This document shows positions 1 to 41,734 of a stretch of 41,734 nucleotides of DNA, in pieces. Location: the IMG/VR virus record IMGVR_UViG_2850802633_000004. One strand, written 5' to 3'. The notes under the pieces were generated by a model. The model searched no databases and was not told the DNA's origin. It worked only from the letters and a program-made list of their open reading frames with translations. A program made the position numbers and the translations under genes. The stretch's first letter is position 1, and every line of letters begins with the position of its first letter. The stretch comes from a virus (lineage: Duplodnaviria; Heunggongvirae; Uroviricota; Caudoviricetes).

Positions 1-22065: not shown

Positions 22066-22689
22066 TTATTCCACGATAAAATTCCTAACCGAATTCAAAT
22101 CCTTCAGACTATTCAGCTCTTCCTTCAGCTCCCGCTGACGGCGATAAATCTCATCGTTGCGATCGACCTGCGCCTGCACCATTGCTGCCGCCAGTTCTTC
22201 CAGTTCCGGCATCGACAGTTTCACCTGCTGATTATCGGCATCGCTCCACGCCATATGTGTTTGTGCTGTGACAGATTTTGCCAGCATGACTACCGGGGAC
22301 AGGCGGCCCAGTGAGTCGGGACCAGCATTCCAGATACGACCGTTCCATTCAAACGTGAACAGCTTCGCCTCCTGTTCTGCGCGCCATGCTTCAATTTCCT
22401 GACGTCTGGCCTCTCTGGCCGCTTCCAGCATTTCTGGTGTCACAGTGAATGGGGCTATCTCACCCCATTTGCCGCTTTGCAGTTCCTGCCAGATTTGCTG
22501 ACCCGTCGGAGCGACATCATCAGCGGTGGCTGTGTAGGGGACTGCCTGGTCCCTGTCGTCAAAAAAAACGTCACAGTCTACTGCGCCACTTTCGGTATAA
22601 CGGGGATTAATGATTTTTTTAATTTCCACGGTGCATTCCTCACGATGTGCGAATAAAAAGCCCGGGCATTGCGCCAGAGACATGAGCAT
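22066..22689 (-). CDS. Phage tail-region protein in tail-fibre-assembly position (207 aa), function unconfirmed
   Basis: Intact ORF directly downstream of side-tail-fibre gene; degraded paralogue at 4837..5462; does not match the lambda Tfa sequence I recall, so family is uncertain. Confidence 0.5.
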   Translation of the reverse strand: MLMSLAQCPGFLFAHREECTVEIKKIINPRYTESGAVDCDVFFDDRDQAVPYTATADDVAPTGQQIWQELQSGKWGEIAPFTVTPEMLEAAREARRQEIEAWRAEQEAKLFTFEWNGRIWNAGPDSLGRLSPVVMLAKSVTAQTHMAWSDADNQQVKLSMPELEELAAAMVQAQVDRNDEIYRRQRELKEELNSLKDLNSVRNFIVE

Positions 22690-22989
22690 CCGGCACCCCG
22701 GACAGGGCGCAATATGACCCCGGTAATGAATGCTCTGAACATCCCGTAATGAAAAATTGTGGGGATGCTATATACGTTCCGGTGGGAGTACTGGGCACTG
22801 AAATCCCCACCGGTCCCAGTCGTGAGCCTCTGTATGACTGCCCCCTGACAAGTCTGATGACTTTATCACCGTCAGCTTCTCCCTGGTACGCAGCAATAAT
22901 CAGCCCGCCAATGTCAGGGTCTCCCCATCTGTTGCGGACAGAGCTCGCCACGATTCTGTAAATAATATCTTCTGTGGTTATATTTATTT

Positions 22990-23825
22990 TCACCCAGTCA
23001 GTCTGGATATGGGCCAGTAGCGGTAGCGGGTGTGATAAATGGGGCCGTTAATGCCGTAAAAAGTAAGGGATTTGGCTCTGTACCGCGGTTCTGTTGTCTC
23101 AGGGCGTGCATCAGTCCACCGGATGCTGAGCACCCCTTCAAACCGTGTGTCGGGTATGATGATGCCGTAGGGGCCAGCAACGGAATATTCACCTGGCAGC
23201 GCATTCCTTACCCAGGCCAGGAAATCACTCTTAGTGTCAAAACGGATAACATCTTCAGGCAGAAAAGCACACCCAAAGCCGAATGCGCCGGGTATCGCCA
23301 GACGGCCTTTTGTCCGGTCGTAAATGTCGCTCTGTGCTTCCATCGTGGCCGCACTTTTCAGCCCCAGATTATCCCGGGACTTCTGTTGTGCCTTTTCGCC
23401 TGCTGCTGCGATTTCAGACAGATGGTTAGCCGTTTTCAGAGTGCCGGTCAGCGCAGCATCAATGTCATTTTTGGCCTGCTCTGCTGCGCCTGCGCCACCA
23501 TTTCCTCAAAGCGTTTGACGACATCTGGTTTCAGGTCGCCCTCATCAGGAGCAATCAGAAAGTCATTCAGCGTACCGGGCTTTGAGTCCTCATATACAGC
23601 AATGTCGCCAACGTTGTACTCGTTGTGCCAGTCCTGTTTCAGATACACACCATATTTTCCAGTCCGCGCATGGAAACAGTATTCACCATCGTTTCCTGTC
23701 ATCACATCAGCAACAGTGTGCATCACCACTTCCGGGGTGTTTACCCGGGATTTCAGAATAATATGGTATCCGGACATGGAGATACCTGCGCCATCAGTCA
23801 GCGCACCTGATATCACTACAGACAT
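22990..23825 (-). pseudogene. Side tail fibre protein (Stf-like), frameshifted
   Basis: N-terminus MSVVISGALTDGAG...VYEDSKPGTLNDFL resembles lambdoid Stf N-termini; frame shifts near 23470 and continues as AKNDIDAALTG...MEAQSDIYDR. Confidence 0.7.
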
Positions 23826-23848
23826 AGTTTTTCTCGCGATAAATTAAA

Positions 23849-24393
23849 TCAGGAAGAAATTTCCGGAGAAGCGGGCCATTCAATGGCGTTGTATGAGGTT
23901 TTATCAGTGATGACACTGAAATCCATCGCCTGCAGCGATTTCGCGTAAATGCGGTACGCTTTCAGTTTTTCCCGGTCTTCGTCGCTGATTAGCCCCAGCA
24001 ACAGGTCTTCTTCCCATTCCCCTGTCCGGGCACTGACCTGAGCCAGAAGGGCATCACGCTCATCTTCCGCTTTGAGTCTGTAGTCAAAGACAAATTCATC
24101 ATTGCGGTAAAACCAGTAACCCGGCGCGGTAATGCGGCGGTTGGCGGTAATATCAGGAACTTCAATAACACTGGCGTTACGGGGTTCAATGCCTGTCACA
24201 TCCTTACCGACCCACACCACGCGACCGTCTCCGGTGTAAGTTATTTTAATTGTGTCCTGGCGAAATTCTTCAGCTCTTCATACCAGTTTTTTCCGTCTTC
24301 TGAAAAAAGCCAGGTGACCGAATATCGTTTTGTCATCTGATATTGTTCTGCTGTTTTCGGATTACCCGTAGTAATATTTTTTAAATGCAACAT
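23849..24393 (-). pseudogene. Tail fibre assembly protein, P2 gpG-like, frameshifted
   Basis: N-terminus [22 protein letters not shown]...WYEELKNF then stop; downstream frame has VIEVPDITANRR matching the gpG motif I recall. Confidence 0.7.
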
Positions 24394-24416
24394 TGTTAAA
24401 TACTCGCTACGTTATA

Positions 24417-24769
24417 CTAGGTGCCATTAATCAGTTTTTGCAGTGGTCGGTAATACACACCGTCAACGTTATCCGCTGAGTTACGGCCGGTATCCGATAT
24501 CGCCATCCCTGACAGCCCGTGTCCCGAAGGTGCGCAAAATCTCCACGAAACGGTGTTACTGCCGGGGCTGTAATACATTTCATGGCCATACCGTACATCC
24601 TGTACCCCCTCTGTTCGATATTTATAGCGGGCATCGAAGTTTCCGTAATTTAACGGAATTACCTGTCCGTTAACAGTGAACACTATGCTGTTATCCGGGT
24701 TTCTCTGGCTGAAAAAATGCCAGCCTGAATCATCGCCAAGCTCTGCAACAACAGGCCTGGATGGATTAC
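24417..24769 (-). pseudogene. Tail fibre protein C-terminal fragment, truncated 5' by IS600 copy 3
   Basis: ORF reads out of the IS600 end into a Gly/Tyr/Asn-rich tail-fibre-like C-terminus directly upstream of the gpG-like gene. Confidence 0.5.
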
Positions 24770-25718
24770 TGAGGTGTACTGGCAATAGCGGACACTACCA
24801 TTTGTTCTTTTTTTAAGCAGTCATCTGATGATATTTTTCCCTGAAGGCTGCCGGGGAGATATTCCCCAGACGAGAGTGACGACGCTGACGATTGTAGAAA
24901 ATCTCAATGTATTCCCGTATTACTGAGATGGCTTCATCCCGGTTATTAAAACGATAGTGGCTCAGGCTCTCATTTTTCAGCGTTCCCCAGAAGCTTTCCA
25001 TCGGAGCGTTGTCGTAACAGTTACCTTTACGCGACATTGATGTTTTCAGACCAGACTGCTCCTGTATGACCCGGTAATCGTATGCGCAGTACTGTGAACC
25101 TCGATCAGAGTGGTGGATTAGCCCGGCAGGTGGGCGCTGGCTCCTGAGCGCCATAAACAGGGCTTTACCTGTCAGCTCTTTTGTCATGCGCTCTCCCATG
25201 GCGTAGCCGACAATTTCACACGTATAAACATCTTTGATGCCAGCGAGGTACAACCATCCCTCCTGTGTGGCAACATACGTCAGGTCCGCCACCCAGACCT
25301 GATTTGGTGCTGTAGGAGCGAACGTCTGGTTCAGCAGATTTGGCGCAACTGGCAGATTGTGGTTCGGGTTCGTAGTCGCTCTGAACTTGCGTTTCTGCTT
25401 ACAGCGTAGCCTCAGCTCCTTACGAAGACGTGCCAGTCGGTCACGACCAACGATGATGCCATTCTCTGCCAGCTCCGTCTGGAGCCGCCGGGTTCCATAT
25501 GTTTCGCGAGTGCGGATATGTGCCACCTTAATCTCCAGTTTTAGCCGCTCATCACTTTGTTTTCTGTCTGAGGGTTCATGCTGTACCCAGTTGTAATAAC
25601 CGCTCCTGGATACACCAAATACCTGACACATCGCTTCAATGGGAAATTGTTGTCGCCATTGTTCGATTAACGCGTATTTTTCAGCGACTCCTGTGCAAAA
25701 TACGCTGTTGCTTTTTTT
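24770..25718 (-). mobile_element. IS600 copy 3, truncated (orfA end missing) by IS1 copy A
   Basis: IS600 sequence from the orfB-side terminus runs to ...GCTGTTGCTTTTTTT then abuts the IS1 inverted repeat. Confidence 0.85.
24813..25631 (-). CDS. IS600 OrfB transposase
   Basis: 272-aa ORF. Confidence 0.85.
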   Translation of the reverse strand: MCQVFGVSRSGYYNWVQHEPSDRKQSDERLKLEIKVAHIRTRETYGTRRLQTELAENGIIVGRDRLARLRKELRLRCKQKRKFRATTNPNHNLPVAPNLLNQTFAPTAPNQVWVADLTYVATQEGWLYLAGIKDVYTCEIVGYAMGERMTKELTGKALFMALRSQRPPAGLIHHSDRGSQYCAYDYRVIQEQSGLKTSMSRKGNCYDNAPMESFWGTLKNESLSHYRFNNRDEAISVIREYIEIFYNRQRRHSRLGNISPAAFREKYHQMTA

Positions 25719-25733
25719 GGTAATGACTCCAAC

Positions 25734-26237
25734 TTACTGATAGTGTTTTATGTTCAGATAATGCCCGATGACCTTGTCATGCAGCTCCACCGATTTTGAG
25801 AACGACAGTGACTTCCGTCCCAGCCTTGCCAGATGTTGTCTCAGATTCAGATTATGTCGCTCAATGCGCTGAGTGTAACGCTTGCTGATAACGTGCAGCT
25901 TTCCCTTCAGGCGTGATTCATACAGCGGCCAGCCATCCGTCATCCATACCACGACCTCAAAGGCCGACAGCAGGCTCAGAAGACGCTCCAGTGTGGCCAG
26001 AGTGCGTTCCCCGAAGACGTGCGCCACAACCGTCCTCCGTATCCTGTCATACGCGTAAAACAGCCAGCGCTGACGTGATTTAGCACCGACGTAGCCCCAA
26101 TGTTCGTCCATTTCAGCGCAGACAATCACATCACTGCCCGGTTGTATGCGCGAGGTTACCGACTGCGGCCTGAGTTTTTTAAGTGACGTAAAACCGTGTT
26201 GAGGCCAACGCCCATAATGCGTGCGCTGGCGCGACAT
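25734..26237 (-). CDS. insB: IS1 InsB (expressed as InsAB' by frameshift)
   Basis: 167-aa ORF. Confidence 0.85.
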
Positions 26238-26431
26238 CCGACGCCATTCATGGCCATATCAATGATTTTCTGGTGCGTACCGGGCTGAGAGGCGGTGTAA
26301 GTGAACTGTAGTTGCCATGTTTTACGGCAATGAGAGCAGAGATAGCGCTGATGTCCGGCAGTGCTTTTGCCGTTACGCACCACGCCTTCAGTAGCGGAGC
26401 AGGAAGGACATCTGATGGAAATGGAAGCCAC
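26156..26431 (-). CDS. insA: IS1 InsA
   Basis: 91-aa [25 protein letters not shown]... Confidence 0.9.
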
Positions 26432-26486
26432 GCAAGCACCTTAAAATCACCATCATACACTAAATCAGTAAGTTGGCAGCATTACC

Positions 26487-26660
26487 CGCGTTAAGTTCTT
26501 CGAGCATCTTACGAATATCACGAAGGACATTTCGGTGCTCCTTGCCTGTCAGCTCAGCAATTTCAACTGAGGTCATGGACACAAGCTGGTCGAGGTTAAT
26601 GATGCTGATTTCTTGTTGTGGTTGTTGTGGTTGTTGTGGTTGTTGTGGTTGTTGAGACAT
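26487..26660 (-). pseudogene. Rha/antirepressor-like phage regulatory protein, N-terminal 58 codons only (truncated by IS1)
   Basis: MSQQPQQPQQPQQPQQEISIINLDQLVSMTSVEIAELTGKEHRNVLRDIRKMLEEL; RBS AAGGAAA upstream. Confidence 0.6.
26614..26652. repeat. 9-bp tandem repeat (CAACAACCA, about 4.5 units) encoding (QQP)n
   Basis: Read directly: TTGTTGTGG repeated on plus strand. Confidence 0.8.
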
Positions 26661-26811
26661 CGCTTGATTTCCTTTTTGTTTGCACCCTGAAGTCGCACCC
26701 CCACTGACCTACTCAAAGTCCCCAAGCGAAGGGAGACCAGCAGGACAACAGGATGCAAACAGAATGACTTTGAGATTGAATACTATGATGATGACGATGT
26801 AGCTGTGCGGA

Positions 26812-27052
26812 GCTACTGGGAGGGTCTCTCTAGGAGCCACTCTAGGGTCTCTCTAGGGTCTCTCTAGGCATCAGGCTATACGAAACTACAGGGCATCCTA
26901 AAGAATGACGTACAGGGCCATAGAGGACCATAGAGGACCATAGAGGGCCATAGAGTTAGCTTCTGGGGGTAATGCCTAGAGGAGACCCTAGAGAGACCTA
27001 TAGAGAGACCATAGAGAAGACCTATAGAGAGACCCTAGAGAAGACCTATAGG
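26812..27052. repeat. Array of short direct repeats (CTAGAGAGACC / CCATAGAGG types) in non-coding DNA
   Basis: Read directly; 3x TAGGGTCTCTC, 4x CCATAGAGG, several CCTAGAGAGACC variants; no ORF over 60 aa. Confidence 0.8.
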
Positions 27053-27094
27053 TTTGGTGATTGATTATTATAAATATCATCACCCCTTAAGGTA

Positions 27095-27240
27095 TTCCCT
27101 TAGAGTTAATCTTTAATTGGTCTTTAATTAAATCTTTTATTTAATACTTAAAGTTAATCTCTAATTGTGTCTTTAAGTTAACTTTAAGTAATACTATAAG
27201 TTAATCTTTAATTGTGTCTTTAAGTTAACTTTAAGTTAAG
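27095..27240. repeat. AT-rich repeat array (CTTTAAGTTAA type) with a 37-bp unit duplicated
   Basis: GTTAATCTNTAATTGTGTCTTTAAGTTAACTTTAAGT occurs twice (about 27152 and 27200). Confidence 0.8.
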
Positions 27241-27433
27241 CCCCTGTAGGGACTAGAGACCATAATTAAGATGATTGTGTCTTATTGCTATTCACTTATC
27301 GACTGACCCAGAGCACACAGGAAGCATTCACTTTAAGTAGAACGCTTGGTGTCTGTAATTGGTCATCCCGCCCCTGAAAGGATGCGATAAGTTACGGTTA
27401 GTTGTCCTAGAAGAGAAAACTTTTTGTGTCCCT

Positions 27434-27456
27434 TCTCCCTATAGTGAGTCGTATTA
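27434..27456 (-). promoter_or_regulatory. T7-class phage RNA polymerase promoter, 23/23 match to TAATACGACTCACTATAGGGAGA
   Basis: Minus-strand sequence is the exact T7 consensus promoter; predicted transcription runs toward lower coordinates into the repeat arrays and Rha-like gene. Confidence 0.8.
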
Positions 27457-27543
27457 ATTATCCTTGACAAGTAGAGAAAACTATGAGTCAAAAACATGAC
27501 CACACAGGTCTGTAGTAAGTGTCATCCTAGACTATGGTCTCCT

Positions 27544-29148
27544 CTAGGTCTCCTTATAAACATCAGCCATCACATTGACCAGCCTATCAACCTCGACCTC
27601 TTTAGCATAACGGTCGTACGTAATAGACCCTGAACTATGCCCCATGATCGCCTGTGCATACGCCAACTCGACCCCATGTTGTTTTAACTGGGTCGCAACT
27701 GTATGTCTAAACGAGTGAAACGCTAAGCCGCTACGGTCTACGAGGACTTTAGGCAACAACGTCCGATTAAACCATTTACTCACCTGCTCACCGTAACCGT
27801 TCTTCATGAGACGCAGACCATCGAACACCATAGCGTCATCACCGTCAGCGCCTCTACGGGTCTCTACAAGCGCCATAAAGTCAGCCAATATAAAACCATA
27901 GGCCCCATCGACCAGAGGCACACAGCGGTCACTATGAGCGTTCTTGATGCTCTTACCGGGTAGACTACTATCGTCTTCATTGATATGAATATAAACGGTT
28001 CCCGCCTCAGTGGTCCTGACGTCTTTGACCTGTAGTTGGGCTATTTCATTGAGTCTCGCCCCAGTGATAGCAGCCAAGGCGGTAACATAATAATGATACG
28101 GCTTACCAGAGGTCTTCTGAGAGTATGCCTTAGCTGCGACCAGTAGTTGCCCCACCTGCTCCGTAGAGAAGGCGTTACGGGCCCCTGAGGCTTTACGCTG
28201 AGGGACTTTAAGCTCCAGACCCTCAGTCATGTTCTTTTTAATCAAGTCATTGCGCACAGCCCACCTAAAGACAGCAGCCATCTTAATAAGATACTTGTTG
28301 TTGATGGTAACGACATCCAGACAATCTGTCTTATCTTCACGGCTCAACAGGTCAGCAAGTGGGACATCCTTGAAGCGCTGCTTACGGTTCCTAGGTAACT
28401 GCTGGAGCACATCACGGACCCTAAGCATGTCAGCCCTGTTAGCGTCTGCATTGAGACCCAGATGGTCGAATATTTCGATTAACGCAGCGTGTGACGCCTT
28501 GTTTTCCCTTAAGGTTGCAGGCTTCCAGTTCTGATAGTTCTCCGCTTCGTATTGCTCAAAGAGGCTCGCTATGGTAATGCTAGGCGTAACTTCTGGTTTT
28601 ACTTCTGGAGCATTAACAGATAGGGACACAGAGTCTGCTTGGTTATCTTGCCTATCAATATCATTAAAAAGATCGACGTAATCTATCAGAGGCTGACTGT
28701 CTCCCGCTTCGATACGCCTCATACAGGCTTTTAGCACCTTCAGGGCCTCATTGATGTAACGATGCTGGTCAATGCTTAGCGGCTCACTAGCCAGAGCATC
28801 GGTAAGGCTCTCACCAAGTTCTCCGTATTGGTCCCGGTAGATATCCCTCATGTCAGGCTCAAAGAGATCTGAACGGCCCATAGACAGTTCACACTCAGCG
28901 ATGTCCTTAAGGTGTTCCCTCATTTCCTCGTAGGTAGCGTTGGGTCTGTCTGCGTGTATTGCCTTGAGTGCTGCCTTTATGTGCCTTGAGTAAGCCATAG
29001 CGGTGCGTCTATCCTTGGTCCGTAATGATATTGAGGTCATTCTATCATTGTTTGATTGTCTGACCCTAAGACGGAAGTAGTAGACGCCGTTACGCTGGTA
29101 GAGATAGTAGACTGCTGGAAGTTTGTGACTACTGGATAGCTGAATCAT
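27544..29148 (-). CDS. Large tyrosine recombinase/integrase (534 aa)
   Basis: Catalytic motifs ITGARLNE (Arg), HSFRHTVAT (His-x-x-Arg), HSSGSITYDRYAK (Tyr); start 115 bp downstream of tRNA-Gly 3' end. Confidence 0.85.
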   Translation of the reverse strand: MIQLSSSHKLPAVYYLYQRNGVYYFRLRVRQSNNDRMTSISLRTKDRRTAMAYSRHIKAALKAIHADRPNATYEEMREHLKDIAECELSMGRSDLFEPDMRDIYRDQYGELGESLTDALASEPLSIDQHRYINEALKVLKACMRRIEAGDSQPLIDYVDLFNDIDRQDNQADSVSLSVNAPEVKPEVTPSITIASLFEQYEAENYQNWKPATLRENKASHAALIEIFDHLGLNADANRADMLRVRDVLQQLPRNRKQRFKDVPLADLLSREDKTDCLDVVTINNKYLIKMAAVFRWAVRNDLIKKNMTEGLELKVPQRKASGARNAFSTEQVGQLLVAAKAYSQKTSGKPYHYYVTALAAITGARLNEIAQLQVKDVRTTEAGTVYIHINEDDSSLPGKSIKNAHSDRCVPLVDGAYGFILADFMALVETRRGADGDDAMVFDGLRLMKNGYGEQVSKWFNRTLLPKVLVDRSGLAFHSFRHTVATQLKQHGVELAYAQAIMGHSSGSITYDRYAKEVEVDRLVNVMADVYKET

Positions 29149-29262
29149 ATGTCTGTATGCCCTGAGAGGGTTACACAGTGGGTTACAGTAAGTAACTCTG
29201 CAAGGAGGCTTAAAGCCGTATCCCTTAGGATTCAGTAGGTTGGAGTACTTTAAGAAAGGTCA

Positions 29263-29337
<75 letters not shown>

Positions 29338-29340
29338 ATA

Positions 29341-29416
<76 letters not shown>

Positions 29417-29418
29417 GC

Positions 29419-29495
29419 TGGCCCACCACCGAGGACTCGAACCTCGCACCGTCAACTTAGAAGGTTGATGCTCTATCCGGATGAGCTAGTGGTGG
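29419..29495 (-). tRNA. tRNA-Arg (anticodon UCU)
   Basis: Hand-folded; acceptor CCACCAC/GTGGTGG, anticodon loop CTTCTAA, T-loop TTCGAGT, CCA end. Confidence 0.75.
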
Positions 29496-29496
29496 T

Positions 29497-29573
29497 TGGT
29501 GGCCCTTGCTGGACTTGAACCAGCGACCTGGCGATTATGAGTCGCTCGCTCTGACCAACTGAGCTAAAGGGCC
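29497..29573 (-). tRNA. tRNA with CAU anticodon (elongator Met or lysidine-modified Ile2)
   Basis: Hand-folded; acceptor GGCCCTT/AAGGGCC with G1-C72 pair (not initiator-like), anticodon loop CTCATAA, T-loop TTCAAGT, CCA end. Confidence 0.75.
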
Positions 29574-29661
29574 GGAGGCAGAATAATAACCATATGTCAT
29601 CACATCTGCAAACTCATCTGACCACCAGCGCGTTTAACGCCCTGTGCCATTTTTCAGGCAC

Positions 29662-29684
29662 AAAAAAACCCGCATAAAGCGGGT
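29662..29684 (-). terminator. Rho-independent terminator (ACCCGC-ataaa-GCGGGT followed by U7 on minus strand)
   Basis: Hairpin plus T-run read directly; lies between the ORF6N gene stop and the tRNA cluster. Confidence 0.6.
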
Positions 29685-30334
29685 TCTTTCAAGTGTCCAT
29701 GTCTGCTATTCGCCTCGCGATACAGCTTTGCGAAGCTTACCGGAATTGAAGCAGTTTATGTGCAAAAATGCAAGAACTTTTTTAAAGCTGCATCAACCTT
29801 TCCACCAGTTTATCTCTGCGAACAACAAACCAACCATTGGCTCTCGCCAGTTCCAGCCATGACTCAAGGGAAATAACAATATCATCATCCCGTAACTGAA
29901 TTGTGGAAACAGTGACACCGCCTCTCTGATAACAGAGAACTCGCGTGTCGTAACTTTTCTGGCATGAAACTGGCGTTGACGGATCCCTTTGACTGAAATA
30001 GCAGTCTTCCAGTTTTTCGAACACATCCCACGCCTGATCGGTTTCGAGCATTTTGCCGTGGCGTGCTGCGCCTCGTTCTGTCCAGAGGATGAGGGAGCGG
30101 GCTTTGGGTGAAACTGGATTTTGTGAGTAGTTTAAAGCGACCCGCAATTCTTTAAGGTCATTACCAACAACTTTGAAAAAGTGTTTCCCTTCAACGAAGC
30201 GTACTTTGTTCTCATGATGATTCTGGCGAATACGCACCGGCTCAGTGCCGTAAAGCTGCGCCAAAAGTTCGGTGGTAATAACAGGAATCTGTGAGGTGTA
30301 CTGGCAATAGCGGACACTACCATTTGTTCTTTTT

Positions 30335-31153
30335 TTAAGCAGCCATCTGATGATATTTTTCCCTGAAGGCTGCCGGGGAGATATTCCCCAGACGAGAGTG
30401 ACGACGCTGACGATTGTAGAAAATCTCAATGTATTCCCGTATTACTGAGATGGCTTCATCCCGGTTATTAAAACGATAGTGGCTCAGGCTCTCATTTTTC
30501 AGCGTTCCCCAGAAGCTTTCCATCGGAGCGTTGTCGTAACAGTTACCTTTACGCGACATTGATGTTTTCAGACCAGACTGCTCCTGTATGACCCGGTAAT
30601 CGTATGCGCAGTACTGTGAACCTCGATCAGAGTGGTGGATTAGCCCGGCAGGTGGGCGCTGGCTCCTGAGCGCCATAAACAGGGCTTTACCTGTCAGCTC
30701 TTTTGTCATGCGCTCTCCCATGGCGTAGCCGACAATTTCACACGTATAAACATCTTTGATGCCAGCGAGGTACAACCATCCCTCCTGTGTGGCAACATAC
30801 GTCAGGTCCGCCACCCAGACCTGATTTGGTGCTGTAGGAGCGAACGTCTGGTTCAGCAGATTTGGCGCAACTGGCAGATTGTGGTTCGGGTTCGTAGTCG
30901 CTCTGAACTTGCGTTTCTGCTTACAGCGTAGCCTCAGCTCCTTACGAAGACGTGCCAGTCGGTCACGACCAACGATGATGCCATTCTCTGCCAGCTCCGT
31001 CTGGAGCCGCCGGGTTCCATATGTTTCGCGAGTGCGGATATGTGCCACCTTAATCTCCAGTTTTAGCCGCTCATCACTTTGTTTTCTGTCTGAGGGTTCA
31101 TGCTGTACCCAGTTGTAATAACCGCTCCTGGATACACCAAATACCTGACACAT
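30335..31153 (-). CDS. IS600 OrfB transposase
   Basis: 272-aa ORF. Confidence 0.9.
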   Translation of the reverse strand: MCQVFGVSRSGYYNWVQHEPSDRKQSDERLKLEIKVAHIRTRETYGTRRLQTELAENGIIVGRDRLARLRKELRLRCKQKRKFRATTNPNHNLPVAPNLLNQTFAPTAPNQVWVADLTYVATQEGWLYLAGIKDVYTCEIVGYAMGERMTKELTGKALFMALRSQRPPAGLIHHSDRGSQYCAYDYRVIQEQSGLKTSMSRKGNCYDNAPMESFWGTLKNESLSHYRFNNRDEAISVIREYIEIFYNRQRRHSRLGNISPAAFREKYHQMAA

Positions 31154-31188
31154 CGCTTCAATGGGAAATTGTTGTCGCCATTGTTCGA

Positions 31189-31491
31189 TTAACGCGTATT
31201 TTTCAGCGACTCCTGTGCAAAATACGCTGTTGCTTTTTTTAATATATCTCGCTCAAGGCGAGCTTCATTTAACGCCTTACGCAGTTGCAGAATTTCAGAT
31301 TCCAGTTCAGCCACCGTGCGGGAACCAGGAGTACCGAGCCCTTTTCTGGCGGCGGTAACCCATTGTCCTAAAGTGCCTTCAGGAAGGGATAATCGGGAAG
31401 CGCCTTCACTGATCGAAAGTTGATTTTCAAGAACCGTTCTGACAGCTTCGGCTTTGAACTCTTTAGAGTAACGTTGGGTTTTTCTGCTCAT
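31189..31491 (-). CDS. IS600 OrfA
   Basis: 100-aa ORF. Confidence 0.9.
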   Translation of the reverse strand: MSRKTQRYSKEFKAEAVRTVLENQLSISEGASRLSLPEGTLGQWVTAARKGLGTPGSRTVAELESEILQLRKALNEARLERDILKKATAYFAQESLKNTR

Positions 31492-31769
31492 TATTAGCTC
31501 CTTCTGATGCCATTCTATTTCAGGAAGGAGTGTCCGTTAAACTCAGGCTACCTCACTGGTTATGGGTGATCGGGGAGAGAGTTTCAACAGAGATTTGAGT
31601 GGTCATAACGATAACTCCGTACATTTGGAAATTATCGCCACCGACGACGCCAATCGAACTGGTGGCGAACTGTGCAGGGTTGGCGTAACCGGGTACGGAA
31701 ACCGGCGAGCCTTTCGGCTCCCCCACACAGCCCGCCATAAATCGCGAATGTGACTGTGCAAACGATATG

Positions 31770-31791
31770 AAAAAAGACGCGGGCGCGTCTC
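31770..31791 (-). terminator. tR'-like intrinsic terminator downstream of Q (AGACGCG-cc-CGCGTCT + U6)
   Basis: Hairpin and T-run read on minus strand about 60 nt downstream of the putative PR' -10. Confidence 0.6.
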
Positions 31792-31852
31792 ATATCGCTC
31801 CGTAAACATCCGGGACGCCAATCCCGACGCCAGATTTTGCTGGCGCGTGAGG

Positions 31853-31882
31853 AATATAGCCCCGGATAACAGATTGAGTCAA
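31853..31882 (-). promoter_or_regulatory. PR'-like late promoter (-35 TTGACT, 18-bp spacer, -10 TATATT)
   Basis: Hexamers read on minus strand immediately after the Q-like gene stop; classic Q-PR'-tR' arrangement. Confidence 0.55.
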
Positions 31883-32433
31883 CAAACGGTTTTTAGATCC
31901 CCGGAAGAGAATGCATCACGCATCGGTAGATAGAGCATATATTCAGCAAGATTTAGCCATACATCTACCCGACTGCAGCACGTCCGGAAACACCACTCAG
32001 GGTGTGCGTCATTCAGCAATTCAGCCATTTTACGCTTAGTCATCCCCCGCCCTTCATACCGTTGCCGGAGGACACTAATCAATCCAGGATGCTCTGCCAG
32101 CACCTCACTTATGACTCTATCAATACATAACGCCTCTGCATCAGTACAATGCGCCAGCCAGGTCTTTTGCTTGCCATTGATCATCTCTCGCAAAAACGCT
32201 TCCAGCTCAGGTTTCTCTATTCCCGCTTTTTTCATCCTGCGCAGGGCTTCATTGACGGCTGTTTTCGTCAATTTTTTGGATGCCAGCAACTGGTTAAACA
32301 TATTTCCCGTCTTACCGCCGCCAATATACGACCAGCGCCCCCACATGCGCAGTTTTCCCTGAATCCAGACACTTTCCAGCGTGGTGAGACGAAGGTGTTC
32401 CCCGCTTTTGCCTGTATTTGTTGGGTAAATCAT
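31879..32433 (-). CDS. Putative late-gene antiterminator Q (positional assignment)
   Basis: 184-aa ORF from internal Met (MIYPTNTGKSGEHL...), start overlaps ybcO-like stop (ATGA); followed by PR'/tR'-like signals; family not verified. Confidence 0.5.
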   Translation of the reverse strand: MIYPTNTGKSGEHLRLTTLESVWIQGKLRMWGRWSYIGGGKTGNMFNQLLASKKLTKTAVNEALRRMKKAGIEKPELEAFLREMINGKQKTWLAHCTDAEALCIDRVISEVLAEHPGLISVLRQRYEGRGMTKRKMAELLNDAHPEWCFRTCCSRVDVWLNLAEYMLYLPMRDAFSSGDLKTVC

Positions 32434-32720
32434 AAATAACCTTCCTTTCTCCAGATTTCTTGTGTGCGAAAAACACCTTCTGCATGCATCAGGCGTAATT
32501 CTTCTTTGGTGTAATCGCTGGTTTTTACCCGCCCGTCGATTAAATCGTGGCATGAGCTACAGGCAATCGCTGCCTGCATATCGTGTGGTTTTGTCGCTGT
32601 TCCGCACGTCCCCGCCAGCCTGTAATGCGCCAGCACAGAAGTTTCGGGATTGTGATTGCAGTAGCCAGGAATTCTGACGGTGCACATCTGCCCCCGCGCC
32701 GCTTTACGTAAATCCACCAT
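32430..32720 (-). CDS. ybcO: YbcO-like nin-region protein (DUF1364, Cys/His-rich putative nuclease)
   Basis: MVDLRKAARGQMCTVRIPGYCNHNPETSVLAH... closely parallels my recollection of E. coli DLP12 YbcO. Confidence 0.75.
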   Translation of the reverse strand: MVDLRKAARGQMCTVRIPGYCNHNPETSVLAHYRLAGTCGTATKPHDMQAAIACSSCHDLIDGRVKTSDYTKEELRLMHAEGVFRTQEIWRKEGYL

Positions 32721-33319
32721 TACGCAAACTCCAGTAACTGCGCGGCCACATTTTCGACTTCCTCCGGAGAGGAAAATTTACGGAACAGGATCCAGTTCCA
32801 CAGCACATTCAGTACAGATTTATAAACCTGCTGAAACTCGGTTTCGTCCATGTTCGCAAATGCGATAGATTTTGCCCTGCGCCCACGACTACCATCAGGA
32901 TAAATATGCTCGGTGTAAAATCCGGCCTGAATGGTTACCCACTCGCGGAAAGCGTCAAACGACTTTAGCAATGCCGTATCCCGGGTTCTGCATGTCGCAA
33001 CTGTATTAAGGTATTGCTCTGCGGCATCACTCAGGGCTGGAGTGTGTTCCCGACCTACTGATTCGCACAGGTAATCAACGAAGCCTGATACCAGTTTTCG
33101 TTCGCGAGGCGTGATCGCCCCACCGACCGGAGTCCAGTAATCAAATCCCAGTTGCAGGAGTTTGAAAAAACGCTTGTGGAATGCGTAGTTACGCACACGC
33201 TTAAAGTCTGCGTGTATCCACTCACCTATTTTGATTTGATGCAAAAAATCGCAACTCTCCGGCGTCGCCGGGAGAAGTAATCCGGAAGAGGTTTGTTTGA
33301 CCAGTTGTATATGCGCCAT
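32720..33319 (-). CDS. Lambdoid nin-region protein (DUF1367-like), 199 aa
   Basis: ORF immediately upstream of ybcO-like gene with overlapping start/stop; family from memory. Confidence 0.5.
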   Translation of the reverse strand: MAHIQLVKQTSSGLLLPATPESCDFLHQIKIGEWIHADFKRVRNYAFHKRFFKLLQLGFDYWTPVGGAITPRERKLVSGFVDYLCESVGREHTPALSDAAEQYLNTVATCRTRDTALLKSFDAFREWVTIQAGFYTEHIYPDGSRGRRAKSIAFANMDETEFQQVYKSVLNVLWNWILFRKFSSPEEVENVAAQLLEFA

Positions 33320-33452
33320 CGTAGTTCTCCGCTGGCGCAGTAGAATGGGTGTTCAGCCCGTTATGTAGTATACCAGAATTAATGCCAATACTAACAGGGT
33401 AATGCTGCCAACTTACTGATTTAGTGTATGATGGTGATTTTAAGGTGCTTGC

Positions 33453-33728
33453 GTGGCTTCCATTTCCATCAGATGTCCTTCCTGCTCCGCTACTGAAGGC
33501 GTGGTGCGTAACGGCAAAAGCACTGCCGGACATCAGCGCTATCTCTGCTCTCATTGCCGTAAAACATGGCAACTACAGTTCACTTACACCGCCTCTCAGC
33601 CCGGTACGCACCAGAAAATCATTGATATGGCCATGAATGGCGTCGGATGTCGCGCCAGTGCACGCATTATGGGCGTTGGCCTCAACACGGTTTTACGTCA
33701 CTTAAAAAACTCAGGCCGCAGTCGGTAA
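33453..33728 (+). CDS. insA: IS1 InsA
   Basis: 91-aa ORF. Confidence 0.9.
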
Positions 33729-34150
33729 CCTCGCGCATACAACCGGGCAGTGATGTGATTGTCTGCGCTGAAATGGACGAACATTGGGGCTACGTCGGTG
33801 CTAAATCACGTCAGCGCTGGCTGTTTTACGCGTATGACAGGATACGGAGGACGGTTGTGGCGCACGTCTTCGGTGAACGCACTCTGGCCACACTGGAGCG
33901 TCTTCTGAGCCTGCTGTCGGCCTTTGAGGTCGTGGTATGGATGACGGATGGCTGGCCGCTGTATGAACCACGCCTGAAGGGAAAGCTGCACGTTATCAGC
34001 AAGCGTTACACTCAGCGCATTGAGCGACATAATCTGAATCTGAGACAACATCTGGCAAGGCTGGTACGGAAGTCACTGTCGTTCTCAAAATCGGTGGAGC
34101 TGCATGACAAGGTCATCGGGCATTATCTGAACATAAAACACTATCAGTAA
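33647..34150 (+). CDS. insB: IS1 InsB
   Basis: 167-aa ORF. Confidence 0.85.
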
Positions 34151-34167
34151 GTTGGAGTCATTACCTA

Positions 34168-34419
34168 CTAACAGGATGCTCTGACTCGCAATTCATCCAG
34201 CAGTTTATCATTTCCCATAATGTCACTTACCCTCATCGGTAAAAAAATTGCCTTTCGACCATTACGATACATTATTGATTTTGGGGTTTCAGGGAAGTAA
34301 TCCATTTCGACTATAACTGACAGGTCATCACGACGTATGACTGCGTATTTGCTACTAAATAGTTTCTTTATTTTTTCCACGATGCCCCCAGGTTTATAAG
34401 TACAAACGGTTATATCCAC
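34168..34419 (-). CDS. Hypothetical protein (83 aa); stop codon lies in the IS1 target duplication
   Basis: ORF with AT-rich upstream region; no recognised family. Confidence 0.4.
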   Translation of the reverse strand: MDITVCTYKPGGIVEKIKKLFSSKYAVIRRDDLSVIVEMDYFPETPKSIMYRNGRKAIFLPMRVSDIMGNDKLLDELRVRASC

Positions 34420-34564
34420 ATAGAGACAAAAATATTAATCTGATAAATATTTATTTCACGCCGTATATTTGATTGTTTAATGTGCAAGTACAATGACTTT
34501 TATTTTTTGTTGTGTATATAATCAAATATATGGTTATTTTTCACCCTGCGTATTCAGCACGCAA

Positions 34565-34586
34565 CAAAAAACCCGCCGAAGCGGGT
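34565..34586 (-). terminator. Rho-independent terminator downstream of hokD (ACCCGC-cgaa-GCGGGT + U-run on minus)
   Basis: Read directly. Confidence 0.6.
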
Positions 34587-34655
34587 TTAGTGCGGGTGCG
34601 TTGAGGATGCCTGACACATGAGAGGTGGCGAGGGATTTCTCCCCCGCCTGGTCTC

Positions 34656-34811
34656 TTACTCCTCAGGTTCGTAAGCTGTGAAGACAGCGACCTCCGTCTG
34701 GCCGGTTCGGATTCGTACCTCGCAGAGGTCTTTCCTCGTTACCAGTGCCGTCACTATGACGGTTAAACAGATGACGATCAGGGCGATTAACATCGCCTTT
34801 TGCTGCTTCAT
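34656..34811 (-). CDS. hokD: Hok/Gef-family type I toxin (HokD/RelF-like, 51 aa)
   Basis: MKQQKAMLIALIVICLTVIVTALVTRKDLCEVRIRTGQTEVAVFTAYEPEE matches my recollection of E. coli HokD; in-frame upstream extension in ORF track is probably not translated. Confidence 0.85.
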   Translation of the reverse strand: MKQQKAMLIALIVICLTVIVTALVTRKDLCEVRIRTGQTEVAVFTAYEPEE

Positions 34812-35154
34812 AGCCTGCTTCTCCTTGCCTTTCGGCACGTAAGAGGCTAACCTACATTTGTGAGACATAGATTGGGCCTCAGATTAATGTTAAGCGTCTT
34901 GCAGGACGCGTAATGTTAACTGGGGCTTTTCTCTGTCTGCCTTACAGTGGCATGCCCGAGGCAGACAGCCTCAAGCACCCGCAGCAATCTTACCGATACC
35001 GATAAGAAAACGCTATTTTTTATTGCCAGCACCTTCTATCCAGGCTAATTTATCTGCGTCAGAACGGCGCAATGCGCTCGCCTGAGATACGTTTACTTGC
35101 CATGGTAACAACAGGTAACGGCAATTGCTGTTTCTGTTTTGTTTCCTTCAAAAA

Positions 35155-35180
35155 CCCCGGACCATCAATCCGGGGTTTTT
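35155..35180. terminator. Hairpin CCCCGGA-ccatcaa-TCCGGGG flanked by A4 and T5 runs, putative bidirectional terminator
   Basis: Read directly; lies between DUF551 gene and hokD. Confidence 0.55.
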
Positions 35181-35265
35181 GTTTGTTAACCCCAACGGCA
35201 AATCGAATACACCACCAGCGCCACCGCCATCGCAATTCCTACCGTGGTGAATGCCTCAGGCCAGG

Positions 35266-35631
35266 TCATTGATTCACCTCCTGCGGTGGTTCCGGTAGCG
35301 GCATCCAGTGAGTTGAGCTCTCTACTTCAACGCCGTCTTTGTCCACAAAAGCCATCTTATTCCCGCCACGAGTGGGGCAAAAAACCTTATCCCAGGAACC
35401 GGGGAATACATTCCCGAGATCATCGAGAAGAATCACATCGCAATATTCAGCAGGAACTGCATCACTACAGCTTATCCAGCCAGCCAGAGTTACCGGAGAG
35501 TTGCCAGCCTTACGCATGGCCATTTCCACGATTTCAACCATATCTCCTGGTGGAATTTTACAAAGTTGCCCAATACATTTCTGCTGCCTGGCATATTCGA
35601 GAATGTGCTCCAGTTTGGTTCGATTAATCAT
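35266..35631 (-). CDS. DUF551-family prophage protein (121 aa)
   Basis: C-terminus ...WISCSDAVPAE...THWMPLPEPP matches the DUF551 signature I recall from enterobacterial prophages. Confidence 0.6.
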   Translation of the reverse strand: MINRTKLEHILEYARQQKCIGQLCKIPPGDMVEIVEMAMRKAGNSPVTLAGWISCSDAVPAEYCDVILLDDLGNVFPGSWDKVFCPTRGGNKMAFVDKDGVEVESSTHWMPLPEPPQEVNQ

Positions 35632-36296
35632 TATTTATCTCCCTTAAGCATGGCAGCGCGGCAGGCGTTCCAGCCATCAACATAATCAAACGTATTACTA
35701 TCGTTTGGCCCGATTTCATCCGGCACTATCGGCTCTGGTTGGATAGTGACGTTGGCAAAGGCAGCACGCAAACCGGTTTTAATTTCTTCGATTTCATCAG
35801 AGCCAAGCGATGAATCTGACAGTGCGTGATGGAATGCGTAAGCCATGTCGTCGTTTACTGCAACCGGCACTGCCGGCGCTGCGTAAAGCGGTGTTATATC
35901 TGCCCGAAAATCACATGCTTTATGCAGTCGTACCCAACGCTCAACTTCCGCTTTGTAAAAATATATAGCAGTGAACGTATTAGATTCCTGGTCAACTTGA
36001 GTAAACGTCACCTTCCACGCTACAGCTACGGCTTTCCATCCATCAGGTTGTCGCATTCGCGGGGCAGCATAAAGCTCATGCATTCCATCAGGCAGCGAGT
36101 GACCCACATACTCACCGAACCCGTCAATACACATGCCCCCATCTTCAACAATGCATTCCGCTACAGGCTCTGCTTCCAGTGATGCCAGAGCGATAAGCGC
36201 CAGTTCACGAATTTCACCGCCGTCTATATCGTCAATATCATCGCGGCCAGAAATGTTAGCCAGCCATTGCAGTCGCTCTTTGGTAATAGTAGTCAT
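35631..36296 (-). CDS. Hypothetical prophage protein (221 aa) with internal LYAAP repeat
   Basis: ORF with start/stop overlaps to neighbours (operon-like); no family recognised. Confidence 0.5.
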   Translation of the reverse strand: MTTITKERLQWLANISGRDDIDDIDGGEIRELALIALASLEAEPVAECIVEDGGMCIDGFGEYVGHSLPDGMHELYAAPRMRQPDGWKAVAVAWKVTFTQVDQESNTFTAIYFYKAEVERWVRLHKACDFRADITPLYAAPAVPVAVNDDMAYAFHHALSDSSLGSDEIEEIKTGLRAAFANVTIQPEPIVPDEIGPNDSNTFDYVDGWNACRAAMLKGDK

Positions 36297-36658
36297 GCCG
36301 TAGCCCCTTCTTGATATTTTTCAAACCAGAACACAACCGGGTCAGATTTCATTTCAACCAATCCCATACGAACCAGCGCTTTGCCTTTCCCGGACGCAAG
36401 GAATTCACGACGACCATCACTGATAATTCGTCGATAATCTTCCAGGCTACTGCAATGCTTGTGCAGATTGCATGGGTGGCATTCTGGTACCATGTTGGAT
36501 ATATCGTCACGTTCCTGGTGAAGCATATTTCCATCAAAACGAATGACCGGTTTTACATGGTCTGCATGCCACTTTTCGCCAAGTTCGCAGCCGCAATAAG
36601 CGCAGCGACCACCGAACTTCATGCGCAGTTCTGCACGTTGTTTTTTCGTCAGTGCCAT
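36293..36658 (-). CDS. HNH endonuclease (about 121 aa from internal Met MALTKKQ)
   Basis: HNH motif CAYCGCEL...WHADHVKPV...NMVPECHPCNLHK. Confidence 0.7.
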   Translation of the reverse strand: MALTKKQRAELRMKFGGRCAYCGCELGEKWHADHVKPVIRFDGNMLHQERDDISNMVPECHPCNLHKHCSSLEDYRRIISDGRREFLASGKGKALVRMGLVEMKSDPVVFWFEKYQEGATA

Positions 36659-36970
36659 ATCAGCTTTCCTTATACGGATTAATTTTATTGTGCAGTGTGT
36701 TGAATGACGCCCATACCACGTCGTTATACAATTCAATAACTGGCTCAATTATTTTTCCGATTATCCAGACAAAAATTTGCGGGGATATCGGTGTCATCAA
36801 CACGATAAACAGAATGAGAAACAGGAATTCTGTTGTTCTACTCTTTCGCGGATATTTTTTTCTAAATAATGTAACCATTCATTACCGCCCTTTCGGGCGG
36901 TCTCCTGATGATTTGAGGGTGCAGAAATCCCTCCGGTTAAGGATTAAATTTTTAACAGTGCTAAATTTAA

Positions 36971-37327
36971 TTATTCAGTTCTGGATTTTGTCGCCCTGCG
37001 TATCCGCGCTTTCGCGTTACGCTCAATCTGTATCAGCTTTTCTATATTTCTCCGCCTTTCCTGTTCCTCCTGGCGCAATAGCCTTACATCATCTGCCAGT
37101 CTGGTTTCTCTTTTTGCCACAGAGAGCATCCAGTCAAACGGCTCCACAACCGCACCGCAGATTTTACAGCGGACCTGACGCTCTTTTTCGTCAACCCGTA
37201 CAGAGGCGTGATGGCAATATGGTCTTTCCGATGGCTTATAAAGAAAATTAACCTGATTACGAGGGTCATCCTCTTTTATCGGAAATAAAACGATATTGCT
37301 TAACTCATCTTCTGGTTTTATTTCCAT
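36971..37327 (-). CDS. Hypothetical Cys/His-containing phage protein (119 aa); IS600 copy 5 inserted 41 bp upstream of its start
   Basis: Start MEIKPEDE preceded by RBS AAGGAGAGGAG; ORF-track start at 37384 lies inside IS600. Confidence 0.5.
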   Translation of the reverse strand: MEIKPEDELSNIVLFPIKEDDPRNQVNFLYKPSERPYCHHASVRVDEKERQVRCKICGAVVEPFDWMLSVAKRETRLADDVRLLRQEEQERRRNIEKLIQIERNAKARIRRATKSRTE

Positions 37328-37411
37328 GCTCCTCTCCTTTGATGCGAATGCCAGCGGTAATTGAAGCCTGAGGTGTACTGGCAATAGCGGACACTACCAT
37401 TTGTTCTTTTT

Positions 37412-38230
37412 TTAAGCAGTCATCTGATGATATTTTTCCCTGAAGGCTGCCGGGGAGATATTCCCCAGACGAGAGTGACGACGCTGACGATTGTAGAAAA
37501 TCTCAATGTATTCCCGTATTACTGAGATGGCTTCATCCCGGTTATTAAAACGATAGTGGCTCAGGCTCTCATTTTTCAGCGTTCCCCAGAAGCTTTCCAT
37601 CGGAGCGTTGTCGTAACAGTTACCTTTACGCGACATTGATGTTTTCAGACCAGACTGCTCCTGTATGACCCGGTAATCGTATGCGCAGTACTGTGAACCT
37701 CGATCAGAGTGGTGGATTAGCCCGGCAGGTGGGCGCTGGCTCCTGAGCGCCATAAACAGGGCTTTACCTGTCAGCTCTTTTGTCATGCGCTCTCCCATGG
37801 CGTAGCCGACAATTTCACACGTATAAACATCTTTGATGCCAGCGAGGTACAACCATCCCTCCTGTGTGGCAACATACGTCAGGTCCGCCACCCAGACCTG
37901 ATTTGGTGCTGTAGGAGCGAACGTCTGGTTCAGCAGATTTGGCGCAACTGGCAGATTGTGGTTCGGGTTCGTAGTCGCTCTGAACTTGCGTTTCTGCTTA
38001 CAGCGTAGCCTCAGCTCCTTACGAAGACGTGCCAGTCGGTCACGACCAACGATGATGCCATTCTCTGCCAGCTCCGTCTGGAGCCGCCGGGTTCCATATG
38101 TTTCGCGAGTGCGGATATGTGCCACCTTAATCTCCAGTTTTAGCCGCTCATCACTTTGTTTTCTGTCTGAGGGTTCATGCTGTACCCAGTTGTAATAACC
38201 GCTCCTGGATACACCAAATACCTGACACAT
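37412..38230 (-). CDS. IS600 OrfB transposase
   Basis: 272-aa ORF. Confidence 0.9.
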   Translation of the reverse strand: MCQVFGVSRSGYYNWVQHEPSDRKQSDERLKLEIKVAHIRTRETYGTRRLQTELAENGIIVGRDRLARLRKELRLRCKQKRKFRATTNPNHNLPVAPNLLNQTFAPTAPNQVWVADLTYVATQEGWLYLAGIKDVYTCEIVGYAMGERMTKELTGKALFMALRSQRPPAGLIHHSDRGSQYCAYDYRVIQEQSGLKTSMSRKGNCYDNAPMESFWGTLKNESLSHYRFNNRDEAISVIREYIEIFYNRQRRHSRLGNISPAAFREKYHQMTA

Positions 38231-38265
38231 CGCTTCAATGGGAAATTGTTGTCGCCATTGTTCGA

Positions 38266-38568
38266 TTAACGCGTATTTTTCAGCGACTCCTGTGCAAAAT
38301 ACGCTGTTGCTTTTTTTAATATATCTCGCTCAAGGCGAGCTTCATTTAACGCCTTACGCAGTTGCAGAATTTCAGATTCCAGTTCAGCCACCGTGCGGGA
38401 ACCAGGAGTACCGAGCCCTTTTCTGGCGGCGGTAACCCATTGTCCTAAAGTGCCTTCAGGAAGGGATAATCGGGAAGCGCCTTCACTGATCGAAAGTTGA
38501 TTTTCAAGAACCGTTCTGACAGCTTCGGCTTTGAACTCTTTAGAGTAACGTTGGGTTTTTCTGCTCAT
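38266..38568 (-). CDS. IS600 OrfA
   Basis: 100-aa ORF. Confidence 0.9.
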   Translation of the reverse strand: MSRKTQRYSKEFKAEAVRTVLENQLSISEGASRLSLPEGTLGQWVTAARKGLGTPGSRTVAELESEILQLRKALNEARLERDILKKATAYFAQESLKNTR

Positions 38569-38651
38569 TATTAGCTCCTTCTGATGCCATTCTATTTCAG
38601 GAAGGAGTGTCCGTTAAACTCAGGCTACCTCAGCCTGATAGCTAATTTCAT

Positions 38652-39074
38652 TCACAGTATCGCCTCCTGAAAATTACCCTGATAGAAAGCCAGTACACGC
38701 TGCATAGCTTCGCTCTTCCGGCACTCGCGACAGATTATATTCAGGCGCCTGTCGTAGCGGCGTATTTCTCCGTCAGGTAATGACCAGATAAGGTCCGGAT
38801 CAACAACAACCGGTTTCCTCACCTTTACTCTCGAGAGTTTTTTGCGGGCGCTTTGCCAGTCCTTGCGAGCCTGTTCAGACGGGAATAAGCCGTAGCCAGA
38901 ATTATATACATCACCACTTGCGACCAGTTCTATGCATAAGCGACCGACAGACGCACGACTGATACCTGTTTCATCGGACAACTGCCGAATCGTGACCCGA
39001 CCGTCCTGATGCACGAGTTCCACAATTCGCGTCTTCAGTTCTTCCCGCTGTTCGGGAGTAAAAGGTTTCGCCAT
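38652..39074 (-). CDS. Ren-like HTH protein (140 aa)
   Basis: C-terminus IICRECRKSEAMQRVLAFYQ resembles lambda Ren C-terminus (from memory); sits directly downstream of the DnaC-like gene. Confidence 0.5.
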   Translation of the reverse strand: MAKPFTPEQREELKTRIVELVHQDGRVTIRQLSDETGISRASVGRLCIELVASGDVYNSGYGLFPSEQARKDWQSARKKLSRVKVRKPVVVDPDLIWSLPDGEIRRYDRRLNIICRECRKSEAMQRVLAFYQGNFQEAIL

Positions 39075-39088
39075 AAATCCTCCTGAAA

Positions 39089-39835
39089 CTACTTAACAAC
39101 CCTCGAATGGCTAACATTCGGACGCCAGCTCTCCCAGTTAAAATTAACCCAGCGCCCGCCTTTCATGACCATGCGATCCATCACCCGCTCGCCGAGAAGT
39201 GTATTCATCGCTGCATGGTTAATATTTGTCAGCATCCCCACACCGCGTAACGATGCCGTCCGGCGATCAACAATCTGGTTCAGTACCACCTGCTCGTTTT
39301 TCGTATCCCGCTGCATGCCAATTTCATCCAGGACCAGCAGGTCAACACCACAAAGCTCCTGTAAAAATTTTTCACCGGATTTGCCGTTGTCGTAGCTCTC
39401 ATGCAACACGCTCATGACATCGGACACGGTGACGATAATCACGCTACGCCCCTTCGCCATCAGCCGGTTGCCAATCGCGGCTGCAAGATGATTTTTTCCG
39501 GTGCCGGGCTTACCGCTGAACACAAAATTCGTACAGCCTGTCATCAGTTCGTCAGCTATGGATTTCGCCTGACTCAGTGCATGTCGCTGACCGTCGTTCT
39601 GCGCCCGGTAATTCGCAAACGAACACTTCCGGTGCAACGGCTGGATGCCGGAGCGGTTCAGGATTTTTTCCACCCGCAACTGACGATTCAGGCGGTTGAT
39701 CTCCTCGCAACGTTTCTGGCCTTCAGCAAGTTGCCACTCGCGCCACTCCGCAACCGTTCTGAATGGGGCGGTTACATGTGGTGGGGTCAGTCTGCGGATA
39801 CGCTCCAGAACGCCTCCTGTCGCAATATTTTTCAT
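39089..39835 (-). CDS. Phage replication protein, DnaC/IstB-like AAA+ helicase loader
   Basis: Walker A GKPGTGKNHLAAAIGN, Walker B DLLVLDEIG, LTNINHAAMNTLLGERVMDR closely parallel E. coli DnaC. Confidence 0.8.
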   Translation of the reverse strand: MKNIATGGVLERIRRLTPPHVTAPFRTVAEWREWQLAEGQKRCEEINRLNRQLRVEKILNRSGIQPLHRKCSFANYRAQNDGQRHALSQAKSIADELMTGCTNFVFSGKPGTGKNHLAAAIGNRLMAKGRSVIIVTVSDVMSVLHESYDNGKSGEKFLQELCGVDLLVLDEIGMQRDTKNEQVVLNQIVDRRTASLRGVGMLTNINHAAMNTLLGERVMDRMVMKGGRWVNFNWESWRPNVSHSRVVK

Positions 39836-39841
39836 GGTCTG

Positions 39842-40480
39842 TTACCCCCTGAAGCCTAGCGGGATCGCACTGTCCGGCAACGAGACGGTGTTAACCTGTC
39901 GGAGCAACGTCTCAGGCCGAACACCTTTCGGCGCGAACAGACCCTGGTATTCATTGGCGATGCTGTGTCGAATCACCTGCTCAGGTGTAAAACCCTGCTG
40001 ACGGAATTTTTCCAGTTCCCGTATCGCCCCGTTAGCGCCCAGCTCCGTTCGAATCGGTTTTCGCAATGCCTGCCTGAACTGGACCCACTCATGCCAGAGT
40101 GTTTCTGGCAACCAGTCGGGCAGATCAACTGACAACGGGTCAAATTTTTTCTGGCGAACAGCCCCACCGATAACCAGAATTCCCTGCTCGGTGTGCCTTG
40201 CGATATCACTGCGCCGCAAGACACATATCCCGGTTTCAACAGCACCGATTTTGAGCAGTGATTTCTGTCGCGGAGAATTTCGGTCAAGCTCGATCCCACA
40301 CCGGACACCGTTCCTGTCAGTCACGACGATATCAATCCGCCCTCCGCAACCGTCACCACGCTCTGGCACCGGATACTCACGACAGACATCCAGGCCAGCA
40401 GCCTGCAACGCAACCACCGCAGAATTACAAAATTCCGCTGCAGTACCGCCAGATAATCTCCCCTCAAGCACTCCAGCCAC
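39842..40480 (-). CDS. Putative phage replication initiation protein (O/DnaT-like position), possibly N-terminally truncated by IS2
   Basis: ORF immediately upstream of and translationally coupled to the dnaC-like gene; GTG start; IS2 copy 2 begins 100 bp upstream. Confidence 0.45.
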   Translation of the reverse strand: MAGVLEGRLSGGTAAEFCNSAVVALQAAGLDVCREYPVPERGDGCGGRIDIVVTDRNGVRCGIELDRNSPRQKSLLKIGAVETGICVLRRSDIARHTEQGILVIGGAVRQKKFDPLSVDLPDWLPETLWHEWVQFRQALRKPIRTELGANGAIRELEKFRQQGFTPEQVIRHSIANEYQGLFAPKGVRPETLLRQVNTVSLPDSAIPLGFRG

Positions 40481-40582
40481 AAAATCCCGAAACTCCCTTC
40501 CGGAAGGGAAGGGTTTGGGATGGGTTAGATCTGTTTTTAGATCTTTATCTGTATCTTTATTAGTTGCCTTTGTGTTGGCATC

Positions 40583-41688
40583 TAGACTGGCCCCCTGAAT
40601 CTCCAGACAACCAGTATCACTTATTTAAGTGATAGTCTTAATACTAGTTTTTAGACTAGTCATTGGAGAACAGATGATTGATGTCTTAGGGCCGGAGAAA
40701 CGCAGACGGCGTACCACACAGGAAAAGATCGCAATTGTTCAGCAGAGCTTTGAACCGGGGATGACGGTCTCCCTCGTTGCCCGGCAACATGGTGTAGCAG
40801 CCAGCCAGTTATTTCTCTGGCGTAAGCAATACCAGGAAGGAAGTCTTACTGCTGTGGCCGCCGGAGAACAGGTTGTTCCTGCCTCTGAACTTGCTGCCGC
40901 CATGAAGCAGATTAAAGAACTCCAGCGCCTGCTCGGCAAGAAAACGATGGAAAATGAACTCCTCAAAGAAGCCGTTGAATATGGACGGGCAAAAAAGTGG
41001 ATAGCGCACGCGCCCTTATTGCCCGGGGATGGGGAGTAAGCTTAGTCAGCCGTTGTCTCCGGGTGTCGCGTGCGCAGTTGCACGTCATTCTCAGACGAAC
41101 CGATGACTGGATGGATGGCCGCCGCAGTCGTCACACTGATGATACGGATGTGCTTCTCCGTATACACCATGTTATCGGAGAGCTGCCCACGTATGGTTAT
41201 CGTCGGGTATGGGCGCTGCTTCGCAGACAGGCAGAACTTGATGGTATGCCTGCGATCAATGCCAAACGTGTTTACCGGCTCATGCGCCAGAATGCGCTGT
41301 TGCTTGAGCGAAAACCTGCTGTACCGCCATCGAAACGGGCACATACAGGCAGAGTGGCCGTGAAAGAAAGCAATCAGCGATGGTGCTCTGACGGGTTCGA
41401 GTTCTGCTGTGATAACGGAGAGAGACTGCGTGTCACGTTCGCGCTGGACTGCTGTGATCGTGAGGCACTGCACTGGGCGGTGACTACCGGCGGCTTCAAC
41501 AGTGAAACAGTACAGGACGTCATGCTGGGAGCGGTGGAACGCCGCTTCGGCAACGATCTTCCGTCGTCTCCAGTGGAGTGGCTGACGGATAATGGTTCAT
41601 GCTACCGGGCTAATGAAACACGCCAGTTCGCCCGGATGTTGGGACTTGAACCGAAGAACACGGCGGTGCGGAGTCCGGAGAGTAACGT
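40583..41688 (+). mobile_element. IS2 copy 2, truncated at about 41688 where sequence diverges from IS2
   Basis: Left end identical to copy 1; from 41689 (after ...GGAGAGTAACG) sequence no longer matches copy 1. Confidence 0.8.
40674..41039 (+). CDS. insC: IS2 InsC
   Basis: Identical to 7806..8171. Confidence 0.9.

Positions 41689-41734: not shown

Follow-up and report, generated by a model that had tools for sequence, protein, structure and literature searches.

Anatomy of the IS600–IS1–Rha junction

The window, meaning the whole stretch of 41,734 nucleotides analysed here (virus record IMGVR_UViG_2850802633_000004), carries three IS1 and five IS600 copies, that is, eight insertion sequence (IS) copies in 41.7 kb. 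Segments of prophage sequence are also duplicated within it (e.g. 5011-5310, which equals 22238-22537). According to a self-BLAST of the window, four IS600 copies are complete at 1264 bp each (490-1753, 11381-12644, 30292-31555 and 37369-38632), and three of these four are flanked by 3-bp duplications (AAC, CTG, GCC). The fifth copy, located at 24770-25718 on the minus strand, retains 949 of the 1264 nt, namely nt 1-949 in the orientation of the window, with 99.9% identity to the complete copies; it represents the element annotated as IS3-like element IS600 in E. coli records. Of the parts of an IS600, which has TGAGGTG...CACCTCA-type ends and an orfA/orfB pair with programmed frameshifting, this copy retains the IRR end (TGAGGTGTACTG), orfB (24813-25631) and 52 nt at the end of orfA (25667-25718). 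The breakpoint lies inside orfA, and the missing 315 nt, which comprise most of orfA and the IRL end, were not found elsewhere in the window by self-BLAST. With these parts gone, this IS600 cannot transpose.

The truncated IS600 is followed by a complete IS1 of 768 bp (25719-26486, minus strand), both ends of which were read directly. Its IRR (GGTAATGACTCC) abuts IS600 nt 949, and its IRL, ending at position 26486, abuts the remnant of a Rha-like gene. The two reading frames, insA (26156-26431, 91 aa) and insB (25734-26237, 167 aa), are intact. The assignment to IS1 is based on the length, the presence of both termini, which in IS1 are imperfect inverted repeats of about 23 bp (GGTAATG...CTGAT), and 99.5% identity (4 mismatches) to a second complete copy, IS1_B, which lies in inverted orientation at 33398-34165. 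The fused IS1 transposase products of loci L010 and L011 carry the Pfam domains PF03811, PF12759 and PF03400 (Zn_ribbon_InsA, HTH_Tnp_IS1 and DDE_Tnp_IS1), the L011 product being that of the junction IS1 and the L010 product that of IS1_B. The junction IS1 has no target-site duplication, as the 9 bp on its two sides differ (TGCTTTTTT versus CGCGTTAAG), whereas IS1_B, serving as a control, is bounded by a perfect 9-bp duplication (TACTAACAG) on both sides. The missing 8-9-bp duplication is expected for a deletion or recombination derivative and is no argument against the element being IS1. A hybrid (recombinant) IS1 was also considered, but the three IS1 copies compared show just 3-4 scattered mismatches and are uninformative in this respect.

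Beyond the IRL, positions 26487-26660 (minus strand) represent the 5' remnant of a Rha/Ant-like regulator gene, of which 58 codons are left (peptide MSQQPQQPQQPQQPQQEISIINLDQLVSMTSVEIAELTGKEHRNVLRDIRKMLEELNA) and codon 58 abuts IS1. This gene fragment matches positions 1-31 of 91 of Pfam PF09669 (Phage_pRha; E = 6.9e-10), while a full-length homologue covers positions 1-90 (E = 7.6e-18), and it also matches PHROG anti-repressor families. In tblastn, it matches only residues 1-41 of the 234-aa Rha regulator of E. coli 21AR0133, and the C-terminal remainder of that protein was absent from the window when the 234-aa homologue was used as the query. A word-based search for full-length close relatives with the 58-aa fragment returned only short or truncated products of 31-102 aa, which may point to repeated inactivation of the gene or simply to the bias of such a search with so short a query. 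Within the remnant, Tandem Repeats Finder (TRF) detected a 9-bp tandem repeat (4.7 copies, 26613-26654) encoding (QQP)n, the copy number of which varies between strains, resulting in Rha-stump products of 60, 63 or 66 aa. The original prediction, in which an IS600 copy stops inside orfA at the IS1 inverted repeat and the other IS1 end truncates a Rha-like gene, proved exact to the base, the breakpoints lying at 25718|25719 on the IS600 side and at codon 58 on the Rha side, and the proposed span of 24770-26660 runs precisely from the right end of IS600 to the Rha start codon.

The flanking prophage and the island in its tRNA-Gly gene

On the other side of the truncated IS600, its right end cuts a phage tail-fibre gene, of which a 3' fragment with the last ~117 codons is present (24417-24769, minus strand). 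The C-terminal portion of the product is recognised by PHROG tail-fibre families (e.g. phrog_6859, positions 248-339 of 346, E = 1e-36). In E. coli RMDEC465, an intact gene for a 402-aa "phage tail protein" (12127-13335 in locus L020) has a 3' end with 98% identity to this fragment. This match stops at the IS600 insertion point, where the RMDEC465 gene continues unbroken into baseplate and tail genes. A near-complete holin-to-baseplate module precedes the tail-fibre gene in RMDEC465, and the distance from the holin gene to the breakpoint is 20.8 kb, including an IS4 of 1.4 kb.

The early-gene side of the prophage is represented by a tRNA cluster for Thr(TGT), Arg(TCT) and Met/Ile2(CAT), identified with ARAGORN at 29341-29573 on the minus strand. 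It is 93.9% identical to a cluster in an E. coli O121 prophage that lies downstream of a DUF1133 (Q-region) gene and is followed by holin, lysozyme and Rz genes. In E. coli O121 201805972, one single prophage matches the window at 22096-24769 (94-98%), 29265-29784 (93.9%), 31921-33319 (92.4%) and 34568-34988 (93.6%). All these matches have the same order and orientation as in the window, and baseplate and lysis genes lie between the first two blocks; at 92-98% identity, the comparator prophages are relatives and not the direct ancestor. Strain 201805972 is an enteroinvasive E. coli (EIEC), and its comparator prophage is itself degraded.

Judged by these alignments, the two flanks appear to come from a single lambdoid, phiP27-like prophage, one from its early/tRNA end and the other from its tail-fibre end. 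The original prediction had regarded the sequences on the two sides of IS1 as unrelated, which is correct in that the adjacent 9 bp differ and the flanks are not contiguous in any relative, but it does not hold for their probable origin as ends of the same prophage. The Stx2e phage phiP27 and related EIEC ipaH prophages share the gene order Q, tRNAs, lysis, P27-type terminase, head, Mu-type tail, tail fibre, Tfa, tail fibre and a DUF4376-type gene. The tail-fibre region of phiP27 is 83% identical to that of the window and is separated from the tRNAs by ~21 kb. Unlike phiP27, the prophage of the window is missing the late region in its entirety, and it contains sit genes and, nested in its tRNA-Gly, an island. 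The cargo it has kept consists of the sit transporter and ipaH.

The tRNA-Gly(TCC) gene (29263-29337, minus strand; ARAGORN and Rfam tRNA) is the last gene of the prophage tRNA cluster, and its 3' end forms the attL junction of the island. In the alignment, its 5' part is of the prophage type and island-type sequence begins immediately 3' of the CCA end. The island integrase, a tyrosine recombinase of 534 aa (27544-29148, minus strand; Pfam Phage_integrase, E = 4.4e-18; weak DUF6538; phrog_1), sits 115 nt from the 3' end of the tRNA, and homologues of it adjoin glyU in 373 E. coli genomes. Intact islands possess a far repeat of the tRNA 3' end (7569-7585 in L019, 10998-11014 in L021), which is absent from the window through the deletion discussed below. 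In E. coli 21AR0133, repeats of 17 bp derived from the glyU 3' end delimit the island, which contains a Rha gene of 234 aa that leads on into further island genes, as it also does in CP054892.1 (L021). The latter has an ORF6N::IS600-tRNA segment with 98.2% identity over 1734 nt and the whole island aboard, and its attR (TCCCGCTGCCCGCTCCA, 10998-11014) is followed by holin and lysozyme genes with 94.7% identity to the O121 prophage.

Integrase and Rha gene are separated by a non-coding module (26661-27543, minus strand) without a match in Rfam. At 27456->27434 (minus strand), it contains a perfect match to the T7 class III promoter (23 of 23 positions, 0 expected by chance), which points at the Rha gene and is followed by an AT-rich array with a 47-bp period (27104-27236) and then by arrays with a 10-12-bp period (26821-27051), as found by a tandem-repeat search. 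Among 17 further island-bearing loci, 13 (L001, L002/L019, L005-L014) have this 23-mer in the same perfect form, and only diverged promoter-like sites are present in L021-L024. About 450 nt of the module are nearly invariant across three island variants, whose integrases are 79-94% identical. The idea that the entire non-coding segment is T7-like DNA was dropped, since a sensitive search of a phage collection, in which the low-complexity filter of BLAST may have masked the repeat arrays, revealed similarity over no more than 58 nt surrounding the promoter, to the T7-like Salmonella phage Vi06. By this comparison, the segment appears T7-like in its promoter and not in its overall sequence. Rather than being a regulator of the prophage, the Rha-like gene most likely belongs to a small integrative island inserted in the prophage tRNA-Gly, where it opens the promoter-distal cassette.

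The truncated island is a member of the integrase/Rha island family that also comprises PD-T7-4-bearing variants. In a variant located at glyU (L022, L023), a DUF4145 gene overlaps the integrase stop codon and matches PD-T7-4 in PADLOC (E = 1.3e-102). In the window, by contrast, the promoter module directly follows the integrase stop codon, and no DUF4145 gene matching PADLOC PDLC04109 was found between the two. An overlap of PD-T7-4 with an integrase gene is reported to be frequent (Vassallo et al., bioRxiv 10.1101/2022.05.12.491691), and the wording "T7 promoter" is absent from the text of that preprint. In the literature searched, nothing relevant to a T7 satellite or to an island with a T7 promoter turned up.

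The flanks might also never have belonged to one prophage. IS1 recombination between two separate prophage loci, one with IS600 in a tail-fibre gene and the other with an island carrying Rha, could have produced the junction by a large inversion or deletion. Shigella chromosomes are rich in related lambdoid remnants and IS1 copies, the window itself contains the IS copies and duplicated prophage segments mentioned above, and, as CP054892.1 demonstrates, Shigella-type genomes also contain a second ORF6N::IS600-tRNA-island segment that is very similar. However, the order and orientation of the flanks fit the single O121 prophage, and an inversion would flip one of them. Furthermore, the inverted IS1_B, 6.9 kb away, is a simple insertion with its own 9-bp duplication and not an inversion partner, neither of its flanks continuing IS600 or Rha, and the missing IS600 end and Rha C-terminus are nowhere in the window. 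A two-locus origin is for these reasons considered improbable.

Occurrence of the junction in other genomes

Related genomes showing the same adjacency without IS1 would speak against the original view that this adjacency is secondary. A chimeric two-flank query found the flanks adjacent in 0 of 5426 complete E. coli genomes. The secondary nature of the adjacency is also supported by the continuation of the tail-fibre flank into baseplate and tail genes in RMDEC465 and of Rha into island genes in 21AR0133 and CP054892.1.

Seven independent NCBI assemblies contain the contiguous IS600'-IS1-Rha' structure, in six cases on a contig larger than 1 Mb. Among them are S. flexneri 93-3063, S. flexneri 61-4982 and S. 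boydii 600080, whose chromosomes have the junction with full or 99% identity; a PacBio and Illumina hybrid assembly is documented for S. boydii 600080 only. A protein of S. flexneri M90T contains the IS1 read-through tail GNAANLLI. High-copy repeats such as IS1 and IS600 often break or mis-join short-read assemblies, and most contigs with the integrase are just 2-5 kb long, which could point to a false join across IS1. Against the background of the seven assemblies, such an artefact is hardly credible.

The joint between IS600 nt 949 and IS1 was found in one E. coli genome only, again O121 201805972 (NZ_CP119441.1, 1934449-1936171; L016), where it is a simple insertion. Other E. coli matches to the IS600'-IS1 structure proved to be mostly unrelated IS600 and IS1 copies within joining distance. 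As in the window, the IRR of the O121 element abuts IS600 nt 949, with the same relative orientation of the two elements. It differs in that IS600 resumes after IS1 (nt 942-1264), that the isoform is IS1A, with 91% identity to the junction IS1, and that the host gene is a prophage ATPase gene. This independent IS1A is flanked by an 8-bp duplication (CTTTTTTT). Nucleotide 949 of IS600 lies in a T-run and is a recurrent IS1 site.

These data also bear on the possibility that IS1 simply inserted into an IS600-Rha join that another event had made earlier. The anatomy would be compatible with such a course if the duplication had since been erased, and nothing specific speaks for it. The 8-9-bp duplication found at both IS1_B and the O121 IS1A is lacking at the junction, both breakpoints fall exactly at IS1 termini, the one on the IS600 side is a documented IS1 insertion point, and a join of IS600 nt 949 to Rha codon 58 without IS1 was not seen in the 5426 complete E. 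coli genomes. A later insertion of this kind is very unlikely.

Origin and meaning of the junction

The junction is most probably the scar of one IS1-bounded deletion inside a single degraded phiP27-like Shigella prophage, with a lambdoid early region and a Mu-type tail. Relatives have intervening DNA between the flanks, whose order and orientation are unchanged, and the join coincides exactly with the IS termini. The original prediction left the choice between a deletion and an inversion. As both flanks keep the order and orientation seen in the single O121 201805972 prophage, this collinearity strongly favours a deletion, and an inversion is disfavoured.

On the minus strand, the ancestral prophage would have started with replication genes, DUF1367, DUF1364, DUF1133, ORF6N and the tRNA genes for Met/Ile2, Arg, Thr and Gly. 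Nested at tRNA-Gly, an island of ~6-7 kb would have followed, composed of int, the T7-promoter non-coding module, Rha, two or three small genes and attR. Beyond the island, the order was presumably holin, lysozyme, Rz, terminase, head, tail, baseplate, tail fibre, Tfa, tail fibre N and DUF4376. In the proposed course of events, the tail-fibre gene would first have received IS600, IS1 would then have entered this IS600 at nt 949, and the DNA from the IRL end of IS1 to codon 58 of Rha would finally have been lost. Two routes to the loss are conceivable, namely an adjacent deletion through intramolecular transposition of IS1 and recombination between this IS1 and another copy lying in Rha in direct orientation. 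The last two steps could also be mirrored, with IS1 entering Rha first and the deletion end point falling in IS600. A transposase-made deletion and RecA recombination between two IS1 copies lead to the same product and are indistinguishable here. No intermediate state of this lineage, such as a tail-fibre IS600::IS1 with a duplication or a Rha::IS1 with a duplication, turned up, the DNA-level searches having covered E. coli genomes.

The deletion would have removed 23-25 kb in total, namely ~0.3 kb of IS600, 19-21 kb of phage late genes for lysis, head, tail and baseplate, as measured against a near-intact relative, and ~3 kb of the island. The prophage would be left unable to make particles, and the island would be reduced to the integrase, the promoter module and a stub of 58 codons.

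In the classical IS1-promoted adjacent deletions of E. coli (gal/IS1), an intact IS1 stays at the novel joint. The junction shares with them an end point exactly at an IS1 terminus, the lack of a target duplication and flanks in their original orientation. Unlike in the gal/IS1 deletions, two other mobile elements, IS600 and an integrative island, have been linked here inside a prophage. The IS-driven decay of prophages and genomes in Shigella, with its expansion of IS1 and IS600, has been described, for example, in the genome papers on S. flexneri 301 and 2457T and in later IS surveys. The prophage of the window shares its features, i.e. a high IS density, the loss of morphogenesis genes and the retention of cargo, and does not differ from it in kind. 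The scar is ordinary IS-driven prophage decay, one more instance that is common to S. flexneri and one S. boydii genome.

A tentative reading, rated at somewhat less than even odds, concerns the element beheaded by IS1. It may be the remnant of an undescribed class of ~6-7 kb islands that target tRNA-Gly, with chromosomal copies at glyU and prophage-borne ones, and that appear to be wired to T7-group phages. Its members carry a perfectly conserved T7 RNA-polymerase promoter (in variants, promoter-like sites of other specificities), with an AT-rich repeat array and a Rha/Ant-like cassette behind it, and PD-T7-4, an anti-T7 gene, is present in some variants. Infection by T7 would switch on and perhaps replicate the island, which would then serve either as a satellite or as a defence element triggered by the phage. 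In Shigella, the IS1 deletion would have silenced it.

The junction shows how a Shigella prophage lost its entire late region yet retained its cargo genes. For annotation, it is useful, if unsurprising, to see that genes now lying side by side here are not to be taken for an operon or a functional module. The Rha stump is identified as part of a T7-promoter-bearing island family related to the PD-T7-4 locus, and this family merits study in the intact E. coli copies rather than in the window.

Anatomy of the junction

Self-comparison of the window reveals five copies of IS600, all in one orientation, and three of IS1, two of which are complete. Four IS600 copies are complete, at 1264 bp each (490-1753, 11381-12644, 30292-31555 and 37369-38632). 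The remaining one (24770-25718) corresponds to nt 1-949 at 99.9% identity and then stops; it retains the IRR end and orfB (24813-25631) but only the final 52 nt of orfA, and is devoid of the other 315 nt, comprising most of orfA and the IRL end. The break is directly adjoined by the first base of the IRR (GGTAATGACTCC...) of a complete IS1 (25719-26486), and right after its IRL end at 26486 begin 58 codons of a Rha-family gene (26487-26660, minus strand). This remnant matches positions 1-31 of the 91 positions of Pfam PF09669 (E = 6.9e-10) and aligns with the first 41 residues of an E. coli homologue of 234 aa; the rest of the gene, searched for with that homologue, is absent from the window. 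By self-comparison, Pfam match and homologue alignment, the original prediction had located and described this junction correctly to the base.

A simple insertion of IS1 is expected to leave a target-site duplication and contiguous flanks, and the junction copy has neither. Its flanking 9 bp differ (TGCTTTTTT versus CGCGTTAAG), and a chimeric query with 500 nt of each flank found both parts together in none of 5426 E. coli genomes (best coverage 50%), so that the adjacency of the flanks without IS1, which would have contradicted the original prediction, was not encountered in this set. The other complete IS1 (33398-34165), inverted and with four mismatches to the junction copy, served as a control: it carries a perfect 9-bp target duplication, TACTAACAG, and has simply inserted between the DUF1367 gene and the hok region. 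Duplications of 3 bp (AAC, CTG and GCC) likewise flank three of the four complete IS600 copies. The exception is copy 2 (11381-12644), whose left flank (11366-11380, TTGAGGTAGCCTG) consists of the outermost bases of another, inverted IS600 end; with this boundary the window has a second scar of one IS on another. The third IS1 (16826-17315) has lost 270 bp internally (nt 356-625), between two 8-bp repeats, AGCGCTGA, and shows no target duplication at its flanks.

The contiguous arrangement of truncated IS600, IS1 and truncated Rha gene recurs in seven independent NCBI assemblies, which rules out an assembly artefact. CP026768.1 is 100% identical along 3301 nt, and the other assemblies match at 99-99.9%. 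According to a pINV phylogeny paper, CP026768.1 is S. flexneri 93-3063 (serotype Y) and CP026792.1 is S. flexneri 61-4982 (4b); CP049606 belongs to S. boydii 600080. A protein record of S. flexneri 5a M90T, 60 aa long, shows the same IS1 read-through tail (GNAANLLI). S. flexneri is thus the most likely source of the window, and the scar, present in an S. boydii strain too, is correspondingly old or mobile. In the Rha remnant, 4.7 copies of a 9-bp tandem repeat, TTGTTGTGG (26613-26654), encode a (QQP)n stretch at the N-terminus; Shigella strains differ in the copy number, so that their products are 60, 63 or 66 aa long, and the extension is absent from the homologue in E. coli 21AR0133. All close relatives of the remnant that were retrieved (P0005-P0019) are short, at 31-102 aa, and split into differing out-of-frame tails soon after ...EELNA/G in records from S. 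flexneri, E. coli and S. Typhi. Their shortness may reflect recurrent gene inactivation or a search bias caused by the 58-aa query.

A probable integrative island nested at a prophage tRNA gene

Upstream of the Rha stump lies a non-coding segment of 883 nt (26661-27543, read on the minus strand), followed by a gene for a tyrosine integrase of 534 aa (27544-29148, minus strand) and a tRNA-Gly(TCC) gene (29263-29337, minus strand) with its 3' end toward the integrase. This tRNA gene is the last of a prophage cluster, Met/Ile2(CAT)-Arg(TCT)-Thr(TGT)-Gly(TCC) (29263-29573, minus strand), downstream of Q-region genes, and is used as the attachment site of an island: in alignment, its body is of the prophage type and the sequence straight after the CCA end is of the island type. 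At the corresponding fourth place, E. coli O121 has a "tRNA-Val" of 71 nt whose acceptor stem lacks 1 nt. To the right of the cluster, the window continues with lambdoid nin/Q-side genes (ORF6N, DUF1133, DUF1364/YbcO, DUF1367, hok, DUF551 and DUF977).

Homologues of the integrase gene occur in 373 of 5426 E. coli genomes at 80-95% DNA identity and, in the copies examined, adjoin glyU and actS and then a similar non-coding segment. In E. coli 21AR0133 this segment is followed by a Rha gene of 234 aa, and the element is bounded by 17-bp repeats of the glyU 3' end, TCCCTTCGCCCGCTCCA (227-243 and 7569-7585 of the fetched locus L019). It holds the integrase, the non-coding segment, Rha, a 67-aa ORF, ISEc68, a DUF6971 gene and a 373-aa ORF, and measures about 6.1 kb without the IS. 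Because of the gene content and boundaries of this intact element, the Rha-like gene is assigned to a small integrative island, not to the prophage proper.

The arrangement to be expected before the deletion appears, judging by sequence comparison, in CP054892.1 (fetched locus L021). Its ORF6N::IS600-tRNA segment matches at 98.2% over 1734 nt and carries a whole island variant; beyond the island lies the tRNA 3' end that it displaced, TCCCGCTGCCCGCTCCA (10998-11014), and next come holin and lysozyme genes that share 94.7% identity with their counterparts past the tRNA cluster of E. coli O121. At 11522-12974 of this locus, an IS600 cuts the prophage lysozyme gene and abuts the chromosomal Flavodoxin_2 and DEAD/HA2 helicase genes; a similar prophage therefore lost its late region via a different IS. 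On short contigs (L012-L014), an identical integrase adjoins the NinH-Q region of another lambdoid prophage, and prophage tRNA genes have therefore been used by the island more than once.

A probable deletion, its extent and the possible order of events

On the left, the junction is preceded by the 3' end of a tail-fibre gene (24417-24769, PHROG tail-fibre families), after which, reading along the minus strand, come a tail-fibre assembly gene, a "tail fibre N-terminal domain" gene and a DUF4376 gene. This block is found in 10 complete E. coli genomes at 95-96% identity, adjoining ipaH; those examined are ipaH-carrying enteroinvasive (EIEC) strains. E. coli RMDEC465 matches the last 500 nt of the left flank at 98%, and its tail-fibre gene (402 aa) is uninterrupted at the site of the window's IS600. 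A near-complete phiP27-type late region precedes it (holin, lysozyme, Rz, HNH, P27-type terminase, portal, protease, capsid, sheath, tube, tape measure and baseplate). Two 300-nt prophage segments are duplicated in the window at 100% identity (5011-5310 = 22238-22537 and 7714-8013 = 40582-40881), and one site of the duplicated DUF4376 gene adjoins ipaH, the other the sit genes; these duplications mark the region as a mosaic of two related prophage remnants.

Both flanks of the junction are carried by a single prophage between ipaH and yfaA/gyrA in E. coli O121 201805972. It matches the window at 22096-24769 (94-98%), 29265-29784 (93.9%), 31921-33319 (92.4%) and 34568-34988 (93.6%), with all four blocks in the same order and orientation and with baseplate remnants and lysis genes separating the first two. 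The original prediction had left the choice between an IS1-mediated deletion and an inversion. The kept orientation argues for deletion, because an inversion would flip one side, and reciprocal fragments of IS600 or Rha are lacking within the window. The nearby inverted IS1 (33398-34165) is ruled out as an inversion partner by its own perfect duplication. From holin to tail-fibre breakpoint, RMDEC465 has 20.8 kb, including a 1.4-kb IS4, and phiP27 has about 21 kb between its tRNAs and the corresponding tail-fibre gene; from Rha codon 41 to attR there are about 3 kb in 21AR0133 (without ISEc68) and 2.9 kb in CP054892.1. Adding the 315 nt of IS600, the total loss is estimated, by analogy with these relatives, at roughly 23-25 kb.

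In another prophage of O121 201805972, an IS1A sits at exactly nt 949 of an IS600, oriented as at the window junction, with IS600 nt 942-1264 beyond it and an 8-bp duplication, CTTTTTTT. It is only 91% identical to the junction IS1, so the event was independent, and this genome is the only one of 5426 E. coli genomes with the joint. This copy shows that IS1 inserts at the site of the IS600-side joint. In the simplest history, IS600 would have entered the tail-fibre gene, IS1 would have entered IS600, and the DNA between the IRL end of IS1 and Rha codon 58 would then have been lost. The mirror order, with IS1 first in Rha and a deletion ending at the IS600 hot spot, is equally compatible with the data, because a deletion picks its end point as an insertion picks its target; the same product would also result if two directly repeated IS1 copies recombined. 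No intermediate genome was found, and the route by which this DNA was lost is inferred. IS1-bounded deletions and IS-driven decay of Shigella prophages are textbook phenomena; the junction departs from them in nothing and is already known in kind.

A T7-promoter module beside the Rha gene

Between integrase and Rha, the minus strand carries a perfect (23/23) T7 class III promoter, TAATACGACTCACTATAGGGAGA (27456->27434), directed at the Rha gene; the chance expectation is 0 matches. Of the 17 other island-bearing loci fetched, 13 contain this 23-mer without a mismatch (L001, L002/L019 and L005-L014), with two copies in 21AR0133; L021-L024 have diverged promoter-like sites only. About 450 nt at and downstream of the promoter are nearly invariant across three variants whose integrase genes are 79-94% identical, so that this non-coding module is conserved above the integrase gene. 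Of 5426 E. coli genomes, 91 contain it without annotation; it matches no Rfam family, and literature searches yielded no description of it. The more distant variants bear several promoter-like sites with changed specificity positions, such as TTATACCCTCACTATAGGGGAA; two to four T7-group promoter-like sites (core TCACTATAGGG) lie at 7075-7700 in L021, 7050-7680 in L022/L023 and 7105-7700 in L024. The differing specificity bases suggest tuning to different T7-like phages. AT-rich arrays of 47-bp and 10-12-bp repeats follow the promoter. T7 replication origins are likewise laid out as a T7 promoter and then an AT-rich stretch; during T7 infection the island might be transcribed, replicated or packaged.

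In a related glyU variant, a DUF4145 gene overlapping the integrase stop (L022 6386-7045; L023 5277-5936) matches the anti-T7 defence gene PD-T7-4 of PADLOC (E = 1.3e-102). The PD-T7-4 preprint (Vassallo et al., bioRxiv 10.1101/2022.05.12.491691) reports that PD-T7-4 often overlaps an integrase gene; the term "T7 promoter" appears nowhere in its text. The PD-T7-4 gene is absent from the window's island variant. Given the match in the related variant, the truncated island of the window thus belongs to a PD-T7-4-carrying family. Only its stump persists here, and the intact E. coli copies are the part worth following.

Follow-up and report, generated by a model that had tools for sequence, protein, structure and literature searches.

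The segment described here is the left half of a small T7-like-promoter island, truncated by IS1, that lies in the tRNA-Gly(UCC) gene of a lambdoid prophage of Shigella flexneri. It is part of a window of 41,734 nucleotides (IMG/VR record IMGVR_UViG_2850802633_000004), in which the island remnant amounts to 2.8 kb with one truncated gene. Islands of this kind most likely both exploit and resist infecting T7-like phages, and we consider it probable that this identity, combined with a mechanism driven by a helper phage, is the best explanation of the segment. The initial annotation had considered either a remnant of a temperate T7-like phage or a satellite that exploits a T7-type RNA polymerase; an invariant promoter, promoters matched to phages, origin-like AT-rich DNA and a capsid-fold protein point to the latter as the best reading.

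What is left of the island is readily delineated, with all of its features on the minus strand. It abuts its integration target, the tRNA-Gly(UCC) gene (29263..29337; ARAGORN), whose last 21 nt form the att core CGATTCCCGCTGCCCGCTCCA (29263-29283). Island DNA from the att core to the integrase start constitutes the int-proximal attL arm (29149..29262), so that the start codon is found 114 nt from the tRNA gene. The tyrosine integrase, spotted beside this tRNA in the initial annotation, is indeed a 534-aa, apparently intact protein (27544..29148; Pfam Phage_integrase, E 4e-18) with a weak further match to DUF6538. A S. flexneri protein cluster with 769 members matches it at 100% identity, and the integrases of E. 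coli, Klebsiella, Citrobacter, Serratia, Yersinia and others do so at 83-98%. Rather than a chromosomal gene, the target is the final one of four tRNA genes in a prophage-borne cluster (Met/Arg/Thr/Gly), and tRNA clusters of temperate E. coli phages share 93% identity with that cluster.

At its other end the island is truncated by IS1 (25719..26486; 768 bp), which is itself not part of it, has terminal inverted repeats at 25719 and 26486, and contains InsA- and InsB-like ORFs. As had been noticed before, the cut, at the IS1 end at 26486, leaves the first 58 codons of a gene for a Rha-family DNA-binding protein (26487..26660; Pfam Phage_pRha, E 7e-10). The N-terminus of this protein contains a (QQP)n stretch that stems from a 9-bp tandem repeat at 26613-26654 (TRF), and its orthologue in an E. 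coli island (L001) is a Rha protein of 234 aa. The window at large is packed with IS copies and rearranged prophage DNA. While it holds the tRNA-side att copy only, the second copy sought since the initial annotation is found, together with the distal island half, in another S. flexneri genome, GCA_900457185.1: there, the distal half is followed by attR, the same 21-mer (L033, 10095-10115), and then by prophage lysis genes. The ancestral Shigella island is of about 6 kb, with the prophage-borne tRNA-Gly(UCC) as its target.

The promoter (27434..27456; TAATACGACTCACTATAGGGAGA) matches the class III consensus of T7 RNA polymerase promoters at 23 of 23 positions, substantiating the perfect T7-class promoter claimed initially. 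Allowing up to 3 mismatches, the window contains no second match, with 0 expected from shuffles, and in a matrix built from 17 T7 promoters it scores 39.2 bits, every other site of the window remaining below 12 bits. The sequence is identical to that of the T7 promoters phi6.5, 9, 10, 13, 17 and OR, the identity with the phi13 context extending to 27/27. Transcription is predicted to start at 27439 and to proceed toward lower coordinates; the integrase gene lies upstream in the same orientation, with 87 bp from its stop codon to the promoter. Relatives with about 86% overall identity and unrelated upstream DNA have diverged in the promoter flanks but share the promoter itself without change. 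The window copy has one promoter, not a tandem arrangement, and the relatives have 1-4. Downstream follows a conserved 43-nt block, AACTAACCGTAACTTATCGCATCCTTTCAGGGGCGGGATGACC (27361..27403), which is kept in E. coli and in an Enterobacteriaceae isolate (L012) and is slightly diverged in Klebsiella (L004); neither this block nor the transcribed leader matched an Rfam family or showed an unusual RNA fold (z -1.7).

At the level of sequence, the promoter type of the islands follows the phages of the host genus. The E. coli and Shigella islands carry T7-type promoters, and a Klebsiella island has an exact K11 consensus next to an exact T7 23-mer. The type in Citrobacter and Buttiauxella matches Kayfunavirus promoters (6 sites per phage genome), and that in Proteus and Kluyvera shares 26/26 positions with annotated promoters of Vibrio phage ICP3.

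Could the segment be an artefact, that is, a vector contaminant, a chance promoter, or the lambdoid prophage's own integrase moved by an IS rearrangement? The wealth of IS copies and rearranged prophage DNA in the window would be compatible with such an origin. However, 388 E. coli chromosomes and many other genera contain the same integrase-promoter-repeat module at tRNA-Gly, with flanking att duplications, and the number of promoter matches expected by chance is 0. The tRNA-integrase junction is collinear with E. coli islands; its int-proximal side is nearly identical to that of the islands at glyU, despite the different tRNA. Finally, no plasmid or vector match was obtained. The chance expectation, the E. 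coli islands, the att duplications, the collinear junction and the null vector search thus already refute vector contamination, a chance match and a relocated prophage integrase, and we assign this group of explanations a negligible probability.

Between the promoter and position 26660, where the Rha gene starts, the ORFs are all spurious ones of 40-61 aa, in line with the ORF-free stretch first described, and the direct repeats reported from this stretch are resolved by TRF into four arrays. One of them, with a 47-bp unit in 2.8 copies (27104-27236), lies within an AT-rich region of 18-25% G+C (27085..27244) that contains ACTTAAAG-type repeats. The other three, with 10-24-bp units (CTCTAGGGTCTCT, CTCTATGGNCC and related ones; 26822..27052), have units of 24 bp (x3.1, 26977-27051), 10 bp (x4.2, 26914-26955) and 11 bp (x4.3, 26821-26868). 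Among close relatives, the arrays differ in both copy number and unit. The edge of the AT-rich region is marked by an inverted repeat, GGTGATGATATTTATAATAATCAATCACC (27056..27084), which was read directly from the sequence and is kept in E. coli and Klebsiella relatives. By eye, a similar inverted repeat, GGTGAT..ATCACC, is seen in T7 about 100 bp downstream of phiOR.

Based on its composition, its TRF repeats and its motif likeness, we propose that the AT-rich region is a T7-type replication origin, for which transcripts started at the promoter would serve as primers. T7 origins all require a promoter for the phage RNAP (PMC8373140), and these origins (phi1.1A/B as primary, phiOR and phiOL as secondary ones) as well as engineered T7-ori plasmids (PMC8373140) combine such a promoter with AT-rich DNA, as does the island. 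The region resembles the intergenic DNA right after the RNAP gene in the T7-like phages IME15, PZL-Ah1 and Ebrios, which is the position of the primary origin in T7-like phages, as well as positions 5825-5860 of K11; the ACTTAAAG-type AT-rich motif is thereby common to the island and to T7-group primary origins. In a sensitive blastn search against phage records, the promoter and the AT-rich motif were the only matches. In two respects the arrangement differs from that in T7: the AT-rich region is located about 190 bp from the promoter, whereas in T7 it follows directly, and it is about three times longer.

The direct-repeat arrays are candidate packaging, priming or protein-binding sites. The T7 primase motif (G/T)(G/T)GTC occurs in them 11 times in sense and 13 times in antisense orientation, with 2.7 expected, an enrichment that is real but confounded, as the repeats themselves raise the count. 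In style, the arrays do recall T7 genome ends, as the initial annotation had it, but the likeness does not extend further: the window repeats have no similarity to the terminal repeats of T7 or K11, and the ATCTGTT pause signal is absent, so that no packaging site was identified. Three relatives have the T7-type terminus CTCACAG, which the window lacks.

What a complete island contains can be seen in the relatives, which are found at tRNA-Gly(CCC) in 388 of 5426 E. coli genomes and also in many other Enterobacterales. In intact copies, att repeats of 17-21 nt delimit 4195-7342 bp, and these relatives of 4.2-7.3 kb carry 2-5 genes. Among the strains with an intact island are E. coli 21AR0133 and LR-64-1 and K. 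pneumoniae ATCC 13883. The integrase is followed by an optional RAZR/PD-T7-4 gene, by 1-4 T7-group promoters and by the AT-rich origin-like region with its arrays; beyond these come a Rha, KilA-N or Ant-type DNA binder, the cargo and the second att. Only the capsid-bearing form adds a 64-76-aa protein, DUF6971 (SF216) and an HK97-fold capsid protein, three genes in whose place the common 4.2-kb E. coli form has a single 157-aa protein. While many intact relatives encode the capsid protein, the L001-type capsid module is found in only 2 of the 5426 E. coli genomes, most E. coli copies being of the capsid-less 4.2-kb form. Pfam and PHROG scans of the cargo proteins recognised Rha, KilA-N, Ant-like, DUF4145 and DUF6971 only; no excisionase was recognised, and the islands contain no conjugation genes.

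The conserved cargo protein of 326-402 aa models as an HK97-fold capsid protein (pLDDT 71.7). In a fold search, this model of moderate confidence yielded 132 PDB and 171 BFVD matches at E<=1e-3, with low TM-scores (0.25-0.45), the top matches all being capsid proteins or encapsulins. Searches by sequence (Pfam, PHROGs, PDB sequences and hhalign against T7 gp10) gave no match; only the fold search is informative for this protein. For DUF6971, the fold search retrieved just its own Shigella orthologue SF216 (PDB 5EUR), and a scaffolding role would be a guess.

T7 is the textbook case of a strictly lytic phage. Nevertheless, T7-group phages with integrases exist, LUZ100 being an example (PMC10134795), and the T7 type is seen in the promoter as well as in the origin-like DNA; the island might accordingly be what remains of a temperate T7-like phage that once had its own RNA polymerase and structural genes. 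The dimensions of the complete, att-bounded relatives, at only 4.2-7.3 kb, argue against this, as does their gene content: the seven complete elements contain no RNAP, portal, terminase, tail or replication genes, and the search for a single-subunit RNAP gene called for initially found none in them or in the window. With 52 T7 proteins as queries, tblastn gave two noise-level matches in the window and none in the seven complete elements; the capsid-fold protein has no sequence relation to T7 gp10, and megablast against 50,697 phage records returned no match. We therefore abandon the phage remnant, proposed along with the satellite, as highly improbable.

Returning to the satellite, what bearing does the gene between integrase and promoters have on its relationship with the phage? 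In many relatives this gene is PD-T7-4 (E 8e-99), also known as RAZR, clearly so in L004 and L022 (E 8e-99, R-x7-H motif conserved); DUF4145 genes take the same position in L020, L021 and L023. It combines a Zn-ribbon with a DUF4145/HEPN domain bearing the R-x7-H catalytic motif, is absent from the window copy, and in the relatives overlaps the 3' end of the integrase gene. Likewise, PD-T7-4 genes are reported to 'often overlap an integrase gene' (PMC9519451), and RAZR is described as an abortive-infection RNase whose trigger is the portal of T7 and T3 (PMC13017515). A term search of these two RAZR/PD-T7-4 papers (PMC13017515, PMC9519451) found no mention of satellites, and the former contains the term 'T7 promoter' two times.

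The island in the window was inserted in the prophage tRNA-Gly(UCC) and later split by IS elements. The anatomy of the islands, their att sites, the agreement of promoter types with the phages of the hosts, the capsid fold and the occurrence of RAZR are shown by the data above; for the steps from induction through replication, excision and packaging to transfer, we infer the following course. An island would be silent until a T7-like phage infects. The phage RNA polymerase would then fire the island promoter, such that cargo genes are expressed at late-gene strength and the phage replisome, primed by this transcription, replicates the island from the AT-rich region. The amplified island would be excised by its integrase, packaged with helper parts into particles built partly of the island's own capsid protein, and re-integrated at the tRNA-Gly of a new host, with the helper phage being harmed in the process. 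In the window copy, the integrase, promoter, origin-like region and arrays are still present, but the cargo genes and the second att are lost, and this copy is therefore no longer mobile. More specifically, and more tentatively, the islands may be capsid-encoding satellites of virulent T7-group phages, with expression and replication wired to the helper RNAP via interchangeable promoter cassettes and with RAZR/PD-T7-4 in their anti-helper arsenal. To our knowledge, no satellite of T7 has been demonstrated. In the searchable literature, no experiment on induction, replication or transfer of such islands and no proven T7 satellite was found, nor any report of the capsid-fold gene, of the RAZR link or of promoters that match helpers from four phage groups.

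Alternatively, the islands could be pure defence islands that spread outside phage particles and use phage promoters merely as infection sensors. The phage RNAP would then switch on cargo that aborts or poisons the infection, such as a decoy shell protein whose assembly with T7 parts goes wrong, alongside RAZR. That RAZR/PD-T7-4, which the relatives carry, acts against T7 and T3 by abortive infection has been proven, encapsulins are among the matches of the capsid-fold protein, and the common form in E. coli is the capsid-less one of 4.2 kb. Furthermore, neither a packaging site nor an episomal form was found: the five short stand-alone integrase contigs include no circular form, have no terminal overlaps and all begin in a tRNA/actS chromosomal context, and the stand-alone metagenome contigs of 4.1-4.4 kb are integrated copies broken at repeats. 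It also counts against the satellite reading that no island-sized viral contig was present among IMG/VR relatives of the capsid gene. However, RAZR lies upstream of the phage promoters and is thus not driven by phage RNAP, and a sensor needs neither an AT-rich origin-like region nor a capsid gene. In addition, integrases that are 83-98% identical across many genera imply efficient horizontal transfer, for which the islands lack conjugation genes. Defence on its own thus seems rather unlikely to us, while it need not exclude the satellite reading, as known satellites also defend their hosts.

While the Shigella copy is a decayed remnant of little importance by itself, about 7% of complete E. 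coli genomes carry islands that are readable only by T7-group RNA polymerase, and such islands are found in many Klebsiella, Citrobacter, Serratia, Yersinia and Pectobacterium genomes as well. If mobilised, they would offer a simple and testable system for studying how a virulent phage is parasitised, would account for the setting in which the RAZR defence gene naturally occurs, and would be relevant to phage therapy of Klebsiella and E. coli with T7-like phages.

How do these islands compare with known systems? T7-like-promoter islands of enterobacteria were first described by Chen & Schneider in 2006 (Nucleic Acids Res 34:1133, PMC1380254), and the novelty of the segment was therefore overestimated initially. 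Their islands, 12 in number, reportedly measure 4-13 kb, with a direct repeat of 17-24 bases at both ends, and have a tyrosine integrase upstream of T7-type promoters in the same orientation, no RNAP gene and, following the promoters, between two and five phage-related genes; the promoters are said to be in tandem and structural proteins not recognisable. They share with the window the succession of integrase and T7-type promoter without an RNAP; the window copy differs in its single promoter and its truncation, and the relatives described here differ in carrying an HK97-fold capsid protein and RAZR. A 2020 review cites Chen & Schneider 2006 with regard to the S. flexneri sit island, which is the context of the window. 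The RAZR/PD-T7-4 gene itself (PMC9519451; PMC13017515) ties the relatives, though not the window copy, to a known defence system. Further afield, the PICMI of Vibrionaceae (PMC10803314) are likewise very small integrative islands with virulent helper phages and a minimal gene set. No homology to the islands described here was found, and the abstract describes them as being without capsid-remodelling genes and does not report helper-RNAP promoters, whereas our islands have phage-RNAP promoters and, in many cases, their own capsid-fold gene. Features of PICI and cf-PICI, namely a primase/replicase and an origin of their own, a packaging module or small terminase and, for cf-PICI, a portal with connector, were not found in the cargo by Pfam and PHROG scans. 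The cf-PICI (bioRxiv 10.1101/2022.09.08.507074) are also satellites that encode their own capsid protein; according to their abstract, they themselves encode all that is required to build and fill small capsids, and the helper contributes no more than the tails. The islands described here, in contrast, encode only the capsid-fold protein and possibly DUF6971 as its partner, such that the helper would supply portal, terminase, tail and replication.

What can be discerned from the anatomy of the segment? The minus strand at 27434-27456 reads TAATACGACTCACTATAGGGAGA, the perfect T7 promoter claimed in the initial annotation. At up to three mismatches the window contains no second match, and none is expected by chance; the site is identical to the six T7 class III promoters and shares 27/27 bases with the phi13 context of T7. 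Scored with a weight matrix made from 17 T7 promoters, it attains 39.2 bits, the highest possible value, every other site in the window remaining at or below 12 bits. Upstream on the same strand lies the gene for a tyrosine integrase of 534 aa (27544-29148, minus strand); 114 nt separate its start codon from the 3' end of tRNA-Gly(UCC) (29263-29337). On the 3' side, the promoter is followed by a block of 43 conserved nt (27361-27403), an AT-rich region (27085-27244; 18-25% G+C) with ACTTAAAG-type repeats, an inverted repeat (27056-27084), three direct-repeat arrays with units of 10-24 bp (26822-27052), and the 5' part of a Rha-family gene, of which 58 codons are left before IS1 (25719-26486) interrupts it. 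The integrase beside the tRNA, the short direct repeats and the interrupted gene had thus been recognized correctly from the outset. The 43-nt block is kept across Shigella, E. coli, Klebsiella and an Enterobacteriaceae isolate; it has no match in Rfam, and its RNA fold is not unusual. The N-terminus of the Rha-like protein has a (QQP)n stretch that is specified by 4.7 copies of a 9-bp tandem repeat (TTGTTGTGG) at 26613-26654 and is missing in the E. coli orthologue. Transcripts from the T7 promoter would enter IS1 (25719-26486) in the direction in which its ORFs insA and insB are read, so that expression of the transposase could be driven by T7 infection. An E. coli relative (L031, 8840-8890) has three tandem AATCAATACGA units 3' of the arrays, and a degenerate T7-like promoter, CAATACGACTTACTAATAGGAGA, closes the series.

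Besides the promoter, the AT-rich region constitutes the sole further phage similarity of the segment. It matches the intergenic DNA directly after the RNA polymerase gene in the T7-like phages IME15, PZL-Ah1 and Ebrios, which is the position of the primary origin in T7, as well as K11 5825-5860, immediately 3' of promoter phi1.05. Every T7 origin needs a T7 RNA polymerase promoter as an essential part (PMC8373140); in the window, about 190 bp separate the promoter from the AT-rich DNA, which is origin-like and a candidate T7-type origin. The proposed likeness of the repeats to T7 ends holds in style only: the arrays resemble the short-repeat regions beside the T7 terminal repeats, but no similarity of the segment to the T7 or K11 termini was detected. 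Neither the ATCTGTT pause site nor a packaging site was found in it, and the T7 primase motif is enriched, a count that is confounded by the repeats themselves.

Searches with the segment returned no close match among 50,697 phage records, and from plasmids a single integrase-only match. A module 86-95% identical, however, occupies glyU, the tRNA-Gly(CCC) gene adjoining actS and the ETT2 island, in 388/5426 complete E. coli genomes. Each E. coli copy examined has the perfect T7 promoter once or twice, and the promoter is unchanged even in relatives with unrelated upstream DNA. The 3' end of the tRNA is directly repeated at the boundaries of the elements, whose size is 4195 bp for E. coli 2018-05-2CC and 7342 bp, IS5 included, for E. 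coli 21AR0133; those of Klebsiella, Enterobacter, Buttiauxella, Citrobacter and Proteus span 5452-6447 bp. Across Escherichia, Klebsiella, Citrobacter, Raoultella, Serratia, Yersinia, Cedecea and Lonsdalea, integrases of this family share 83-98% identity. An integrase next to a T7 promoter had raised the possibility of a temperate T7-like phage remnant. We reject this reading, as neither the window nor seven complete elements hold a homologue of any of 52 T7 proteins; the Pfam and PHROG scans likewise detected no RNA polymerase, DNA polymerase, portal, terminase or tail genes. The alternative suggestion, a satellite exploiting a T7-type RNA polymerase, is supported: the islands lack a polymerase gene of their own, and their promoters match local T7-group phages.

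Of 16 loci from other genera, 14 have phage-type promoters 3' of the integrase. The element of Klebsiella pneumoniae ATCC 13883 carries the exact phage K11 consensus, AATTAGGGCACACTATAGGGAGA, with a one-mismatch copy, as well as the T7 23-mer in its exact form and, fourth, a variant. Promoters exact for two phage polymerases, of K11 and T7 type, stand here in one Klebsiella island (L004, 7035-7611), the fourth variant being AATTAGGTAGCACTATAGGGAGA. The Citrobacter/Buttiauxella type matches the promoters of Kayfunavirus phages (EcoDS1, Dev2, SFPH2), with six sites per phage genome, and the Proteus/Kluyvera type is identical in 26/26 positions to promoters annotated in the T7-like Vibrio phage ICP3, matching at up to 15 places per genome. 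A conserved backbone in which exact class III-type promoters for different polymerases have been swapped is hard to explain unless the polymerase of the infecting phage is meant to read the island.

In intact relatives, the integrase gene comes first and may be followed by a gene of about 210 aa; then come the promoters, the origin-like DNA with the arrays, a DNA binder (Rha, KilA-N or Ant-like), a 64-76-aa protein, DUF6971 and a 326-402-aa protein. The last has no match in Pfam, PHROGs or PDB sequences. Its AlphaFold model (pLDDT 71.7, pTM 0.68) matches exclusively HK97-fold capsid proteins and encapsulins (132 PDB and 171 BFVD matches at E<=1e-3), T7-like phage capsids among them, and the gene is thus predicted to encode an HK97-fold capsid-like protein (E. 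coli locus L001, 15474-16595; L004 element, 4768-5976; S. flexneri locus L033, 8513-9652). This family comprises 59 cluster representatives in 1.84 billion proteins. For DUF6971, the only fold match is PDB 5EUR, the crystal structure of 'hypothetical protein SF216' from S. flexneri 5a M90T; given its position and long charged helices, our guess would be a scaffolding protein. The majority form in E. coli, of 4.2 kb, encodes as cargo only KilA-N and a protein of 157 aa, and the 21AR0133-type capsid module occurs in 2/5426 genomes. Relatives of the capsid-like gene that are rich in G+C and 34-36% identical to it lie at the edges of predicted prophage contigs in IMG/VR (L027-L030); in one of them the gene follows a KilA-N-like and a possible DUF6971-like gene, which suggests that this kind of island may reach beyond Enterobacterales.

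The gene of about 210 aa that many relatives have between integrase and promoters is the anti-T7 defence gene PD-T7-4 (E 8e-99; L004, 6397-7029; L022, 1842-2483; also the related loci L007, L009, L020, L021 and L023). Now named RAZR, it is described as an abortive-infection HEPN RNase activated by T7 and T3 portal rings (PMC13017515), and the original screen found it often overlapping an integrase gene (PMC9519451); in the island relatives it overlaps the integrase stop codon in the same manner. Term searches of both papers (PMC9519451, PMC13017515) gave no occurrence of satellites and, in the latter, two of 'T7 promoter'. The main rival to a satellite is a defence island, in which the promoters would serve purely as infection sensors; the two readings are compatible, and both can be true.

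The window copy itself belongs to Shigella, its integrase being 100% identical to a S. flexneri protein cluster of 769 members. ipaH and sitABCD are also present in the window, along with a Q antiterminator of lambdoid type, an antirepressor and numerous IS copies, and the cluster of four tRNAs shares 93% identity with tRNA clusters found in temperate E. coli phages. By these similarities, the island has its site in a tRNA-Gly carried by a decayed lambdoid prophage (the sit island), with Q on one side and the lysis genes on the other. In this prophage lie an ipaH-type E3 ligase effector gene with LRR and NEL domains (2942-4657) and the sitABCD metal transporter (18417-21865), with sitA seemingly split into two ORFs (18417-19037 and 18986-19330). 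An IS3-family element is present in five copies (533-1689, 11424-12580, 24813-25631, 30335-31491, 37412-38568), each with a 272-aa and usually a 100-aa ORF, and IS1 in at least two (16826-17315 and 25719-26486). A second att core is absent from the window. The distal half of the island resides elsewhere in the chromosome of another S. flexneri assembly, GCA_900457185.1 (L033, 7340-10115). There, an IS end is followed by rha from about codon 124, the 64-aa gene, DUF6971, a 379-aa gene, the attR 21-mer CGATTCCCGCTGCCCGCTCCA, which exactly repeats the 3' end of the tRNA in the window, and lambdoid lysis genes for holin, lysozyme and Rz. Judged from this arrangement, the Shigella island was once whole, about 6 kb long and integrated in the prophage tRNA, and was split later by IS elements. 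Lacking a second att site, the window copy is unable to excise and is a dead remnant.

For the intact islands, the best-supported reading is a satellite mechanism of four steps, the dynamics of which we infer from the anatomy. The phage RNA polymerase would turn the island on, its class III-type promoter implying strong, late expression; transcription would prime replication by the phage replisome at the AT-rich region; the integrase would excise the island; and packaging would employ the portal, terminase and tail parts of the helper together with the island's own capsid protein. The helper would be harmed during packaging, by RAZR and by competition for parts. Searches for episomal contigs and for island-sized viral contigs found none.

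Islands of this kind are already known. Chen and Schneider, in 2006, reportedly described 12 of them, of 4-13 kb, in nine enteropathogens, each said to have a tyrosine integrase, promoters in tandem (two or three) and terminal repeats of 17-24 bp, with no recognisable structural proteins; the authors are said to have proposed a dependence on T7-like phages. As a 2020 review cites their paper when treating the S. flexneri sit island, the window locus itself was probably included. None of the five citing papers in the searchable literature deals with satellites, and no experimental follow-up of the islands was found in the literature searched. The capsid-fold gene, the link to RAZR and the correspondence between promoters and phages in four phage groups may be new, and they make the island family worth experimental study.

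Follow-up and report, generated by a model that had tools for sequence, protein, structure and literature searches.

The closest described counterparts of the locus analysed here come from antirepressor control and from late antitermination in phages. In Gifsy-1, the elements are ordered antQ - PisrK-isrK - orf45/STnc1160 - anrP - isrJ (Hershko-Shalev et al., 2016; PMC4825925), and experiments on that locus showed that its homologue of the isrK promoter drives anrP transcription (PMC4825925). The immI operon of P1/P7 is laid out as P51 - a1 b1 - c4 - a2 b2 - icd - ant, according to the account of Citron and Schuster (1990) as given in PMC8201110; there, a C4 antisense RNA carried on the same transcript is described as blocking translation of the antirepressor operon, with target copies on both sides of c4. 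For antitermination, the reference system is Q21 with the qut site at PR'21 (Yin et al., 2019, 10.1101/651190; Shi et al., 2019, PMC6606751). In lambda (Q-PR'-6S RNA-tR') and in Stx phages (PR'/StxS), Q is encoded just upstream of a constitutive promoter that yields a short terminated leader ahead of tRNA and lysis genes.

The window that we analysed is a stretch of 41,734 nucleotides of viral DNA (IMG/VR record IMGVR_UViG_2850802633_000004). A sequence-only reading had proposed that an intact Q-PR'-tR' module survives in this window, with a 184-aa gene as Q and with the promoter and terminator directly behind it as PR' and tR'. The Q gene is indeed intact, but the adjoining promoter and terminator belong to an isrK-type cassette. 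We consider it probable that the locus contains two separate regulatory units, namely an intact DUF1133 Q gene and an isrK-type cassette inserted before the distal target of Q (Table 1).

Table 1. Features of the Q, isrK-C4-ant and distal promoter region, in the order in which they follow one another on the minus strand.
Feature	Positions	Strand	Details
IS1 end	~33398		~79 bp upstream of the DUF1367 gene
DUF1367 (NinB/Orf-like) gene, first of the surviving nin-Q block	32720..33319	(-)	PF07105, 4.8e-98; phrog_319
ybcO (DUF1364, putative nuclease)	32430..32720	(-)	PF07102, 1.4e-45
Q-type antiterminator gene	31879..32433	(-)	184 aa, DUF1133 family, full length
Predicted DNA-recognition helix of Q			~residues 149-162, FRTCCSRVDVWLNL
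isrK promoter (P1 P51-like)	31853..31882	(-)	-35 TTGACT 31882..31877; 18-nt spacer; -10 TATATT 31858..31853
IsrK-like leader RNA	31770..31846	(-)	77 nt; two hairpins plus intrinsic terminator
Decoy sites in IsrK leader	31821..31815; 31804..31799		b1 UUGGCGU; a1 UACGGA
IsrK terminator hairpin	31791..31774, with T-run to 31768	(-)	GAGACGC-GCCC-GCGTCTT + T6; 62 nt past the -10
C4-type antisense RNA	31658..31742	(-)	RF01695, 77.6 bits (threshold 45), positions 1-87/87
C4 segments	31699..31693; 31686..31680		a' UCCGUAC; b' ACGCCAA
ant translation-initiation region	31604..31653	(-)	b2 UUGGCGU 31653..31647; a2 GUACGGA 31622..31616
ant start codon	31606..31604		ATG; a2 overlaps GGAG Shine-Dalgarno
ORF6N antirepressor gene (ant), 5' fragment	31557..31606	(-)	first 16-17 codons, cut by IS600
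IS600 insertion (ends approximate)	30291..31556	(-)	flanks map to 4875 and 4873 of the intact relative L016
IS600 ORFs	31189..31491; 30335..31153
ORF6N antirepressor gene, 3' part	29782..30293	(-)	PF10543, 5.6e-18
Candidate cognate PR' of Q	29745..29773	(-)	-35 TTGCAT 29773..29768; TG-extended -10 TTCAAT 29750..29745
Candidate Q-binding element			17-nt spacer of distal promoter, TTTTGCACATAAACTGC
Candidate sigma-dependent pause element	29739..29734		-10-like hexamer TAAGCT
Candidate PR' leader and tR'	29662..29739	(-)	~76 nt
Conserved box in distal leader	29736..29713		+3 to +26, GCTTCGCAAAGCTGTATCGCGAGG
Distal terminator	29685..29662	(-)	AACCCGC-TTTAT-GCGGGTT + T-run
Phage tRNA cluster	29263..29573	(-)	four tRNAs, Met-Arg-Thr-Gly

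As had been noted from the sequence, the 184-aa gene abuts ybcO, with its ATG overlapping the ybcO stop codon as ATGA. The comparison with Q families suggested at that time gave a clear answer. The protein matches DUF1133 (2.7e-108; primary family PF06576), is colinear with members of this family from end to end, and is included in PHROG 753, 'anti-termination protein Q-like'. Its score against PF06530, the Q21/Q933W family, is marginal (27.6 bits versus a gathering score of 26), and stronger support comes from a profile of 37 DUF1133 sequences that matches the Q21 chains 6p18/6jnx with E=1.8e-8. Furthermore, when an AF2 model of the protein (pLDDT 80-95 in the C-terminal half, low confidence in the N-terminal half) was searched against the PDB with Foldseek, the best 11 matches were all Q21, with probability 1.0 and a target-normalised TM of 0.64-0.72. 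The S-K-(H/R) and T-C motifs are kept at the positions of Q21 S93-K94-H95 and T125-C126, whereas the DUF1133 protein is ~20% identical to Q21, belongs to a separate Pfam family and is ~20 residues longer. In intact relatives, Q lies between nin-region genes and holin/endolysin/terminase genes. The profile matches and the predicted fold indicate that the intact 184-aa protein is remotely homologous to the Q antiterminator of phage 21, and DUF1133 is a narrow enterobacterial branch related to that protein. This homology argues for the same mechanism, and the protein is predicted to have antitermination activity at a cognate qut site. None of the three proteins Q, YbcO and DUF1367 has an NCBIfam model, and a full-text literature search for 'DUF1133' returned no match and no experimental paper.

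The promoter-like sequence and the terminator that had been assigned to PR' and tR' are both present as described, and TTGACT-18-TATATT is the best promoter-like site in a 5-kb scan (10/12). Taken alone, the consensus scans do not rise above chance (5 promoter-like sites versus 4.8 expected, and 8 terminator-like sites versus 5.2 expected), but the promoter-leader-terminator unit as a whole is far above it. The leader matches the Rfam isrK model (RF01394) with 75.6 bits (threshold 50; E=1.8e-15) over positions 1-77/77, and the c4-a1b1 model (RF03163) matches at 31859..31807 with 52.2 bits (threshold 46.7) over positions 1-53/53. The -35 hexamer of this promoter includes the Q stop codon TGA. 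The sequence CAAAAT, a -10-like hexamer at ~+8 to +13 of the isrK transcript, forms the conserved loop in hairpin 1 of IsrK.

Downstream of IsrK, and on the same strand, a C4-type RNA precedes the ant start. In the window, the b' segment of C4 has 7-nt complements in both the IsrK and the ant targets, and the a' segment has complements of 6 nt (a1) and 7 nt (a2). Among relatives, which fall into four b' and five a' specificity classes, the exact complements measure 4-9 nt in the IsrK of the same locus and 6-9 nt in its own ant 5'UTR. Mean complement length is 5.8-7.1 nt for cognate versus 4.4-5.6 nt for non-cognate pairs, and changes in a' or b' are compensated across the 4 b-classes and 5 a-classes. 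These counts of exact complements to a' and b' were used in place of whole-RNA duplex energies, which do not discriminate between cognate and non-cognate combinations of whole C4 and whole target (-38.0 versus -35.0 kcal/mol) because long spurious duplexes dominate them.

The locus therefore invites comparison with both antirepressor systems. Like Gifsy-1, it has the order isrK, C4 region, antirepressor, a cassette -35 that overlaps the end of the Q gene, Rfam matches to IsrK, c4-a1b1 and C4, an antirepressor start that is ~80% identical at the DNA level, and a short terminated RNA unit after the antirepressor gene (isrJ there, the 29739-29662 leader here). Unlike Gifsy-1, where Q is of the PF06323 (Q82) type, the Q gene here encodes a non-homologous, Q21-like DUF1133 protein; the a-site specificity is UCCGUAC rather than CGGUGAU; the unit after ant is unrelated in sequence to isrJ; the upstream ORF is in frame with ant, whereas Gifsy-1 has a separate 45-codon ORF; and ant has been destroyed by IS600. 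With P1/P7 immI, as summarized in the source cited above, the locus shares a C4 RNA on the antirepressor transcript with target copies on both of its sides, and the Rfam C4 and c4-a1b1 models match here. In contrast to immI, the locus has no recognisable icd gene of its own; its antirepressor belongs to the ORF6N family, its upstream target copy has its own intrinsic terminator to give a discrete 77-nt RNA, and it resides in a lambdoid prophage instead of a plasmid prophage.

We compared 80 DUF1133 loci, of which 25 carry the isrK-C4-ant cassette and 55 lack it. Relatives in Salmonella, E. coli and Stx phages share the isrK unit as a conserved block that starts at its -35, and homology to the cassettes behind ninE (Stx phages, 3 kb upstream of Q) and behind the PF06323 Q gene (Gifsy-1) starts exactly at the -35. 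Across cassette-bearing loci, the first 30 nt after the Q stop, comprising the isrK -35, spacer and -10, are nearly invariant, and three cassette specificity types are common to both cassette-bearing Q-helix groups. Judged by this distribution, the isrK-C4-ant cassette is a self-contained module that also occurs in contexts unrelated to DUF1133 Q.

In the cassette-free loci, Q is followed directly by another conserved promoter-leader-terminator unit, which begins at the Q stop codon in all 55. In 24 of the 25 cassette loci, the same element lies after ant, 848-1058 nt downstream of that stop codon. Its hexamer TAnGCT is fixed in 76/76 loci, and the preceding 5 nt vary. Exact core matches support the leader and terminator across loci, and the leader folds with -32.6 kcal/mol (z=-4.2). 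Beyond the terminator the contexts diverge into lysis genes, or tRNAs and then lysis genes: phage 666R9 has the order Q, distal unit, holin, endolysin, Rz, and L016 has distal unit, tRNAs, holin, lysozyme, Rz. A comparable layout is found behind Q in Providencia, Edwardsiella and Rac-SA53, with relatives down to 33% identity; in a Klebsiella subgroup of DUF1133, another kind of unit follows Q, and the distal element is accordingly not universal in the family.

A simple scan misses the distal promoter because its -10 has no A at position 2, where one is usual, and a consensus scan of the intact relative pPE4 from Q to the holin gene found no promoter besides that of isrK. Consensus scans could thus not settle the PR' question, and comparative data were used instead. 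Rfam has no family matching the distal leader, and a full-text literature search for its conserved box returned no match. The isrK model gives a hit on this leader of 21.5 bits (E=0.18), which we rejected as generic hairpin-plus-terminator similarity, not homology.

In cassette-free relatives, Q is followed by a promoter with a -10-like hexamer close to +1 and by a terminator, which is the arrangement known from Q cassettes such as that of Q21. Unlike the Q21 system, the distal promoter has a non-consensus, TG-extended -10 and no TGAGCA direct repeat (none was seen by eye in the spacer), the +3 to +26 box is without a described counterpart, and Q and the candidate site lie 2.1 kb apart in the window, separated by the cassette and IS600. 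The predicted short terminated leader ahead of tRNA or lysis genes, with Q just upstream of a promoter expected to be constitutive, also resembles the lambda and Stx-phage arrangements, although the lambda Q protein (PF03589) is non-homologous and the leader sequences are unrelated.

Three variants of the predicted Q recognition helix pair with three -35/spacer variants of the distal unit, in 52/52, 15/15 and 12/12 loci. The helix variants read CSRVDVWL, RNRIDAWL and EKRIANWL, and the spacers are of the GCAC, AGCC and ACGC types. The distal variant follows the helix variant in 79/79 loci, a count from closely related, physically linked sequences (Q proteins 87-96% identical) that represent a small number of non-independent lineages. 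In Q21, the counterparts of the variable helix positions are A124/R127/R128, of which A124 and R127 are described as positioned towards the QBE DNA (PMC6606751). The isrK promoter shows no variation with the helix variants. Taken together, these comparisons suggest that the distal unit at 29773-29662, directly ahead of the tRNA cluster, is most likely the target promoter of Q.

From the family memberships, RNA complementarities, linkage and covariation observed here, we infer the following course of transcription, pausing, Q binding and antitermination. The constitutive isrK promoter would make the short IsrK leader, and part of the transcripts would read through the leader terminator. The read-through RNA would contain C4, whose a' and b' segments are expected to pair with a2 and b2 over the ant ribosome-binding region and leave ant untranslated. 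Since IsrK carries copies of the C4 target sites (a1/b1), it could compete with the ant target for C4; by homology, IsrK may activate ant as in Gifsy-1, or may merely titrate C4. The cassette is presumed to have inserted between Q and the site on which Q acts. There, with Q bound in the spacer of the distal promoter, RNA polymerase that has paused at TAAGCT would take up Q and then read through the distal terminator. The earlier proposal of a late transcript running into the ORF6N gene and the tRNAs was right about the IS600-split gene and the tRNA cluster, but it mixed two transcription units: the isrK transcript would run into C4, ant and IS600, and the candidate late transcript into the tRNA cluster, whose genes are candidates for its first genes.

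Three other explanations were weighed. The best of them is that the distal unit is not a Q target and serves instead as an independent small-RNA gene or as the promoter of the tRNA cluster, with DUF1133 acting otherwise, for example as an activator. The non-consensus distal -10, the lack of an experimental record for this unit in the literature, and a weak promoter-like site (TTTGCA-18-TATTAT) directly before tRNA-Met are compatible with it. We nevertheless judge it unlikely, as the unit begins at the Q stop codon in every cassette-free locus and is followed by lysis genes, takes the place that PR'-SDPE-terminator has in the Q21 papers, and covaries with the predicted recognition helix of a protein homologous to Q21.

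Still less probable, in our view, is a dual use in which Q also modifies polymerase from the cassette promoter, giving an antirepressor boost and positive feedback. The cassette does stand directly behind Q in two unrelated Q families, and in Gifsy-1 cells carrying antQ, expression of an anrP transcriptional fusion rose 8-fold when IsrK was provided in trans (PMC4825925, Table 1B). However, this effect could equally reflect a relief of polarity at the onset of translation. Dual use would also require one promoter, devoid of Q-specific sequence variation, to serve non-homologous Q proteins, and the cassette also functions at nin-region sites distant from Q.

The original assignment of 31882-31853 as PR' and of the hairpin at 31791-31768 as tR', with Q loading there for late transcription, is the least probable of all: it accounts for the position against the Q gene, the sole strong consensus promoter between Q and holin in pPE4, the strong terminator ~77 nt from the isrK start and the -10-like CAAAAT, but the 31882-31770 unit is a full-length isrK/c4-a1b1 match whose conserved bases are explained by C4 pairing, it recurs behind ninE and behind an unrelated Q, it is absent from 55/80 DUF1133 loci in which a promoter-terminator unit and lysis genes still follow Q, it does not change with the Q helix, and its terminator is followed by C4 and ant and not by late genes.

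Returning to two separate units, a broader joint reading is that DUF1133 comprises an unstudied lineage of antiterminators, related to Q21, that has its own qut architecture and an undescribed PR' leader small RNA, and that the isrK-C4-ant cassette has lodged repeatedly between Q genes of unrelated families and their PR'. We give this combination about an even chance. In such a qut architecture, Q would bind within the -35/spacer and polymerase would pause at TAnGCT, where the transcript starts, with the conserved +3 to +26 box as a third element. As a prophage small RNA not described before, the ~76-nt leader would have its counterparts in lambda 6S and StxS, and it may still be produced from the decayed Shigella prophage. 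By analogy of position, IsrJ of Salmonella is suggested to be a PR' leader as well. If the joint reading holds, tR' could double as the terminator of the antirepressor operon, given the location of the cassette between Q and PR'. All components are of known kinds.

For annotation, these observations counsel caution, as a strong promoter and terminator behind Q in lambdoid prophages are not always PR' and tR'; in about one third of DUF1133 Q loci they are those of an isrK/C4 antirepressor switch. With the distal unit, a Q family that has no experimental record also gains a qut candidate that is open to testing, together with a predicted specificity code in which three recognition-helix variants correspond to three spacer variants. 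The distal -10, TTCAAT, depends on its TG extension.

The surroundings of the locus are decayed. Homology to intact relatives begins at 33398, next to the IS1 end, and stops at 29263, the end of the tRNA cluster. No second copy of the tRNA-Gly 3' end, as might mark the limit of an island beside the integrase, occurs in the window. Between 30291 and 29263 the window is 96.6% identical to L016, in which the ORF6N gene is intact and encodes 185 aa; this gene is annotated as an antirepressor in Stx phages. The flanks of IS600 overlap by 3 bp, suggesting a target duplication by the element. The insertion splits the protein gene at codon 17, so that the output of the antirepressor circuit is lost, and leaves the RNA genes of the cassette intact. 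The arrangement is shared by 124 complete genomes, and in the E. coli genomes listed among them RefSeq annotates only the two flanking proteins and leaves the RNA genes unannotated. What the Shigella flexneri locus has lost is its late genes and its antirepressor output; the Q gene, the two small-RNA genes and the candidate PR' leader are intact and could still be expressed.

The 184-aa protein encoded next to ybcO had been taken for a Q-type antiterminator, and its family assignments, Q21 matches and synteny bear this out. It is a full-length DUF1133 protein (2.7e-108), is assigned to PHROG 753 ('anti-termination protein Q-like'), and scores just above the gathering score of PF06530 (27.6 bits versus 26), the Q21/Q933W family and one of three Q families (Yin et al., 10.1101/651190). 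Deeper profiles improve the match to Q21 structures: the single sequence gives E=0.013, a profile of 11 sequences 7e-5, and one of 37 sequences, with members from Proteus, Providencia, Xenorhabdus and Citrobacter among them, 1.8e-8. The AlphaFold2 model is confident in the C-terminal half only, yet Q21 takes the first 11 places among its PDB matches (probability 1.0, target-normalised TM 0.64-0.72), followed by AlpA at E ~1. DUF1133 is narrow (72 representatives at 50% clustering), and the identical protein, a Shigella flexneri 'putative bacteriophage protein', occurs on at least 1000 contigs. Intact relatives carry the gene between DUF1367/ybcO on one side and holin, endolysin, Rz and terminase genes on the other. 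We found no link of DUF1133 proteins to Q21 in the searchable literature, and the relationship suggested here by sequence and model is a new, if modest, proposal.

The sequence-only reading had joined this gene to the adjoining promoter and terminator as a Q-PR'-tR' late module. Every feature it described is present (ORF, ATGA overlap, promoter, hairpin with T-run), and the TGA stop of Q sits within the TTGACT -35. Such consensus scans prove little by themselves, since the number of hits is not above the chance level given by shuffling (5 promoter-like sites found versus 4.8 expected; 8 terminator-like sites versus 5.2). The identity of Q stands, but Rfam matches, genomic contexts and RNA complementarity assign the adjoining promoter and terminator to an isrK-C4-ant cassette.

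Features of the Q region, other parts of the window and comparison loci (positions refer to the window unless a locus is named)
Feature	Position	Strand	Remarks
Q gene, 184-aa ORF	31879-32433	-	ATG overlaps ybcO (PF07102) stop as ATGA
Promoter TTGACT-18-TATATT	31882-31853	-	10/12; best promoter-like site in surrounding 5 kb
c4-a1b1	31859-31807	-	Rfam, 52.2 bits
isrK	31846-31770	-	Rfam, 75.6 bits, model positions 1-77/77
Hairpin with T-run	31791-31768	-	62 nt past -10
C4 antisense RNA	31742-31658	-	Rfam, 77.6 bits
Phage_ASH (PF10554) match	31738-31598	-	translation of C4-encoding stretch
ant start	31606	-	
IS600	30291-31556		splits ORF6N gene at codon 17; 3-bp overlap of flanks
Distal unit	29773-29662	-	both conserved cores exact
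Tyrosine-recombinase gene, 534 aa (PF00589)	27544-29148	-	starts ~115 bp beyond tRNA-Gly 3' end (29263)
IS1	~33398-34165		between hok/sok module and DUF1367-ybcO-Q block
sok	34806-34980		RF01794
Second isrK	6927-7003	+	59.6 bits
Second C4	7028-7115	+	76.7 bits
ORF with Ash and Rha (PF09669) domains	6876-7508	+	
Second Phage_ASH (PF10554) match	6915-7202	+	also spans isrK, E=5.9e-17
CssrB (chromosome-encoded Shigella sRNA B)	2631-2813	-	Rfam, 151.6 bits
ALIL pseudoknot (IS3-family frameshift element)	15664-15780	+	Rfam
isrJ	L004 (Gifsy-1) 5873-5947		directly after anrP
isrJ-like sequence	L086 (Klebsiella phage KO-TP1) 2501-2587		end of Q82-type Q gene
Klebsiella-branch post-Q unit	L087 3079-3175; L090 3079-3170		Klebsiella phages
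Paired cassettes	L016 (intact relative) 1289-1618 and 4551-4880		L028 (related prophage) likewise

The isrK, c4-a1b1 and C4 matches all exceed their gathering scores, and together with ant they share the layout of the Gifsy-1 isrK locus, where the isrK promoter was shown to drive anrP transcription past the IsrK terminator and where the gene immediately upstream, antQ, is Q-like (PMC4825925). The same layout is found in the P1 immI operon, whose C4 RNA controls the Ant antirepressor (PMC8201110). When six cassette copies are aligned, homology starts exactly at the -35, and the contexts differ: the cassette follows a DUF1133 Q in the window and pPE4, a Q of the Q82 type (PF06323) in Gifsy-1, and ninE in Stx phages, where Q lies 3 kb further downstream. 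The b' segment occurs in four variants (ACGCCAA, GTGCTAA, GTTCCAA and GTTCCTAA) and the a' segment in five, each with exact complements in its own IsrK leader (4-9 nt) and its own ant 5'UTR (6-9 nt); mean complement lengths are 5.8-7.1 nt for cognate and 4.4-5.6 nt for non-cognate pairs. The window's a2 overlaps the GGAG Shine-Dalgarno of ant. These compensated changes support a C4/IsrK/ant RNA circuit. The promoter, short RNA and terminator after Q are thus completely explained as the leading part of a cassette for antirepressor control.

Several observations attach to these cassettes. The Phage_ASH reading frame is continuous with that of the antirepressor from its ATG; this stretch may serve as an RNA gene and be translated as well, as has been reported of Gifsy-1 orf45, or else PF10554 may partly model translated RNA genes. 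The second isrK/C4 pair has its own specificity (b sites GUGGAAA/UUUCCAC) and leads into the Ash/Rha ORF, and an IS-type transposase ORF upstream indicates that its original context is lost. The isrK-C4-ant cassette is present twice in some related prophages (L016, L028): besides the copy after Q, there is another 3.3-4.1 kb upstream, in the nin region. The two L016 copies share b specificity and differ in a specificity. The pPE4 record (PP818812.1, 'Actinobacillus phage vB_Apl-pPE4') matches the Shigella/E. coli prophage at 95.6% identity throughout the nin-Q-cassette region. This would not be expected of a phage labelled with a Pasteurellaceae host, and the host label may be wrong.

A better candidate for the site of Q action emerged from 80 IMG/VR loci with close relatives of the window Q. 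In 25 of these, a 184-aa Q ending SSGDLKTVC or a near variant is followed by the cassette; the other class (55/80) has a 180-aa Q and lacks the cassette, and its Q stop falls inside the -35 of TTGATT-TTTTACGCATAAACTGC-TTCAAT, followed by TATGCT, GCTTCGCAAAGCTGTATCGCGAGG and a hairpin with T-run. Of the 25 cassette loci, 24 have this unit after the ant stop, and the contig of the other is too short; in the window it is the distal unit at 29773-29662. Past its terminator the loci diverge into several contexts, among them lysis genes, or the Met-Arg-Thr-Gly tRNA cluster and then holin, lysozyme and Rz. A qut unit linked to Q and placed at a mosaic joint would be expected to behave in this way. 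The Q genes of Rac-SA53 (70% identity), Providencia phage PSTCR8lys (43%) and Edwardsiella phage EPP-1 (33%) lead into a similar arrangement, made up of a -35, a spacer containing TTTAC(C/G)(G/C)A(T/A)AAA, a -10, TAnGCT, a GCTnnGCnAAGCTG box and a terminator at ~+75 to +90. TAnGCT is invariant in 76/76 loci while the five preceding bases vary, which is consistent with a sigma-dependent pause element close to +1, like those of lambda and phage 21. The distal promoter is probably the cognate site of Q. The Klebsiella DUF1133 branch (63-65% identity, 192 aa) has a different, shorter post-Q unit (TTGAAT-18-TTAAAG, terminator ~45 nt downstream), so the qut sequence is not uniform across the family.

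Covariation between protein and DNA points to the same site. The two Q classes meet at a mosaic joint near residue 148, the start of a helix aligning with the Q21 recognition helix H6. Among loci that are closely related and linked, which is the weakness of this sample, each of three helix variants always occurs with its own -35/spacer variant of the distal promoter: TCEKRIANWL with TTGATTT(T/C)TTACG(C/T) (52/52), TCRNRIDAWL with TTGCAATTTTAGCC (15/15), and the window type, TCCSRVDVWL, with TTGCATTTTTGCAC (12/12). Within the cassette-bearing class, three cassette specificity types are present in both helix groups, indicating that recombination has reassorted the cassette that lies between Q and the distal promoter; despite this, the pairing of helix and spacer is retained in 27/27 loci. 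The isrK promoter (-35, spacer and -10, the first 30 nt past the Q stop) is nearly invariant across the cassette-bearing loci. Residues A124, R127 and R128 of Q21 line up with the variable helix positions, and A124 and R127 are described as positioned towards QBE DNA (PMC6606751). We regard this covariation as the strongest computational argument for the distal promoter as the putative cognate site of Q. Neither this qut candidate nor the specificity code predicted for it was found in the searchable literature, and both are modest novelties.

The cassette placement recurs. In Gifsy-1, the sRNA gene isrJ occupies the position of the window's distal unit, and in cassette-free Klebsiella and Enterobacter phages the ends of Q82-type Q genes lead into isrJ-like sequence, starting with its -35, and then into holin and endolysin genes. 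Two unrelated Q families therefore have the cassette between Q and its own promoter-leader-terminator unit. From these comparisons IsrJ seems to be the PR' leader RNA for an antiterminator of the Q82 type, a reading not stated in the IsrK paper (PMC4825925); neither it nor the recurrent placement was found in the searchable literature. We also infer that tR' may double as the terminator of the antirepressor operon, in keeping with the reported continuation of the ~910-nt read-through transcript of Gifsy-1 through isrJ.

In the intact ancestor, PisrK would yield IsrK plus some read-through RNA, from which C4 would be released to block the ant ribosome-binding site via a2/b2, while IsrK, via a1/b1, would compete for C4 or remodel the long RNA. 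Ant would inactivate the prophage repressor, early transcription would then reach Q, and Q would bind the distal-promoter spacer and load onto RNA polymerase paused at TAAGCT. The modified polymerase would then transcribe beyond the 29685-29662 terminator and on through the genes for tRNAs, lysis and morphogenesis.

The surrounding decay that had been described is real. An IS1 end lies ~79 bp upstream of the DUF1367 gene, IS600 interrupts the ORF6N antirepressor gene (ant), and homology to intact prophages ends at the tRNA-Gly 3' end, past which an integrase-bearing segment replaces the late genes. All that is left intact in this window is the Q gene, the genes for the IsrK and C4 RNAs, and the candidate PR' leader. 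The spacer holding IS1 is uninterrupted in two relatives (pPE4 and L091), and the insertion probably cuts Q off from early-promoter transcription. Homology stops exactly where the recombinase segment adjoins tRNA-Gly; this segment may be an integrative element inserted in the prophage tRNA gene, and the window holds no second copy of the tRNA-Gly 3' end. At least five IS600 copies are present in the window. Every component is of a known kind (Q21-like antiterminator, isrK/C4 RNAs, ORF6N antirepressor, IS600), and the Q-cassette arrangement occurs in 124 of 5426 complete E. coli genomes.

Follow-up and report, generated by a model that had tools for sequence, protein, structure and literature searches.

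Positions 34168-37368 of the window (the whole stretch of DNA that was analysed, 41,734 nucleotides) carry a minus-strand block of small genes, a hok toxin locus and one further short gene, bordered by an IS600 element on one side and an IS1 element on the other (Table 1). The features that the first-pass annotation had named in this span were all recovered at or near the coordinates first given, and the proposed position of the cargo, between the DUF977 gene (phrog_142, called 'Ren-like') and the DUF1367, YbcO and Q-like genes, was confirmed by Pfam and phrog matches. The block had been described as four minus-strand genes. All four are present, but the gene for a DUF4014 protein and a 27-aa ORF had been overlooked, and the order is 118-aa, DUF4014, HNH, 221-aa, DUF551 and 27-aa ORF, that is six genes. 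These are close-packed or overlapping, the block starts beyond a 57-nt spacer that follows the DUF977 gene, and an intrinsic terminator ends it and insulates hok/sok.

Table 1. Position, strand and supporting features of the elements in and around the segment
Feature	Position	Strand	Remarks
IS1, 768 bp	33398..34165	+	9-bp duplication TACTAACAG, 33389..33397 and 34166..34174
phrog_1813 protein	34168..34419	-	83 aa from first GTG (34419); stop intact
Predicted full-length hok mRNA	34566..34980	-	Rfam RF01794, fold, hokW identity
hok (51 aa)	34656..34811	-	Pfam HOK_GEF 81.6 bits
mok (70 aa), in frame, contains hok	34656..34868	-	layout as annotated mokW/hokW
Predicted Sok antitoxin RNA	34860..34930	+	mapped by alignment from annotated sokW of 933W
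Bidirectional intrinsic terminator	35149..35181	.	hairpin, 13 pairs, T-runs on both strands
Unannotated hydrophobic ORF, 27 aa, MTWPEAFTTVGIAMAVALVVYSICRWG	35186..35269	-	follows DUF551
DUF551 protein, 121 aa	35266..35631	-	Pfam PF04448 69.9 bits; phrog_924
221-aa mosaic protein	35631..36296	-	phrog_60, 12449, 5117, 660
HNH endonuclease domain, stand-alone, 121 aa	36293..36658	-	Pfam HNH; phrog_2118 188 bits
DUF4014 protein, 72 aa	36660..36878	-	Pfam PF13198 88.4 bits; phrog_1832 148 bits
118-aa protein, phrog_1621	36971..37327	-	C-x-H...C-x2-C zinc ribbon, then long basic helix
Target-site duplication GCC (plus strand)	37366..37368 and 38633..38635	.	3-bp direct repeat
IS600 (IS3 family), copy 5 of the window	37369..38632	-	1264 bp; orfA + orfB

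Proteins of the block and of its downstream flank

The five larger genes of the block all fall within known phage families, and their ORFs are all intact and 98-100% identical to E. coli counterparts. Of 5426 complete E. coli genomes, 2 carry the exact block and 2507 carry parts of it. As for the proteins left as unknown in the first-pass annotation, for which ordinary NinF/NinG-type functions had been considered, they are not of the NinF/NinG types but do belong to common, catalogued phage families. An NCBIfam scan of all block proteins returned nothing useful.

The first gene encodes 118 aa and not the 119 aa first given, while the Cys/His character ascribed to its product was upheld by the C-x-H...C-x2-C motif. 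The long basic helix that follows is highly conserved (NIEKLIQIERNAKARIRR), and the AlphaFold2 model (pLDDT 76) places strands at residues 43-54 and a helix at 63-117. Foldseek comparison of this model with PDB and BFVD yielded no match under E = 0.1 other than generic zinc-ribbon overlaps, and sequence and profile searches of PDB were empty. An assignment to the Pfam TFIIB zinc ribbon was rejected at 21.1 bits (threshold 29), as was a 137-aa variant of the ORF starting at TTG 37384, an artefact whose start is inside IS600, the homologues beginning at the ATG.

The DUF4014 protein, which contains a hydrophobic segment and is annotated in E. coli relatives, lies between the 118-aa and HNH genes and matches profile positions 1-71 of 72, with a score far above the threshold of 23.2 bits. 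The gene reported earlier for an HNH endonuclease was confirmed, as one for an HNH domain protein, by the phrog_2118 match and, marginally, by Pfam PF01844 (22.8 bits, threshold 21.4). Its product shows the motifs CxxC...HxDH...CxxC..H, its start is that of RefSeq WP_001229296 and its 3' end overlaps the 221-aa gene by 4 nt. NinG/Rap (PF05766) was discarded for it, as it scored 16.4 bits where 25.4 are required and only profile positions 94-147 of 193 match, over a shared HNH-like motif.

The LYAAP repeat noticed in the 221-aa protein occurs twice, at residues 74-78 and 137-141, and the protein is in fact built from short modules, each closing in LY(A)AP, which are common to proteins annotated as DUF551 or ead/Ea22-like. 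It has no Pfam domain of its own, and no sequence or profile match was obtained in PDB, including the solved lambda Ea22 structure; its AlphaFold2 model is unreliable (pLDDT 47.9). Classification as ead/Ea22-like (PF13935) was rejected in the lack of a Pfam match, only short modules being held in common with proteins so annotated. The DUF551 gene that follows is secure, as the full-length domain is matched with a threshold of 22 bits.

The 27-aa ORF is absent from RefSeq annotation. Its start codon and the stop of DUF551 share an ATGA, a GGAGG lies 8 nt upstream, and in all three of the copies inspected it follows the last Ea22/DUF551-type gene, again with an ATGA overlap. By tblastn it was detected in 90 phage records, with amino-acid identities of 59-100%, and by blastn its 84-nt sequence was detected in about a quarter of the complete E. 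coli genomes (1290 of 5426). That it encodes a real, widespread small membrane protein, seemingly translationally coupled to the Ea22/DUF551-type gene ending the array, is a serious possibility, to which we give slightly less than an even chance, the apparent coupling being suggested by the ATGA overlap together with the GGAGG site.

Beyond the hok locus, the phrog_1813 ORF lies inside the span described earlier, though it was left out of that description. The RefSeq orthologue is annotated with 70 aa, which corresponds to a start at GTG 34380 here. The ORF was also considered as a homologue of Rem, since K-12 rem likewise encodes 83 aa and follows hokD; despite the equal length, the sequences are unrelated. 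IS1 is inserted 2 nt beyond the phrog_1813 stop and parts this gene from the DUF1367-YbcO-Q-like genes; the same IS1 is found in S. flexneri relatives.

The hok/mok/sok locus

The Hok protein matches HokD of E. coli K-12 with 100% identity, and its HOK_GEF score compares with a threshold of 22 bits. An overlapping mok frame (34868..34656) starts upstream of hok in the same frame. The mRNA leader is recognized by Rfam RF01794 at 34806..34980 with 118.1 bits (gathering score 59), and the predicted mRNA folds at -175.4 kcal/mol (z = -7.9), whereby nt 1-12 in the minimum-energy fold, 5' GGGUGCUUGAGG, pair with 3' CCUCAACGCACCC in a fold-back. A -10-like TAAGAT is located at 34992..34987 and a terminator hairpin at 34588..34569. 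The earlier view of hokD as a separate unit with its own terminators is supported, as hairpins at 35149-35181 and 34569-34588 flank hok.

A Sok-like antisense RNA, for which a search opposite the hokD leader had been advised, was found there as a predicted transcript with a predicted promoter (-35 TTGCCT 34825..34830, 17-nt spacer, -10 TAACCT 34848..34853). It would have a 14-nt single-stranded 5' tail followed by a terminator-like hairpin ending in UUUU, with a fold of -29.2 kcal/mol (z = -5.3). The two statements made about the surroundings of hokD were also correct: neither relB nor relE is near hok, and the setting differs from that of K-12 Qin, where the homologous sequence breaks off 14 nt before the hok ATG. 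Judged from its sequence, the locus here is complete, with mok, a predicted Sok and its promoter, and the 5'-3' fold-back.

Experiments have shown that the homologues hokW and sokW form a type I toxin-antitoxin pair (PMC8621323). Because of this tested homologue and of the known hok/sok family, the hok/mok/sok locus would by analogy act as an autonomous type I toxin-antitoxin module. In such a module the 5'-3' fold-back pairing would keep the hok mRNA inert, translation of hok would be coupled to that of mok, and the short antisense Sok would pair with the mok leader and block expression.

IS600 and transcription of the block

The element next to the block is, as first annotated, the fifth IS600 copy of the window with a clean GCC duplication, and its end lies exactly 41 nt before ATG 37327, as had been stated. 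It has the features of the family: about 1.26 kb, orfA (HTH; 38568..38266, HTH_Tnp_1) then orfB (DDE/rve; 38230..37412), both on the minus strand, terminal inverted repeats that are imperfect (TGAGGT...CGGACACT) and a 3-bp duplication. Matching E. coli sequences carry the annotation 'IS3-like element IS600 family transposase', and the element has a promoter-like site of its own at 38617..38589.

Removal of IS600 and one GCC copy in silico leaves 57 nt between the DUF977 stop and the ATG of the 118-aa gene. This reconstructed empty site was matched exactly in seven S. flexneri loci, and the four of these that are orthologous share 99.7-99.9% identity with the window on either flank. The near-identity to S. 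flexneri CP055138, CP026788, CP054913 and CP182555 points to this species as the host. The IS600 junction was covered in none of the 5426 complete E. coli genomes and was not matched exactly in any GTDB species-representative genome. From the exact empty sites and the identity of their flanks, the insertion is read as recent and strain-specific. In E. coli FDAARGOS_944, ISEc52 is inserted in the same spacer 6 bp from the IS600 site; because the two elements went in so close together, the spacer could also be a preferred target for IS3-family elements, a weaker reading than that of the 27-aa ORF as a small membrane protein.

The suggestion that IS600 replaced or supplied the promoter of the block was not supported, as the spacer is reconstructed intact and there was no promoter at that spot to replace. 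In E. coli VL40 two further overlapping genes occupy the gap between DUF977 and the 118-aa gene, and the order runs DUF977, ..., DUF551, hok, hypothetical, DUF1367, DUF1364, DUF1133; the gene order of FDAARGOS_944 is the same. The spacer of only 57 nt in the empty site and the genes filling this gap in VL40 place the block inside the early-right operon. Consequently, the block has no promoter of its own at the insertion site, and IS600 interrupts an operon and replaces nothing. In the intact phage, as spacing and relatives indicate, the block and the replication genes would share a transcript starting at a pR-type promoter, and IS600, co-oriented with the block genes within the spacer, would break this transcription unit.

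As to promoters in IS600 itself, a consensus scan found no outward promoter-like site at the block-facing end, the scan being crude (8 promoter-like sites found, 8.0 in shuffles), and an outward hybrid promoter at the right end was rejected by eye, as no usable -10 stands at a spacing of 16-18 nt from the TTGCCA of the terminal repeat. The sole candidate is read-through from the transposase promoter-like site at 38617..38589, which would at most add weak transcription. Promoters inside the block itself may also exist. The YdaU-like gene is split by another IS element, within which the window ends, and the promoter-proximal part of the prophage lies beyond. The near-identical S. flexneri loci lack the immunity region, and IS600 and then a chromosomal LysR-type gene adjoin the remnant ydaU' there; because of these loci the native pR is probably gone. 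Any residual transcription of the block may well originate in IS elements, and to that extent the idea of an IS600 promoter keeps some ground.

In its full form this idea holds that IS600 drives the block, from the transposase promoter or from a hybrid outward promoter, and substitutes for the lost phage promoter. The orientation of IS600 agrees with it, no minus-strand terminator-like hairpin is predicted from the orfB stop (37412) to ATG 37327, the 118-aa gene retains its ribosome-binding site and start, and where immunity region and pR are missing an IS-borne promoter may be the nearest one upstream. On the other hand, the right end offers neither an outward promoter-like site nor a usable -10 for its TTGCCA, IS3-family transposase promoters are generally weak, and the spacer sequence is wholly kept on both sides of the insertion. 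Furthermore, the block ORFs are all intact in strains with the empty site, so that the insertion is unneeded for their upkeep. We consider it improbable that IS600 drives the block.

Interpretation and relation to known systems

Taken together, the segment 34168-37368 belongs to a defective lambdoid prophage of the Rac/Qin type in Shigella flexneri, of which it forms the accessory part equivalent to nin, and its content is ordinary. We are highly confident in the joint reading of an early-right-operon accessory segment with a complete hok/mok/sok module and a recent, operon-interrupting IS600. The block genes are shuffling modules of the ead/Ea22/DUF551 kind, which in other lambdoid phages are found in the early-left region.

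The segment could instead be the inert debris of a dead prophage, in which nothing beyond hok/sok is expressed or functional and decay has simply been too recent to disrupt the ORFs. The IS elements that cut the prophage at ydaU, at 37369 (IS600), at 33398 (IS1) and, as a further IS600, after the Q-like gene fit such a state, as does the immunity region missing in relatives; the intactness of all ORFs and their 98-100% identity to E. coli counterparts speak against it, and on balance we find it unlikely, if less so than block transcription driven by IS600. Debris is a statement about present activity and not about identity, and as such it is compatible with the best explanation. A dedicated anti-phage defence or superinfection-exclusion island, with its own regulation and hok/sok as an abortive-infection component, is by far the least probable of the alternatives. 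Accessory regions of prophages often carry defence genes, a role of Hok in phage defence has been reported, and the HNH domain weakly matches Septu PtuB models (PADLOC, E = 3.6e-7, 28 bits). These matches, however, span the generic HNH motif only, no PtuA-type ATPase is present and PADLOC models match no other block protein, so that a complete system is lacking. In addition, the genes recombine independently among phages with no fixed set, and in the cited survey hok is not enriched near defence systems.

The significance of the region is small beyond bookkeeping. It is an example of prophage operons being taken apart as IS elements expand in Shigella, and the S. flexneri strains with filled and empty sites form a natural genotype pair in which polarity or read-through caused by IS600 could be measured. 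Also documented here is the complete hokD form behind the truncated relBE-hokD of K-12. The conserved unannotated 27-aa ORF ending Ea22/DUF551 arrays is the only item with some discovery value.

In phage lambda the nin region comprises the accessory genes ninA-ninI between ren and Q in the early-right operon. The present segment has the same position, from replication and 'Ren-like' genes to the late regulator, and likewise consists of small, dense, overlapping accessory genes that are part of the early-right operon. Its gene content, in contrast, is non-homologous, the sole resemblance being the HNH motif with NinG, below the Pfam threshold, and the modules resemble in kind those of the exo-xis/early-left region in other lambdoid phages. 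In phage ArgO145 and related Stx2a phages (gp10-gp17) the HNH, DUF4014 and 118-aa genes are 93-95% identical in DNA, and the ArgO145 27-aa mini-ORF segment is 95% identical to that at 35186..35269; these copies, however, lie on the integrase side (early-left), interleaved with genes for ead/Ea22-like and small hypothetical proteins, and no hok/sok follows them.

IS600 corresponds to the known IS3-family element in size, in its two consecutive frames, in its TGAGGT repeats and in its 3-bp duplication, only the insertion site being particular to the strain. The closest known relative of the toxin locus is hokW/mokW/sokW of the Stx2 phages 933W and Sp5 (VT2-Sakai). Positions 34589-34988 of the window align with it over about 400 bp at 92.8% nucleotide identity, mok likewise shares its frame with hok, the antisense Sok is also 71 nt long and, as here, the 27-aa mini-ORF lies immediately upstream. 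The relative differs in that hokW is placed at the far end of the early-left array, whereas the locus here is flanked by the replication genes and the Q-like gene; the intrinsic terminator ahead of the locus is absent from the Sakai copy, and in the 5' recognition tail of sokW about 8 of the initial 18 positions are different. With K-12 Qin relB-relE-hokD, which has the same position upstream of the Q-type antiterminator region, the identity is 98.5% but covers only 259 bp (the hok CDS and 3' end). The K-12 locus is without the mok start, the Sok gene with its promoter and the 5' fold-back partner, and relBE stands in their stead. Given where K-12 homology ends ahead of the hok ATG, the sequence comparison marks relBE-hokD as a truncated derivative of an arrangement whose complete form is held in the window.

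Gene order and surroundings of the minus-strand block

A lambdoid early-right gene series occupies the minus strand of the window between 31.8 and 40.6 kb, as listed below from high to low coordinates. The coordinates and features reported for this stretch by the first-pass annotation hold with three corrections. The first gene of the block encodes 118 aa rather than 119, and the genes named were all present but the list had missed both the DUF4014 gene between the 118-aa gene and the HNH gene and a 27-aa ORF after DUF551. The Rfam matches to CssrB and "sok (CssrC)", the density of IS600 and IS1 and an identity of 99.7-99.9% with four complete Shigella flexneri chromosomes together assign the window to an S. 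flexneri-type genome. The arrangement is that of an ordinary decayed Shigella prophage, all parts of which are of already known kinds.

Features of the early-right region, from high to low coordinates
Feature	Coordinates	Strand	Remarks
YdaU-like replication gene	interrupted at ~40583	-	split by another IS element (IS ORFs on plus strand; region 40583..41734)
DnaC/IstB-like ATPase	39835..39089	-	
DUF977	39074..38652	-	phrog_142, "Ren-like"
IS600	38632..37369	-	1264 bp
118-aa protein gene	37327..36971	-	
DUF4014	36878..36660	-	
HNH nuclease	36658..36293	-	
221-aa protein gene	36296..35631	-	
DUF551	35631..35266	-	
27-aa ORF	35269..35186	-	
Hairpin terminator	35181..35149		
hok/mok/sok	34980..34566	hok/mok -, Sok +	
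Predicted Sok	34860..34930	+	-35 TTGCCT, 17-nt spacer, -10 TAACCT
phrog_1813 gene	34419..34168	-	
IS1	34165..33398		768 bp, 9-bp duplication TACTAACAG
DUF1367, YbcO, DUF1133/Q-like genes	33319..31879	-	

The IS1 lies 2 nt beyond the phrog_1813 stop codon and stands between the DUF1367-YbcO-Q-like genes on one side and hok and the phrog_1813 gene on the other. Of the four orthologous S. flexneri loci, L006, L008 and L010 carry this insertion as well, while the fourth, L012, passes into chromosomal genes at this point.

Two sets of isrK and C4-antisense RNA matches were noted (31658..31859, minus strand, and 6927..7115, plus strand), one of which includes a c4-a1b1 target. Directly after the Q-like gene comes the first set, which is followed in E. 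coli relatives by an ORF6N (antirepressor-like) gene, here by IS600 copy 4 (30292..31555, CTG duplication). At the sites 11381..12644 and 24770..25718, one IS600 copy is without a matching 3-bp duplication (CTG vs GAG) and is preceded by an IS600-end-like sequence, and another is truncated at nt 316 and adjoins an IS1 end (GGTAATGACT). Further entries (2631..2813, 15664..15780, 29266..29573) comprise a CssrB sRNA match (151.6 bits), the ALIL frameshift pseudoknot of an IS3-family element and a minus-strand cluster of four tRNA genes, which corresponds in E. coli relatives to the prophage tRNA set (Ile, Arg, Thr, Gly) that follows the Q-like gene.

IS600 and transcription of the block

The IS600 copy upstream of the block was confirmed as a 1264-bp element with a GCC duplication (plus strand), 41 nt from the ATG at 37327, and it had been proposed that it may have replaced or supplied the promoter of the block. 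Once IS600 and one GCC copy are taken out, a spacer of 57 nt separates the DUF977 stop from the 118-aa ATG, and this reconstructed empty-site sequence has an exact match in seven S. flexneri loci, four of which belong to the orthologous prophage with its IS600 site empty; CP055138 and CP026788 are examples of empty-site strains. In E. coli VL40 the junction is filled by two extra overlapping genes, DUF4406 and an ead/Ea22-like gene, and in E. coli FDAARGOS_944 the same spacer holds an ISEc52. These comparisons argue that the block is a continuation of the replication-gene operon and not a self-standing unit, and that the insertion point held no promoter to be replaced; the proposed replacement is consequently not borne out. 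By the same comparisons the insertion itself is recent and strain-specific, and searches of 5426 complete E. coli genomes and of the GTDB representative genomes gave no copy of it.

A contribution of IS600 to transcription was weighed with promoter-like and terminator scans. No outward-facing site was found at the IS600 end, but the element's own transposase promoter-like site is present and no minus-strand terminator was found downstream of it, so that weak read-through into the block may occur. As for the native early promoter of the operon, the phage immunity region is lacking from the near-identical loci of S. flexneri (L006, L008, L010 and L012, 1..2300), where ydaU' is adjoined by an IS600 followed by a chromosomal LysR-type gene. 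Since this region is gone in these relatives, the early promoter has probably been lost from the prophage of the window as well; the window ends inside the IS splitting ydaU.

The ISEc52 of FDAARGOS_944, a different and unrelated IS3-family element with a TAG duplication of its own, lies at a distance of 6 bp from the IS600 site (window 37366..37372; FDAARGOS_944 locus L001, 6590..6600 and 7851..7860), and the spacer is a possible insertion hot spot of this IS family. Part of the IS600 left end resembles the target, TCAGGCT.

Cargo proteins and module shuffling

The reading of the block as cargo is supported, all five larger proteins belonging to catalogued phage families. The 118-aa family is spread across Enterobacterales prophages, and both its C-x-H...C-x2-C motif and its basic helix are invariant; the predicted model consists of a small zinc ribbon and a helix of ~55 residues, for which a structural-neighbour search gave no informative match. 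The HNH protein consists of an HNH domain alone, and as a NinG candidate it scored below the NinG threshold. LYAAP does occur in the 221-aa protein, twice, and alignment of its relatives identifies L-Y-x-x-P as the end mark of short shuffled modules. The protein is a mosaic of such modules, elsewhere joined to DUF551 or annotated as ead/Ea22-like, and its structure model was unreliable. No defence-system model fits the block.

The hydrophobic 27-aa ORF (MTWPEAFTTVGIAMAVALVVYSICRWG) is without RefSeq annotation. Its start overlaps the DUF551 stop as ATGA, with GGAGG 8 nt upstream, and 90 phage records keep its 27 codons, with amino-acid identities of 59-100%. In each of three inspected copies, the ORF follows the final gene of the Ea22/DUF551 type and again overlaps it as ATGA. 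Of 5426 complete E. coli genomes, 1290 contain the 84-nt sequence, and roughly 1700 copies are present in E. coli. In phage POCJ13 the frame is cut off by a premature stop at codon 3.

Only two of the 5426 E. coli genomes contain the six-gene block in exact form, and 2507 contain fragments of it; phage ArgO145 and related Stx2a phages carry the HNH, DUF4014 and 118-aa genes at 93-95% DNA identity in their early-left region. Judged from these sequence comparisons, the distribution of the block is one of usual lambdoid module shuffling. In a second, paralogous S. flexneri prophage (L007, L011 and L013, 5957..6443), a 487-bp stretch in the region of the 118-aa gene matches window 36885..37371 at 100% identity, while the replication genes beside it reach only 91%. 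The downstream cargo is unlike that of the window and comprises a QueH-like protein of 221 aa, another hok with 89% identity, and Rem. The pattern suggests that the two prophages exchanged DNA recently.

The hok/mok/sok module compared with Qin and 933W

The description of hok as a separate module is supported by terminator-like hairpins on both of its sides. The mok frame is in frame with hok, and a Sok-like antisense RNA, sought opposite the hok leader, was found as a predicted gene whose RNA of ~71 nt would fold into the classic shape, a 14-nt 5' tail and a terminator hairpin (z = -5.3). The predicted fold of the full-length hok mRNA of ~415 nt brings the 5' end into pairing with a 3' element (z = -7.9). 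The Rfam model RF01794 ("sok antitoxin (CssrC)") matches the hok-mRNA strand (34806..34980, minus) into the hok start codon, with the Sok RNA on the opposite strand, and therefore represents the hok leader in sense orientation.

Enrichment of hok genes in prophages is known from a survey. The toxin protein of the window is identical to HokD of K-12 Qin, and relBE was correctly noted as missing beside it, unlike in Qin. DNA homology to Qin extends no further than 14 nt upstream of the hok ATG, the point at which relBE starts in Qin, whereas the window has the full locus; the lack of relBE is thus the complete state, presumably the ancestral one, and not an anomaly. This full locus is 92.8% identical to hokW/mokW/sokW of phage 933W, of which hokW/sokW is by experiment a type I toxin-antitoxin pair that helps phage release (PMC8621323).
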